From an uncultured Puniceicoccaceae bacterium (lineage in GTDB: Bacteria; Verrucomicrobiota; Verrucomicrobiia; Opitutales; Oceanipulchritudinaceae): a stretch of DNA of 64,000 bases. A model generated the notes under the pieces. It did no database searches, was not told where the DNA came from, and saw only the letters and a list, made by a program, of their open reading frames with translations. A program made the position numbers and the translations under genes. The DNA lies in the NCBI GenBank assembly GCA_963933835.1, contig CAWVVV010000002.1, positions 256,001 through 320,000 on the forward strand, in the 5' to 3' direction. Below, in pieces: positions 1 to 64,000 of the stretch; the stretch's first letter is position 1; every line of letters begins with the position of its first letter.

Positions 1-75
1 GTAACCGGTGGATTCAACTTTCAGGCGGCGTGGACCACGGGTTGGCTCGCTGGGCATGCAATGGCTGAAGGCTGA
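1..75 (+). CDS. 3' end of HI0933/YhiN-family NAD(P)/FAD-dependent oxidoreductase (partial)
   Basis: Frame 1 reads VTGGFNFQAAWTTGWLAGHAMAEG*, the characteristic C-terminal motif of the family. Confidence 0.85.
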   Translation, partial: VTGGFNFQAAWTTGWLAGHAMAEG

Positions 76-120
76 GCCTTTTGCTTGCGGCGAATAATGG
101 GTGCTCCAACCTCAAGGCGG

Positions 121-674
121 ATGTCCAGCTGGCTGCAATTAGGCTTCAATCGGAGAGCGCGTCGTTGCGTTGCTTTCGCAGGGCTTTGCTTCGGCACGCT
201 TCTTCCGGCGCAGCGGGAACTCACCTTTGAGGCTCTTCTGCAGACAACCCTCACGGCCGCAAATGAGCAGCGCTTTGCTGAGGCCTTAAAAGGTTTTGAG
301 GAGCTCGAAAAAACATTTGGCCGCGAACCGGAGCAACGTTGGCCAAGGCGCTTGAGCAAGCGCATGGTGAAATGATTCGGCATCGGCTGGTTGTTCAGCG
401 TTACATCGAGAATACCCCCTCTCCGGAAATGGGGCTGTCGATCATTGATGACACTCAAGACAAGAGGGCGCTCTACTTTGCGCTGAAGTCGGGCCGGACG
501 CTCTTTCAAGATCGGATCGACTCCGGGCCTTGGGCACCTATTGCCAAACCTAAGCAGGTCTTTAATGGCTGGATGCCAGGTCCGTGGGATCGCTACGCGA
601 CGGTCTGGCGCTGCCTTTTTGAACCGCCATCAGACGAGTCAGCGAGTACTCGGATGGACTATTTCTTCTGGTAG
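121..674 (+). pseudogene. Disrupted exported protein: signal peptide plus TPR-like helix joined out of frame to a second coding segment
   Basis: ATG at 121, hydrophobic leader, then NEQRFAEALKGFEELEKTFGREPE; coding-like text continues in another frame from about 333 (ATLAKALEQAHGEM...MDYFFW*). Confidence 0.4.
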
Positions 675-678
675 TCGA

Positions 679-1149
679 CTAGTTGCAGTCGCCCAGATAA
701 GTTGTAGGCACGACGATATCATTTTCGGTGAAGAACGGCTTAATCACTGCCGGGAAAAAAGCGATGTTATCGATATTCGCGAGGTCTAGCCAAGCAACCC
801 CTATTTGTAGATTATCCGTCTCTGAACCTGAGCAAATCGCATGGGGGTCATCGATCTCGCAGCGAAAAACATGCTCGAGTTGGTGAAAGTTTTTATGCCG
901 CCGATTGAAGTCGTGATTCCTGCCGATGTATTCCCGCGCATACAGGAGCGGTCCGATTTTCACCTCAACACCGACCTCCTCTTTGCACTCGCGCACCAGT
1001 GTTTCGTGAAGGTTCTCACCGTGCTTTTGGCCGCCGCCGGGTAAGATGTAGTAAACGCCCCGCTTATCTTTCATTTTCACAGCCAGTAGCTTGCCGCCGC
1101 AAATGACGATGGCTCGGGCAGCAGTGCGAATGGAGCGGTGGGGTATCAT
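679..1149 (-). CDS. NUDIX hydrolase
   Basis: Nudix box GGGQKHGENLHETLVRECKEEVG. Confidence 0.9.
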   Translation of the reverse strand: MIPHRSIRTAARAIVICGGKLLAVKMKDKRGVYYILPGGGQKHGENLHETLVRECKEEVGVEVKIGPLLYAREYIGRNHDFNRRHKNFHQLEHVFRCEIDDPHAICSGSETDNLQIGVAWLDLANIDNIAFFPAVIKPFFTENDIVVPTTYLGDCN

Positions 1150-1264
1150 ACGGAGTGCTTACAGTTTGAGTCCTTGCGCTGGGCGACAACTTTTTTCCGG
1201 CGAAGATCGAATCAATGTCTTCAGAGGATTGCCGCGAACGGATTTCACCTCTCTTTTTAACCGC

Positions 1265-1837
1265 GTGGCTGAATGGGAAAAACGATGGCAAGCAGGTGAC
1301 ACCGGTTGGGATCATGGCGAACCCTCGCCTCCGCTCTTGGAGTACCTCGCATCCAATTTGATCGATGGGCAGGTGCTTGTCCCCGGTTGTGGCTCCGGTC
1401 ATGATGTGCGAGCGCTGGCTCGCGGCGGCTCAGCTGTTCTAGGATTGGATATTGCGCCGTCCGCTCTCACCAAGGCGCACCGCTTTCCACCTGTGGGCAA
1501 AGAACGCTACGAGCTCGGCAACTGGCTAAAGCCTGACCCTGAGTTAAAAGAGCGCTTCGACTGGGTCGTCGAGCACACCTGCTTCTGTGCGCTCGAACCA
1601 TCTGCCCGCGCAGAATACGTCGCGTCCGTTGATTTTGCCCTGCGGCCGGGCGGTCAATTTCTAGGGATCTTTTACCTCCGACCCAGAGCAGAGAACGGTC
1701 CGCCCTTCGGCGTCAAAGCAACCGAGCTTGATGCGTTTTTCAGCCGTTTTGAACTCAAACGACAATGGACGCCATCAAGAGCCTACCCCGGCCGCGAAGG
1801 CCGCGAGCAGATGCGGGCGTATTACAAGTCGGCTTGA
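1265..1837 (+). CDS. Thiopurine S-methyltransferase (TPMT)-family SAM methyltransferase
   Basis: WEKRWQAGDTGWD, VLVPGCGSGHD, EHTCFCAL, GPPFG motifs; GTG start at 1265 inferred (ORF open from 1091). Confidence 0.88.
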   Translation: MAEWEKRWQAGDTGWDHGEPSPPLLEYLASNLIDGQVLVPGCGSGHDVRALARGGSAVLGLDIAPSALTKAHRFPPVGKERYELGNWLKPDPELKERFDWVVEHTCFCALEPSARAEYVASVDFALRPGGQFLGIFYLRPRAENGPPFGVKATELDAFFSRFELKRQWTPSRAYPGREGREQMRAYYKSA

Positions 1838-2685
1838 TCCGTGTCCGGCACTTGTTCGATCCGCACGAGTTCAGCCCAGAATTTACCGACGGCGACGGCG
1901 CTTTCCATTCGAAGCGGGAGTTGTTGATCGTCATCTGAGAACCAGAAGCGGATGGAGGCATCCTTGCTTTTGCGGAAGACGCCACCGAGGTCTTTTATAT
2001 TGGGTTCGAGGAGGATGGCATCGCGGCGCCCGATCTTAAACTTGCGGCGCTTTTTTTCGACGACGTCGACTTCAGTGAGGAACAGTTCTTTTCCGTTGGT
2101 CGTCGGGATGATGAGTTCTTGTCCGATTTCTAGAGGGAGGCTGCGCACGTAGTAGGTGATGCTCATCGGATCCCAGATACTGTCGGTCACAGGGATAGGT
2201 CCGAGGATGTCTCCGCTGCGAAGATTTTCGTAGGTGGCGGTATGATTCTCTGGGTCGAGGTGGATGATGGTGTCGCGCTCCCGTTTGCCTTCACGTTGCT
2301 CAGATTTGTAGGCGAGCGATTGCGACATGTCGGGTAGTATCCAAGTGGTGGACCGATTCCTCACTTTATAAAAGGCATCGGCAAACGAGTTGGTCTTGGC
2401 CTCGAGCTCCATCTTGAGAACAGGAACGCCTTCGTAGGTGTCCTCAGTGAGCGAGAGGACGGCTTCACCAACGTCGAAAAAGCTCCAGCCGATTTTGTAG
2501 ACGAGGCGTTCGCCTACCTTGAGCGGCAGCAGGGTATCGGCAGGGGAATGGGTGATCCTTGCTCGATCCTCGGCGCTCAAGTCCTCGGCCGTGAAAGGCG
2601 CGTCGGGCTCGTTGCCAAAGACAGAGCCTGCCAGCACGAAGGCTAGCAGGCTCAGGAAAAACGGAATTGTTCGACGAGGCGTCAT
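1822..2685 (-). CDS. DUF3108-like exported protein
   Basis: Signal peptide; GERLVYKIGW, FYKVR, DPMSITYYVR, WFSDDDQQLP pattern. Confidence 0.75.
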   Translation of the reverse strand: MTPRRTIPFFLSLLAFVLAGSVFGNEPDAPFTAEDLSAEDRARITHSPADTLLPLKVGERLVYKIGWSFFDVGEAVLSLTEDTYEGVPVLKMELEAKTNSFADAFYKVRNRSTTWILPDMSQSLAYKSEQREGKRERDTIIHLDPENHTATYENLRSGDILGPIPVTDSIWDPMSITYYVRSLPLEIGQELIIPTTNGKELFLTEVDVVEKKRRKFKIGRRDAILLEPNIKDLGGVFRKSKDASIRFWFSDDDQQLPLRMESAVAVGKFWAELVRIEQVPDTDQADL

Positions 2686-2696
2686 GCCTCTAAGAG

Positions 2697-5231
2697 TTAA
2701 TCAATCTTAACAGCGTTCAAATCCCAAATCTCTTTGGCGTATTCGCTGATTGTCCGATCGGAGGAGAATTTACCGACACGGGCCGAGTTATGGATCGCCA
2801 TTTTAGCCCAGCGCTTCTTGTCGCGGTAGGCCTTGTCGATCGCTTCGTGTGCCTCGACATAGCTCCAGAAATCGGCGAGCAGCATGTAAGGATCACCGCC
2901 CTGTAGGAGGGAGCTCTTGATTGGCAGGAGAGCCTGTGGGTCTTCAGGTGTGAAGAAGGCTGAACCGATCCAGTCAACGATGGCACGAAGCTCTTCGCTC
3001 TTGTAGTATTCGTCGTAGGGATTGTAGCCGACAGCATTGCGTGCTTCGACCTCTTCGACGGTCATGCCAAAGATGAAGATGTTCTCGTCACCGACCTCTT
3101 CTTTGATCTCCACATTGGCGCCGTCGAGGGTGCCAACAGTGAGTGCACCGTTGAGGGCAAACTTCATGTTCCCGGTGCCACTGGCTTCTTTACCTGCGGT
3201 CGAGATTTGCTCGCTCACGTCGGTTGCTGGAATCATGCGCTCAGCAAGTGTAACGCGGTAGTTTGGCAAGAAGACGACTTTGATGCGGTCGCGCACGCGT
3301 GGGTCATTGTTGACCTTAGCGGCCACGGCGTTGATCGCGTGGATGATTTTCTTCGCCAGCCAATAGCCAGGAGCGGCCTTTGCACCAAAGACGAAGACGC
3401 GCGGCACCATGTCCAGATCTGGCTCGTGGAGGATGCGGCGGTAGAGGTAGAGAATGTGCAGCAGGTTCAAGTGCTGACGCTTGTATTCGTGCAAGCGCTT
3501 GATCTGCACATCGAAGATCGCATCCGGGCTGACCGTGACGCCGACTTCATCGAGAATGATTTTAGCGAGGCGAACTTTGTTCTCCCGCTTGATTGCCATG
3601 AAGCGCTTTTGGAAGGCCGCATTGTCAGCGAACTTGTCGAGCTTTTGGAGGCGATCGAGATCGTTCTGCCAGCCATCACCGATCGTCTCGGTGAACAAAT
3701 CAGCGAGTGGTGGGTTACAGGCCAAGAGCCAGCGACGCGGCGTGATGCCGTTGGTCTTGTTCTGGATTTTGCCTGGGTAAAGGTCGTCGAAATCCTTGAA
3801 GAGATTCTCGCGCAGGAGACGGGTGTGCAGGGCAGCGACACCATTCACGGCGCTCGAGCCGACGACACTGAGGTGTGCCATGCGGATCATCTTCGGGTTG
3901 CCTTCCTCGATGAGGGAAAGGGCGGCCTTCTTGCTGTCGTCTCCCGGCCATTTCTTTTCGACCTCGTCTTCGAGGAAACGGCGATTGAGTTCGAAGATAA
4001 CCTGAAGGTGGCGCGGGAGAACCTTTTGGAAGAGAGCGACACTCCACTTCTCGAGCGCTTCGGGCAGGAGCGTGTGGTTGGTGTAGTTGCAGACTTCGCG
4101 GGTGATCTTCCAAGCTTGATCCCATTCGATGCCTTCCTCGTCGACGAGGAGGCGCATGAGTTCGGCAATCGTGATCGCCGGGTGGGTGTCGTTGAGCTGG
4201 AGGACGTTCTTGTCGGCAAATTTGCTCCAGTCTCCGTCGTTTTTTGAGCGCCAGCGGCGGATGATGTCCTGAAGCGAGCAGCTTACGAAGAAGTATTGCT
4301 GAACGAGGCGAAGCTCTTTGCCCGACTCCGAAGAATCATTCGGGTAGAGCACCTTGGAGACGGTCTCAGCAATCGCTTTTTCGCGCACCGCTTCGACATA
4401 GCCACCTTCGTTGAAGACCTGGAGGTCAAAGTCTTCCGAAGCGCTCGATTCCCAGAGGCGAAGGAAGTTAACCGTGCCCGCACCGTAACCACAGATCGGA
4501 ATATCGTAAGGCTGACCAATGATCTCAGTCGTATTGACCCAGGTAGGGCTCGGGTCGCCGACTTTGTTGAAAGTCATTTCGACGTTACCGTAAAGACGGA
4601 CGCGTTGGCAGTATTCTGGGCGAACGATCTGCCATGGACTGCCAAACTTGCGCCAAGCATCCGGGTGCTCGGTTTGCTGACCATCGACGAACTCCTGCTG
4701 GAAAATACCAAACTCGTAGTAGATCCCGTAGCCGATCGCTGGGAGATCAAGCGTCGCGAGCGAATCTAGGAAACAAGCGGCAAGGCGCCCGAGGCCACCA
4801 TTGCCGAGGCCCATGTCTTCTTCTTCTTTGCAGAGCTCGTCGTAATCGAGGTCGAGTTCTTTCAATGCACCGGAGGCAGAATCGAAGAGGCCTGAATTAC
4901 AGATATTGTTCACGAGCATGCGGCCCATGAGGTATTCGAGGCTCAGATAGTAGACGCGACGAACGTTCTCTTCGTGGTGCGTCTCCATCGTTTTGATGAA
5001 GCGCTTGAGCACGCGGTCATGTACCGCACGGCTGAGAGCAATCCACCAGTCACGCTGGGTAGCGGAGGCTCGATCACGGGCGAGGGTGAACTTCAAGTGG
5101 TTGAGGATCGAGTCCTTCATTCCGTCAACCGTATCGGTGACATCAAAGGCGAATCCAGGATGGGTGAGCTTCGTGTCTGCAGCCGGGTTTTTGGCGGCAG
5201 TTTTCTTCCGAGTCGTTTTCTTGGTCGGCAT
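2697..5231 (-). CDS. glgP: Glycogen/starch/alpha-glucan phosphorylase
   Basis: [36 protein letters not shown] site [10 protein letters not shown]. Confidence 0.98.
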
Positions 5232-5455
5232 AATAGAAAAGTCAGATTTGTTTTTTTCGCAGAGCAGTTGGCTCCAGCATTAAAAAGAATCGCACAGATG
5301 AGCCGATCCTTGAGTAAGTTTCAAGAATAGTCGGTCTTTGAGGCCCGTTTTGAATGCATAATTGGGGCCGAATCATTATTTACCCGGTTTTCTTTGGGAT
5401 TATGGCCCAAAAACGGACGCTTCGGCTTACACAAGGCAGAGCCCGCCCAGGATCC

Positions 5456-7261
5456 TCAAAGCCCGAGGCGGCGTTCCCACTCTTTTCTCGAAAGCTCAAA
5501 GAAGGTCGGTCGACCACGTGGGTCGGAGAGGGGTTGCTCACAGCGTAATAGGCGTTGAGCGAGGGCTTCGACGTGCTGAGTGTCCCAGTTTTCACTACGT
5601 TGACTTAGCTTGCGTGCGGCGAGCTGGGCAATCGTTTTGCGGACTGAGTCATCTTCGCTTTGGCGTAGCCCGCGTTCGGCGATCTCGGGGACGAGGTCGC
5701 GCACGAAATCCGTCGCACCTTCGGGGGTAAAAGCCTGAGGGGTAGCGCTGAGCCGGTAGAAGTTCCGACCGAAGGGCTCGATCGTGAACCCCATCGACCT
5801 AAAGAGGCTGAGGTTGCTCTCAAGGGTCTCCGATCTGATCGGATCAAACTCAAGGCTAGCTGGAAAGAGGAGTGTTTGCACTGGCTTATCAGCGCTGTCC
5901 CACTGCTTGAGAAACTCCTCGAAATGGATACGCTCCTGTGCTGCCTGCAGGTTGAGGAGGATGAGGCCCTCGTTGCTCTCGAAGAGCGCGAGTCGCTTTT
6001 GCACGAGGTTGAGAAAGGTCCAGCTGAGGGCTTGTTGTTTTTGTGGCGCTGGTGCGGGAGGCGGTGTTGCTTTTTGCAGCGGTGGTGTGGCTGCGGGCGT
6101 GCTTGCCAGAGAGGGTGCTGGCTTGATCGCTTGAGGCGGCTTGACCGTGGTATTCTGCGCTGGGCGAGATGGAGGCGGTGCGGGGAGGTGAGCGCGCGAT
6201 TGCGTCGAAAGGGGCCGTGCATCGGTGACAGGGACAGCCTGCCGAATGACGTTTTCACTCTCGGCTTTGAGGGTCGCAAGGAGGGCTTCCATGACGGCGC
6301 TGCGGACCTTGGCATCATCGCGAAAGCGCACTTCACGCTTCGTCGGGTGGACGTTTACATCGACGGCATCCGAGGGGAGTTCGATGAAGAGAAAGCAGGC
6401 CGGGTAGCGGCCTTTGGGGATGAAGGTGTGGTAGCTTTCAATCAGCGCATATTGCAAGGTGCGGCTTTCGACCGGGCGCCGATTGACGAACGTGAAAAGC
6501 TCGGCGCGGGTAGAGCGGCCTTTGCCGGGGTGGGCGACCAGACCCGAAACGGCGATGCCGCCGCTCGCTGCATCGGGCTCGAAAGGAGGGAGCGGCGTGA
6601 GGTCAGCGGCGAGTTGTTTGCCGAAGACTTCGCGGACGCGGGTGAGGCTGTCCTTTGCCTGCGCGGCGCGAAAGCGCACTTGGCCATCTTCGAGCAGGGT
6701 GAAGCTGATTTCCGGGTGGGCGACGGCGAAGAGGCGGCAGAGGAGCGTAATGTGCGCTGCTTCAGTACGGTCGGTTTTAAGGAATTTACGCCGCACCGGT
6801 ACACTGTGAAAGAGGCGGGAAACCTCGACTGTTGTGCCAGGCGCGATGCCGCAGGCTTTAGCCTCGGGTGGACGGCTTCCGTCGGTCGTGATTTCGACGC
6901 CTTCCTCTGCGTCGGCCTCGCGGGTGCGGAGGCTGAACCGGCTGACGCTGGCGATACTCGGGAGGGCCTCGCCGCGAAACCCAAAGCTGTTCAGGGTGAG
7001 TAAGTCCGTCGCCTCGCTGAGCTTGCTCGTGGCGTGGCGCTTGAGCGACATGAGGGCATTGGCCTCATCCATTCCGCAGCCATCGTCGGTAACACGGAGG
7101 TAGCTTTTCCCACCGTGTCGGAATTCGATTTCGATGTGATCGGCGCCCGCATCGAGGGCATTCTCGACGAGCTCTTTGACGACGGCAGCAGGGCGCTCGA
7201 CGACTTCGCCGGCTGCAATCTGGTTAGCGACGCGTTCGCTGAGCTGTTGAATCCGAGGCAT
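5456..7261 (-). CDS. mutL: DNA mismatch repair protein MutL
   Basis: IAAGEVVERPAAVVKELVENALDAG, GFRGEALPSI, DVNVHPTKREVRF, C-terminal PRGRPT. Confidence 0.97.
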   Translation of the reverse strand: MPRIQQLSERVANQIAAGEVVERPAAVVKELVENALDAGADHIEIEFRHGGKSYLRVTDDGCGMDEANALMSLKRHATSKLSEATDLLTLNSFGFRGEALPSIASVSRFSLRTREADAEEGVEITTDGSRPPEAKACGIAPGTTVEVSRLFHSVPVRRKFLKTDRTEAAHITLLCRLFAVAHPEISFTLLEDGQVRFRAAQAKDSLTRVREVFGKQLAADLTPLPPFEPDAASGGIAVSGLVAHPGKGRSTRAELFTFVNRRPVESRTLQYALIESYHTFIPKGRYPACFLFIELPSDAVDVNVHPTKREVRFRDDAKVRSAVMEALLATLKAESENVIRQAVPVTDARPLSTQSRAHLPAPPPSRPAQNTTVKPPQAIKPAPSLASTPAATPPLQKATPPPAPAPQKQQALSWTFLNLVQKRLALFESNEGLILLNLQAAQERIHFEEFLKQWDSADKPVQTLLFPASLEFDPIRSETLESNLSLFRSMGFTIEPFGRNFYRLSATPQAFTPEGATDFVRDLVPEIAERGLRQSEDDSVRKTIAQLAARKLSQRSENWDTQHVEALAQRLLRCEQPLSDPRGRPTFFELSRKEWERRLGL

Positions 7262-7320
7262 CGACTAGAAATGTGCAGGGTCTGAGGCGGGGAAGAAAGC
7301 CTGAACTGCTTCGCCGCTCG

Positions 7321-9600
7321 CTATCCGCGTGCGTCTGCGAAAGGCGTGTGGAGGCGGCGGTAGGTGCGGATGAGCGCCTGAACGTCTTCCGGTGTTTTAG
7401 CGCTGCGTAGTTGTTCGCGTACCGAGGGGTCTTTCATCAGCCGGGCGATCTCACCGAGGATGGCGAGGTGCAGCTCCGGTTGATCGGACGGACTGAGGAG
7501 GAGAAAGGCGATGTTGATCGGGTCGCCGTCTTCGGCGTCGAAATCGAGCGGTGGATCAATTTGGGCGATGGCGCAGACGGGGGTTTCAAGGCCGTCGATG
7601 TGTGCGTGCGGAAGGGCGACACCATGACCGAGGGCGCTCGGCACCGCTGCGTCACGTTGGACGATGCGGGCGACGATGTCTTCTTGGCTAAGCTCGGGAA
7701 AGAATGCCGTGAGGGTGTGGGTCAGCTCGTGGAAGAGTTCACTGCGGTCTTGGGCTTTCGAGCGGAAAATCCACTTCGCGTCGAGGGCGGCGAGGAGGTA
7801 GTCAGCCTCGCGCTGGAGATAGAGGGTTTTCGCCTCACTCTTCGCATCCTTGAGTTTCGAATTTTGGCCGGGGTCGATGAGGACTTCTTTTGCGTTAGCG
7901 GTAAGGAGGGCGGCGAGGCCACTGGGGTTGTTCATCCGCTGGCCTTCGAACTCAACCATCGCAGCTTCACCGAGAAGAAGTTCCGAGCTGACCATCGAGG
8001 GCTTTGGCATCCACGCCCAGAGGATGGTTCCTGTAGCGGTTTTGTCGGAGGTTGCATTGGCTGCCCAGCGGTGCACGCGGCCCTTTCCAAAGGTGGGCTC
8101 CCACTTTTTGCACAGAAGTTCGTTGAGGTCTTCGTTATCGGTGAAAGCAAGGAGGCGGCCGATGCCTTGAAGCTCGTCGCGGTCGAGCAAATCGTCGATC
8201 TCTCTCGCGTCACCAAAGATCGCCGTTTCGCCGGTCTCTTTCGCTTCTTTGACGGCGCCGCGGTTGCCGTCGATGAGGACAACGGGCACGCCACGAGTTT
8301 CGCGTAGGAAGCGCGCGACTTCTCGCCCGACGTGGTGGGCACCGACGATGAGCCAGCCCTCGGGCTCTTTCGCGCGGACCTTGAGCAGGCTTGCCAGGGG
8401 CCCAGCACTCAGTCCCTGAAGCACTACTGTGACGGAAATGACGGTGTAGACAAAAGCCTCGAGAAAGGCCGGATCTCCGCTCGCGCTATCTTGCATGCGG
8501 AGGGCAAAAAGAGATGCCATCGAGGCGGCGACAACGCCGCGTGGCGCGAACCAGCCAAGAAAAACACGCTCTTGTATAGAGAGTTCACTGCCGGAGGTGC
8601 AGGCGCTCACAGCCATCGGACGAACGATCAAGATAACGATCGCAACAAGGATGAAGCCCTGGGCTCCGAACTCGGCAAATTGCGCGAGCTCTAGTCGGGC
8701 AGTGAGAAGGAGAAAGACAAAGCCGATGAGCAAATCGACGATAGTGCTCTTAAACTCGACGATCGACTTCAGGTTTGGCGGTTGGCGTGAACCGATGATG
8801 AGACCAGCGACGGTAACGCCGAGCAGTCCACCTTCTGCTACAAAGCTTTCGGTCGTGGCGAAAACAACGACGGCTACGCCGACCATGAAGATGTTCAGCA
8901 TCTCGTCGGAGATTAATTTCCGCTTGAGGAGGAAGCAGGTCAGCTCGCCTCCGATGACTCCGATGACGAGGCCGGAAACGACACGCATTCCGAGGTTGAG
9001 AAGAGCTGCTTCGCCACCACCGATGATGGCCCATTCAAAAGCGAGGACAGCGAGGAAGACTCCGATCGGATCGATCAGGACGCCTTCCCGGTGGAGTGTA
9101 TGGTGGAGGTTCCAGCTCAGTCGGGTCCTTTTCAGGATCGGCTGGATGACGGTCGGGCCGGTGACGATGACGAGGCTACCCGCGAGGAGGCAGAATGAAG
9201 CGTCAAAATCGTAGAGGAGGAAAATGGCGCCAGCGGTGCCAATCCACGTCACGATAACACCGAACGAAAGCAGTCGGCGAATGACGGATCCCGCCGTTCG
9301 ATAGCCATCGAGGTTGAGCGTTAAACCGCCTTCAAAAAGGATCAGTCCGACGGCGAGGGAGACGAGGATGTTGAGGGTTGGGCCGAGCTCCCCCGGCTGA
9401 ATGATATTTATGCCCTCCGGCCCGAGGAGAACGCCGCCAAAGAGGAGTAAAATGATCCCTGGGATGTGGAGCTTCTTCGCGATGATGGTCAGAAAGGCGC
9501 CGCCACCGAGAGCCAGGGCAAGCGTCGTCAGCACGGTGCTCCCGTGAGCGGAGCCACTGGCGAGAAGTGTCAGCGGCGAGAGAGCGTCATCCATTCCCAT
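7321..9600 (-). CDS. CPA1/NhaP cation:proton antiporter fused to RCK(TrkA-N)-like and PTS EIIA domains
   Basis: Multi-TM N-terminus with ILFEGGL, TGPTVI, PRGVVAAS; LIVGAHHVG Rossmann segment; C-terminal GHGVALPHA EIIA motif. Confidence 0.9.
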   Translation of the reverse strand: MGMDDALSPLTLLASGSAHGSTVLTTLALALGGGAFLTIIAKKLHIPGIILLLFGGVLLGPEGINIIQPGELGPTLNILVSLAVGLILFEGGLTLNLDGYRTAGSVIRRLLSFGVIVTWIGTAGAIFLLYDFDASFCLLAGSLVIVTGPTVIQPILKRTRLSWNLHHTLHREGVLIDPIGVFLAVLAFEWAIIGGGEAALLNLGMRVVSGLVIGVIGGELTCFLLKRKLISDEMLNIFMVGVAVVVFATTESFVAEGGLLGVTVAGLIIGSRQPPNLKSIVEFKSTIVDLLIGFVFLLLTARLELAQFAEFGAQGFILVAIVILIVRPMAVSACTSGSELSIQERVFLGWFAPRGVVAASMASLFALRMQDSASGDPAFLEAFVYTVISVTVVLQGLSAGPLASLLKVRAKEPEGWLIVGAHHVGREVARFLRETRGVPVVLIDGNRGAVKEAKETGETAIFGDAREIDDLLDRDELQGIGRLLAFTDNEDLNELLCKKWEPTFGKGRVHRWAANATSDKTATGTILWAWMPKPSMVSSELLLGEAAMVEFEGQRMNNPSGLAALLTANAKEVLIDPGQNSKLKDAKSEAKTLYLQREADYLLAALDAKWIFRSKAQDRSELFHELTHTLTAFFPELSQEDIVARIVQRDAAVPSALGHGVALPHAHIDGLETPVCAIAQIDPPLDFDAEDGDPINIAFLLLSPSDQPELHLAILGEIARLMKDPSVREQLRSAKTPEDVQALIRTYRRLHTPFADARG

Positions 9601-9709
9601 AGGCAGTTACCTAGGTCCGGTGCTCAATCCATGGCGAGGGCAAAGGCCGAGAATTTGACGGTAGCCTGATGACGAAATCAAGTGGTGGAGAAGAGACAGC
9701 ATGGCCCTT

Positions 9710-9756
9710 AAAAAAACAAAAATCCCCCGTCTCCAGATGAATTGGAAACGAGGGAT
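9710..9756 (-). terminator. Probable intrinsic terminator of the crystallin-domain genes
   Basis: Imperfect stem ATCCCCCGTCTCCA / TGGAAACGAGGGAT with an A-run on the left (U-tract on minus strand). Confidence 0.6.
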
Positions 9757-9816
9757 CGGTTGTTAGGTGTCGTTACGGTTCGGGGGCTTTGGGCCGCCCG
9801 GTTTGGTTAGGAGTTG

Positions 9817-10836
9817 TTATCGTGGTGGAGGAGCACTGCGGTTGTTGGATGAACGCTGAGGTGGTGGACTAGAGGGTGCACTGCGTGGATTGCTTCGGGC
9901 GGCGGGCTGGCGGGATTGTTTGGGCGCCCGTGCAGCAGGAGCTGAACTAGGAGCACGAGAGGCTGGCCGCGTCGCAGGCGGTGATTTACTTTCACGTGTC
10001 TGTGGACGAGCGCTTGGAGACTTCGTGGGCGCTGTGCGTGACGGTTGGCGTGTAGTGGGAGTTTCATTACGACTTGGCGGTCGAGCGGATGGGCTCTTGC
10101 CGCGTTTTGGTGGCACACTTTGTGGACGGTTGCGTGGAGCGCCCGGGGGCGTTGTGCGCGGAGGTGCATTGGGTGGGCGGCCTTTCGGCGTTACGCGTGG
10201 CGGGAGTCCTGGCGGTTGGCGGTAGGTGCGCGAGTGGGGTGGATGCGGAACTGCTTTTGGGCGTTCGTGATACCACTTTGGCCGTGGATGATGGTAGCGC
10301 TTGGGCTGAGGTATCCAGTAGTAGTGTGGGGTAATCGGGCGTCCGCAGAAGATGCGGGGGAGGATCCGGCCGGGTCCGATCTGGATACTGATCGAGACCT
10401 CCGGGTCGCGGTAGCTGACGAAAGCCGAGCGCGCGCGGTTGTGCCAGCAGAAGCTGCTGTAGTTGTTCAGGCGCATGCGGTAATCGCTCAGGTCCGGAAT
10501 GTCGCGGTAGACATCTAGCTGGTGTCCCCAGAGGCCAGTCTCGTCGAAGAGGACGGTGCTGACCGGACCAATCACTTCGATCGAGCGGACGCGAAAGACC
10601 CATTCGTAATGATCAAAATTATCGATTTGTTCGCCCGGGTAGAGAATGAGCGAGCGTCCGCGATAATGGCTTTGCTCGTAGAGAATGATGGCGGCCTCGA
10701 AGTCATTGTATTCGTAATCTGACCTCCATTTCAGTTCGAGGCGAAAGTCGTCAACAAGGCCTCCGGCATGGGCAGTGCCATGACCGAGGAGGGCAACAAG
10801 GCCGACGACGAGAGTTTGGGTGAGTTTTAAGTTCAT
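9817..10836 (-). CDS. Secreted beta/gamma-crystallin-domain protein with long Pro/Arg/Ser-rich disordered tail
   Basis: Signal peptide MNLKLTQTLVVGLVALLGHGTAHA; Greek-key motifs ILYEQSHYRGRS...RSIEV and VLFDETGLWGHQ...RSAFV. Confidence 0.75.
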   Translation of the reverse strand: MNLKLTQTLVVGLVALLGHGTAHAGGLVDDFRLELKWRSDYEYNDFEAAIILYEQSHYRGRSLILYPGEQIDNFDHYEWVFRVRSIEVIGPVSTVLFDETGLWGHQLDVYRDIPDLSDYRMRLNNYSSFCWHNRARSAFVSYRDPEVSISIQIGPGRILPRIFCGRPITPHYYWIPQPKRYHHPRPKWYHERPKAVPHPPHSRTYRQPPGLPPRVTPKGRPPNAPPRTTPPGAPRNRPQSVPPKRGKSPSARPPSRNETPTTRQPSRTAPTKSPSARPQTRESKSPPATRPASRAPSSAPAARAPKQSRQPAARSNPRSAPSSPPPQRSSNNRSAPPPR

Positions 10837-10899
10837 GTGGGTGTACTTTCTATTTGGATGGCGCAAAGGGCCATGGATGAGCTGCTGGTAGCGCTAAGC

Positions 10900-11523
10900 T
10901 TAGCGGATGTTCCAGCCGTAGGTGTCGTCGTAGAACCAGCGTTCTTGGGAGTTCTCGGTGTAGTAATAGTAGGCTTCGCCGCTGGGTCCGATGAGCCATG
11001 GGTAGATCGATGCGTTGGTGTAGACCCAGCCGAGGCTGATATCCCAGAGCCAGCCACCGACGGAGGGCTCATAGTCGCCTCCGTAGATCCAACCGAGACC
11101 TTGCTCGTGCCAGATCCAGCCGTCGGCTTCCCAGTAGACCCAGCTATCGAGGCTCGTGTCTTCGACCCAGCCAGTGAAGGGGGTGTATTCGACCCAGACC
11201 GAGGAGGCTTCGTCATTCCACTCATAAAGGGCATCGGTGTGATCGTTCAGAACGATGACGTCCCCTTGATAATTGGCGTGCTCGTAGAGGTAGACCGTGA
11301 CAGGTCCCCAAACAGCAACCGAGCCGACATCGTCGTTCCAGCTGTCGAAGAAGCCTTTCCAAAAGTCTTGGAGGTTCGGAATGCCTTCACCGGGGTAGAG
11401 CGCGAGGCTGTCGCCCCCGTAGTTGGCATGTTCGTATAGGACGACGCCTTCATAGTCGGAGGCGTGAGCGGAGCCGATGAGGAGGGCTCCGAGGAGAGAG
11501 GTTTGGGCGAGTCGTTGAATCAT
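10900..11523 (-). CDS. Secreted beta/gamma-crystallin-domain protein with Trp/Tyr-rich C-terminal domain
   Basis: Signal peptide; duplicated LYEHANY(G/Q)GD...WND(D/E)xxSV motifs; C-terminus GWIWHEQGLGWIY...GWLWDISLGWVYT...YPW. Confidence 0.85.
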   Translation of the reverse strand: MIQRLAQTSLLGALLIGSAHASDYEGVVLYEHANYGGDSLALYPGEGIPNLQDFWKGFFDSWNDDVGSVAVWGPVTVYLYEHANYQGDVIVLNDHTDALYEWNDEASSVWVEYTPFTGWVEDTSLDSWVYWEADGWIWHEQGLGWIYGGDYEPSVGGWLWDISLGWVYTNASIYPWLIGPSGEAYYYYTENSQERWFYDDTYGWNIR

Positions 11524-11605
11524 TGAGCGTGTGGTTTGAAGTGAATTGAGCGCGTTGGGCGCTGTGAACCTACACCTATTAAAGCCGTTTTAGGGGCAAA
11601 AAACT

Positions 11606-11711
11606 CCCAAACCCTTCTCAATTCTTTTTCAGGCCTGTTACAGGAGAGTTAACCCATTGTAGTAGAATGAGATACCATCCATTCCAGACTTTCTCCAAAC
11701 TCTCCCCAAAC
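11606..11711. promoter_or_regulatory. Phased direct repeats YCCARAC in a divergent intergenic region
   Basis: TCCAGAC 11683, TCCAAAC 11694, CCCAAAC 11705 (11-bp period) plus CCCAAAC 11606 (77 bp = 7x11 upstream). Confidence 0.5.
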
Positions 11712-11825
11712 AGCAAAATTTAGGCTGCCTAGGGCACTTTTGTGACTCTGTGCAGAAAAGAAGTATTCGTTCTTCTGAAAATGAACCTTTGCCCCGCCTT
11801 TTCGGACAGATAGCTTGCACACCTT

Positions 11826-12164
11826 ATGAAAGGGAGACTTTTCCAACTTGGCCTCTGGCCCTTGATTTTGCTCTACTTTTTCCTCCTGGGCGCGGCGCCA
11901 ATGGAAAGCACCCGGACGAGCCGCGCACTCTTCAGCCCAGAGCGCGAAGTCACGCCGACGATTCAGATCACGGGCACGCAGGTATCGGTTCAGCACCGAG
12001 CTACGGGTAGTGGCAAAATTCGTGGAACAGCCCTGAGGGGTCGGAGAACCTACGAATTTAAGAAAAGCGGGACCTACACCGTCGAACCCGGGACCTATAC
12101 CCACATCGTCTATGGACAAGTGCCTTCAGGCGGGACCCTCGAGAGCACAATTAGGTATCAATGA
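11826..12164 (+). CDS. Small secreted hypothetical protein
   Basis: Signal-peptide-like N-terminus, beta-rich basic mature part; stop overlaps next start (ATGA). Confidence 0.65.
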   Translation: MKGRLFQLGLWPLILLYFFLLGAAPMESTRTSRALFSPEREVTPTIQITGTQVSVQHRATGSGKIRGTALRGRRTYEFKKSGTYTVEPGTYTHIVYGQVPSGGTLESTIRYQ

Positions 12165-13468
12165 ATTCCGACGGTGAGGTAGAAGCGGCCGGAGCAGCGC
12201 CGCAGTTTGAACTGGTTTTCAGCCCCCGAGCGCTTGTGCGCAGTCGCTTGGTCTTGGCTGATGGGGCGATCCTCGAAAGTGGACAAAAAGGAGCCGAGGT
12301 ACGCTGGCAGCAAGGCGCGATCGCTGTCTGTATTCTCGCCGTCTGGACGCGCTTGTGTGCTCTACGTGGCGACGACGAGCTGCCCTTGCTCCAAGGCTCG
12401 CGAGGGAGTCCGGCTCGGTCGATTGATAACTTACTCACGAAGCCGGGAGACTGGGCCCTGAACATGTTCGGAGAGCTTAATGGCCAGCCCGGTATCCGTG
12501 ATTTTATCTACCGCAAACGCGCGGTTTCAAAAAGCAACGCGGTCTCGGCGGTGCAGTGGGACGCGACTCATTTTCCTGCGAGCGCGATTCAAATCGTGAG
12601 GGAGAATGCCGCCCTCGAAACGGAGGCGGAACTCGCCGACCTGTTGCGCGTACTCTTAGAGGAGTTCAACCCGCGCCGAGTGGAGAAAGAGTGGGCTCTG
12701 CTCTTTCCCGATCTGCCTTCGGCGGGACCGAGCGAAGCTTCGCCGATTGTCAGCGACGAGGCAGAATCCCAGCGCCCTTGGCTACTCTTGGCCTCCTTGT
12801 TTGTTTTTGTCGCGCTGGGTTTCTATTTTCTTGGTCAGTCGATGAGCATCGCACCTCGACCCGTTCCACTTGTAGCAGGCGTTTCGGCCTCTGCCAGTGC
12901 GGGCACGCTTGAGGCCTTTATTGACTATCTCAATGCGCAGGAGCTGGAGGCAGCTTACGGATTTACGAGCGCTGCTTACCGAGAGGAACTCTCGCCTGAG
13001 GCATTCGCCGTCGCGCTCGGCGGGCAGCGGTTCAACTTTCCCCGGATCGCTGGCAATCCTTACCGTAATTTGCAGGGACAGCGCGTTCACGAGTATCGCG
13101 TCACGCTCTATGTTGAGACAGAAGTGCATCGCATTCCCGCACTGGAGGGCCTGAGCCGGACGCCTGTGACGGAGATCGATGCCTATGCCGAGGCTTTGAA
13201 GCAGTTTACGGAGGAGCTGACAACGGCCGGAGTGGATCCATCTTTCATTCGGCAGCTCAAAAAAGAGCGCTTGGAGCGGTCAGACGCCTCCCGTTACGTG
13301 CAATTGATCTGTGGCTTGAACGCGTCTCAGATGACGGAACTTTATCCAGAAACGCTCACCGTGACGCTTGATTTGACTTACTTTTTCGAGCTCTTGCAGG
13401 ATCCGCTCGATGGGACTTGGCGGGTTCAGAGTGTTTCGGATGCGGCTGACCGCCTAGTGGCGTTTTAG
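12161..13468 (+). CDS. Bitopic membrane protein: unknown N-terminal domain, one TM, NTF2-like C-terminal domain
   Basis: 435 aa ORF; single TM WLLLASLFVFVALGFYFLG; LEAFIDYLNAQELEAAYGFTSAAYR...GTWRVQSV resembles NTF2-like folds. Confidence 0.7.
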   Translation: MNSDGEVEAAGAAPQFELVFSPRALVRSRLVLADGAILESGQKGAEVRWQQGAIAVCILAVWTRLCALRGDDELPLLQGSRGSPARSIDNLLTKPGDWALNMFGELNGQPGIRDFIYRKRAVSKSNAVSAVQWDATHFPASAIQIVRENAALETEAELADLLRVLLEEFNPRRVEKEWALLFPDLPSAGPSEASPIVSDEAESQRPWLLLASLFVFVALGFYFLGQSMSIAPRPVPLVAGVSASASAGTLEAFIDYLNAQELEAAYGFTSAAYREELSPEAFAVALGGQRFNFPRIAGNPYRNLQGQRVHEYRVTLYVETEVHRIPALEGLSRTPVTEIDAYAEALKQFTEELTTAGVDPSFIRQLKKERLERSDASRYVQLICGLNASQMTELYPETLTVTLDLTYFFELLQDPLDGTWRVQSVSDAADRLVAF

Positions 13469-13579
13469 ACGAGGCTGTGAGCAGATATTTGATCCATTGG
13501 TAAAAGTTCGATTTTCCCCTGTATATAAGAGGAGAAAAAGTGGATTTACGACCCGCCGAACCGTTGTTTGTAAATTGAT

Positions 13580-13822
13580 ATGCGGCCGCTTTTTGTATGG
13601 AACGGACGCTCAGGCGAAGCGAGAGGACCCTCCGAACTCAATACGGGGAACAAGCGCCGCCTTAGAGATTATGCAGTGCTTGCGGGTGGACTCAATCTCG
13701 GGCTGGCAACCGCTTTCTTACTGCTACCGGCGGCGCCTATCGCCGTGACCGTACTCATCTCCGGTTTTGTCGGCGGGAACATCACCTTGAGCTGGATCTT
13801 CGGCGTAGTCCTTAATTACTAG
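13580..13822 (+). CDS. Small membrane protein (hypothetical)
   Basis: 80 aa, two hydrophobic segments, fills the gap before convergent cmk. Confidence 0.5.
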   Translation: MRPLFVWNGRSGEARGPSELNTGNKRRLRDYAVLAGGLNLGLATAFLLLPAAPIAVTVLISGFVGGNITLSWIFGVVLNY

Positions 13823-14484
13823 AGGGCGTCGAGCAGTTCTTCGATCTTGGTTACAACTTCGGCGAGGCTGAGGTTCGAATTATCGATTTTGATCGCGTCC
13901 GAAGTGGCGCTGAGCGGAGCCGTTTTGCGTTTCTCATCCATCTGATCGCGTTGAGCAATGGCATCGCTGATGCCCTCAGCTTGTCGCCTTTTTTCGCGCG
14001 TTTGAGCATCGGCGAAGAGAAAAAGCTTAAGGTCGGCGCCTGGCAGGATGACGCTCCCGATGTCGCGGCCGTCCATGATGATTCCGTTGAATCGGTTGCT
14101 TCGCGCAACCTCGACTTGCGATTTCTGATAGCGCTTTACCGCTTCGCGCACGGCGGGAATGGCGGCAAATTTCGATACGGCGGCATTCACCGCTTCGGTT
14201 CGGAGAGTCGCGTCTACGGGGACCTTGCCGTTGATCTTGAGCAAGCCGGAGCGTGTGGAGATTTCAGTCTCGAAAGTGAGGTCTGCAAGGAGCGATTCTA
14301 GCTCTGGTCCGGCGGTCGGTTCAATCGCCGCTTCGAGAGCGTGTGCAGTGACGGCGCGGTAGTGTGCTCCAGTGTCGATGTGGAGGAAGTGTCGACGCGC
14401 TGCGAGTTCGCGGGAGGATGAGGATTTACCCGAGGCAGCTCCGCCATCGAGGGCGATGACATGAAAGCGGTCGTTCTCAGGCAT
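13819..14484 (-). CDS. cmk: Cytidylate kinase
   Basis: IALDGGAASGKS, DTGAHYRA, MDGRDIGSVILP. Confidence 0.95.
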   Translation of the reverse strand: MPENDRFHVIALDGGAASGKSSSSRELAARRHFLHIDTGAHYRAVTAHALEAAIEPTAGPELESLLADLTFETEISTRSGLLKINGKVPVDATLRTEAVNAAVSKFAAIPAVREAVKRYQKSQVEVARSNRFNGIIMDGRDIGSVILPGADLKLFLFADAQTREKRRQAEGISDAIAQRDQMDEKRKTAPLSATSDAIKIDNSNLSLAEVVTKIEELLDAL

Positions 14485-15811
14485 GGCTAGCAGTGTGAAG
14501 GGCTTGAAGCTTATCGAAGAAATCGGGGAAGGTCTTTTTACAGCAAAGAGGGTCGTGAATCTTTAGCCAAGGCGTTTGAGCACCAAGGAGATCGGCGCAG
14601 CCTAGAATGCCGAAACTCATCGCAAAACGATGGTCTTCGTAAGTCTCGATTTCAACGCCTTGCTGAGCGGCGGCGAGGAGGCGGTTGCGGTCAGGTGTGA
14701 TGTGGAGACTGTCCTCTTTTTCGATCACCTCGCAGCCAAGCTTGAGGAGCTCTTTAGCCATCGCAGCGACACGGTCGGTCTCTTGTTTTCGGGTGTGTGC
14801 GATCCCTTCAATATAGGTAGGTGTATCCAAAAGTGGCGACAGGGCAGCTAGAGTGAGAAAGGTATCCGAGAAGGTTTCGAAGTTTTCGTTCAGCCCGGCT
14901 CGATTTTCAGAGGCGGCCCTCACAGTCCATTGCTCGGCGGATTTAGTAATCGTCGCACCGAGCCGTTGCATGACCTCGGCAAAGGCCACATCTCCCTGAA
15001 GCATCTCTGGCTGAAGACCCGGCAGCTGAATTTGACCGCCGGTCACGATCGGAAGGGCGAGGAAGTAACTCGCCGCCGTCACATCGGGCTCAATCGCATA
15101 AACCCCGGGCGACCGATAGCCTGTGCCAGTCGGGACGATGAGGCGCCCAGCGCTGTCCTGTGAAACTTCGACCCCAAACTGCGCCATCATCTCAGTCGTT
15201 ATTTTGACAAAGGCAGGGCGCATCCCCTCGACCGCAAGTTGTAGAGGCGCCTTGCCATAGGGAGAGGCAAGGAGGAGCGACGAGACGAACTGGCTGCTCG
15301 CACTTGAATCGATTTGAGCCGGTCCACCGGAGAGCCCGCGGGTTTTGAGGCGGAAAGGGAAATGACCGGGCTCATCGCCGAAAATAATTTCAGCTCCCTG
15401 TGCTCGAAGGACATCAAGGAGTTCCTTCATCGGGCGTTTCCGCATCGGCGCATCGCCATCAAGCCGATACTTAGCCCAAGGATGTAGGGCGAGAAAGCTA
15501 GTGAGAAACCGTGCCGCCGTGCCTGCATTGCCGATATTGAAGTCTGCGGAGTGGGTTGACCACTTGCCGCCGGAGCCGACGACGACGACCTTCTTGGCTG
15601 TTTCATCAACAGTGATCTGCAAGCCGAGCTCCCCGAGTGCCTTCAGCATGATGCGGGTATCGCGGCTGAAGAGGACCCCCGTGAGTGTGGTTGTTCCCTC
15701 GGCCAAGGCGGCGAGGATCAGCGCTCGGTTTGTAAGGCTTTTCGAGCCGGGTAGCTCGACGGATCCATTGACCGCTGTGTTGAAAGGGAGGATGGGAAGC
15801 GGATCAGTCAT
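14477..15811 (-). CDS. aroA: 3-phosphoshikimate 1-carboxyvinyltransferase
   Basis: LPGSKSLTNRAL, GNAGTAARF, SSQFVS, KQETDR, EDHRFAMSF. Confidence 0.97.
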   Translation of the reverse strand: MTDPLPILPFNTAVNGSVELPGSKSLTNRALILAALAEGTTTLTGVLFSRDTRIMLKALGELGLQITVDETAKKVVVVGSGGKWSTHSADFNIGNAGTAARFLTSFLALHPWAKYRLDGDAPMRKRPMKELLDVLRAQGAEIIFGDEPGHFPFRLKTRGLSGGPAQIDSSASSQFVSSLLLASPYGKAPLQLAVEGMRPAFVKITTEMMAQFGVEVSQDSAGRLIVPTGTGYRSPGVYAIEPDVTAASYFLALPIVTGGQIQLPGLQPEMLQGDVAFAEVMQRLGATITKSAEQWTVRAASENRAGLNENFETFSDTFLTLAALSPLLDTPTYIEGIAHTRKQETDRVAAMAKELLKLGCEVIEKEDSLHITPDRNRLLAAAQQGVEIETYEDHRFAMSFGILGCADLLGAQTPWLKIHDPLCCKKTFPDFFDKLQALHTASHA

Positions 15812-16661
15812 CGTAACTACTCAATTCGCTGCGGTATCCGCGGCCTTCTTCGAGGAGGCCTTCGAGGCGATCGAAATCCTTGCTCTCGAGTGCATCGGTA
15901 AAGGCGGTCAGGCTGCCTTGAAAATCTTTTAGAACGTTGAGCAGGGCTTCGCGGTTTTGCAGGCAGATGTCCCGCCACATCTCCGGATGGCCAGCTGCCA
16001 CACGCGTCGTATCGCGTAGGCCTTGCCCGCAGGCTTCTTTCCAGGGGAGATCCGTGCGGCCAACCGTCACGCTCAGAGCGCTCGCGATAAAGTGGGGTAG
16101 GTGGCTGACCCGAGCAACGAGCTTGTCGTGAACATCGGGTGCGGCTTCGAGGATCTGCATGCCAACGCCTTCCCAGAGATCGCGGACGGTTTGGAAGGCT
16201 TGGTCAGGAGTTTCTTCCAGTGGCGTAATGAAGCAGGGGCTATTTTGAAAGAGGTCGCGCCTTGCGTGTTCCAAGCCGCTTTTTTCCGAGCCTGCCATCG
16301 GGTGAGAGCCGACAAAGAAGCAGCCCTCGGGCAATGAGTTTGGAGCCTCGTGACTGATGACCGCTTTTGTGCTGCCAACATCGGTCACCACAGCACCGGG
16401 CTTGAGGATCGGCGAGATCTCGCGGATGAGAGGCAAGATGTGTTCCACCGGCGTGCAGACGACGACGAGATCGGCTTCGCGAGCGGCTTCAGCTGCGGTA
16501 TCGAAGGTGGCATCGCACCAATTGCCATTTGCGCATGCCTGGCGAATGGCGGGGCGGCGCGCCCAGACAACGATACGCTTAGCTAGACCTTTTTCGTGGC
16601 AAGCCATCCCGAGGGAGCCGCCGAGTAGTCCGGGTGCGAGGATGGCGAGGGTTTCAATCAC
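15804..16661 (-). CDS. tyrA: Prephenate/arogenate dehydrogenase
   Basis: GLLGGSLG, TDVGSTK, HPMAGSEKSG, SHLPH, DTTRVA. Confidence 0.95.
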   Translation of the reverse strand: MIETLAILAPGLLGGSLGMACHEKGLAKRIVVWARRPAIRQACANGNWCDATFDTAAEAAREADLVVVCTPVEHILPLIREISPILKPGAVVTDVGSTKAVISHEAPNSLPEGCFFVGSHPMAGSEKSGLEHARRDLFQNSPCFITPLEETPDQAFQTVRDLWEGVGMQILEAAPDVHDKLVARVSHLPHFIASALSVTVGRTDLPWKEACGQGLRDTTRVAAGHPEMWRDICLQNREALLNVLKDFQGSLTAFTDALESKDFDRLEGLLEEGRGYRSELSSYDD

Positions 16662-16776
16662 AATATGCAGTCGTATGCGAATTACGCCTTTTGGCTTTGA
16701 CGCAGCCTAGGCAGTTCATGGAAGTGTTGGAAGCATTCGTAGTGCCCATCTTCTGACAAGTTGATTCGCTGAAACT

Positions 16777-18554
16777 GTGAGCTTCTTCAAAAAATACGGA
16801 ACCCGTTCCAACGAACGCCGCAAGGCCAAGCAAGAAGCCCTCGTTATCGGGCTCCTCCTCGGCGTTGGCGTACTTTTTCTCCTCGGTATGCAGTTGCTTT
16901 CGCAGCTCGGCCCGCAAGGTGCCTCCGACTCGAACCAAGAGGAAGCGGAGGCCTTCGAGCTCGAGCTTCATCAGCTTGAACAGCTCGTCAAAGAGGTAGC
17001 TAAGCTGCAGGAGCAGTTCGTCGCCGTGATCGCCGACGGCGACGTTTCGGAGAAAGATCTGGAACTCATGCAGTTGGCTATATCGAAACAGCGTGAGGTC
17101 AGCTCTACCGGCATCTACGGTGATTCGAGCGCGCTCGATAAATTGACTGGTATGGAGGCGCAGTATCAGACCTATGCGGGTGCCACTTTACTAAAGTCCT
17201 CTGAGGCGCCGGAAGCAGAGGCAGAGCAGGCTTTCAATCAAGGCCGAACAGAGGAATGGCCTCGCTGCCCTGAACAAGGATTCAGCTTCAAGAGGACATT
17301 AACACGCTGTATGCACGGGGTGAGCACCGCAGTGTTATGCGTGTTCGTCAGCTGCAAATGCAGCGCGAGAATTTGGAAGCAGCTCCCCTCGCGAGTCGAG
17401 CTATAGAACTGGCTCAGGAGGCTAAGCTGATGATTACGGAAGGCGAGGCAGATGCCGCCATCCCGCTTCTCCGGGAAGCCGCTGAGCTCCATGCCACTTT
17501 GCAGCGCGATTTCCGCGCGAGTCGCTACAACAGCCGTTCGGATCAACGTGAAGTCGCCACTCTCCTTATTGATGCGGAGGCGTCGGGACTCGCTTCTAGG
17601 CGCAATGCTTTGAAAGCTGAGGCGACTGCGCTGATTGAAGCAGGCGAATACGTTGTTGCGGCGGAACGGCTTGAGGAAGCCCGTGATGTTCAGCGCGAGC
17701 TCACGGCGCAGTTTCCAGACAGCTCAGAGGCGGGATCAGGTTTACTCGAAGAGCTCGAGGGCGAGCGCCAATCCGTTCTCAGCGCGAGCACGGCTGATAG
17801 TATTCAAAAGGTCCGCGCTCAGCTCATTGCTCTTTTGCAGGCGCGCGAAGGTCGCGATGCGAGTCCACTTGCAGCGGACTTCTTTCGCGGTGTTGAACAG
17901 CTGCATGCTAACTTTTCTGCTAGTCGCCATCTCAATCCGGAATGGTTGCTTGAGTCGCGTTATTTGAATTTGAAACGGGATGACCTCGGGACGATTCAGG
18001 ATGCGGTTTACAGCCGGCTAGTGCCGTTGCCTGGCTCAGCCGATAAGAAGATGCTCTCAAACGAGGTCTCGCAGATCCTCTTCCAACTCGTGATGGGCGC
18101 CAATCCTTCCAGCCAGTCAGGGAATCAGTTGCCGGTCGACTCGATCGATTTTAGCGCGGCGCAGGAGTTTTGCCAGCGTTTGAGCTGGATCATGGCATTT
18201 GAAGTTAAGCTTCCGACGAGAGAGGAATACCAAGCTGCGCTCGGCGAAGTTGATCGAGCCTTAGTGATGCGCATGGCGTGGTCGAGCCAAAATGCGGAGC
18301 GCCGCACGCATATCGTCGGCACCCGCGAAGCGAATACGTTTGGTTACTTCGATTTGCTCGGCAACGCAAGCGAGTGGACGGCTGATCGCCGGACAAATGA
18401 CGAACGCCAAATCCTTGTCTGGGGTGGGTCGGTGCGTGATACGCTGGAAAGCCTGACGCGTGTTCCTGCCGTCTTTGTTTCGTTGAACGAGCGCTCCCGT
18501 TTCACCGGATTTCGCTTTGTAGTGGATTTTTCAGACGCATCAACCGCTGAGTAA
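16777..18554 (+). CDS. Membrane-anchored helical-repeat protein with C-terminal SUMF1/FGE-sulfatase-like domain (frameshifted at about 17255-17282)
   Basis: N-terminal TM; frames join as EE-GLAALNK-IQLQEDINTLYARGEH; C-terminal LPTREEY, NTFGYFDLLGNASEW, WGGS, TGFRFV. Confidence 0.8.
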
Positions 18555-18557
18555 GTG

Positions 18558-18713
18558 ATGAGTAGCGAACAGGATCCTGAGCTCGATTTGGTCGAGCCGA
18601 TGACGCTAAAAGCAAGATGCCACCGGCGCATCATTTTTGCCGTCATGTTGCTCTTCTGCGCCGTTCCGATCATTCTTCTTCTCCTGAAGCTTCCGCCTCC
18701 GGAATCGCCTTAG
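18558..18713 (+). CDS. Small single-TM protein (51 aa, not in ORF track)
   Basis: MSSEQDPELDLVEPMTLKARCHRRIIFAVMLLFCAVPIILLLLKLPPPESP*, starts 3 nt after the upstream stop. Confidence 0.55.
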   Translation: MSSEQDPELDLVEPMTLKARCHRRIIFAVMLLFCAVPIILLLLKLPPPESP

Positions 18714-18735
18714 GCATCGAAATTATAGACGCTTT

Positions 18736-20049
18736 TTAGTCTTCGAGGGCTAGGCCAGTTTGCTCGGCCACTTCCTTCTTCTTGGGGTCAAGACGAAGGG
18801 TGCCATCGATCCATTCGAGTTCCAGTTTTGCGTTCTTTGGCAAGTGGGCCCGGCGCGTAATGAGGTTTTGCTTACGGTCGCGCACGAGGACGTAGCCGCG
18901 GCGCAGTGGTGCTTCCGGGCTGGATTGAGTGAGTCGCGATGCGAGCTGCCCGAGAAGTTGCCGAGCGTGTTTAATCGGGAGCTCAGGAGAATGTTTCGAC
19001 AAGCTTAGGTGCTTTTTTGCGAGCTCAAGTCGAGACGCTTGAAGTTTAGCGACGCCTTTTTGGGCGAGCTGGGTTCGGAGGTCATCTAGCTTCAGCCATG
19101 CTTGCTCGATACGATGCTGTGGTGTTTGACGCTCGAGAGTGATCTTCATCCGTTCGATGCGTTCAGCTTCAAATTTTAAGCGCTGATCGACGAGGCGGCG
19201 CAGACGCTGACGGAAGGTATCGATACTCTCGTGGAACTCGACGAAGTTACTCGTTAAGAGTTCAGCGGCGGCGGAGGGTGTTTCTGCTCTTTGGTCGGCA
19301 GCAAAGTCGCTCAACGAATAGTCAATTTCGTGTCCGACGGCAGAAATGATGGGAAGGGAGCTTGCCGCGATCGATCGCGCGACGGCTTCTTCATTAAACG
19401 GCCAAAGGTCTTCGAGACTCCCACCGCCACGGGTCAAAATGATGACATCTCCCAGATTTTCGGCGTTTGCTTTTTCAATCATCGCGACAATTTCCAGGGC
19501 GGCTTCTTTTCCCTGCACGCGGACCGGTAGAATGCGAACGTGGCCGCGCCACTCCCGACGTTGGAGAATGCTGACAAAGTCTTTGAGCGCCGCTCCCGTA
19601 GCCGAAGTGATGACGGCGAGGCGTGCTGGAAGCTTCGGAATCAGTTGTTTGCGCTCGCGGTCGAAGAGCCCCTCAGCCGCGAGTTTGGCCTTGAGGGCTT
19701 CGAAGCGTTGGCGGAGGACGCCTTCCCCTCCTGGCTGTAGGATCCGGACGACAATTTGGTAATTACCCCGGGGGGGATAGACACTGAGCCCTCCGTAGAT
19801 GATCGCTTCCATCCCGTCGCTGATTTGGCCGCTGATCCGGCTCGCATCTCCGCGAAACATGACGGCGCTGATCTGCGCACCGTCATCTTTGAGGGTGAAG
19901 TAGAGGTGCCCGCTGGCCTGGCGGCGAAGGTTCGAAATCTCTCCGCGTATCCAAAATTCACCGACCGATCGCTCGAGCAAGGCCTTGATCTGGTGGGTCA
20001 AGGCGCTGACGCTCAGAAGCTCTTCTGGCGGCTCAGGCTCCAGCGACAT
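18736..20049 (-). CDS. xseA: Exodeoxyribonuclease VII large subunit
   Basis: WIRGEISN, SGHLYFTLKD, RGGGSLEDLWPFNEE, SAVGHEID, TPSAAAE; ATG at 20049 chosen. Confidence 0.96.
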   Translation of the reverse strand: MSLEPEPPEELLSVSALTHQIKALLERSVGEFWIRGEISNLRRQASGHLYFTLKDDGAQISAVMFRGDASRISGQISDGMEAIIYGGLSVYPPRGNYQIVVRILQPGGEGVLRQRFEALKAKLAAEGLFDRERKQLIPKLPARLAVITSATGAALKDFVSILQRREWRGHVRILPVRVQGKEAALEIVAMIEKANAENLGDVIILTRGGGSLEDLWPFNEEAVARSIAASSLPIISAVGHEIDYSLSDFAADQRAETPSAAAELLTSNFVEFHESIDTFRQRLRRLVDQRLKFEAERIERMKITLERQTPQHRIEQAWLKLDDLRTQLAQKGVAKLQASRLELAKKHLSLSKHSPELPIKHARQLLGQLASRLTQSSPEAPLRRGYVLVRDRKQNLITRRAHLPKNAKLELEWIDGTLRLDPKKKEVAEQTGLALED

Positions 20050-20722
20050 TGACTTTTTGTTGATTGCGACGACGCCACCACGAAACGGCCACCATCGCGA
20101 CAAAGAAGAGGAAGAGCCCGAAGAGAGCGTATTTGAAGTTTCCTTCAAAGAGACTTCCACCGACAATAATCATACCTGCGCTGAGAGACCCTTGGGAGAG
20201 AACGGACCAAATCATGTAGCCACGGAATGGCACTCCTCCGATAGCCAGGCCATAGTTTTGCAAAACAAAGGGGAGGGGAGAGAGCCTGACCATGATCGTT
20301 ACCGCGACGTGGTTTTCGGCCGTAATTTGAGGCATTTCCATCCCTTTGCGCTCAACCCATTTTAGGATAAACTCGCGCCCAAATCCTGCGCTTACCCAAT
20401 AGCAGAGGGCGCAATTTCCTGCGATACAGATCAAAGAGGTGAGGAGTCCGCCGAAAAGGCTTCCCGCGACAGCTGCGACGGTGAGGTAGAAGACACTGAC
20501 AGGAGTGCCAAGAGCGGGAAGCATTATAAAGGCAGCGATGTAAAGTGGCAGGGGAATTCCAAGCAGCCATGCTTGCAGGTTCTGCATTCCCGCGAGCGCG
20601 AGCGCCTTCAACTCTTCACCGCTGAGGCCGTTCGCACGAATGATGACGAATGCGATGACGATGAGAAGCACTCCAAAGAGGGCGATCCACTTTATCGGTA
20701 GTTTGAGTTTATGTTCAGGCAC
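20033..20722 (-). CDS. TVP38/TMEM64 (VTT/DedA-like) membrane protein
   Basis: Multi-TM; VRLSPLPFVLQNYGL motif. Confidence 0.8.
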   Translation of the reverse strand: MPEHKLKLPIKWIALFGVLLIVIAFVIIRANGLSGEELKALALAGMQNLQAWLLGIPLPLYIAAFIMLPALGTPVSVFYLTVAAVAGSLFGGLLTSLICIAGNCALCYWVSAGFGREFILKWVERKGMEMPQITAENHVAVTIMVRLSPLPFVLQNYGLAIGGVPFRGYMIWSVLSQGSLSAGMIIVGGSLFEGNFKYALFGLFLFFVAMVAVSWWRRRNQQKVNVAGA

Positions 20723-20819
20723 GGAATCAAATAGGGGCGAGTCGTCTTAGCTAGTTGTGACGATGCTGAGTCGGAGGCGGAGGGAAAGCTTCTTCCATCG
20801 AATGGCTATGCGCGTACAT

Positions 20820-20851
20820 AAAAAAAGCGTGCCTCTTTCGAGGACACGCTT
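20820..20851 (-). terminator. Intrinsic terminator of the pilin gene
   Basis: Minus strand AAGCGTGTCCTC-GAAA-GAGGCACGC followed by T7. Confidence 0.8.
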
Positions 20852-20874
20852 GAGTTATAAAAACTTCGAACTGA

Positions 20875-21210
20875 TTAGAAGGTATATGTAATGCTACCTG
20901 TCGTGATCGACGAATCAGTGGCACCGATAGTGAAAGCGTATGTTTCACCACGAACAGCTGTAGGCGCTGCTGAGATATACTTGTCAGTACCATAGAGATC
21001 TGTGGTAGCGACGGCTTGTGTTACACCGCTTTCGAGCATGTACTGCTGAGCAGCTGATGCAACTTGGCGCAAGTTGTTCGTGATCGCCTTGTCTTGTGAT
21101 GTTGTGCGGACCTTTTGGAACGCGGGGATAGCCATAGCGGCCAAGAGGCCGATGATGACCACAACGATCATAATTTCAACGAGGGTGAATCCTTTTTTGC
21201 TATTCTTCAT
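20875..21210 (-). CDS. Type IV pilin (prepilin N-terminal cleavage/methylation domain), probably a major pilin
   Basis: KKG|FTLVEIMIVVVIIGLLAAMAIP; monocistronic with AT-rich upstream region and own terminator. Confidence 0.92.
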   Translation of the reverse strand: MKNSKKGFTLVEIMIVVVIIGLLAAMAIPAFQKVRTTSQDKAITNNLRQVASAAQQYMLESGVTQAVATTDLYGTDKYISAAPTAVRGETYAFTIGATDSSITTGSITYTF

Positions 21211-21330
21211 GATGTTCTCTCTTTTCTTAGTATTATTGGTTTATGATAGATTTGTAGAAAATAAAATTCTTTTTTGCAAGCCCCTGAGGGGCTCTTTGGT
21301 CATCTTTGCAAATTTGTTAAGCTTTGATAA

Positions 21331-22383
21331 TTAGTAAGCTAGGGATCTATGCGTAGTCTCTTCCAAGGTGCCAAAGACCATTTTTCCGGAGGTCGATGAG
21401 TGAACGTTCTGAACGTGTACTTCCACCGTTGAACCGATTTCGGAGGCCGCATCCTCGACCACGACCATCGCCCCATCGGCTAAGTACCCAACAGCTTGCC
21501 CAGGTTCCTTGCCCGACTTCATCAGCTCGACTTCGAGCGTCTCCCCGGCGTTGGTTTCCGGAGCGAGGACTTTTGCAAGTGTTGTTATATTTAACCATTC
21601 GACGTTTTGTAGATCAGCAAGCTGTGCCAAATTGAAATCGGTCGTGAGTATCTTAGCTTTAAGCGATTGCGCTAAAAAAACTGATTTTGCGTCAATTTTA
21701 CGGTAATCTTCGATCGTACTCTCGTGAATACGTAGATCGACGTGGCTTAAATTCTTGAGCTTGGCTACGGATTCGAGGCCGCGACGCCCTCTACTACGGC
21801 GCTGTGGATCATTGCTGTCGGCAATAAAGTGCAATTCATCGAGGACGAACTGAGGGACGATCAAGGCGTGGCCGAGAAACTTGTTTTCGGCAATACCTGT
21901 GATGCGACCATCGATCAGCGCGCTGGCGTCTGTCACTGCGAGAGGAACATCGACCCCATGAGGCACAAACCGAACGTAGGGAATGACGAGGTTGAACTCG
22001 TCTTTGCCGCGCAGGGCGATGACGGCTCCTAGATACATCAGGACGGTAAAGACGGCGACGCGGGCGATAAAGAAATTCTGCAGGTAGATCGCACTTGCTT
22101 GGGTGGGATCATCAAAAGTGAGATCAAAGAGCGGTGAATTCGTAATGAAGTAGGCGGCGAGCCAGCCCGTGAAAAGGCCAAATGAGATGGCTGAAAGCCC
22201 GCGCAACGAAAAGCCTTTGAGGAGGATGTCAGTAAGGATGACGAGGGCGCCGAGGGCACCGCCGCCGACCATTGCTCGGATGCCTTGCGTTTCCCAACCG
22301 GGAATCACGAGCGTCGAGATATAGCTTCCTGCGATACAGAGGAGGAAGAAGAAGATTCTGATGGCGCGTAGCGTGGCCGACAT
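21331..22383 (-). CDS. PIN/TRAM-domain membrane protein (YacL-like)
   Basis: N-terminal TMs, DASALIDGRI, RGRRGL, TTDFNL, GKEPGQAVGYLADGAMVVVE. Confidence 0.92.
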   Translation of the reverse strand: MSATLRAIRIFFFLLCIAGSYISTLVIPGWETQGIRAMVGGGALGALVILTDILLKGFSLRGLSAISFGLFTGWLAAYFITNSPLFDLTFDDPTQASAIYLQNFFIARVAVFTVLMYLGAVIALRGKDEFNLVIPYVRFVPHGVDVPLAVTDASALIDGRITGIAENKFLGHALIVPQFVLDELHFIADSNDPQRRSRGRRGLESVAKLKNLSHVDLRIHESTIEDYRKIDAKSVFLAQSLKAKILTTDFNLAQLADLQNVEWLNITTLAKVLAPETNAGETLEVELMKSGKEPGQAVGYLADGAMVVVEDAASEIGSTVEVHVQNVHSSTSGKMVFGTLEETTHRSLAY

Positions 22384-22519
22384 AGGTGTCTCTCATATCG
22401 GCCCGTAAAGCGTCGGCCTTTACCCATTCATGCGTTTAGACGCGGAATTTCGTTAAATTTTTTACAATTGTGTTCTGATTTGCCGATAAAGAGTTCTAGT
22501 TTGTTCTCACCGATTCACC

Positions 22520-24421
22520 ATGGCCGCAAAGACCGCTCTTAGAGTTTCTCGTCAAACCACCCTCATGCTAGCCATCAGCTTACTGATGGCCGTCGTGACG
22601 TTGGTGGGGTGCCTCTTCGTCATCAGCCCGCCTCAGTCGGTCTTCCTCATCAAGTATGTGGGCTATTGGCTGATGTCGGCAACGCTTGCGCTGTTTTTCG
22701 TCATCTGCTGGAAGGACCTAAAGGAGCTGGGCGCTGTGCTGAGAAGCCATTGCCGAGCTCACAAGGTGGCGATTGCGTTCGTTCTTTTGCTCTCCGGTTT
22801 CTTGCATCTGCACGAGATTCACATGATGAAGATACTGGCTGATGAGGCAGTCATCTCGGGAACTGCACAGAGTATGCATGAGGATCGCTATGTTGCCATT
22901 CCATTACAGGCGCACTACTTGAATGGGCACTTGGAGCTGATGACGGATATGCCGGACAAGCGGCCATATCTGGTCCCATACCTGTTCTCGGCGCTGCATG
23001 ACTTGACCGGTTTTCGCGCTGAAAATGCCTTTATCCTCAATGCGCTGGCCGGAACCGGCCTGCTTCTTGCGCTGTATTTTTGGGGCTTCCACTTAGCGGG
23101 CGTTCGAATGGGACTGACTCTAGCCCTGCTCATGGCGGGTTTGCCGTTGCTGGCTCAGGTGGTGACTTCTGCAGGGTTGGAACCAGTGAACGCATTTCTC
23201 TTGGTCGCCTTTGCCTTGGCTGGCTGGCGGTATTTTCGGAGTTCGGGAATAGAGGGCCTGACCCTCTTTATCTTCCTCGGCGTTATCCTTTCGCAGGCTC
23301 GCTACGAATCGATCCTTTATACGGCGTCGATTCCCGTCCTCTTTATTTTAAAGGGACTGCGCGAGAGGACCTTTAGCCTGACATGGTTCTCCGTCTTTTC
23401 ACCAGCCCTTTTGGTCCCGCCGTTGCTCGTGCAAAAGATCTTTCAGAGCAACCGCTCCTATTTACAGCTCGATAGCGCTGATGAGGTAGCGTTCGGGTTG
23501 GGGTTTTTGTCCGAGAATATCTCCCATGCACTCTACTATCTTTTCAATCTAGGCATATATAATACAAATGCACCGTTGATATCGGTGATTTGTGTCGTCG
23601 CTTTTTTGTTTATTTGCCTGCGCATACCGAAGTGGATCGGACAAACTCATGTCGTATGGGTTTGGGTGGCTATTGGCCTGCCGACGTTGTTTAACTTTGG
23701 TCTCCTCATGTTCTACTACTGGGGAAATCTAGATGACTTGATGGTCTCTCGCCTCTGCTTGCCACTACTGATTTTTGGCCTCATGGCCGTTCCGATTATT
23801 CTTCAAGAACAGTACCGAAATAAAAGACTACCACTTGCATTCCCAATTTTGGCCGCCGCACATCTCTTAACGTTCACTCTCGCTTCGAACACACAGGGCG
23901 AAGCAACGAGTCGATTGAAGCCGGCCATTGCGTTGGAATTCGGATACGAGCAGCTGAGTAAACTACCCGCTGAATCGAGACCCTTTGTATATAGCAGAAC
24001 GAGCACGGCCTTTATCATCAAAGGCTATGCCTCATCGTATCCAGAGGCCCTCTTCTATAAACTGAATTCAATTCCCTGGATGCAAGACATCGGACTCTAT
24101 GACGACGTCTATTTGCTCCAGCAGTATAGAGTCAATCTAACGACGGGGGATGAAGTGGAATACATGTCTCCACCGCTGGATCTTTTCTTTGATAAAGAAG
24201 TTGTAGCGGAAATGTGGGTCGACGCCATGTGGCTCGTGCGTTTTTCCAGAGTGACGGGAGTTCGCGCTGTCACGGATAAAGCAATGAGTGACTGGCTTGA
24301 AGTGCACAATTTAGATCCGACAGAGTATGAAGAGATGGTGACGCCCAACTACACTTGGCCCACAGATGGATACGAGGCCGAGGGCGACTACCTTAAGGAC
24401 TGGTACACGCGCCTCCCTTGA
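22520..24421 (+). CDS. Polytopic GT-C fold (PMT/ArnT-like) glycosyltransferase
   Basis: More than 10 TM helices, acidic DE motif (KILADE) in the first large loop, RYES motif, soluble C-terminal domain. Confidence 0.7.
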   Translation: MAAKTALRVSRQTTLMLAISLLMAVVTLVGCLFVISPPQSVFLIKYVGYWLMSATLALFFVICWKDLKELGAVLRSHCRAHKVAIAFVLLLSGFLHLHEIHMMKILADEAVISGTAQSMHEDRYVAIPLQAHYLNGHLELMTDMPDKRPYLVPYLFSALHDLTGFRAENAFILNALAGTGLLLALYFWGFHLAGVRMGLTLALLMAGLPLLAQVVTSAGLEPVNAFLLVAFALAGWRYFRSSGIEGLTLFIFLGVILSQARYESILYTASIPVLFILKGLRERTFSLTWFSVFSPALLVPPLLVQKIFQSNRSYLQLDSADEVAFGLGFLSENISHALYYLFNLGIYNTNAPLISVICVVAFLFICLRIPKWIGQTHVVWVWVAIGLPTLFNFGLLMFYYWGNLDDLMVSRLCLPLLIFGLMAVPIILQEQYRNKRLPLAFPILAAAHLLTFTLASNTQGEATSRLKPAIALEFGYEQLSKLPAESRPFVYSRTSTAFIIKGYASSYPEALFYKLNSIPWMQDIGLYDDVYLLQQYRVNLTTGDEVEYMSPPLDLFFDKEVVAEMWVDAMWLVRFSRVTGVRAVTDKAMSDWLEVHNLDPTEYEEMVTPNYTWPTDGYEAEGDYLKDWYTRLP

Positions 24422-24427
24422 CCTAGA

Positions 24428-25174
24428 ATGACTGATATAACTTACGATTTAAGTCTCTTGGAGGCGAGCGAAGCGAAGTGGAAATCGTCGCCCGCTTTGC
24501 GCTACATTTATGGCCGGTTTTACCAACAAGCTCTAGGCTGGATCGTCGATGGCCCCTGTCTTGAGCTCGGCGCTGGTATCGGCGCGGGCCGCGAGCTCAT
24601 TCCCGGCCTCGTAACAAGCGATCTGGTTCAGACTCGGTTTGTCGATCAAGCGGAGGATTGTTACGAGGTCACAAGACACCCTGATGGTTGGTCTGGCCTG
24701 CTTGCGATTGATGTTTTTCATCACCTTACTGAGCCGTTGCGATTTTTAGAATCGGCCGCGAAGGCCCTGCGCCCTGGAGGACGGCTGGTTCTCGTCGAGC
24801 CTGCAGCAACACCGGTTGCGATGCCGCTATACAATCGTTTTCACGTCGAACCGATGCGGCCGAGCGAACTGGATCCTCCCTTTTCATTCGACGTAGATGA
24901 GAAAGGTGAATTTGCCAACATGGGGATGGCGGTTGCTCTGTTTCTCCATCATCGCGAGTGGTTTGAAGCGCACTGTGAAGAGCTTGGGTTACGCCTCCTT
25001 GAGGTGAAGTTTTCAGATCCATTAGCGTATCCACTGACGGGCGGATATTCTGGCCGCCAAAGGCTCCCAGATAGCTGCATCCGATTTTTGGGAAAGTTTG
25101 AGAAAATTCTCCCATCCTTTATTCACCGCCTCTTCGGCTGGCGCATGACCGTCGTCCTTGAGGCCTGCAACTGA
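24428..25174 (+). CDS. Class I SAM-dependent methyltransferase
   Basis: LELGAGIG, DVFHHL, LRPGGRLVLVEP. Confidence 0.88.
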   Translation: MTDITYDLSLLEASEAKWKSSPALRYIYGRFYQQALGWIVDGPCLELGAGIGAGRELIPGLVTSDLVQTRFVDQAEDCYEVTRHPDGWSGLLAIDVFHHLTEPLRFLESAAKALRPGGRLVLVEPAATPVAMPLYNRFHVEPMRPSELDPPFSFDVDEKGEFANMGMAVALFLHHREWFEAHCEELGLRLLEVKFSDPLAYPLTGGYSGRQRLPDSCIRFLGKFEKILPSFIHRLFGWRMTVVLEACN

Positions 25175-25185
25175 GTCTATTTATT

Positions 25186-26664
25186 ATGTCCGCACCCAAA
25201 CGATTTAACTACAAGGCCTACTTTGAGGCTGTCTCGAAGTCACAAGAACGCGCCCAACGCTATCAAAAAGGCTTTCATCGGCAGATCGCGGGGCTTCTCA
25301 AACACCACGTCCTCCCGGGGCAGCGTATTTTGGAATTGGGCTCGGCCCGTGGTGATTTGCTCGCCGCGCTTGAGCCGAGTTATGGGCTAGGCCTCGACTT
25401 GAGTGAAAATCAAGTCGACCGGGCAAAGAGGGCGCACTCCGACCCCTCACTAGAATTTCGCCAACACGATGTTGAGGAAGGGCTTCCGGTCGAGGCCTAC
25501 GATGTCATCTTGATGGATTACCTCATCGGCTATCTGCCTGATGTGCAGAAGGTCTTGGATCTTTTGAGGTCCTGCAGGCACCCGCGGACGCGCCTCTATA
25601 TCACCTCGCTCAATTATATCTGGAAGCCATTTCTGGTTCTTGCCCAGCGCCTGGGATTGGTCTCTGCCCAGCCGGCGAATAACTGTTTGAATAGTCAGGA
25701 TTTGATTAACCTTCTCGAGCTCAGTGGCTGGGAAGTCGTGCAACAGGGTAGTGAACAATTATTCCCATTTGAGATCCCGTTTATTTCTAGCTTCTTTAAC
25801 CGGTTTTTGGTGCGCCTCCCGGGTCTTCGGCACCTTGGTTGTTCGCTCTTTTTGACTGCACGACCGAAGCTTGAGCCACGCCTGACCGAAGAAGTTTCTT
25901 GTAGTATCGTTATCCCCGCTCGGAACGAGTCGAGCAACATCCGCGCAGCGCTTGAAACGATCCCAGTTCTTGGCAAGGGGACCGAAGTGATTATCGTCGA
26001 AGGCCACAGCACAGACGATACGTGGGAGGTTGTTCAGCGTGAGTGCGAAGCGTATGAAGGACCGCATAAATTACATTGGTGTCAGCAGCCCGGAAAAGGG
26101 AAATGGGATGCTGTCTACGAAGGCTTTAAGCATGCCAAGGGTGATGTATTAACAATCCTCGACGGCGACCTCACTGTCCCTCCGAGCGATCTGACAAAGT
26201 TCTACGATGCGATCGCTTCCGGTAATGCCGAGTTTGTGAATGGTTCCCGTCTAGTTTATCCGATGGAGAATAGGGCCATGCGTTTCTTGAACTTTATCGG
26301 AAACAAGTTCTTTGCTATGACCTTGAGCTTCATTCTCGGGCAGCCGGTTAAGGACAGTCTGTGCGGGACCAAGATGATGCTAAAGAGCGATTTTTGGCGG
26401 CTAATGAAACGGATTGAGGAGTTTGGTGACTTTGATCCCTTCGGAGATTTTAATCTCCTCTTTGGGAGTTCACTGCTAGACCTTAAGATCCGTGACTTGC
26501 CAATTCGCTATCGTGAACGGACATACGGCGATACGAATATTCGGCGTTTCTACCACGGCCAGATTCTACTGCGGATGTCTTGGTTCGGGCTCCTGAAACT
26601 GCGTTTCCACTCTTTGCGCACGAGACAGATTCGGGAAAAAGAAAAGCACCTCGCCGCAAAATAA
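25186..26664 (+). CDS. Methyltransferase-like domain fused to DPM1-like GT2 glycosyltransferase
   Basis: N-terminal ILELGSARGD; C-terminal SIVIPARNE, VEGHSTD, GKGK, ILDGDLT, DSLCGTK, YRERTYG. Confidence 0.9.
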   Translation: MSAPKRFNYKAYFEAVSKSQERAQRYQKGFHRQIAGLLKHHVLPGQRILELGSARGDLLAALEPSYGLGLDLSENQVDRAKRAHSDPSLEFRQHDVEEGLPVEAYDVILMDYLIGYLPDVQKVLDLLRSCRHPRTRLYITSLNYIWKPFLVLAQRLGLVSAQPANNCLNSQDLINLLELSGWEVVQQGSEQLFPFEIPFISSFFNRFLVRLPGLRHLGCSLFLTARPKLEPRLTEEVSCSIVIPARNESSNIRAALETIPVLGKGTEVIIVEGHSTDDTWEVVQRECEAYEGPHKLHWCQQPGKGKWDAVYEGFKHAKGDVLTILDGDLTVPPSDLTKFYDAIASGNAEFVNGSRLVYPMENRAMRFLNFIGNKFFAMTLSFILGQPVKDSLCGTKMMLKSDFWRLMKRIEEFGDFDPFGDFNLLFGSSLLDLKIRDLPIRYRERTYGDTNIRRFYHGQILLRMSWFGLLKLRFHSLRTRQIREKEKHLAAK

Positions 26665-26703
26665 GGGGAGATGCTTTGAAAGAAAATCGGGGTTAGCTGT
26701 TGA

Positions 26704-27192
26704 TTACTCTGAGCTCTTTAGCGTCTGGCGCGCCCAGTCCTCGAGCAGCGTCATTTCGTATTTGAAATGCGAATTTCCGATGCTCGTGATTCCGAAGTCA
26801 AAGTTCAGATCCTTGATCGATTCTTCACCTTCCGCAACGATCGCACCGCTTGGGTCGCGCAGGGTATATTTGAAGTCCATCGATGGGGGATAGATGCCTT
26901 CTACGTAGCGAATGTCGGAATTCTGCCGATTGCGCCATGGCTGGATGTCGCCCGCCATATCAATATTGTCGAATGTGATTTCGAGTTTTCGGTCTTCGCC
27001 AACAATTTTTTTCAGTCGGAGGCTTCGTTTTACTTCTTTCACGAAGATGTTTTTCGTCTTTTCCTCCGACAAGCCTTGGAGAGAGAAATCTGTGTAGTTG
27101 TCGAGGTCTTCAAAATTGAGCTTAAGGGTCGCGGCATTGAGCGCGGTAGAAAGAGCCAGGAGGGCGGTGGTCGCTAGGGTAATGTGCTTCAT
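26704..27192 (-). CDS. DUF3016-like exported protein
   Basis: Signal peptide; YTDF, DMAGDIQP, DIRYVEGIYPP, YEMTLLEDW. Confidence 0.8.
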   Translation of the reverse strand: MKHITLATTALLALSTALNAATLKLNFEDLDNYTDFSLQGLSEEKTKNIFVKEVKRSLRLKKIVGEDRKLEITFDNIDMAGDIQPWRNRQNSDIRYVEGIYPPSMDFKYTLRDPSGAIVAEGEESIKDLNFDFGITSIGNSHFKYEMTLLEDWARQTLKSSE

Positions 27193-27307
27193 AGTTCTCT
27201 ATGTGTGTTAATTGATGCTAAATACGATATAACTAAGAGGCCTGGATGCAGAATTTTATTCTCAAAAAGTATCCACGGTTCCTCCTTTTGTCAACTTTTC
27301 GACCGTA

Positions 27308-29831
27308 TTAGCGCCACTCGTGCTTTGGATAACGTCCCCGGAGCTCCTTTTTGACCGCCTGGTAGGAGCCCTGCCAAAAGGCGTCGAGGTCATCCGTGAG
27401 CTGAGCAGGCCTTTGATTTGGAGCAAGGAGCTCCACCCGGGGCCGGACGCGGCCTTCGGCTAGGGCGAAGCTGGCGTGAGGGAGGTCGTAGAATTTCTGT
27501 AGCTGGCCCGAGACGACAGGCGAGCCCTCCTCGGGATAGCGGACACGAAATCGCTTTCGGTCTCCAAAATTCAGTTCCCGTGGAGCTAGTCGTTCCACTT
27601 CAGGTGCGAGACCCGCTGGCATCCAGTCTTCCATCACAGGCATGACAGGCTTCTTTTTGATTTCTGAATAGCTCTTTGCTCCGAAACAAAGCTGCTCAAT
27701 AACGAGCTCTTTATCCTCCTCGGTAAAAGGGGTGAAACCGTAGTCAGCGCATGTCTGGGCGAGAAAGTTGACGCGAGATATCCACTCGTCGACACGGTGG
27801 GTCCATTCCTTGAGCACGACATCACCTCTCCGAACGGCTTCGGCAAGGAGGCCGGCGGCCGCATCCGGGTCCACTTCGTTAGCCTCCTTGCTAGAAATGA
27901 CGAGTTCGCGGAAGCGTTCCTCCATCACGGTGACGATCCGCCCCTGGTTTCCCTCGAGGCGGGTTTCGCGCTGCGCAGTGAATTGGTCTTCGAAGCATTC
28001 TTTGAGCAAAGCAGGGTCAATCGGCGTGTTTTGAGTCAGAAAAACTGAGACCTCCTTGCCGATCGTGCGTTCCTGTAATTCGGTGGCGACGACCCATTCC
28101 GCAGTCCGTGCCAGGCTCTGGCGGTCGATGTCGCCACGGCGCCCACGCGCTGTTTGCGCACTGTAGTTTTGGCGGTTGAGCCTTTTGGCAACATTGTCCG
28201 CGAAGCCTGCGAGGAGTATTCTTTGAAGAGTCTCTAGGGTGAGAGCGGCGGGCTCGGTTTTGAACTGATCAATGTCTTTCAAGGCGCTGATGAGCTGGGC
28301 GACTGAGCGGGCTGTCTCGCGGGCCGCGTTCATCTTGATCCCGTGCGCCTTGCCCCAGGGGAGCGAAAATCGGGCTTGCTGGGCTCCCTGCCAAGCGAGG
28401 ATGAGGGCTAAGTGATCTGAGCCGAGGTCGATCGCAGGTTCCAGCAGGGCCTCTCGTTGCTTTTCGACCGATCGGTCAACTCGATGCTCTAAAATGGAGC
28501 GACTCTCGAGGAGGCCGGCCAAGGGGCAGCCCAGATCAGCTTGTTTTAGCTTTGCTGCTTCGAGAACAAGGGACCCTAGGCGAGGATGAAGTGGCAGGCG
28601 GGCAAGGTGTTTCCCCTTGGTTGTAAGACCGCTATTCAGATCGATGGCGCCGAGTTGGGTGAGCAGTTCCTCTGCTTCCTGGACGCGCTCTTTGTTAGGC
28701 GGATCAAACCATTCAAGGGACTCGATCGACTCAACCCCTGCGGCATGGAGCCCGAGGAGGGTTTCCGCTAGCTCCAATCGGTGGATTTCTGGAGCGAGGA
28801 AAGCTTGGCGATGGGCGTGCTCTGACTCTGTCCATAGGCGCAGGCAGCGCCCGGGAGCGACTCGCCCGGCCCGGCCCGCGCGTTGATCGGCCGAGGCGCG
28901 GCTTATGTTCTCTACAATCAAGGTATTGAGGCCGCGGCGGGCGTCATAGCCGGCGATCCGGGCCAGACCTGTCGATCACGAGACGAACCTCGGGGAGAGT
29001 GAGGGAAGTTTCGGCGATATTTGTCGCGACGATTACTTTGGGCCGATTCGAGGCGCGAAAGGCTCGATCTTGTTCCTCTGAGGCTTGTTCGCCGTGGAGG
29101 CGTAATATTTCATAAGGCCGCGCATCGGGCAGGGCTTCAAGGGCTTCGATCGTTTTACGAATTTCGAAGGCGCCCGGCATGAAGATCAAGCAGTCGCCTT
29201 CAAACCCGTTGCGCGCTTCTCGCCTAAAGGCACTTGCGACGTTTTTCCAAACAGGGGCACGGCTATCGACTTCGCTGGCTCTCGTATAAGCTATTTCAAC
29301 GGGGAAGGTGCGCCCATCGGAGCGGAGGGTTTGGGCCGGAGCTAGGTAGTCCTGCAGTCCCTCGGGGGAGAGGGTGGCGGACATCACAAATAGACGTAGA
29401 TCAGCTCGGTCTTCTTTCTGGAGACGCCGGACCATCGCGAGGCCCACATCGCCAGCGAGGTGTCGTTCGTGAAATTCATCAAAGATGACCGCCGCGACGC
29501 CTATGAGCTGTGGGTCATGTTGGAGTCGTCGTAGAAGAATACCCTCCGTGAGAAACACGATCCGGGTGGCGGCGGTCATCTTCTTGTCGTGGCGGATGTG
29601 ATAGCCGCCGTCTTTTCCTAGGGGCGTCTGCCATTCCTCTGCGACTCGGCGTGGCTGGAGCACGAGGATCGTTTTTTCAGACCCCGCGAGCTGCGCCAGC
29701 ATTTGGGGTATACGGGTGGATTTGCCCGATCCAGTCGGTGCGCTGAGGACAACGTTTTGTCCGGTGTTCCACAGCCCCTCGACGTCTGGAGACAGCGCAT
29801 CGATGGGCAGTGGTGTGAGGATATTTGCCAT
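27308..29831 (-). pseudogene. hrpB: ATP-dependent helicase HrpB, frameshifted at about 28970 and with a short in-frame deletion in motif Ia
   Basis: APTGSGKST, DEFHER, MSAT, ATNIAETSLT, QRAGRAGR, C-terminal RGRYPKHEW; GAC-A-GGT lacks 2 nt of VID[S/T]GLAR. Confidence 0.9.
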
Positions 29832-29922
29832 GTTTCCCCGACCATTGGGGTGCACGGGGACGGTCATCAACAGTTTTGCGGTAAAATATTTTTGCCAAAC
29901 GAGGTAGAACCCTGAGTAATAG

Positions 29923-29954
29923 AAAGCCGACAGGTGTGGGACCTGTCGGCTTTT
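29923..29954. terminator. Strong hairpin, probable terminator downstream of hsp20
   Basis: Perfect 13-bp stem AAAGCCGACAGGT-gtggg-ACCTGTCGGCTTT. Confidence 0.75.
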
Positions 29955-30119
29955 GAAGCCTCCTGAATATGGAGGGTACTCATTGCTTTGCTATCTCTTG
30001 TGTCTCTCACTCGAGAACTATGTCTGAATGAGGGTGTCTTAAGTCCTCATCTTGGTGTTAAAGGTTAGAGCTTTAAACATCCTCACCTATTCCAGTAGAC
30101 GCGCGTTTTTCTGAAGTGT

Positions 30120-30569
30120 TCAGGTGATTTCAATTTGGCGCGCTTTTGCCTGAGCCGCCTTGGGAAAGCTGACGGTCAAGATGCCGTTCTCCAGCGGAGC
30201 TTTTGCTCCTTCGAGGTCGAGGTGGCGCGGAAGGCGGACTTGGCTTTGGTAGCGAACTTTGCCGCCTCCAGTCCTTTCGTTGTCTTCCCCGTGGATGTTA
30301 TCGGCGCCCGGGTTCTCGGTGCTGACGGTGAGGACATTCTTCTCAACCTGAAGGTTAACGTCTTCCCGGCTCGTCCCAGGGACTTCGAAGATGAAATCGA
30401 AGCCTGCCTCGTTATCTTTGTAGCTCACGCGCTGGCTACGGGGGCTTTGATGCGTTTGTTCACTCGAGCGCCCAAGAGGAGCCAGGCGGGTCAGCGCGTC
30501 TTCGAAGAGGCTGCTGAAGTTGCCGAGGGAACTGTGAATGTCGGGTTGTTGGTATCTGATGAATTTCAT
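30120..30569 (-). CDS. Hsp20/alpha-crystallin small heat-shock protein
   Basis: EVPGTSREDVNLQVEKNVLTVS, ENGILTVSFPK, RQIEI; ATG at 30569. Confidence 0.92.
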   Translation of the reverse strand: MKFIRYQQPDIHSSLGNFSSLFEDALTRLAPLGRSSEQTHQSPRSQRVSYKDNEAGFDFIFEVPGTSREDVNLQVEKNVLTVSTENPGADNIHGEDNERTGGGKVRYQSQVRLPRHLDLEGAKAPLENGILTVSFPKAAQAKARQIEIT

Positions 30570-30611
30570 TGTTTTATCCGTTAATTGTTGGGTTAGGGTG
30601 TGCCCAACAGA

Positions 30612-30628
30612 TTGCACGGATGATACCA
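30612..30628 (-). promoter_or_regulatory. Putative sigma-54 -24/-12 promoter of hsp20
   Basis: Minus strand TGGTATCATCCGTGCAA: GG-N10-GC spacing, about 45 nt upstream of ATG. Confidence 0.6.
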
Positions 30629-30753
30629 ATCTAATGAAATCTATAAGTGCCTGATATAGAAGGCACTGCAAATTGAGGCGAAATCAATAAAGCGACATAC
30701 TGTCACACTTCGGCCGCATATTGGGACGAATTATCGACCTGCGAGAGGAGCCT

Positions 30754-32568
30754 TTAGAAGCTCCAGAGCATCGGAATTAGAATCACTGCCCCGGCCATGT
30801 AGATGAGGTTCAGTGGAATTCCGACTTTGAGAAAGTCTTTAAATCGATAGCCCCCTACGCCGTAGACGTAAGTGTTTGTCTGGTAGCCGATAGGAGTGCT
30901 GAAGCTCGCCGAACTGGCCATACAAGTGGCGATGACAAAGGGCCTTGGATCGACCCCCAGTGTTGTTCCAAGGGCGATCGCGATCGGCGTCATGAGGACA
31001 ACCGTTGCGTTGTTTGAGAGTAGCTCGGTGAGGGCATTCGTCACGGCATAGAGCGCGATCAACAGCACATACGGCTGCCACTCGGGCGAAATGCCAACGT
31101 TTGTCAGCCCGACGAGGCCCTCTGTGACGAGGCCGCTCGCACCCGATCGATCCATCGCCATGCCGAGTCCGAGCATACTGTAGATCAAAATCAGCAGGCT
31201 CCAGTCGACGGCGGCATACGCCTCCTTCGGCTTCAAAGTATTCGTTACGAAAAGGACGACGACACCGAGAATTGCAGCGGCAGAGATGGGAAGGAATCCG
31301 AACGATACGGAACCAATGATGCCGGCGAGAACACCGAGCACGATCGGCTGCTTCGAACGCATGTTTTGCGCCGGAGTGTGGGCATGGTCGAGGAGCAGGA
31401 TGTCGCCCCCTCGTCTAATCTGCTCTTTCGCCTCGTCGGTCCCCATCATCAGAATGGTGTCACCAAATTCGAGGGGCAGCGTATCGATCTTGTCGCGCAT
31501 GTTAATCCCTCTGCGGTGGATCGCGATCAGGATCATACGGAAGCGCTGGCGAAAGTTCAGTTCTTTGATCGTTTTGCCCACGACACTGGAGCGCGGGCCG
31601 ATGACGCCCTCAACAATCGATCCTTCGTGGGCAGCAATCGTTTGTAGCCCCGTCTCTTCACCCAAGAGATGAAGGCCTTCAACGGAGGAGGCCTCGACAA
31701 AACCGGATGGACGGCACGAGAGAATGAGGCGGTCGCCCGCTTGAAAGATGATCGTGCGGATGTCGTCTTTGACTGCAACTTCGTGGCGGACGAGCTCAAG
31801 GATGCGCACCCCTCTTTGTTTTTTAAGCCCGCTTTCAGCAATCGTTTTTCCGATCAGTTGAGAGCCGGAACGGATGTAAGCTTCTGTGATGTATTCGCGG
31901 CGCTCTTCTTCTGAGAGGATCGCCGTCAGCGATTGGCGCCGAGGAATGATTTTAGTGCTCACAAAAGCCAAGTAAATAGCTCCGAGGATGAGCAGTGGGA
32001 ACCCAAGCTTAGTGAGCTCGAACATCGTCAAAGGCTCCTGCCCGTTCAGCCTAAGAATGTCGGAGGCGAGGATGTTCGTACTTGTCCCGACCAGCGTGCA
32101 GGCTCCCCCAAAAATCGAAGCATAGGAGAGGGGAATGAGCAGCTTCGACGCGGGCACGTCCATCTCTCTCGCCAAGTGGAGGATGACGGGGAGAAAAATG
32201 ACAACGACAGGCGTATTGTTAATGAAGGCCGAAAGCCCACCCACGACAAAGACCATTGCGAGGACGACAACCCCGGTTCCCAGCTTGGACAGCTTGACCA
32301 TACTGTTGGCAATGATCTCGATCCCGCCGGTTTTCTCTAGGGCAGCACTGATGATAAACATGGCCGCGATCGTCAGCGGCGCCGTCGAAGAGAAGACATT
32401 GAACAATTCGGCCGTCTTCGGGAGGTTATCCGAAATCGGGAGTGAGCCCGCTAGAAGGATGACCCCAAAGGCAGTCAACGCCGTCACATCCGTCGGTACG
32501 CGTTCCCAGACGAAACTGCCTACAGTGGCGATAAGGGTGAATAAAACAAAAATTATCTCCCAAGTCAT
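30754..32568 (-). CDS. SLC13/DASS-family permease with two TrkA-C domains
   Basis: SAFINNTPVV, LVGTSTN, LSNNAT, TPIGYQTN, GGYRFKDFLKVG. Confidence 0.93.
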   Translation of the reverse strand: MTWEIIFVLFTLIATVGSFVWERVPTDVTALTAFGVILLAGSLPISDNLPKTAELFNVFSSTAPLTIAAMFIISAALEKTGGIEIIANSMVKLSKLGTGVVVLAMVFVVGGLSAFINNTPVVVIFLPVILHLAREMDVPASKLLIPLSYASIFGGACTLVGTSTNILASDILRLNGQEPLTMFELTKLGFPLLILGAIYLAFVSTKIIPRRQSLTAILSEEERREYITEAYIRSGSQLIGKTIAESGLKKQRGVRILELVRHEVAVKDDIRTIIFQAGDRLILSCRPSGFVEASSVEGLHLLGEETGLQTIAAHEGSIVEGVIGPRSSVVGKTIKELNFRQRFRMILIAIHRRGINMRDKIDTLPLEFGDTILMMGTDEAKEQIRRGGDILLLDHAHTPAQNMRSKQPIVLGVLAGIIGSVSFGFLPISAAAILGVVVLFVTNTLKPKEAYAAVDWSLLILIYSMLGLGMAMDRSGASGLVTEGLVGLTNVGISPEWQPYVLLIALYAVTNALTELLSNNATVVLMTPIAIALGTTLGVDPRPFVIATCMASSASFSTPIGYQTNTYVYGVGGYRFKDFLKVGIPLNLIYMAGAVILIPMLWSF

Positions 32569-32721
32569 TGGATCAAATTGAATTCTGAGAGTGCGACGCT
32601 AAGGGCGGGAGACACAAGGAGATTTCCTCCACCAAGTAGCTTGTTCGATATTTATTCTCCTTGGTCGAGCCCATCGCGTCGTGCAAAAGTAAGTCCAGAG
32701 GCGTATGAAAGTGATTCGACC

Positions 32722-33558
32722 ATGGTTATGAGATGCGTATTTGCAGTGCTTTTGGCGCTTAGCGGGGTGTCAGCGTATCCGCAGACCTGGCTCGCGGGTA
32801 GCGGCGATGGATCATGGCGATGGATATATTTCGGTCGCCGACCTGCGTAGTCCGGCGGAACGCCCTGTTACCTTGCGAGCTACGCCCGAGACTTCAGAGG
32901 GGCTCCGTGAGGGTGCGGTCATTCGCCTGCAACTGGGGCAGTATGAGGGAGAATGGTGGCTAGACAGTTGGTGGCCAGTGTCCTCTGCCGCAGCGGCTCG
33001 GCTCGTTGATGAGCGATGGTGGTTACCCTTGGAAGAGGAAGGCGACGCTTTCCCCGCTTCGGGCATCCTAGGGCTAGATGATCGGGGCGCTTTGGTGAAT
33101 TTAGGCGATGAGGCCTTCCGCCTTGGCGTGTTTATCGTGCCCTACGGTCGCTCTTCTAATGCCGAGGCGGTTCCACAGGCGATTGAGTTGATGAGCCGCT
33201 TCGCTGAGCGCCTATCGACGACGCCACATCGCGATTTGCCCGTCGTTTTTTGGTCACTTGAGCCTGACCGCGATAAGATCTCCGAGGTTGAAGAGTGGAA
33301 ATCGCTCATGGGGGCCAGAACGGGGGATTTTATTTGGGTTACGAGCCTTCACGAAATGCATGAAAGTTGGATTGAGCAGCTTTCGGTGGTTTCTTTTGAG
33401 GTAGAAGGGCAACCGTTGCAGACAAATCCTATGGTCGTCGCTTTTGCAGACCAAAAAATGAAATCATGCGTTATGAGGGGCATTCGTGGCCCCTTGAATC
33501 ACTCGTTCTGAAGCTCGACGTCGGCCTCTTAATATCTCCAAGGAGTGCAGATGAATAG
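32722..33558 (+). CDS. Exported SCO-like (thioredoxin-fold) protein with N-terminal OB-like domain; frameshifts at about 32796 and 33455
   Basis: Signal peptide MRCVFAVLLALSGVSA; LDDRGALV, WSLEPDRD; adding one A in the A6 run gives EIMRYEGHSWPLESLV. Confidence 0.55.
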
Positions 33559-33615
33559 AGTGGGTGCGGAAAAAGCTCGTTATGGGTGGTCGGATTTGTA
33601 GCTTTTTATTCCTTT

Positions 33616-34140
33616 ATGATCGAACGCAAAACCGCATACGACCGCGACGAGTTGATCCTCTGTGGCAAAGGGAAACTATTTGAGCCGGGCCACGCCCGAC
33701 TGCCTTTGCCCAACATGTTGATGTTTGATCGGGTCGCCGAAATCGATGCGAAGGGTGGCAACCATTCAAAGGGCCTCGTTGTTGCCGAGCTAGATGTGCA
33801 ACCTGACCTCTGGTTTTTCGGATGCCACTTTGAGGGCGATCCTGTGATGCCGGGATGCCTCGGCCTCGACGCGCTTTGGCAGCTAGTGGGCTTTTATATT
33901 ACCTGGTCTGGTCATCTCGGCAACGGGCGGGCCCTTGGTGTCGGCGAAGTGAAGTTTATTGGGCAAGTGCTTCCGGAGGTGAAGAAGGTGACCTACGAGA
34001 TTCACATCAAACGCCTCCTTACTGGACGCCTGAAAATGGCGGTGGCAGATGGCCGAGTGCTTGCAGACGGTCAGGAAATTTACACCGCGAGTTCGCTCCG
34101 TGTGGGCCTTTTTTCAGACACCAATTCGGCCTCCTCTTAG
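33616..34140 (+). CDS. fabA: 3-hydroxyacyl-ACP dehydratase/isomerase FabA
   Basis: [39 protein letters not shown] (FabA-type Asp), GRALG. Confidence 0.96.
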
Positions 34141-34253
34141 TAACTGTGATTTTTCCGGATCGAACTTGCACGGCCACGATGGCCTCTTCTCTATTATCGA
34201 CCCTATTGAGATACGAGTTGCGATCCCAACGATAGAACCTTAGATAATATACT

Positions 34254-35471
34254 ATGCAACGACGAGTCGTCATTACTGGAGCTGGAATTATTTCGCCGAT
34301 TGGCAATGATCTTGAGAGTGTTCTCAAGTCGCTGCGCGAGAGTATTTCGGGAATCGAATTCAGTGATCTCTACAAGGACGGTGGGATGCGGAGTCACGCT
34401 AGTGGCACGGTCAAAGACCGCACATCTCTCCTAGCTTCAATCGATCGCAAGCTCTCCCGCTTTATGGGCGACGCCGCCGCGTATGCCTACCTTGCGATGC
34501 GACAGGCGATCGAACATGCCGGATTGAGCAAAGAGCATGTCAGCCATCCGCGAACAGGTGTTATCGCCGGTAGTGGAGGAGGCTCACCTTTTGCTCAGGT
34601 TGAGGGCGTTGATGTATTACGGGGAAAAGGCATTCGCCGTTGTGGCGCATTTCGGGTCCCGCGTGTGATGTCGAGCACGGTCTCTGCAAACCTCGCGACA
34701 GCTTTTGGTATCCAAGGCGTAAATTACTCGATTACGAGTGCCTGTGCGACGAGTGCCCACTCAGTGGGAGCCGGCCTCGAGCAGATCGCTTGGGGTAAGC
34801 AAGACATCGTCTTTGCTGGTGGGGGCGAAGAGGAGTCTGTCGAACTGGCGGCCTTTTTTGATTCCATGGGAGCGCTGACGACGGGTCATAACGACACGCC
34901 TACAACTGCCAGCCGGCCCTACGACATAACACGTGACGGTTTCGTAGCCGCAGGTGGCGGAGCGATGATCGTGCTTGAAGAATATGAGCACGCTGTTGCT
35001 CGTGGAGCCACCATCCTCGCTGAGGTTGTTGGCTACGGCGCGACCAGTGATGGTGCAGACATGGTCGCACCGAATGGTGAAGGCGCGCGCCGCTGCATGG
35101 AGCAAGCGATCGCGACCGTGGATACGCCGATTGACTACATCAATACTCATGGCACGAGCACACCGGTCGGCGACGTCGTCGAACTCGGCGCCTTGCGTGC
35201 AACTTTTGGGGACAACATTCCGCCGATCAGTTCAACCAAAGCACTGACGGGTCACAGCCTCGGTGCAACCGGAGCCCAAGAGATCATCTACAGCATGCTC
35301 ATGCTCAACAATGGTTTCATTTCACCCAGCGTTCACATCACCGAGCTCGATCCGCAGGCCGAAGGCTTCCCGATCGTGCGCGAATACCGTGAGGCATCGC
35401 TGCGCACGGTGATGTCCAACAGCTTCGGGTTTGGCGGCACGAATGCATCGGTCGTTCTCAGGTCCATCTAA
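34254..35471 (+). CDS. fabB: Beta-ketoacyl-ACP synthase I
   Basis: [45 protein letters not shown]. Confidence 0.95.
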
Positions 35472-35812
35472 TGGAACCAAGAGTCAGCAGCGAGCGGGGG
35501 AATTACGCACTGTCGTTATTTGCTCTGGTCGATCGAAGTAAAGTTGACGACGCTAATCAGCAATTGCCGGAGCTCGCAGAGCAACTTCAGGCCTATCTGG
35601 GCGGAAACATGGGCATCGAAATTTTGGATAGTCGGATCGAGCAACTTGGCGGAGACACCTACCTTGTGCTCAACGGCGTTGCGGGACCTTCCATTCCCGC
35701 TCTCTTCGCTTTGTGCGATGTGCAAAAGACCCAGCTTTTCCGTTATGAACGCGATGATTCAGATTCTGCTACTTTGACGCCGCTCGCGGTCGATCCTTCT
35801 GGGGGTAATTAG
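35471..35812 (+). CDS. Hypothetical protein translationally coupled to fabB
   Basis: 113 aa; TAATG stop/start overlap. Confidence 0.6.
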   Translation: MEPRVSSERGNYALSLFALVDRSKVDDANQQLPELAEQLQAYLGGNMGIEILDSRIEQLGGDTYLVLNGVAGPSIPALFALCDVQKTQLFRYERDDSDSATLTPLAVDPSGGN

Positions 35813-35893
35813 CCTCAATTGCATGAAGCAACGTAGAGTTTTCGAAAACAGCTTGACGGAGCTTTTTACAGGGGCATATTCCGCGTCTCTTTT

Positions 35894-35967
35894 AGGCCTA
35901 TGGTGTAATGGTAGCACAGAGGTTTTTGGTATCTTTAGTTGGGGTTCGAATCCCTGTAGGCCTGCCA
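35894..35967 (+). tRNA. tRNA-Gln(TTG)
   Basis: Acceptor AGGCCTA/TAGGCCT, D-arm, anticodon loop TT-TTG-GT, TTCGAAT T-loop, encoded CCA; TTGACG-N16-CATATT upstream. Confidence 0.97.
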
Positions 35968-35986
35968 TTTTTTGAAGTTTTGAAAG

Positions 35987-36018
35987 TAAGGCTGCTCCGA
36001 AAAGAGCGGCTTTATCTT
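35987..36018 (+). terminator. Probable terminator after tRNA-Gln
   Basis: AAGGCTGCTC-cgaaaa-GAGCGGCTTT followed by T-rich tail. Confidence 0.55.
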
Positions 36019-36108
36019 TCTATCCTTAGTGGGTAAGCGCTTTTCGCCGCTTGACAGCCGAAAGACTGCCCGCTGTTTTCCTCCATTCAATTTTAAATAT
36101 TACCCGCT

Positions 36109-36249
36109 ATGATGCCAACCTATCGTCCCTCTAAGCTAAAGCGTGCGCGCAAATTTGGCTTTCGTGCCCGCCGTGCTACCAAAAGTGGCCGCAAGGTTCT
36201 CCAAGCTCGCCGCGCTCGCGGACGCAGCCGCCTCTCGGCGTCTGTCTAG
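36109..36249 (+). CDS. rpmH: 50S ribosomal protein L34 (not in ORF track)
   Basis: [46 protein letters not shown]. Confidence 0.97.
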
Positions 36250-36272
36250 TCTGGTTGGCTGGCGTATCTGCC

Positions 36273-36662
36273 ATGCGCTTTAGGCGCGAACAGCATATTA
36301 GACGCACCACTGAATTCTCAGTCGTGCGCACTCAGGGAAAGCGTCGAGATTGCGGCGCTTTTTTTGTGCACCTACTCCGAACAGAGCAGAAAGAGGGCTT
36401 AGGGCTGAGGAGAGTTGGCGTTGTTGCGTCTAAGCGCGTGGGCAACGCAGTAGAGAGAAACCGGGCAAAACGGCTACTACGGGAGGCCTTCCGCCACGAA
36501 ATCGAAGAGCTGCCCGCGGGTTGTGATCTCGTTTTGACTGCTCGCCGCTCGATTCTTAACTTTGATCTCGAAACCTGCCGCCGCCGCTTAGTCACAGCGG
36601 TGAAGCAACTGGGCAAACAAAACCACTTGTCTGAAGAGACGCATAAGGAGCGAGAGCAGTGA
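36273..36662 (+). CDS. rnpA: Ribonuclease P protein component
   Basis: [23 protein letters not shown]; synteny. Confidence 0.95.
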
Positions 36663-36991
36663 AAGAGGGCGCCCCTTCGCGGAAGCGGCGACCACTGCAT
36701 CTTTGGCCTGCGTTCGTCCTACTAGGATTCTACCGTTGGATTATCTCTCCGGTCATTCATGCCTTTGCTCCCGGTATGGGCTGTCGATATCAGCCTAGCT
36801 GCTCAGCTTATGCGGGCGAGGCACTTGATCGCTTTGGACTCTTGCGTGGCAGCTGGTTGGCGCTTCGTAGACTCTCTGATTGTCATCCTTTTGGGCACGC
36901 TGGTCCCGACCCAGTGCCGAAGACTTGGCCAGGCTGGTGGGCCCGTCGCCGTCACTATTTTGGCAAAACTGGCACAGAGAATGAAATCTAG
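36659..36991 (+). CDS. yidD: Membrane protein insertion efficiency factor
   Basis: [22 protein letters not shown]...DPVP. Confidence 0.93.
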
Positions 36992-37050
36992 GCCCGTTCT
37001 GGTTGCCAAGTTGCCCCAGAACCCTCCTGATCCTCCGTTTTAAATTTTTC

Positions 37051-38931
37051 ATGGATAAGAAGAACACACTTTTAGGCACGATTTTCCTCATTGCTGCCCT
37101 TGGTTTGATGTATTGGAACTCCAAGCAGATGGCAGAGGCCCAGCGCCGGGCCGCGGAGGAGGCTGCTGCTAACCCACCTGTCATCGAGGCTCCTGCCGAA
37201 GATAGCGCTGCGCCATTTTTCGGCTCTCCAGCGACGATCGTCAGTGATGTTCCTGGGATGTTACAAGAGGTTGTCCCGCCGCCAGCTCCAACGTCGGACG
37301 AGGTCACAACCGTCATTGGCAACTCGTATTTCGAGGCGACACTCACATCGCTTGGCGGCGCAATCAAGACCGTTGCCCTCATCGCGCGCGATGAGGATGG
37401 CGAGTTTGTCTACCCGATCGAGCTGGATTCGGAAGAGCCCGTTGTGCTGCATGCCCTCGCAGAGACACTGCCCTTTAGCCTTTCGCAGTTGAGCGGAAAT
37501 GACTTCCGTCCGCTTGCGCTTGATTTTGCTCTGATTGAGTCATCGTACGATCGCGTTGTATTTGAAACCTCACTACCGCAGGGCTTGGTCATTCGCCGAA
37601 CTTATGAGTTGGTCGAAGGCGAAGATGGGACCCCGGCAGACTATACAATCCGCCACACACTCACGGTCTTGAATCCAGGCACAACCGACTTTGATCTGTC
37701 GGAATTGTATTTGAATATTGGGACGGCCGCGCCGACCAATGCCGACCCTTACGGTATGGACCTGAACGCCTCGGTCAATGTCGATGGCAAGTATAAGAAC
37801 ATCGCCGCGAGTAAGTTTAAGAGCAGCTTCTTTTCCAGCGCCAAAAAGCGTGTCGAGCGCACTGGATCGATCAAATGGGCGGCGGTTAAGAATCAATTTT
37901 TCACCTCCATCGTTACACCAGAGACACCGGGTAACAGCCTCCTCTCGCTTCCGGTGAAGTATCCGACCCCACTCAAATCGCGGAAGCCGTCGATTGGGAT
38001 CACCTCGTTTATTGAGTTCGATTTTGATCTCGTGATGGCAGGCACCTCACAGAGCTTGGTAATGGATTACTACTCGGGGCCAAAAGACTTTAACCGTCTC
38101 AAGCAGATGGGTGCCAAGCAGGAAGACGTCATGCACTTCGGCTGGTTCATGGGCATGTTCCTCGGGATTATTGCCTTTGTCGGGAAGGCTCTCTTTAGCC
38201 TCCTCAGCTTTATCCACGGCCTGATTGGCAACTGGGGTTTCGGGATCATTTTAATGACCTTGGTTGTCCGCCTCTTGCTTTGGCCTTTGACCGCCAAGGC
38301 GGCGCGCTCTTCGAAGCGGATGCAAGAGCTGCAAAAGCCAATGGCCGCGCTCAAAGAGAAGTTTAAAGACAGCCCTCAGAAGCAGCAGCAGGCGACCCTT
38401 GAGCTTTTCAAGAAGCATAAGATCAATCCACTTTCAGGCTGCTGGCCGCTCCTGCTGCAATTCCCGATCTTCATCGCGATGTTTAATCTTTTGCGGAATA
38501 CGTCGGACCTTCGCTTCGCTGAGTTTCTTTGGATTACGGACCTTTCGATGCCGGATGCGTCGATCCCGCTGGGAGACTTTGCCCTCGGTCCGATTAAGGG
38601 TGCGATCAATGTTCTTCCGTTTATCTGGCTCGTTAGCATGTGGTTCCAGATGAAGATGATGCCGCAGCCGTCGGTTGATAATGCGCAGGTAAAGATCATC
38701 AAATACATGCCTTTCATCTTTTTCCCGATGACCTATTTCTTCTCGAGCGGCCTCGTTCTCTACTGGACGACGACAAATGGCTTCTCGATTTTCCAAGCCT
38801 GGATGACGAAGCGGAGTAAGGATTCCGAAGATATTGCGATCGAAGCGGAGATCCTCGAGAGTGAGGAGAAGAAGACCGTCTTGAAGACAGGTCCGATTCC
38901 GTCGAAGAAAAAGAAACGCAAGAACCCCTAG
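37051..38931 (+). CDS. yidC: Membrane protein insertase YidC
   Basis: GNWGFGII, VRLLLWPL, INPLSGCWP, WITDLS, GLVLYW. Confidence 0.96.
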   Translation: MDKKNTLLGTIFLIAALGLMYWNSKQMAEAQRRAAEEAAANPPVIEAPAEDSAAPFFGSPATIVSDVPGMLQEVVPPPAPTSDEVTTVIGNSYFEATLTSLGGAIKTVALIARDEDGEFVYPIELDSEEPVVLHALAETLPFSLSQLSGNDFRPLALDFALIESSYDRVVFETSLPQGLVIRRTYELVEGEDGTPADYTIRHTLTVLNPGTTDFDLSELYLNIGTAAPTNADPYGMDLNASVNVDGKYKNIAASKFKSSFFSSAKKRVERTGSIKWAAVKNQFFTSIVTPETPGNSLLSLPVKYPTPLKSRKPSIGITSFIEFDFDLVMAGTSQSLVMDYYSGPKDFNRLKQMGAKQEDVMHFGWFMGMFLGIIAFVGKALFSLLSFIHGLIGNWGFGIILMTLVVRLLLWPLTAKAARSSKRMQELQKPMAALKEKFKDSPQKQQQATLELFKKHKINPLSGCWPLLLQFPIFIAMFNLLRNTSDLRFAEFLWITDLSMPDASIPLGDFALGPIKGAINVLPFIWLVSMWFQMKMMPQPSVDNAQVKIIKYMPFIFFPMTYFFSSGLVLYWTTTNGFSIFQAWMTKRSKDSEDIAIEAEILESEEKKTVLKTGPIPSKKKKRKNP

Positions 38932-38973
38932 TAAGCGAACGGCGCTTACGACCAATCTCCCACCCACCGAACC

Positions 38974-39726
38974 ATGTCTGGACACAGTAAATGGGCAACG
39001 ACCAAGCGCCACAAGGCAGTCGTCGATGCCAAACGCGGCAAAATCTTCAGCACCCTTTCCAAGGACCTTACCTTAACGGCCCGTAATGGCGGAGGTGACC
39101 CAGAGTTCAATCCGCGCCTGCGCACGACGATCGTCAAAGCCAAGGCGGCAAACATGCCTGCGGACAATATCGACCGCGCGATCAAGAAAGGCACGGGCGA
39201 GCTTCCCGGAGTTGAATACAGCGAGTTGCTCTACGAAGGTTATGGTCCCGGCGGCATTGGTATCATCGTCGAAGTGACGACGGACAATAAGAACCGCGCC
39301 GCCAGTGACGTGCGTTCTACTTTCACCAAAAACGGCGGTAATCTCGCGACCCCCGGTGCGCTTCAGGCGTTTTTCAACCATCAGGGCCAGTTCCTCATCG
39401 CGGCCGATAAAACGAACGAAGAGCAGCTCATGGAAGTTGCCCTCGAAGCCGGTGCGGAAGATATCATCGATAACGGCGACCACTTTGAGGTGCGCTCGCC
39501 GATGGGTGAATACGACAACGTCGCAACCGCGCTGGAGGCTGCCGGCATCGAATCAGGGAGCAGCGAGCTTGCCTACATCCCGAGTTCGTTGAACGCGATT
39601 ACGGATAAAGACATGGTGGCTAAAGTCCTTCGCCTGACCGAAGCTCTCGACGATCTCGACGATGTGCAGAATGTCTTCGATAACAGTGAGATCGCGCCAG
39701 CGCTGCTCGAAGATAGCGACGCTTAG
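38974..39726 (+). CDS. yebC: YebC/PmpR family protein
   Basis: MSGHSKWATTKRHK, YEGYGPGG, TDNKNR, DLDDVQNV. Confidence 0.96.
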   Translation: MSGHSKWATTKRHKAVVDAKRGKIFSTLSKDLTLTARNGGGDPEFNPRLRTTIVKAKAANMPADNIDRAIKKGTGELPGVEYSELLYEGYGPGGIGIIVEVTTDNKNRAASDVRSTFTKNGGNLATPGALQAFFNHQGQFLIAADKTNEEQLMEVALEAGAEDIIDNGDHFEVRSPMGEYDNVATALEAAGIESGSSELAYIPSSLNAITDKDMVAKVLRLTEALDDLDDVQNVFDNSEIAPALLEDSDA

Positions 39727-39751
39727 TAGACAGCCGCCCTCTGGGTGCTAT

Positions 39752-40689
39752 TCAGCGATAGCTGGCAGTGGCTCGGGTAGATCCAAAGACGTAACTCAGT
39801 ACACCTGGGTTCACGACGATTTCGGATACCTGGGTCGTGTTACTTAGAGTAGCATCAACCGACGTGGTGACTAAAAACGGCATTGGGATTTCGTCGACAT
39901 AACGGTAGTCGCCGTATTCGACGGTGACTGAATTTGGACCCTCTGCTTCGGCGCTCTTGAAGGAAATGTCTCTTTGCGTGCATAGAAAATGCCCTGCGTT
40001 GATCGTCATCTTGTCGACGTAGCGCCCGCTTCGGCGCTCGATCACATAGGGGGCATCGCTGTCATCGCTGCCTGCAGGTAAAAGGGCTAATGCTCCCTCG
40101 CGCCAAAGCGAATCACTGAAGGGCTTCAAGGTCATGAGATCGATTTCGATCAGGATCCGATCGAGACCATCGAGCCGACTGTATTGGGTTGCTCCGTGGG
40201 TGATCTCAATCCGCCGCCAGATGTCATCCCCATTGGAGCCAGCCGTCATGGTGTAGCCTTTTGTTTCATACAAATAGCGGATGTGATCTGGAGTCCTAAA
40301 AATTACGGTCGAGTTGATTCGATCGGTCTTGTCGTCTCGGTGAATAGTGACTTTCCCGGCACGCCGTAAGGTCTGGATGTCCGTGAGTCTTTGCACGCCT
40401 CCGTGCGCTTTGAGTGCACGCCTTATGACTCTTCTTGCAGGTCTAGGCGTTCACCGTTGTTGGGTGTATCAAAGAGTTGATTCTCTGGCCGTGTTGAATA
40501 CGCGAGAATCTCTGCCTCAGTGAGTACTTCTTTGGCAACAAAGCCGGTCTCTCCTGGGCCTTGAAGAACCTTCACGATGATGAAAAACCCACCCACTAGC
40601 ATAACCATACCACAAAGGATACTTCCGAGTTGGTAGAGTAGGGCGTGATTTCTTAAGTGATTGTGGAATTCCTCTTTAGATGCCATCAC
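39752..40689 (-). CDS. Membrane-anchored LolA-like / lipoprotein-sorting-type protein, frameshifted at about 40429
   Basis: 88-aa and 214-aa ORFs join as LQE-VIRRALKAHGGVQRLTDIQT; C-terminal YGDYRYVDEIPMPF...VNPGV. Confidence 0.65.
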
Positions 40690-40833
40690 CCACTACAGGT
40701 ATCCAGTTTCTCGGACTCGGCAAGGCCTTGCTTTGGCGCGCTTTTTGATCGCTGAAAGGCTCCCTCATCGACTGGCTGTGGAATTCGAGCAAATGCGGGG
40801 GGTTGACGCGTTCGCTATACTCTTACTGTGCGA

Positions 40834-41698
40834 ATGAAATATATAAACAAAGCAGCTTTGATATTGGGGCTCTGGGTTGCGTCGGGAGCCGGTCTTGATG
40901 CGGCCGTCCTAAAGGTCGCGGTTTCGTTACCGCCACAGGCCGAAATCGTTCGGGCTGTCGGTGGAGAGCGTGTCGAGGTGACTGTTGTGCTGCCGGCAGG
41001 GGTAGGGCATGAGTCCTATTCGCCGCGGCTTAGAATGCTGCGCCGAGTGGCGATGGTTGATCTCTACTGGGCGACGGGGGGTGGGTTTCGAACGGATCTG
41101 GCTTCCTAAGCTTTCTGCCTCCAATCCAGCCTTAGAAATCTTTGAGTGGACGGCTGTGGCCTGTGAGCATACGCACCATGATCATGCCGAGCATGAGGAC
41201 CTCCATCGCTGGCTAGATATCGCAGCGGTTGAAGAGGCAGGAGTACTTTTAGCCGAGCAAATGACGCGTCTTGATCCGGCCGGAGCTGCCCTCTATGCGA
41301 AAAATTCTCGGGCCTTTTCGGCTCTTTGTGCTGAGCTCAAGGCTGAGTTAAAAGACCTCTTTGAGCCCCACCAAGGGCGTCGCTTTTATGTCTACCATGG
41401 CGCTTTTGGCTATTTTGCGGAGGCCTTTGGTTTGGAGCAAGTGGCCCTTGAGAGCGAAGGCCGTGAGCCCTCCCTTCGTGGCCTGAGCAATCTCATTACG
41501 ACGGCGCGTGCCGACGGCGCTCGCTTCGTTTATATACAGCCACAAATACAGGCTCCATCGGCCCAGCGACTTGCTGAGGCGATCGGGGCTGAACTCATTG
41601 TTTTGGATCCTTTAGCGGAGCAATGGGCGTCCAATCTCCGTTCGATCGCTCAAACCATGGCGGATGGATTCGCCGCTGCCCCGAAATCGAAAGAATGA
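40834..41698 (+). CDS. znuA: Zn/Mn ABC transporter substrate-binding protein (extra G in G6 run 41076-41081)
   Basis: Signal peptide, HESYSP, His-rich loop HTHHDHAEHEDLHRWL, YHGAFGYFA, LDPLA. Confidence 0.88.
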
Positions 41699-42453
41699 CC
41701 GCCGCGATTGAATTCAAAGAGGTAGCGTTTGCCTACCGACAACGTCAGGTGCTGGAGGGCCTTTCATTTAGCATCTCCCCGCACGAGACGGTCTGTTTTG
41801 TCGGACCCAACGGAGGGGGGAAATCGACCGCGCTAAAGCTGATGCTCGGCCTCCTCAGTCCGCAAAAAGGCAGTGTCCGTATCCTTGGCAAAGCGCCGCG
41901 CCGCGCTCAACGCCGGATTGGCTACATGCCTCAAAGTTTAGAATTTGATCCGCTCTTTCCCCTGACAGTCAAAGATGTCGTGCTCGCCGGGCGTTTGAAC
42001 GGAATGCGCCCCGGGTTTTACTCCCGCAATGATCGGCTGATCGCTGCTGGCTGCCTTGATGAAATGGAACTCAGCGGAGTCGCTGAGCATCCAATGGCTG
42101 AGCTCTCAGGAGGCCAACGTCAGCGGGGTTTGATCGCTCGTGCGCTCGCGGTAGAACCAGAGATCCTCTTGCTCGATGAACCGACGGCGATGGTCGATGC
42201 CCATCTTGAGACACGGCTTCTGGAGAAAATTCGGAGCCTCCACCGCCAGTTGACGATTGTATTGGTTTCTCACGACGCCGCGTTCGTCTCGTCCTTAGTC
42301 GAACGTGTTTTTTGCGTTAACACCACCGTCACTGAACATGCCGCCGAGGGTTTGACGGCGGAGACGATGCATGCGCTCTACGGCGACGCGGTCCAAGTCG
42401 TGCGCCATGATCACGACTGCGCTCACGATCACGGGGAGGGCGGCCATGAGTGA
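41695..42453 (+). CDS. znuC: Metal ABC transporter ATP-binding protein
   Basis: GPNGGGKST, LSGGQRQR, LLLDEPT, VSHD, His-rich tail. Confidence 0.92.
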   Translation: MTAAIEFKEVAFAYRQRQVLEGLSFSISPHETVCFVGPNGGGKSTALKLMLGLLSPQKGSVRILGKAPRRAQRRIGYMPQSLEFDPLFPLTVKDVVLAGRLNGMRPGFYSRNDRLIAAGCLDEMELSGVAEHPMAELSGGQRQRGLIARALAVEPEILLLDEPTAMVDAHLETRLLEKIRSLHRQLTIVLVSHDAAFVSSLVERVFCVNTTVTEHAAEGLTAETMHALYGDAVQVVRHDHDCAHDHGEGGHE

Positions 42454-43284
42454 CCTTTTCTCTGGGCCAAATGGCTTTTTATGGCTTGGGCTCTTGGTTG
42501 GACTGGGGGCAAGTTTTGCCTTTGGCAGCCTCGGCTCAATCATCGTCGCGAAGCGGTTGGGTTATCTCGCCGGTGCGGTGGCGCACGCGTCGCTCGGCAG
42601 TATCGGCGTCTGTCTTTATGCTGAACGAGTATTGGGCTGGGCATGGGTGGATCCACTCTGGTGTGGAGCCCTCCTTTCAATGATTGCTGGTCTACTCATG
42701 GAGGTGATCCGGCGCGTCTCCCCAGAGCGCGAAGATACTTTGCTTGGCGCGCTGTGGGCGGTCGGGATGTCAGTCGGCTTGATCTGCCTTTCGCAGACCC
42801 CGGCTACGCAAATCCATCGAGCTATCTTTTCGGCAACTTGCTCTTGGTTTCGACCGGAGACTTGTGGCGTATCCTGATCCTCGATGCGATTCTCTTGGGA
42901 CTGCTTGGCGCCTATTATCCGATCTGGCAGGCCTCTGCTTTTGACGAGGAGTTTGCCCGCCTGCGCGGAGTGAAAGTGGAACTCTTTTCGGCCCTCTTTA
43001 TTGCCCTTGTGAGCCTCAGTGTAGTCCTGCTCTTGTCAGTTGTTGGTCTGCTCTTGGTCGTGGCTTTGATGACGCTGCCAGCCTCGGCTGCTAGCCGGGT
43101 GACGAAGTCGCTTGGAGGTATGATGATCGGCGGTGTTGTGATTTGCGCCATCAGTGTGGTCTCGGGCCTAGCGCTGAGTTATGCCACCGATTGGCCTTCG
43201 GGTCCTTCGATCGTCATTTTTTCTGCCGTGATGTACTTCGCCTTTGCTCAGTTCGGGAGCTGGCGCAGCCGGCGGCAGGCATAA
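42446..43284 (+). CDS. znuB: Metal ABC transporter permease (missing C in C-run at about 42800)
   Basis: AVAHASLG, SYLFGNLL, FDEEFARLRG, VVGLLLVVALMTLP, PSGPSIV. Confidence 0.88.
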
Positions 43285-43311
43285 AAAAACCTCTCCGGTG
43301 ACGGAGAGGTT
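43283..43311 (-). terminator. Intrinsic terminator (possibly bidirectional) between znuB and the small basic protein gene
   Basis: AACCTCTCCG-gtga-CGGAGAGGTT with A7 run on the left. Confidence 0.8.
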
Positions 43312-43340
43312 AGTAAAGTATTTGGAAGCTGCCGAGCTGC

Positions 43341-43499
43341 TTACTCGTCTGGCAACGTCTTCTTCAAACCAAAGACGCCCTTTTCGGCATCCCAATCGCC
43401 GCGCTTGCGGAGCAAAGCAATACGCTCGAAGCGTTTGAGGACATTGCGCTTTTTCTTGGAGCCGCTTCCACCGGCACTGAAACTTGGATGTTGGGACAT
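43341..43499 (-). CDS. PVC-superphylum signature small basic protein (TIGR04137-like; not in ORF track)
   Basis: MSQHPSFSAGGSGSKKKRNVLKRFERIALLRKRGDWDAEKGVFGLKKTLPDE*. Confidence 0.92.
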   Translation of the reverse strand: MSQHPSFSAGGSGSKKKRNVLKRFERIALLRKRGDWDAEKGVFGLKKTLPDE

Positions 43500-43604
43500 G
43501 GTTGGATTCTCCTTGTTGAAAAGAAAAACGGTGAAAACACTCTGGAGAGAAGTCTAGAGCAAGGAAAAACGCGTTTCGTGGCGAATTAGTCTGCTCCCGC
43601 CGCC

Positions 43605-44144
43605 TCAACTGCTCTGCATGCCTGGGTCTAGAATGCGGAGAAAAAACCAGACAAGGACCCCCGTTACCGACACGTAAAGCCAGATCGGATACGTCCAGCG
43701 AGCGACTGCCCGGTGGGCGTCGAAGCGCTTTAGGGCGGCAAAGCTCAGCGTATTGAGAACGAGAGGAAGCGCGATGACTGAGAGCAGGATGTGACTGATC
43801 AGGATGGCGAAATAGATCCCGCGCAGTGCGCCTTCGAGTGTCGTAGGGGTGTCCCCGTGAACCGTGTGGTGAACGAGATAGCCGCCGAGAAAAGTGCCCG
43901 AAGCGATCGTCGCCGCGCACATCGAAATGCCATGGGCGCGCTTCTTGCCTTTCTTGATGAGGATAATCCCAAGGGTCAGAAAGGATGCGCTGGTGGCGTT
44001 ACAGGCGGCATTGAAATGCGGAAGCCAGCTGAGCGCCCCTGCTTCGACGTCTTCGAGGTCGAAGAGGTAGATGAGCCAGATCAGCCCAAGGCAAATGACG
44101 GCACTGAGCCCGATGTTAATCGCGATGAGAAGGCGGTTGGACAT
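43605..44144 (-). CDS. DUF420 (YozB-like) membrane protein
   Basis: LPHFNAACN, YFAILISHILLS, HRAVARWTYPIWLYVSVTG. Confidence 0.92.
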   Translation of the reverse strand: MSNRLLIAINIGLSAVICLGLIWLIYLFDLEDVEAGALSWLPHFNAACNATSASFLTLGIILIKKGKKRAHGISMCAATIASGTFLGGYLVHHTVHGDTPTTLEGALRGIYFAILISHILLSVIALPLVLNTLSFAALKRFDAHRAVARWTYPIWLYVSVTGVLVWFFLRILDPGMQSS

Positions 44145-44177
44145 GGCGCGGTGGAGCTTAAGACGGCGGTGGAGGGT

Positions 44178-45095
44178 TTACGCCTCGTCTCGTATGATGA
44201 GATCGAAGGGGATGAATTGCTCGACCCCGTTGACTGAGAATTGAGCCCAGACTCGGTATTCGCCGGGCTCCTCGACGGAAAAGCGAAACTCCAGTCGCGG
44301 GTCTGCTGGGTCCGGAGCGACGCCGGGCAGTGCGGTCGGGTGAAAGTGTGCGAAGCCAGTGCGGTCTGAACTGAAGGCGACGAGGTGGGCGTAGGCATCC
44401 ATGACCGGGTCGAGGGTCAGGCTTTCGTCGCCTTCGAGCGGATTGATTTCTAAGGTCAGTTCGATTGTTTCCCCGACGACGAGCTTGGATTCGGGGTAGT
44501 TCAACTTGGCGGGAAATGGCAGTGCCTCGATCGATGTCGCCGCGGTTTCAGATCCCTGTGCTGCTTCGACTTGAAATGAGCCGGCAAGGAGCGTGCGCTT
44601 GGCCGTCTTCAGCGGAATGAAATCGAGATAGAAGTCGTAGCTACCTGCGCGCTGCGGGGTGTGGGTAAAGTGATAGCTGCCGAGAGCACCGCCATCGACC
44701 GGATGGAGGTGCTGGTAGTCCGCCAAGGCGTCGTCGATGATCATGGCGTGAATCCGCTCAGTATGGCTCACCGCGATGTCTTCGTAGGCCAGAGGACGCC
44801 CCGTCGAGGTCGCGAGCTGGAGGACGAAGGTCGTTTCCTCGCCGACCCGGGGCGTGCTGAGCGCTTCTAGCTTAAGCGCGACTGGATACTTCAGCTCGTC
44901 GAGATCGAAGAAGCCAACTTCCTCGATTCCGCAGCCTTCAATCACGCCGGCATCATTGATGTAGGCGCCATAGTGAACGACTTCACAGGCTTCGACGGGA
45001 ATCGAGCGCAGGCCTACGTAGGCGCCAAGGCAGGCGCTGGTCAGAACGAAGGTGGTGATCCACTGGCTTTTTGAAAACACAGCGCAATCACACAC
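44178..45095 (-). CDS. Membrane-anchored protein with two His-motif Ig-like (YtkA/FixH-like) repeats, putative metal binding
   Basis: HAMIIDDALADYQHLHP and HLVAFSSDRTGFAHFHP; PGEYRVWAQF. Confidence 0.7.
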   Translation of the reverse strand: MCDCAVFSKSQWITTFVLTSACLGAYVGLRSIPVEACEVVHYGAYINDAGVIEGCGIEEVGFFDLDELKYPVALKLEALSTPRVGEETTFVLQLATSTGRPLAYEDIAVSHTERIHAMIIDDALADYQHLHPVDGGALGSYHFTHTPQRAGSYDFYLDFIPLKTAKRTLLAGSFQVEAAQGSETAATSIEALPFPAKLNYPESKLVVGETIELTLEINPLEGDESLTLDPVMDAYAHLVAFSSDRTGFAHFHPTALPGVAPDPADPRLEFRFSVEEPGEYRVWAQFSVNGVEQFIPFDLIIRDEA

Positions 45096-45154
45096 GATAC
45101 AGGGTGTAGATCAAGCCACACAGCTCGATTTGGGCTGAAAAAGTGGCGTAACGG

Positions 45155-45520
45155 CTATTTCTGTGCCGCTTTGAAGACGCGTCGAGCGAGGCCAATGAGA
45201 CGGCGCCCCGAAACACGGGCTTTAAGGCTCTCCCGCATCATGAAGCCATTGACGTATTTGTGCTGGTAGAAATCCACGTCCCCTCGCACATCGGATATTG
45301 AGATTTTATCCCCCGCTTGCTTGATCAGGAGGTATTCTGCGAAGAAGCTTTCGGGCCGCATTGGTCGAACCAAAGCTCGGAGAAAACGCGCATGCCAGAA
45401 CAGCGTTTGTCTGAGGACGCGTGGTTCAAATTCGTCCACCGAGCAGTCGTAGACTTTGCAATACGCGGTCCTGAAATCGATTTGATTTTCAGAAAGGTAA
45501 GCTGCAGCGGTGTTCGACAT
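45155..45520 (-). CDS. Hypothetical protein
   Basis: 121 aa ORF filling the space, same strand as neighbours. Confidence 0.6.
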   Translation of the reverse strand: MSNTAAAYLSENQIDFRTAYCKVYDCSVDEFEPRVLRQTLFWHARFLRALVRPMRPESFFAEYLLIKQAGDKISISDVRGDVDFYQHKYVNGFMMRESLKARVSGRRLIGLARRVFKAAQK

Positions 45521-45745
45521 GGGAAGTGAGCGTCTCGCTCATGGATAGCTGGCGGAGGATCGAGGAAGGGCTCAGGTTGAATCAACGGTTTGGGGGAGTA
45601 GTCCAAAAATAGAAGTGAGTTATCTTACGTCGCAGTATTGATCTTTCCTCAGGCGATGGCGAAGGAAAAAATTGTTCCTAAATTGTAAAAAAGCACTCTT
45701 CTTCCTCGTTTTACGACGACTTGTCCAGTTCGATATGCGTGAACT

Positions 45746-46921
45746 ATGCAGCGTGGAGAGCCAGTTTTCAGTTTAGCCCTTATTGGAGCCGGGCCGGCCG
45801 GTCTGTCAGCCGTATTCACCGCGCTGCAAAACGGTATCAGCCCGGAGCAAATCTGTCTTTGCGAGCGGGCAGACACACTTCTAGGCGGATGGCGCCACAC
45901 CTCGGTTCCCATCATCGAGAGGATGGACCCCTCGGTGACTTGGCAGTCCGCGCAGGGCGGCCTGAACGACCACTCTTGGCTCGAGGCGCTTGATACCGAG
46001 TCGTCCGCTGTCTTCGATGGTGGCTCCCTGGTTGCACTCCGGAAAACGCTCCTCGAGCAGCTTAATCGGGCAGGCGTGGCGATTCGCACCGGCGCCAAGG
46101 CTCTGGAGATTGGTCGCGATTATAATAACGACTTTCGTGCGTGGTTTGAGAGTGGGGTGCCCATCACCGCCAAGCGCCTCATCATTGCGACCGGTGGCGG
46201 CAAAAATCACGGCTATCGCTGGGCCGAAGAAAAGTCGCTTTCGATTCAGCCCTTTCTTCCTGCCGGGATCAACCTGCGGCTCAAAGAATCGCGCAAACGA
46301 ACGTGGGGCTCCCTCCCTCCGACCAAGGTTCAGGTCGGCCTCGCGTCGATGGACGATCGTGCCGAAGGCTCGATCGAGGGGCCACACCCATGGCTCGGCG
46401 GCACCGCTTTGACGCGTCTCAGCCTATGCGCCCCCGCCGCCCTCGCCGCCGCGAATTATAAAGGCTCGATCCAGATCAACTGGCTTTGCCGCGGGCAAGA
46501 AGGCGTTTCGTCCAAAGAGCTCATGCAGTTCCAGGAGCAGGCCGGCCGCAGGACGCTTGAAGAGTATCCATGGACGGGCTTGGAGAAGACGGTTTGGAAA
46601 ACCCTCCTCCAGCGCGCCCGCGCCGAGCCCTCCGCGTTATGGCGTTCGCTCTCCCAGCGCGAGCTCCAGAACCTCGCCTCTCAGTTCACGCGCGCTCAGT
46701 TCAAATTCGAGGGCTATCGCCTCGACCGGATCGGGGGTCTCGCCGCCGGGGGTCTCGGCCTCGAGGAACTCGTCCCCGGCACCTTCGAATCAAAACGCGA
46801 AGCGGGCCTCTTCTGGATCGGAGAGCTCGTCGATCTCCATGCCTCAGATCCCAACGCCAACCTCTGGCTCGCCCACCTCGCAGGCAAAAACGCCGCCGAT
46901 GCCGTGGCCCATACTCTCTAA
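45746..46921 (+). CDS. Divergent HI0933-family flavoprotein
   Basis: IGAGPAGL, LIIATGG, AGGLGLEEL...FESK...GLFWIGELVD. Confidence 0.75.
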   Translation: MQRGEPVFSLALIGAGPAGLSAVFTALQNGISPEQICLCERADTLLGGWRHTSVPIIERMDPSVTWQSAQGGLNDHSWLEALDTESSAVFDGGSLVALRKTLLEQLNRAGVAIRTGAKALEIGRDYNNDFRAWFESGVPITAKRLIIATGGGKNHGYRWAEEKSLSIQPFLPAGINLRLKESRKRTWGSLPPTKVQVGLASMDDRAEGSIEGPHPWLGGTALTRLSLCAPAALAAANYKGSIQINWLCRGQEGVSSKELMQFQEQAGRRTLEEYPWTGLEKTVWKTLLQRARAEPSALWRSLSQRELQNLASQFTRAQFKFEGYRLDRIGGLAAGGLGLEELVPGTFESKREAGLFWIGELVDLHASDPNANLWLAHLAGKNAADAVAHTL

Positions 46922-46938
46922 ACACGCAGGACGATTCA

Positions 46939-47011
46939 ACCCAACGCCAAGTGGATACAAGAGAGGCTGTCGCGGGACGACGGCAACAAACTGTATCATC
47001 CGACGTATTAG
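46939..47011. mobile_element. Solitary attC-like integron recombination site
   Basis: ACCCAAC-gccaa-GTGGATAC ... GTATCAT-ccgac-GTATTAG with central stem GCTGTCG/CGACGGC; lies 5 nt past the cupin stop. Confidence 0.55.
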
Positions 47012-47016
47012 AAAAA

Positions 47017-47325
47017 TCACTCGCTCATCTGAGCCATGATTTTTCCTACATGGGTAAGCACTTCTTCATGCTCTTTTGTCGGGCTGAAATCAATGAACTT
47101 CAGATCCTTGTCGACGATGGCCGTATGGCCTGCTGGGGCGTAAAATACATCACCCTCTTCAAAGACTTCTTCGTGCCCATCATCGTAAATGAAACGAAAC
47201 GCTCCCTTGAAAACGTAGCCCAAATGCGGGCAGTGGCAGCTGTCATTTGTGAGGCCTTTGAGCAATGGAGTGAAGTCAGTCCCTTGCGGGAGTTCATGGA
47301 AGTTTGCATCCATGTTCCCGAATCC
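47017..47325 (-). pseudogene. Cupin-domain protein, probably 5'-truncated
   Basis: GTDFTPLLKGL, CHCPHLGY, GDVFYAPAGH; in-frame TGA four codons upstream of the ATG at 47313. Confidence 0.7.
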
Positions 47326-47624
47326 CCATCAAACAGAGTTCCTTCAATGGATAACACATCATTGCGGCTACGCTCTATTATGAACTCTTCTCGATCCCAT
47401 GTTGAGTTGGGCAGCCCCTTGAAAAGGGAGCCATCAGTGGCTTCGCTGATTATTGTCGGCGAAGGCTGACCCAAGAAGTGTCTGACACCTGGTCTTGCTG
47501 CCGCGTCATCCGGAATGGGGTATTGAAGCGCTGAAATAGTAGATACCCTAAGTATTGCGATAGTCACTATCGATACGCAGATACCGACGATCGAAACAGT
47601 CACACATAGCTTCCGAGTATTCAT
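47326..47624 (-). pseudogene. 5' fragment of a membrane-anchored hypothetical gene running into the cupin gene out of frame
   Basis: MNTRKLCVTVSIVGICVSIVTIAIL...LFKGLPNSTWDREE; downstream text is only the shadow frame of the cupin. Confidence 0.45.
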
Positions 47625-47660
47625 TCTACTATGAATTAAACGGAACATGACCCCATTTTA

Positions 47661-48473
47661 TTATTTCGAGCGCTGGCGCACGGCTTCGAAGAGAGCGATG
47701 CCGGCGGTGACGCTGACGTTGAGGCTATCGGTGATACCCGACATCGGCAGCTTCGCGGGACGGCAGGGGGCCTCGAGCCATTCCTGCGAGAGCCCTTTGT
47801 CTTCGGGTCCGAGGACGAGCGCGGTGGGGGCCTTTAGGTCGATGTCCCAGAGTTGATCCTCGGCGTGAGGGGTCAGGGTGACGGGCTGGATGTGCTGTTC
47901 TTCAAGAAAGAGGAGGGCTTCAGCGCTGCTTGTTTCAACGATGGGGAGGTCGAAGAAAGCGCCTTGGGAGGCGCGGATGGCGTTTGGATTGTAAACGTCG
48001 CAGACGGCATCGCAGAGGATGAGGGCATCGGCCCCGGCGGCGTTGGCCGAGCGCATGAGGGCTCCGAGGTTGCCAGGTTTCTCGACCCCTTGAGCGATTA
48101 GGAGAAAGGCGGGTTTACTAAGAGTAAGGTCTTCGAGTGAGCGGGGGCGCTCGGGGGCGATGCCGAGGAGGCCATCGGGGTTTTCCCGGTAGGCGGCTTT
48201 GGCGAAGACGCTCTTGCTCAGTTGCACGACTTCGATCGAGCGTTCGCTGGCTTTCTCGACGAGGTCCATCGCATCCGGTCGCAGAAAGCTTTCGGGCGCA
48301 AAGAAGAGGGTGCTGAGTTCCCATCCGCTTTCGATCGCGCGCTCGAGTTCACGTTCTCCCTCGATGAGGAAGCAGCCCGCACGGCGGCGGTGGCGGGCGT
48401 CGCGCAGCCGGACAAGGTCTTTGACCCGTGGGTTTTGCAGACTGGTGATGAGATTGGGCGGCGAAGAAGACAT
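47661..48473 (-). CDS. TrmH/SpoU family RNA methyltransferase
   Basis: ITSLQNPRVK, EKPGNLGALMRSA, GPEDKGL, SLNVSV; ATG at 48473. Confidence 0.94.
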   Translation of the reverse strand: MSSSPPNLITSLQNPRVKDLVRLRDARHRRRAGCFLIEGERELERAIESGWELSTLFFAPESFLRPDAMDLVEKASERSIEVVQLSKSVFAKAAYRENPDGLLGIAPERPRSLEDLTLSKPAFLLIAQGVEKPGNLGALMRSANAAGADALILCDAVCDVYNPNAIRASQGAFFDLPIVETSSAEALLFLEEQHIQPVTLTPHAEDQLWDIDLKAPTALVLGPEDKGLSQEWLEAPCRPAKLPMSGITDSLNVSVTAGIALFEAVRQRSK

Positions 48474-48614
48474 CGGTGGGCTTGCTGATGAGTGAGGATA
48501 AAAACCCGCCAGCCGACGAGCTGATTTCGAGCGAAGATATGCGTCCTTGCCAGATACGTGCGGAATGGCATCTTCCGCCGACAAGTTGGCCCTGCCAATT
48601 TCACTGCCACGATT

Positions 48615-49832
48615 GTGAGACTTCCGAAAAAATTCGTCCCCGAACCCTTTGCCTATCACGAGGAGGTAGAGCTGGAGATCAATGACCTGACAAACCTCGG
48701 TGAAGGCGTTGGCCGCATCGACGATTGGGTCGTGATGGTGCCCTTTGCGCTCCCCGGTGAGCGTGTGAAAGCTCGCATCTGGCGGAACAAAACGAATTAC
48801 TCCGACGCCGATCTCGTCGAAGTCCTGAAGGCCTCGCCGGATCGCGTCGAGCCACCCTGTGCGCTCTTTCAAGAGTGTGGCGGTTGTCAGTATCAGCACC
48901 TCAGCTATGAGGCGCAGTGGCGGTGGAAGACAGCGCAGATCGTTGAGCTCATGCGCCGTTTGGCGGGCTTGGAAATTGAAGTCCAGCCGTGCCGGGGTTC
49001 AACTGAGGCCTACGGTTATCGCTCTAAGCTGACGCCGCATTACCAGCGGCCCAAAGATGGGAAAATGGGCCCGATTGGCTTTCTTCGCTATTCAAGTCGT
49101 TCGATCATCGATGTGGAGCAATGCCCGATTGCCCGCCCATTGATTAATGAACGGCTGACTGAAGAGCGCGCTCTTATGCACGCGATGCCACCTAAAAAGG
49201 GCAAGGGCGGCACACTCCTCCTGCGCGAAGGCGACGATGGGGTGACGACGGACAACAAAGACCTGCGCACGGGATCGGTGGGCGATAAGCGCTTCCAGTT
49301 CATCGCGGGGGAGTTTTTCCAGAACAATCCCTACGTTTTGCCGTTGCTCGTGGAGTACGCGCTCGACGAGTCGGAGAAGGGTGGAGAGCGCTATTTTGTC
49401 GATGCTTACTGCGGTGTCGGGGTCTTCGGAATTTGTGGAGCGGAGCGCTTTGAGGCGGTGGCCGGCATCGAGGTGAGTCCACCCGCCGTCGCGCTGGCAC
49501 AAGCCAATGCGGCGCTCAATGGGGTAAAAAACGCCGATTTTCTCATCGGTTCGGCTGAGGCGATTTTCGAGGAACTGAAATTCCCTGCCGCTGAAACGTG
49601 CGTTTTGATGGATCCACCCCGCCGTGGCTCAGACGAACTATTTCTTTCGCAGCTCGTTGCCTATGGGCCGAAGCGCGTCGTCTACGTCAGTTGTGGCCCC
49701 GATACGCAGGCGCGTGATCTGCGCTACCTGATCGATCGCGGCTACCGTGTGGAGCGCATTCAGCCCTTTGACCTCTTCCCGCAAACTCGCCACATCGAGA
49801 ACGTTGTCACCCTGGTAAAGGAACCAGCGTAA
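48615..49832 (+). CDS. rlmD: RlmD/TrmA-family RNA (uracil-5)-methyltransferase with TRAM domain
   Basis: CALFQECGGCQYQH, FFQNN, DAYCGVG, DPPRRG, YVSC, DLFPQTRHIE; GTG start inferred. Confidence 0.9.
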   Translation: MRLPKKFVPEPFAYHEEVELEINDLTNLGEGVGRIDDWVVMVPFALPGERVKARIWRNKTNYSDADLVEVLKASPDRVEPPCALFQECGGCQYQHLSYEAQWRWKTAQIVELMRRLAGLEIEVQPCRGSTEAYGYRSKLTPHYQRPKDGKMGPIGFLRYSSRSIIDVEQCPIARPLINERLTEERALMHAMPPKKGKGGTLLLREGDDGVTTDNKDLRTGSVGDKRFQFIAGEFFQNNPYVLPLLVEYALDESEKGGERYFVDAYCGVGVFGICGAERFEAVAGIEVSPPAVALAQANAALNGVKNADFLIGSAEAIFEELKFPAAETCVLMDPPRRGSDELFLSQLVAYGPKRVVYVSCGPDTQARDLRYLIDRGYRVERIQPFDLFPQTRHIENVVTLVKEPA

Positions 49833-49956
49833 GCACTTTTTATGGGATGAAAGGCGATGAGCGCCCTCTATTCCATTGAAATGTCCGCGTTGAAACGCGG
49901 TTGCGTCGCAGCGGTAGCTACACCAGTATAATCCTAATTTTTTACGTCTAGCCTCT

Positions 49957-50466
49957 ATGCATCAGCTGATAGAAGACAACCTCACCTGCCTCGAGCAAGG
50001 CATCCAGTTTCTTGGATGCTTGCCTGCTGAGCTCTACACGACGCCTAGTACGGTGTGTTTTGGTAGCGCAATCGGAGGTCATTTTCGACATAACATTGAT
50101 CACTACCAGCAGCTCCTCGACGGGATCGCGAAGGGCCGCGTGAACTATGATGCTCGCTCGCGAGATATCGAAGTGGAAACGCAGATCTCGGTGGCGATCG
50201 GCGCGCTTTGGTCGCTCAAGGGTGGGCTTTCCGCCCTCACGATTGAAGCCGACGACGGGACCGCGCTCGAAGTCATCATGGATGGCGGGGTTGAGGCGCA
50301 ATCCACGCGTTCCAGCCTTTCGCGCGAACTCCAGTTTCTCATCAGCCACACGATTCACCACTACGCCTTGATCGTGACGATCTCGCAGACCCAAGACTTT
50401 GCTGAATTTCCGGCTGATTTTGGGGTGGCTCCTTCGACGCTGAAGTTTCGCTCCCAATCAGCTTAA
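49957..50466 (+). CDS. DinB/YfiT-superfamily protein
   Basis: IGGHFRHNIDHY, NYDARSR, RELQFLISHTIHHYALI, FGVAPST; TATAAT at 49927. Confidence 0.88.
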   Translation: MHQLIEDNLTCLEQGIQFLGCLPAELYTTPSTVCFGSAIGGHFRHNIDHYQQLLDGIAKGRVNYDARSRDIEVETQISVAIGALWSLKGGLSALTIEADDGTALEVIMDGGVEAQSTRSSLSRELQFLISHTIHHYALIVTISQTQDFAEFPADFGVAPSTLKFRSQSA

Positions 50467-50469
50467 GCG

Positions 50470-51201
50470 ATGTGCACCGTTTCTTGGTCTATAGAAAAGG
50501 GCGGATATTGCCTATTCTTCAATCGCGATGAGCAGCTTACGCGCGCACCCGCTGAGGCGCCCATAGAGTGGGCCGATGAGGCAGGCATATTCTACGGCCC
50601 TAAAGATCCGGTCGGCCGCGGAACGTGGATTGGGGTTAATCCTCAGGGATGGACCTCCGCTGTCTTGAATTATTACGACGCGACTATCGAAGGGCTTGAG
50701 AAGCGCCCAAAGAGTCGAGGCGAATTGGTCAGGTCATTGGCACCGTTGACGGATAACCGACTTGTCAAAGCGGCGCTTTCGAAGCTGGCGAAGAAGGACT
50801 TCGCACCCTTTCACTTTTTGCGGGTTTCGCCCACCGGCGAGGGGAGCCTTTGGACCTCAAATGGCAAGAAATTGAGTGCGTCTGTCGTCGCGACGGAAAG
50901 CCTCCCGCTCACGACGTCTTCGGTCGATACCGAGCGGGTGACCGAGCGGCGCAAGGCGATCTATTCCTCCCTGAATGCGGGGGGCGCTACGTCGGCCGAT
51001 TCTCTGAAGATGTTTCACCGCTATTTTGATACTTCTGATCCCGCAGCGAGCGTGAGCATGCGCCGCGAAGATGCAGAAACGGTCAGCCTGTCTGAGATTT
51101 TCGTGAAGGCGAAGCTGATCACGTTCGACTACCACGAACGAGCAGATGAAGGCACGGGGTTTAAGTCGCCGGTTAGCCTGAAGATTCAACGGATCAAATA
51201 G
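50470..51201 (+). CDS. NRDE/TANGO2 family protein
   Basis: MCTVSW, FNRDE, PKDPVGRGTWIG, SRGELV, TVS. Confidence 0.92.
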   Translation: MCTVSWSIEKGGYCLFFNRDEQLTRAPAEAPIEWADEAGIFYGPKDPVGRGTWIGVNPQGWTSAVLNYYDATIEGLEKRPKSRGELVRSLAPLTDNRLVKAALSKLAKKDFAPFHFLRVSPTGEGSLWTSNGKKLSASVVATESLPLTTSSVDTERVTERRKAIYSSLNAGGATSADSLKMFHRYFDTSDPAASVSMRREDAETVSLSEIFVKAKLITFDYHERADEGTGFKSPVSLKIQRIK

Positions 51202-51211
51202 AGCCGCGCGG

Positions 51212-53806
51212 ATGAGATCGATTTGTCGCTGGGTTTGGGTCCTGTATTTCCTCCTCCTGGCAGCCTCTTATCTTGGGCAATGGATCGTATCTGACACCTC
51301 AGCGCTTCCGTCGGGTATGCAAATCTTCGAGGTGCCCGAGCGCTTAGCATCCGGAGAACGAACAGGCCGCTTGATCAAGATGGCCACCTACACGAGTGGG
51401 CCCGATGAAGGACCCACGCTCGTTCTGATCCACGGTAGCCCCGTCGCTTCATCGGCGATGCGAGGCCTCAAGCGTGAATTGGAGAAGGCTCTGCCCGATT
51501 GGAGAATCCTTGTCCCGGACATGCCGGGGCTGGGCGCATCAACGAGCGAAGTAACAGACTACTCGGTCGCGGCGCATGGCTACGCTGTCCTAGATCTGCT
51601 CGATGCGCTCGACGTAGAAGAGGCTCACCTCTTGGGCTACAGCATGGGCGGAGGCGTCATCCTTGAGGTCTCCCGGATCGCGCCGGATCGCATTGATTCA
51701 TTGATCATGGCGTCGGCAATCGGCGTTCAAGCGTATGAGCTTTTTGGATCCTATGAGCTGAACCATTCGGTGCACTGGATGCAGTGGGCCGCGCTGAAAG
51801 GCATCGATCTGCTCGTCCCGCATTTTGGATTCTTCGAGAAGCAGCCCCTGGATTTAGGCTACGCGCGTAACTTTTTGTATACGGATCAAAGACCCCTGAG
51901 CGAGGCACTCAAAAGCTACGTCGGCCCGATGCTCATCCATCATGGCCGGGCGGATAACTTGATCCCGATCCAAGCGGCAAAGGAACACGCCCGCCTCGTG
52001 CCTCAAGCCGAGTTAGAACTCTTCGATGGCGGCCACCTCGATGTGATTTCAAATCCGATGCGCTATGTGGCCCTGTTCGCCGATTTCGTTGCTCGTGCTG
52101 AGGCGGGTGAAGCGACCCTTCGAGCTGAAGCAAGCGCCGAGCGTATCAATGCTGCGGATCAGCCTTTTGTCAGGGACCGCAGTTGGCACTACGAGGGGTT
52201 AGCGCTCTTTATCGTCATCAGTCTCCTCATGGCTGCGACGATGGTCTCGGAAGACCTGACTTGTATTGGCGGAGGCTTACTCGCGGCCAATGGTTTGATT
52301 TCACTCCCAGCAGCCGTTATCGCGTGCTTCCTCGGCATCTTTATTGGCGATCTACTGCTCTACACGGCGGGGAGATCTCTGGGTCGGAGCGCGCTTTCTC
52401 GGAGACCAATGCGCTGGTTCGTTCGCCCAGAGGCTGAGAAACGCGCCGAGGCTTGGTTCGCGCGGCGCGGCGCGGTCATCATCTTGGTCTCTCGGGTTTT
52501 GCCCGGGACGAGGGCGGCGACCTATTTTACCGCGGGCGTGCTGAAGGCTCCTCTTGGACGCTTTCTCCTTTTCTTTGGGGTCGCGGCCGCGATCTGGACA
52601 CCGCTTCTTGTCGGAGGCGCCAGCTTGATCGGGGAGCAGATGCTCAGAGTCTATGCTTCATACGAGGCCTATGCGCTCCCGCTTCTATTGGCGACGGGCT
52701 TATGTCTGTATCTGATCATTGGATACGGAATACCTGCCTTGAGTTGGGGCGGGCGAAGACTGCTTTTGGGTAAATGGAGGCGCTGTACACGCTGGGAGTA
52801 TTGGCCGCTCTGGCTGGTGAATGCACCGGTGTTTATCTACGTCTTGTGGCTTGTCCTTATTCGCTACCGCAAGCCGATGATCTTCACCCTTTCGAATCCC
52901 GGGATGCCGCACGGCGGGTTCATCGGCGAAAGCAAGGGGGATATCTTAGCGAGTATGCCAACCTTTGCCTCACATGTCATCCCATGGGACCGGTGTCCCG
53001 TAGGTGAACCGCTGGATGAGAGAATGGAACGGCTGCGTGCGATTCAGTCGAAGGGTCAGCCTTGGCCAATCGTGATCAAGCCCGACGAGGGTCAGCGTGG
53101 TCTTGGGGTGAGAATTGTTAAATCGGAAGAGGAGGCAAAGGAGACGCTTGGCCACTTGGATGAATCCCTCGTTCTCCAAGAGTTCGTCGATGGCCCTGAG
53201 TATGGAGTATTCTACTACAGGTATCCTGAGGCTGAAAAAGGAGTGATCTCTTCGATCACAATCAAGCAATTGACCTCTGTGACGGGTGATGGGGAGCGAT
53301 CGCTTGAAGATCTTATTTTGGCCGATGATCGCACTGTAGATCGAGCTACCTATTTCCTTGATCAGATGTCTGATGCACTTCTTGAGGTGCCAAAGTTAGG
53401 TGAGCGAGTGCCGTTGGTTGAGCTTGGGACACACTCTCGGGGTGCGACTTTTTTGGATGGAGCTCACTTATTGACAGACGAGCTGCTTGAGGCAGTTGAA
53501 AAGATTTCGCGCTCGTATGAGGGATTCTACTACGGGCGCTTCGACTTTAAGGCACCATCAGAAGTTGCCCTTCGCGCAGGGCAGGGCCTAAAAATGATTG
53601 AGTTGAATGGTCTGACGTCAGAGCCGACCCACATTTACGCGCCGGGTGCGTCGCTCTTCACGGGGTGGAAGACACTCATGATCCATTGGCACATCGCGAT
53701 TCGAATCGGGATGCAGAATGAACGGGCAGGGATGAAGCCGTCGGCAGTGAAGGACTTTATTCACTGGTGGTGGCTGAGCTATCACCGCCAGAAAAACAAG
53801 GGCTAA
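51212..53806 (+). CDS. Fusion of alpha/beta-hydrolase, DedA/VTT and ATP-grasp domains
   Basis: HGSP, GYSMGG, D (RADNL), H (GGHL); SEDLTCIGGG, GDLLLY, SRVLPGTR; WEYWP, IKPDEGQRGLGV, LQEFV, GRFDFK, IELNG. Confidence 0.88.
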   Translation: MRSICRWVWVLYFLLLAASYLGQWIVSDTSALPSGMQIFEVPERLASGERTGRLIKMATYTSGPDEGPTLVLIHGSPVASSAMRGLKRELEKALPDWRILVPDMPGLGASTSEVTDYSVAAHGYAVLDLLDALDVEEAHLLGYSMGGGVILEVSRIAPDRIDSLIMASAIGVQAYELFGSYELNHSVHWMQWAALKGIDLLVPHFGFFEKQPLDLGYARNFLYTDQRPLSEALKSYVGPMLIHHGRADNLIPIQAAKEHARLVPQAELELFDGGHLDVISNPMRYVALFADFVARAEAGEATLRAEASAERINAADQPFVRDRSWHYEGLALFIVISLLMAATMVSEDLTCIGGGLLAANGLISLPAAVIACFLGIFIGDLLLYTAGRSLGRSALSRRPMRWFVRPEAEKRAEAWFARRGAVIILVSRVLPGTRAATYFTAGVLKAPLGRFLLFFGVAAAIWTPLLVGGASLIGEQMLRVYASYEAYALPLLLATGLCLYLIIGYGIPALSWGGRRLLLGKWRRCTRWEYWPLWLVNAPVFIYVLWLVLIRYRKPMIFTLSNPGMPHGGFIGESKGDILASMPTFASHVIPWDRCPVGEPLDERMERLRAIQSKGQPWPIVIKPDEGQRGLGVRIVKSEEEAKETLGHLDESLVLQEFVDGPEYGVFYYRYPEAEKGVISSITIKQLTSVTGDGERSLEDLILADDRTVDRATYFLDQMSDALLEVPKLGERVPLVELGTHSRGATFLDGAHLLTDELLEAVEKISRSYEGFYYGRFDFKAPSEVALRAGQGLKMIELNGLTSEPTHIYAPGASLFTGWKTLMIHWHIAIRIGMQNERAGMKPSAVKDFIHWWWLSYHRQKNKG

Positions 53807-54893
53807 GGAAAGATGCCACGCAGCTGTTTTGCTTTCGCGACGCGCTTGATCCCAAGGGTTTGAGCGGCTTCTCGCCGGGTTAGCCCTAAGCGCTCTTTTT
53901 GGTCTTCGACTTCAGCTCGGGCTTTGTCGAGGAGATCGAAGAGTCTTTGTAGAACCTTCTCGCGGGACCAAAAAAGGCTTTGCAAGCCTTGGACCCATTC
54001 AAAGTAAGAGACGATGACGCCGCCGCTGTTGCAGAGGACATCGGGGATGATCTCGATGTCGCCGCGCTCTTCGATGATCTTGTCTGCTTCGGTTGTGGTG
54101 GGTCCGTTGGCAGCTTCGGCAAGAAAGCGGCAGTTTAGCTTGGGTGCGTTGTCTGCATCAATCACTCGCTCGAGAGCGGCCGGGACGAGGACGGTACACT
54201 TGAGGAGAAGAAGTTCTTCATTCGTGATCGACTCGGCACCTTCGTAGTCTTTGAGAGACCCATACGTATTGACGTGCCGGAGGGCATCGTGGACATCGAT
54301 CCCTTTTGGATTATGGAATGCGCCTGAGACGTAGCTGATACCGATGACGCGATAACCGTAGTCAACAAAACCAAGTGCGGCATTTGAGCCGACATTTCCG
54401 AATCCTTGAATCACGACGCGCGTTTGGACAGGTCGGATACGGTGGCTTTCAAGGTAGCGTTTCACGATATAGGCGACCCCGCGACCCGTCGCTTCTTCGC
54501 GTCCTTCTGAGCCACCAATTTCAATCGGTTTACCGGTTACGATCGCTGGCGTTGAGCAGCCGATGATGTTCGAGTAAGTATCCATCATCCACGCCATGGT
54601 CTGTGGATTTGTGCCGAGGTCGGGTGCCATGATGTCGACGTTGGGGCCAACAAAAGGTAAGACCTCCTGCATGTAGCGGCGGGCGACGCGTTCGCTTTCC
54701 CTCAGGCTGAGTGCTCGGGGATCGATCGCAACACCCCCTTTGGCTCCACCGTAGGGGAGACCGACGAGGGCGCATTTCCAACTCATCCACATCGCGAGAG
54801 CCCCAACTTCACCAACCGTTACGGCAGGGTGAAATCGGACGCCGCCCTTGGTTGGCCCGAGGGCGAGATGATGCTGCACGCGATAGGCCTCCA
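53803..54893 (-). pseudogene. gdhA: Glu/Leu/Phe/Val dehydrogenase lacking its N-terminal region
   Basis: YRVQHH, GPTKGGVRF, GGAKGG, GREEATGRG, QGFGNVG, EAANGP, GGVIVSYFEW; homology starts abruptly at EAYRVQ. Confidence 0.85.
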
Positions 54894-55716
54894 GGCAACT
54901 GCTGAGCGTAATGGCTTTCGAGTACACATAGCGAATGATGCATCAAAGGCCGAAGCGGCTCTTAAAGAAGGTGTTAAGCCGGATATTGTTTGGGTCGCGG
55001 CGGAGCTTGGGGATGATGATGGCTATGAAGTCCTTGAGAAGCTAAGATCATTAGATGATTTTGATAAGCTTCCTGCACTCGTTCTGACGTCTGCTTTTCA
55101 GACCAAGAACAGAGAGCAAGCTTCAAACGATGCACTGAGTTTACTCTTAGCGAAGCCTGCAAATCACCTTGTTCTTGAAGCGGGCTGCGAGGCTCTCCTC
55201 TTTGCAGATGGCCGCAAGATGAACGAGTCAGATCATCAAGAAGAGGCTCCGTCATTAGAGCTCGATGACGAAGATTTAATTGAGGCGAAGGTACGAGCTG
55301 CTTTAACAAATTCTAACAGGCGCAGATTAACCAAGAGCCCATTCGTTGATTACAAAACGTATCTGCCCTTGGATGTGCTCTTAGCGGATTCCCATCGTGC
55401 TCGTGGCGCGACGACTCGACGGGTCCTGAAGCATTTTAATAAGGCAACCAAGGTAGTTCAGAGTGCAAACGAAGTTCTTGATTCATTGGAGAATGCCTCT
55501 TTCGATTTGGTCATACTATCGCATCCCTTGCTCGGATCTGAAGTGAGTCAAGTGACACGTCTAATCCACTAGAAATTGCCTGAAGGTCGCCGGCCAGTGA
55601 TTGTGTCGATGGGGATTGATTACCCTGAAGACTCCGTCGAGGCAGGCATCGATGACCATTTGAGGCTGCCGCTTTCTGTTTCGGCGCTAGGGCTACGCCT
55701 GATTAAGAAGGCGTAG
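54888..55716 (+). pseudogene. Two-receiver-domain signalling protein fragment (5' end missing; in-frame TAG at 55570-55572)
   Basis: REC-like PDIVWV...DGYEVL...LLAKP; second REC LDVLLAD...FDLVIL; read-through gives RPVIVSM...EAGIDDHLRLP. Confidence 0.7.
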
Positions 55717-55756
55717 CTAATAACTGGATACAGTGATCAGACGACAGGCGTTCGGA

Positions 55757-57184
55757 TCACTTAGCTGTTTCAGATATTCTGCTCTCACGGATAACCGTGA
55801 TCCGTATTGTTCCCGGATACTGAAGCTCATCTTCGACGCGCCTCCGGATTTTTTTCGCGAGGCGACGAGCATCGAGGTCGTCGATCGCTCCAGGGTCTGC
55901 GATGATACGAATTTCTCGGCCTGCTTGCAGCGCGTAGGCTTCTTTGACCCCTTCGCAGGAGAGCGCGATACTTTCTAAGCTTCGAACTCGCTGAATGTAA
56001 CCGTCCATGCTTTCGGCACGTGCGCCTGGGCGCATCGAGCTCAGGCGATCTGCAGTGATGAGAAGTCCGACATAAGGGCTCTCGGCGGGTACTTCACAGT
56101 GGTGGGCAGCGACGGCGTTGAGCACGGTCGCATCTTCCTCGCCGTGCTGTTTGAGAAAGCTAGCTCCCGCGAGGGCATGGCTGCTGTCATACTCTTCGGT
56201 GAGGACTTTCCCGATATCGTGGAAAAGGCCACAGCGCTTCGCGATCTCGGTGTCTAAGCCCAGTTCGGCGGCGATGAGCGCGCAGATGTTTGCGACTTCG
56301 ATGGAGTGGGCGAGCGAGTTTTGATTGTTCGCGAGGCGAAAGTGCATGCGGCCGAGGGCAGAAATAACCTCGGGGTGGATGCGCTTGAGGCGAAGGCGTT
56401 GAATCGCATTTTCACCATAGGCGATGACACTGCGCTGAACCTCCTCGGTTGCTTTGGCGGCGGCCTCTTCGATCGTTACGGGATGAATCCGACCGTCTGC
56501 TATGAGAGACTCGAGGGTGATGCGGGCTATCTCGCGTCGAACGGCGTCGAAGGACGAAATGAGGACGGTTTCAGGCGTTTCATCGATCAGGATGGTTGTT
56601 CCCGTCGTCGATTCGAAAGCTTTGATGTTACGGCCTTCACGGCCGATAATACGCCCTTTCATATCTTCGCTCGGAAGCTTGATAATCGTAGCGGTGATAT
56701 CGTGGTGAGGCTGTGCGGATAAACGCTGAAGGGCGGCGACGAGAATGTTCCGAGCCTCAGCGTCAACTTCTTCGATCGAGCGCTTCAGGTAGTCCTCTTT
56801 CAGATCACGAACTTCATCGGCGCAGTCTTCTTCGACTTCGCGCCGCAGTGCTTGGCGCGCTTCATTGATGTCCATGTTCGCGATCTTGCGCAGGCGATCG
56901 CGGTATTTCTGAGCTTCGTCGCGGGCGTCGTCTTCGCGCTTTTCGGACGTCGCGATCTGCTCTTCGAGGTGAGTTCGCCTGTTTTCAAGTGCGGCGCGCC
57001 CAGTCGCCGTCGTCCGAAGGCCGGACTCGATTTCGATCTTCTTAACTTCGAGTTCCTGCCGCAGATCCTGTTCGCGCCGATCTGCACTCAAGGTCAGAGA
57101 TCGGGTGGTTTTTTGATAAACCATCCAACCGACGCCTGCTGAGGCTGCCGCTGCTACAGATAATGCAATCCAAGTATCCACCAA
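55757..57184 (-). CDS. rny: Ribonuclease Y
   Basis: N-terminal TM, coiled coil, [23 protein letters not shown]...HDIGK, RPGAR, QAGREIR. Confidence 0.95.
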
Positions 57185-57301
57185 AAGTATATTAGAATGC
57201 GGGCACCGAGGTGCCGCGTGTAACGATAAATCGAATCTCTAGTCGGTTAAGCTGCTTGTTAAGTAACACCATACAAAGGCTGAGAGTGCTTTCAGTCAAC
57301 T

Positions 57302-59041
57302 TTAGCGGAGCTCTTGACCGGTGCCTGCTTCGACGATCTTGAAGTTCTCGACGTGGTAGGTGGGGTCCGCACGGAAGCTGAGTTTGACGCCATAGGTCTC
57401 TTCGATCTCGACGAGCACGGCTTCGTCCTCGTGGCGCAGGCGTTCGAGGGCATGCGGGTGACAAAAGACGCGCAGCCAGGTTGGCTCTGCAGGCTTATCA
57501 GCCGGTGAATTGAGGCGGCGAATGACGCTCGTGAGGCGGCGCTGAATCTCGACACTCATCGTGCGGGAGCTCTTCACTGTTCCACGGCCACCGCAGTAGG
57601 GGCATGAACTGTAAAGTCCGCTTGAGACACTTTCTTTGTGTCGTTGCCGCGTCATCTGCATGATGCCGAGTTGTGAGATAGGGAGGACGTGGTTCTTGGC
57701 ACGGTCTCGATCCATCTCCTGTTTCATCCGGCGGAAGACGGAGGAACGGTCGTTCCGATTCTTCATGTCGATGAAATCGAGAATGATCAGCCCACCGATG
57801 TTTCGTAGTTTGATCTGGCGCGCGATCTCGGTCGCCGCTTCCAGATTTACATCGAGAATGAAGTTCGAATTGTCGCTCTTATTTTTGTGCGCGCCGGTGT
57901 TCACATCGACGGCTACGAGGGCTTCGGTTTCTTCGATGACGATCTCGCCGCCGCTTGGAAGGGCGACTTTGCGGAGGAAGGTTTGCTCGATCTGTCGCTC
58001 GATATTGAAGCGCTCAAAAATCGGGATGTTCTCTTTGAAGACGGCGATCTTGCCACTGCTGCGCTTCGAAATGCGAGCGACGAGCTCGATCATTCGATCT
58101 CCGCCTTCCTGATCGTCGACGAGGACGCGATCGATGTCCTCAGTTAGAAAGTCACGCACCGTGCGCTCAATGATGTCTGGCTCGGTGTAGACGCAGGCGG
58201 GCTGCTTCGCTTTGTCGATGCGCTGTTTGATCTCTGCCCACTGGTTGAGCAGAATCGTGAGGTCGCGAACGAAATAGGTCCAGCGCTTGCCTTCACCCGC
58301 CGTGCGGATGATGACGCCCATGCCCTCAGGAATGGAGAGCTTTTTAAGGATATCTTTGAGGCGCTTGCGCTCCTTGTCGTCTTCGATTTTGCGGGAGACG
58401 CCACATTGGCCCTCGAAGGGCATGAGGACGAGGAAGCGGCCGGGAATGGCGAGGTTGGTCGTGGTCCGTGGTCCCTTCGTGCCGATCGTGCTCTTTGTGA
58501 TCTGAACGACGATTTCCGAGCCGATCGGGTAGAGCTTCGGGATGTCCTTTAGCGTAACCTTGGACTTCTTCTCCTTCTGGTCATCGCTGCGCGTATCGCG
58601 GATAAATTCAACTGAGCTGTCTGCTTGCGGGAGGATGTCCCAGTAGTGCAGGAAGGCGTTCTTAGGCTGGCCGATTTCAACGAAGGCAGCTTTGAGGCCC
58701 GGCTCCAAGTTCTGGATCTTGCCCTTAAAGATGGCGCCGACGAGGCGATCGTCGCCCGCGCGTTCGAGTTCGAACTTTTCGAGCACTCCCTCATTGAGGA
58801 CAGCAACGCGCCGCTCGAGCGGTTCGGAGTTAATGATGACTTCGCGGTAAGAGCGCTTTTCTTTCCGGATTTTCTCAACAAGGCGTTGGATGACCGGGCG
58901 TTCTTCGGCTCGGGCTTCCGCGTCTTTTTTCAGCTGATCGGGATCGACATCAGTGATGGCGACCTCCTCAGGACGTGCTTTGAGTTCAGCTTCTTGGTCG
59001 TCGGGAAGTTTGTCTGTGGTTTCTGCAGATGAAGAGTTCAT
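57302..59041 (-). CDS. Rne/Rng family ribonuclease
   Basis: S1 domain [47 protein letters not shown]. Confidence 0.95.
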
Positions 59042-59140
59042 GATGGGTACGGTCTATGGACCGGTTTTGGTAGCGGTAGCTCTCCATCTTCTTAGTTGTA
59101 AGCGTCTTTTCATAAGGGGACACGTCGTCTTGTTTGGCAT

Positions 59141-60337
59141 TTACCAGCGTTCTCGGCGATGCCGGTGGACGCTTTGGATAATGCCTTGGAGAAAACAACA
59201 ACTGAGAATAAAAGAGCCACCGTAACTTAAAAACGGAAGAGGGAGGCCTGTTATGGGTGTCAGGCCAATCGTCATTCCGATGTTAACGAAGATGTGGATT
59301 AAAAAGATCACCGTGACGCCAACCGCGAGGAGCATGCCTAGCCGGTCTCGCGCCATACCGGCAATGCGAACACCATTAGCTAGAAGCGCTCCGAAAAGAC
59401 TGATGACGAGGCCTGCGCCGAGAAAGCCTCGCTCCTCCGCCAGAACGGCGAAGATGAAATCATTGTGTGCAACTGATCGTGGAAGGTAGCCGAGTTGGGC
59501 TTGGAGGCCTTTACCGTGGCCCTTGCCAAAGGGGCCGCCTGCGCCGACTGCCTGCATCGATTGGTTGCGATTCCACGCCGCTTCGGTCCCAGTAGGATCG
59601 ATTACGGCGGGGTTAATAAAGCCCATGATGCGCTCCCTTTGATAGTCGCGCAAGAGGGGGAAAAGTGCTTGGGTTTGGTACTGTCCGCGGGCCTCGTGAG
59701 CGGTGAGCCCGTTGTCCTTGAGGAAGGTGGTATAGCGGTAAAGATCAGCGCCAAGCCAGCCTGCAAACAGCATGCATATTAAAAAAACGATCACGAAAAA
59801 CTTCTGTGATAAACGGGAACCGTAAAGGAGTGCCAACACCGTTGGCGGTAGAATCATACAGGAACCTAGGTCTGGTTGGGTGAAAATCAAGACCATAGGG
59901 AACAACATGACTAAGAAGACCTTACCCAAGGCGAAGAGGGACTCTCCGATCGTCCCCAGCTTGCTCCGAGCGAGGATGCTGGCGGTCATGATGAGGGTTG
60001 CAACTTTGGCGGCCTCAGATGGCTGGTACCGCATCACGACAAAGTTCAGCCAGCGGGTGGCGCCTTCACGGGTGACGCCGAGAGGGGTGTAGATCAAGAT
60101 GAGAAGTATGATCGCCCCAAGGTAGAACCAAATCGCATTTTCTAGGTAGAACTTGTAATCGAGGCGGCTCGTAATGACATAAACGCCGGTCCCCAAAGCC
60201 ATCCAGACGATCTGCCGCAGCCAGTAGCCGCCCCCCGAAGTCAGGGTCGCAGAGTAGATAAAGGAGACGCCAATCACACCCAAAGTGATGATGATCGCAG
60301 GGCTGATCCAGTCGGTCCGGCTTTCATCCGACCCCAT
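59141..60337 (-). CDS. rodA: Rod shape-determining protein RodA (SEDS family)
   Basis: GATRWL, QPSEAAK, QPDLGS, HNDFIFAVLAEE, PITGLPLPFLSYGGS. Confidence 0.93.
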   Translation of the reverse strand: MGSDESRTDWISPAIIITLGVIGVSFIYSATLTSGGGYWLRQIVWMALGTGVYVITSRLDYKFYLENAIWFYLGAIILLILIYTPLGVTREGATRWLNFVVMRYQPSEAAKVATLIMTASILARSKLGTIGESLFALGKVFLVMLFPMVLIFTQPDLGSCMILPPTVLALLYGSRLSQKFFVIVFLICMLFAGWLGADLYRYTTFLKDNGLTAHEARGQYQTQALFPLLRDYQRERIMGFINPAVIDPTGTEAAWNRNQSMQAVGAGGPFGKGHGKGLQAQLGYLPRSVAHNDFIFAVLAEERGFLGAGLVISLFGALLANGVRIAGMARDRLGMLLAVGVTVIFLIHIFVNIGMTIGLTPITGLPLPFLSYGGSFILSCCFLQGIIQSVHRHRRERW

Positions 60338-60695
60338 GACAAGGAGCTGCTTCGTCCTCTCAAAGATTCTATCCTGATCTATCCCCCGGTTAATCCTGAA
60401 AAAGTTGGGTCATCGCTGTGGGCGACTCAATGCTAATTGGCAACAATCTGGGGGCAGAATCGGGAAAGAGTAGCTCATATTCGCGCGCCCCTGTCATTAG
60501 CAGTTTTCATACAGCAATCCACCGAATCTAATAGCATAGGATATCCCCAGCATTGAACGGCCTTTGGCTTTACCTATTAAAGATTCTTATAAAGGCTGCC
60601 CCTAGTATGGCACCTGTTCACACGCCGTTTCTCCCGGTGGTGGATAATAAACGCAGGTTTATGCGCCGTAGACCCTTCTAAAAGGTAGATTAACA

Positions 60696-61496
60696 ATGAG
60701 TTCCCTTACCAAAAAATACCTCATGGCGCTCACGGGCATCGTTCTCGTCGGCTTCGTCTTCGGACACATGGCAGGTAATTTGCAGATGTTTTTGCACCCG
60801 GACTGGATCAATGAGTATGCCTATAAGCTGCAGCACCTTCCTTACGGACTCATCTGGGTCGTTCGCAGCGTGTTACTGCTGTGCGTTGTTGTTCACATCG
60901 TCACCGCTGTCTTGCTCGTCTTGGAGAACAAGCGCGCACGGCCCGTTGGCTACTCGGTGCAGAACCCGCAGGTCTCGACCTTTGCATCGCGGACAATGCG
61001 CTACACCGGACTGATCGTATTAGCCTTCATTGTCTACCACCTCGCGCATTTCACGATTCAGTCGACCAACCCTGAGTTCAAGGATTTGGAGACACCTCTG
61101 GTCGGCACCGCTGGCAAGCACGGGATGGAAAGTCGCACGCTCTGGGGCGTCTACGACAAGCTGACCACTCACGGCGAAAACCCCGCTGCTGCCGCAAACA
61201 ACGTGCACGACGTCTACGCGATGGTCGCGCTCGGCTTTAAGTCACCCCTCGTTTCGGGCTTCTACATCCTTTCGATCCTCCTCCTCTGCATGCACCTCAG
61301 CCATGGCTTCAGCTCGATGTTTCAGAGCATCGGACTGCGCAATGCGGTTTGGCGTGGTCGCCTTGAGCTTGCCGCGAAGGTTCTCTCGTTCGCCCTTTTT
61401 CTGGGGTTCGCCTCTCTTCCGGCGGCAGCCCTGCTCGGTTTCTTCGCCGCCCATCTTTCATCGGCTGTAGAAGCAGCGGGTGCCTTAGCACACTAA
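60696..61496 (+). CDS. sdhC: Succinate dehydrogenase/fumarate reductase cytochrome b subunit
   Basis: [35 protein letters not shown]. Confidence 0.93.
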
Positions 61497-61515
61497 TTTT
61501 CAGCACCCACTAGAT

Positions 61516-63462
61516 ATGAAACTCGATTCCAATATTCCGGAAGGTCCGATAGAGAAGAAGTGGACGAACGCTAAATTTAACTACAAACTCGTGAACCCGG
61601 CGAACAAGCGGAAGTACTCCGTCATCGTTGTCGGGTCAGGGCTCGCTGGTGGCGCTGCTGCCGCGACGATGGGTGAGTTGGGCTACAACGTGAAGTGCTT
61701 CTGCTATCAGGATAGCCCGCGCCGCGCCCACTCGATCGCTGCCCAAGGTGGCATCAACGCCGCCAAGAACTACCAAAACGACGGCGACAGTGTCTTCCGT
61801 CTGTTCTACGACACGGTCAAAGGGGGCGACTACCGCGCCCGCGAAGCCAACGTCTACCGCCTCGCCGAAGTCTCCGCTTCGATCATCGACCAGTGTGTCG
61901 CTTCCGGGGTGCCATTTGCTCGTGAATACGGCGGCATGCTCGCGAATCGCTCCTTCGGTGGTGCGCAGGTGAGCCGAACTTTTTACGCCCGTGGCCAAAC
62001 CGGGCAGCAGCTTCTCCTCGGTGCTTACTCTAGCCTTAGTCGCCAGATCGGCCTCGGCATGGTTAAGATGTATAACCGCCACGAAATGCTCGACGTCGTT
62101 CTCGTCGATGGCGTGGCCAAGGGCATCATCACCCGTAACCTCGTCAACGGTGAGATCGAACGCTGGGGTGCAGACGCGGTTGTCCTCGCGACCGGTGGTT
62201 ACAGCACCGTCTTTTTCCTCTCCACCTGTGCGGCAGGTTGTAACGTCACTGCCGCGTGGCGCGCCCACAAGCGCGGCGCTGGCATTGCCAACCCTTGCTA
62301 CACCCAGATCCACCCAACCTGTTTACCACAGGAAGGTGAGCATCAGTCGAAGCTCACCCTCATGTCGGAATCGCTGCGAAACGATGGCCGTGTCTGGGTG
62401 CCGAAAACGAAAGAGATCGCCGCCCAACTCCGGACCCGCGAGATCAAGCCATCCGACGTCGCTGAAGACGATCGCGACTACTACCTCGAGCGCAAATACC
62501 CGAGCTTCGGTAACCTTGCCCCGCGTGACATCTCTTCCCGCGCTGCGAAAGAAGCCTGTGACGATGGTCGCGGCATCGCACCGACCGGCTTTGGCGTGTA
62601 TTTGGATTTCAAGGACGCCATCGAGCGCCTCGGTAAAGACTTGATCGCGGAGCGCTACGGCAATCTCTTCGACATGTATGAGAACATCGCCGGCTACAAC
62701 GCTTACGAGCAGCCGATGATGATCTACCCGGCACCGCACTATACGATGGGTGGCCTCTGGGTGGACTACAATCTACAGACCACCATCCCAGGCCTCTTCG
62801 CTGGCGGTGAGTGTAACTTCTCTGACCACGGTGCGAATCGCCTTGGAGCTTCCGCCCTCATGCAGGGCTTGGCCGATGGCTACTTCGTTCTCCCGTCGGT
62901 CGTCGGTAATTACTTCGGCGAAAACGTTCCGGTCGGCAAAGTAGGGAAATTTGATGTTAATTCCGAGCCGTTCCTCGAAGCGGAGCGAAATGTTAAGGAG
63001 CGGATCGAAAAGATGATGTCGATGAACGGCTCATCGAGCCCGCGTTCAATCCACATCGCACTGGGCAAGATCCTGCTCGATAAGTGTGGCATGGCGCGCA
63101 GCAAGGAAGGGCTCACTGAGGCGATTGAGCAGATCCAAGCCCTTCGCGAGAGATTCTGGACGGATCTTTGCATTCCGGGAGACTCGGCAGATCTCAATCT
63201 CGAGCTCGAGCGCGCCGGTCGCGTTTCTGACCACCTCGAGTTTGCCGAGCTCATGTGTTTCGACGCACGTGATCGCGAAGAGTCTTGCGGTGGTCACTTC
63301 CGAGTCGAACACCAGACTTCGGAAGGTGAGGCCGAGCGTAACGACGCCGAATTTAGTCACGCCAGTGTTTGGGAATTCACCGATGTTGGTAGAGAGCCGA
63401 TCAAACACAAAGAAGAGCTTACCTTTGATAATGTGAAGCTCGGTATCCGTTCCTACAAATAG
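61516..63462 (+). CDS. sdhA: Succinate dehydrogenase/fumarate reductase flavoprotein
   Basis: [41 protein letters not shown]. Confidence 0.97.
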
Positions 63463-63488
63463 TATCAACTTTCAACTACATCATAGCT

Positions 63489-64000
63489 ATGCCTGAAAAG
63501 ACCATCAGTGTTAAACTCAAAGTATGGCGCCAAAAAGGCACCGGCACGTCGGGCAATTTTGTCGACTATGAAATGAATGACGTTTCGACGTCATCGTCAT
63601 TTCTGGAGATGCTCGATCTCTTGAACGAAGATCTGATCGGCAAGAAAGTAGAGCCGGTGGCCTTTGACCATGACTGCCGCGAAGGTATCTGCGGGACGTG
63701 TTCGATGAACATCAATGGCGTGCCGCACGGTAAGGGCAACTTGCAGACGACCTGCCAGCTTCACATGCGCAGTTTTAAGGATGGCGATAGCATTGTCGTC
63801 GAGCCTTTCCGGGCGAAGCCGTTTCCCATCCTCAAAGACTTGGTCGTCGATCGCAGTCCGTTCGATCGAATCATCCAAAATGGTGGCTTTATCGAGCAGC
63901 GTGTCGGCAGTGCGGAAGACGCCAACGCCGTGCCGATCAGTAAGACAATCGCAGACAAGGCGATGGATGCAGCGGCTTGCATCGGCTGTGGCGCCTGTGT
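63489..64000 (+). CDS. sdhB: Succinate dehydrogenase/fumarate reductase Fe-S subunit (runs off the window)
   Basis: [46 protein letters not shown]. Confidence 0.96.

Follow-up and report, generated by a model that had tools for sequence, protein, structure and literature searches.

A three-gene module in an uncultured marine Puniceicoccaceae bacterium may, with roughly even chances in our judgement, extend the head group of an amino-acid lipid, move this lipid across the inner membrane and turn it over. It lies in the window of 64,000 nucleotides that was analysed (the whole stretch of DNA) and consists of three open reading frames, all on the + strand, at 49957-50466, 50470-51201 and 51212-53806, which encode a DinB-like protein, a TANGO2/NRDE protein and a fusion of hydrolase, DedA and ATP-grasp domains. 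In four phyla, relatives of these genes adjoin genes for predicted synthases of amino-acid lipids, and a likely role of the set is therefore to extend, transport and recycle such lipids. A preliminary description of this DNA had proposed an operon whose genes lie 3 and 10 nt apart, a DinB protein with its His ligands, an NRDE protein retaining Cys2, and a triple fusion with an intact hydrolase triad and intact ATP-grasp motifs; the layout was confirmed by the ORF coordinates, and the residues are present and conserved among homologs, as detailed below. No published description of the module was found in literature searches, though the architecture may be among the DedA fusions catalogued with PMC10193950.

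The same description placed the operon behind a TATAAT box. The hexamer exists (49927-49932, +, 24 nt before the first ATG), but as a promoter it is weak, a possible -10 only. The nearest -35-like hexamer is misplaced, 20 nt away, and the site is absent from the list of a sigma-70 scan, so that a sigma-70 promoter upstream of the DinB gene is unsupported. TATAAT occurs 10-120 nt before an ORF in 19/251 of its copies in the genome. By eye, no upstream motif was common to the operon, the OlsF, YHS and DoxX genes and the relatives' DinB genes. An assembly chimera, to be suspected had the triple fusion been missing from relatives, is ruled out by the widespread occurrence of this fusion and by contigs from a second study that span 50481-52496 and 52498-53671 with zero mismatched letters and zero indels. 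Two RNA runs of one study yielded five short contigs on the DinB and NRDE genes, one of them across their junction, and none on the ligase gene; such contigs cannot prove transcription. GC content (0.56 vs 0.57/0.55) and GC3 (0.63-0.65 vs 0.66-0.69) give no sign of a recent horizontal arrival.

The first gene product (169 aa) is assigned by its predicted structure to the four-helix fold of the DinB superfamily, with a predicted three-His metal site formed by His45, His131 and His135 (plus His134). In the homolog alignment H45 is kept in 62/63 sequences and H131, H134 and H135 in 63/63. The protein itself has no Pfam DinB/DinB_2 match; its homologs do match DinB_2/DinB, and the Atlas clusters closest to the protein belong to the DinB family (features 0.95, predicted structure TM 0.93), the structure matches to DinB clusters ranging over TM 0.87-0.94 with predicted models on both sides. 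A match to 3dka is weak (E 0.03). DinB-family proteins include thiol S-transferases.

The second gene product (243 aa) matches Pfam TANGO2 (PF05742; 2.8e-16, 60.9 bits vs a cut-off of 22.6) and is predicted to be a cysteine Ntn-type amidase. Cys2 is conserved in 45/48 homologs, and of the motif N18-R19-D20-E21 the last three residues are kept in 48/48. In an alignment to 8sv7, R19/D20 stand at the positions of human R26/D27 together with the N-terminal Cys2; the catalytic roles of the human residues were taken from PMC13044924. Equivalents of R32, N75 and R88 are likewise shared with human TANGO2 and Shewanella HtpA. However, the NRDE protein is a distant relative of these two (profile E 7e-8, about half of the chain) and, unlike them, sits within a lipid-enzyme operon. 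The alignment to human TANGO2 ends at residue 131, leaving the region of human N157/K166 unaligned, and the conserved residues S150, R161 and R199 are candidate equivalents of Asn157 and Lys166/Arg. TANGO2 defects cause a lethal childhood disorder, and the role of the protein is contested, the candidates being a heme carrier, an acyl-CoA binder and an amidase (PMC13044924, PMC10470608); it has been likened to bile-salt hydrolase, acid ceramidase and NAAA, the amidase activity of the human protein being a proposal only (PMC13044924).

The third gene encodes a three-domain membrane protein of 864 aa, modelled with a mean pLDDT of 90.9 and a pTM of 0.72. Basic residues precede an N-terminal membrane anchor (residues ~7-25, 51230-51286; N-in), and the predicted topology has an external hydrolase and an internal ligase, on opposite faces of the membrane as the preliminary description had supposed. 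The hydrolase domain (~50-297, 51359-52102; Abhydrolase_1, 1.5e-25 from residue 68) is predicted to be periplasmic and is modelled as an esterase-type alpha/beta fold (TMt 0.77 to 4uhd) with the triad S144-D248-H275. The triad is kept in 52/71 full-length proteins. The domain is optional: it is missing at 8/20 Verrucomicrobiota loci, and its nucleophile Ser is kept in 22/38 fusions. The DedA/VTT domain (~327-509, 52190-52738; VTT_dom 1.1e-16 over 355-468, 61.8 bits vs a cut-off of 33.9) likely scrambles a lipid, with the pocket residues E347, D348, D380 and R428 conserved in 62/62 sequences and R434 in 61/62. It shares the VTT domain and arginines six apart (R428/R434 here, R112/R118 in UptA) with UptA and PetA; in contrast to them it is fused between two enzymes, and the protein reaches 60.8 bits vs a UptA cut-off of 250. 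MprF uses aminoacyl-tRNA as donor and esterifies a phospholipid, whereas the 864-aa protein has an ATP-grasp and would form an amide. The likeness to MprF and to DedA-MprF fusions lies in the joining of a lipid-modifying enzyme to a lipid transporter, and DedA proteins transport lipids and occur fused to lipid enzymes (PMC10193950).

The C-terminal domain (52739-53803) was modelled as an ATP-grasp (pLDDT 90.3), and all top structure matches are ATP-grasps (Z up to 14.3, rmsd 3.8 over 224). Fold and residues point to a carboxylate-amine ligase of an unnamed family, carrying the signature WE[YF]WP...NP...GESK, that is predicted to form amides in the cytoplasm while attached to the membrane. Its key residues are K623, E663, K685, H741, R776, D778, E797, N799 and E804, among which we take K623 (the KP lysine), R776-x-D778 and E797-x-N799 to be the ATP/Mg residues by the Ddl/GshB mechanism. 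K623 and D778 are conserved in 93/93 sequences, and R776, E797 and N799 in 90/93. The ATP-grasp_3/RimK match of the protein (8e-4) is below cut-off, and the Atlas search with the ligase returned unnamed or RimK-minority clusters only. The best sequence and Foldseek matches are the cyanophycin synthetase (CphA) G-domain and GshF, the VxGDG lid insertion included; the VIA structural ranking ties ArgX/LysX, CphA, RimK and Ddl (Z 14.3-13.3). Identity to CphA and GshF in structural alignments is 13-19%, however, and the ligase differs in its own N-terminal WE[YF]WP/NP/GESK region, its membrane helix, a Ddl-like R-x-D, a Lys where CphA aligns Arg, and the DedA fusion. A full cyanophycin synthetase or GshF was rejected on domain set and family cut-off: TIGR02068 scores 21.3 bits vs 850, and only its ATP-grasp part aligns. 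A link to the thiohistidine-dipeptide ATP-grasp of PMC13674229 was dropped, since that paper deals with other clusters.

The neighbourhoods, surveyed over ~7 kb either side of each ligase locus, show that the three genes do travel together in other genomes, a condition on which the proposal of the preliminary description depended. DinB and NRDE genes stand beside the ligase at 16/20 Verrucomicrobiota loci. Outside this phylum an OlsB/OlsF-type GNAT lies near 28/30 DedA-fused ligases (Bacteroidota 16/16, Acidobacteriota 11/13, Pseudomonadota 1/1), and near the ligase at 10/14 Pseudomonadota loci overall; these synthase-type neighbours best fit the OlsB, OlsA and OlsF models, below the equivalog cut-offs. 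The complete set of OlsB, DinB, NRDE and triple fusion was found at three loci (L030, L079 and L139), and loci L121-L129 have an arrangement of the type DedA-ligase-DinB-NRDE-YHS-OlsF. These counts overstate independence, since in a quick tree of the ligases the 16 Bacteroidota fusions mostly form one clade and 8 Pseudomonadota loci another. No synthase lies near the ligase at any of the 20 Verrucomicrobiota loci, the present one included, which weighs against the lipid reading; the genome's own OlsF-like gene is unlinked (G000:C4; 414 bits vs a cut-off of 620). In Opitutales, PF13444 is present in 17/17 genomes with the ligase vs 12/24 without, and in 22/23 genomes that carry at least one gene of the module vs 7/18 that carry none, kin not being independent in either comparison. 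Four Opitutales relatives that lack the ligase have DinB-NRDE-OlsF-like runs (L154, L155, L158) or a DinB-OlsF-like run (L156), which also speaks for the lipid reading. Among 5 plasmid copies examined of 29 records, a synthase is nearby in Variovorax only; none was seen near those of Komagataeibacter (a distant member), Azospirillum, Paracoccus and Salinivibrio.

Taking these neighbours into consideration, we propose the following sequence of events. The unlinked OlsF-like enzyme, recognized by family match, would produce an amino-acid lipid of the acyloxyacyl type whose carboxyl is free. The cytoplasmic, membrane-attached ATP-grasp would phosphorylate this carboxyl and join a second amine, perhaps an amino acid or a taurine-like compound; its closest matches, the CphA G-domain and GshF, extend a terminal carboxyl, which supports this reading. 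DedA, with its conserved pocket, would scramble the resulting anionic lipid, and the optional periplasmic esterase may remove or shift an ester-linked acyl chain. The NRDE protein would cut an amide of the lipid in the cytoplasm, for reversal or turnover. In the weakest step, DinB might provide the amine that is joined, perhaps a sulfur compound, or alter it. The lipid-amidation idea of the preliminary description thus gains a synthase partner in relatives, but its order of events is supported only in part: the NRDE and DinB proteins begin without a signal segment, so that NRDE would not act after flipping, and the hydrolase is optional.

Aminolipid synthases are estimated to occur in about half of sequenced bacteria, and the genes for head-group extension with taurine or serine have not been identified (PMC12971839, PMC12746155); the carboxyl of ornithine lipid is known to receive taurine in an ATP-dependent step that has no gene assigned (PMC12971839). 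The OlsB/OlsA plus OlsF pathway and cerilipin-type tailoring both meet the module through its genomic partner in relatives. With cerilipin-type tailoring it also shares the predicted chemistry, an ATP-requiring amide on the head-group carboxyl; unlike the components of the Ols pathway, none of the three genes encodes an acyltransferase, hydroxylase or methylase. A more specific proposal, which we regard as possible but doubtful, is that the ligase family is the orphan enzyme of ATP-dependent, cerilipin-type extension, in a redox-controlled synthase-flippase system that makes and exports lipids with dipeptide or sulfonate head groups, bacterial TANGO2 reversing the step as an amidase; if so, TANGO2 proteins would be defined as N-acyl-amino-acid amidases. 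The relatives that place TANGO2 beside an N-acyl-amino-acid synthase provide a directly assayable substrate class, and the module would thereby offer a bacterial test of what TANGO2 cleaves.

Some observations would also suit salvage or an alternative synthesis, an unlikely reading in our view, in which the esterase strips aminolipids, DedA imports the lyso-lipid or fatty acid, NRDE splits the amide bond, and the ATP-grasp N-acylates an amino acid by activating a free (3-hydroxy) fatty acid without acyl-ACP, replacing OlsB. In Opitutales DinB-NRDE stand before the ligase in some genomes and before an OlsF-like gene in others, as if ligase and OlsF-like gene were interchangeable. Weighing against head-group extension as well, no synthase was found near stand-alone Bacteroidota ligases (0/26 loci), 14/27 of the genomes concerned have no strong PF13444 match, and a re-search of 11 of these 14 with the OlsF model matched the GNAT half in none. 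A confinement of the ligase to aminolipid-capable genomes thus holds in the Opitutales sample (17/17) and fails here (13/27). DedA is non-directional, acyl-histidines are made from fatty acids by an ATP-grasp, and no gene is known for the N-acylation in the synthesis of the sulfur aminolipid SAL (the last two points from PMC11631085). On the other hand, nearly all fused ligases outside Verrucomicrobiota adjoin an OlsB/OlsF that already does the N-acylation, and the closest solved relatives of the ligase extend peptide carboxyls.

Head-group extension does not account for the redox-type neighbours (YHS selenoprotein family, DoxX, redoxin, DM13). YHS (seleno)proteins occur at 15/42 Bacteroidota and 9/14 Pseudomonadota loci, DoxX at 13/42 and 4/14, and redoxin, AhpD-like, DM13, ECF sigma and Crp genes were also seen. 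Together with GshF as the second structural match, they would suit a redox-stress module for making or recycling a soluble thiol or a sulfur-containing peptide, with a GshF-like ligase, a DinB thiol S-transferase, an NRDE amidase and the synthase as a co-regulated neighbour only. We consider this quite improbable: DedA is fused or adjacent to the ligase at 20/20, 15/18 and 11/14 loci of three phyla, the ligase retains a hydrophobic helix at 532-550, and the best fit is the long-branch stand-alone Bacteroidota clade and not the present copy. Very little credence is left for the ligase as the enzyme joining serine to glycine lipid (flavolipin, lipid 654), whose gene is unidentified (PMC12746155) and whose chemistry would be compatible; among the sampled Bacteroidota genomes in which GlsB scores over cut-off, 1/14 has the ligase, and a general flavolipin serine ligase was rejected on this count.

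The least credible reading, next to negligible, gives the genes unrelated jobs, a plain D-Ala-D-Ala ligase (the identity that the preliminary description had named as fatal to its proposal) beside a heme-carrying TANGO2 in keeping with the HtpA heme-trafficking paper (PMC10470608), but a TIGR01205 (Ddl) search of the genome does not return our ligase among its 7 matches, though it finds a full-length Ddl-like gene elsewhere (C5:61712, positions 1-317, 223.5 bits), the 864-aa protein has no Ddl Pfam match, Ddl sequences align at only ~60-100 profile positions, the catalytic Cys2/NRDE residues are retained, and heme binding by TANGO2 is reported to be nonspecific (PMC13044924). The ligase family comprises 1075 representatives at 50% identity (E up to 1e-30), and its members are often mislabelled as D-Ala-D-Ala ligase, as are the Salinivibrio and Komagataeibacter copies in RefSeq, the label from which that last reading draws its support.

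The module occupies the forward strand of the window as three ORFs: a DinB-like gene of 169 aa (49957-50466), a TANGO2/NRDE gene of 243 aa (50470-51201; Pfam 2.8e-16) and an 864-aa gene (51212-53806) with Pfam matches to an alpha/beta-hydrolase and VTT/DedA and a weak ATP-grasp signal. The gaps of 3 nt and then 10 nt agree with the operon of the preliminary description; the TATAAT hexamer is present at 49927, with no properly spaced -35. The operon is flanked by rlmD and a convergent gdh, within contig C2 of a 1.94-Mb genome (G000) that is 97% complete. The fusion gene is identical in contigs from a second study; the closest named relative of its ligase (the ATP-grasp part) is an Opitutales record (60%), and the best sequencing-run sources of the operon are marine metagenomes.

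The full-length fusion model is confident (pLDDT 90.9, pTM 0.72). Across 71 aligned full-length proteins, basic residues mark the N-terminus, the 388-420 loop and the 510-530 stretch (K/R 2.2, 7.8 and 6.4) but not the 474-488 loop (1.2), and 56 proteins have an N-terminal membrane segment. If DedA has the re-entrant topology published for UptA and PetA, this pattern predicts a periplasmic hydrolase and a cytoplasmic ligase, the opposite-face arrangement previously envisaged. The hydrolase triad reported earlier (S144-D248-H275) is intact in the window protein and in 52 of the 71; the serine is kept in 22 of 38 fused domains from genomes and the domain is absent from 8/20 Verrucomicrobiota loci, so the hydrolase is accessory in the family. 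The conserved ligase residues, both general (K623, R776, D778, E797, N799) and family-specific (N562, K575, K685, H741, E804), are kept in 85-93 of 93 sequences. Among solved structures, the ligase is closest in sequence to cyanophycin synthetase (1.7e-10, profile 106-310) and GshAB, a ranking shared by Foldseek; VIA ties ArgX/LysX, CphA, RimK and Ddl.

Gene 1 itself has no Pfam match; its homologs do, and features and predicted structure place it among the DinB clusters of Atlas. A signal segment is absent from both DinB and NRDE. The latter keeps Cys2, noted earlier as an Ntn-type nucleophile position, with the NRDE motif, R25, N67 and R83, equivalent to human TANGO2 C2, N25-E28, R32, N75 and R88.

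The ligase has 1075 matching representatives at 50% identity (E up to 1e-30). Counting strong matches and setting aside a further one at 2.6e-4, it is present in 17/41 genomes of the same order; elsewhere it is present in 60/251 Bacteroidota, 14/401 Pseudomonadota and 17/151 Acidobacteriota. Neighbourhoods were read at 94 loci: 20 from Verrucomicrobiota (omitting two short contigs, L022 and L031), 42 from Bacteroidota (L025 and 41 of the 60 genomes with a match, covering 16 of 32 fusions), all 14 from Pseudomonadota and 18 from Acidobacteriota. The ligase has both DinB and NRDE beside it in 16/20, 16/42, 8/14 and 7/18, respectively, bearing out the proposed association in other genomes. In two Opitutales records (L031, L032) the ligase domain is split across two ORFs.

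An OlsB/OlsF-type GNAT lies near the ligase in 0/20 Verrucomicrobiota, 16/42 Bacteroidota, 10/14 Pseudomonadota and 12/18 Acidobacteriota loci, and near 28 of 30 DedA-fused ligases outside Verrucomicrobiota. Within the order, the synthase profile PF13444 matches in 17/17 ligase genomes versus 12/24 others (Fisher p 4e-4), and in 22/23 genomes carrying at least one of the three genes versus 7/18 carrying none (p 1e-4), values overstated because kin genomes are not independent. Six genomes of the order, in the set examined, have DinB and no ligase match. By neighbourhood reading, three hold DinB-NRDE-OlsF-like runs (L154:5938-9096, L155:2585-5710 and L158:1-1881, the last truncated where its contig stops) and one a DinB-OlsF-like run (L156:6183-8271); in L159 and L162 the synthase is not beside DinB. 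DinB and TANGO2 thus keep their link to the synthase where the ligase is missing. The OlsF-like proteins of these runs, where scored, are divergent, at 245-254 bits against 414-432, and a different amino acid may be what they acylate. Some runs have redoxin, AhpD-like and ECF sigma genes nearby.

G000 has its OlsF-like gene (624 aa; 414 bits against a cut-off of 620) on contig C4, directly behind an AhpC/TSA-like redoxin gene (C4:136127-136830; L168:5128-5830) with a signal-like N-terminus and a frame change after about 135 codons, so that the gene is either broken or misassembled. Redox genes that usually accompany the module are scattered in G000, as two YHS (seleno)protein-family genes (C6:45896-46405, C1:257085-257585) and a DM13/glutamate-synthase-like/DoxX cluster (C2:148478-151100). 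The same-genus genome G002 (91% complete) has no match to ligase, NRDE, DinB or PF13444, possibly a joint loss. One Bacteroidota clade (L080-L087, L089-L094) has the order OlsB-OlsA-(DinB)-fusion, with the triad lost and NRDE absent from the locus; most of these loci have a separate divergent alpha/beta-hydrolase gene upstream.

Against the synthase link stand the stand-alone Bacteroidota ligases, a long-branch clade in a quick tree (support 100), with no synthase nearby (0/26). A strong PF13444 match occurs in 13/27 of their genomes (background 55/191; fusions 32/32), and re-searching 11 of the 14 negatives with an OlsF model gave no GNAT-half match. In the same tree, read for clade placement and not deep branching, the window protein belongs to a Verrucomicrobiota clade that lies with the fusion-type ligases. 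Of five plasmid ligase copies examined, four have no nearby synthase. On a Komagataeibacter plasmid (L149:5079-8011) a distant member is divergent from a methyltransferase and a heme-oxygenase-like iron enzyme, which suggests a different small-molecule setting in acetic acid bacteria.

The module is real and widespread, and its function is most likely aminolipid tailoring with transport. With folds, residues and co-occurrence demonstrated, we infer the reaction steps of the best-supported reading, to which we give an even chance: the ligase would join a second amine to the carboxyl of an aminolipid made by OlsF, DedA would scramble the resulting anionic lipid, remodelling or degradation would fall to the esterase in the periplasm and NRDE in the cytoplasm, and DinB would supply or alter the amine. 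Passages of the cited papers describe taurine transfer to ornithine lipid as ATP-dependent, gene unknown (PMC12971839), and propose TANGO2 as a cysteine Ntn-hydrolase (PMC13044924); another paper on TANGO2 describes acyl-CoA binding (PMC11867700). Salvage, or ACP-independent N-acylation, is unlikely; passages elsewhere report an ATP-grasp forming acyl-histidine, the gene for the first step of SAL being unknown (PMC11631085). Somewhat less likely again is a soluble redox peptide made or recycled by the module; the stand-alone Bacteroidota ligases travel with YHS, DoxX, LysE, redoxin, DM13 and ECF/Crp regulators. The serine-ligating enzyme of flavolipin is described in PMC12746155 as lacking an identified gene; only 1/14 GlsB genomes carries the ligase, which rules it out as the general enzyme for this step, and the role is very improbable. 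A Ddl acting beside a heme-carrying TANGO2 is the most remote, with the heme trafficking described in PMC10470608 set against Ddl aligning only in short stretches and the genome's own Ddl-like gene sitting elsewhere, which dispels the earlier concern about a plain D-Ala-D-Ala ligase.

DedA fusion partners named in passages of PMC10193950 and 10.1101/2022.02.03.479048 are an MprF-type synthase, phospholipid synthase, PLD and PAP2, with no ATP-grasp among them. A literature search over top-ranked matches, mostly without subscription papers, found no description of the module, which is apparently undescribed.

Two further features of the window were seen. The glutamate dehydrogenase ORF (53803-54927, minus strand) overlaps the fusion-gene end by 4 nt; its family model match starts only at position about 51-78 and its upstream frames contain stops, so it looks 5'-truncated. 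At 44178-45520 (minus strand), two ORFs of 305 and 121 aa, without Pfam match, lie ahead of a gene whose product resembles DUF420.
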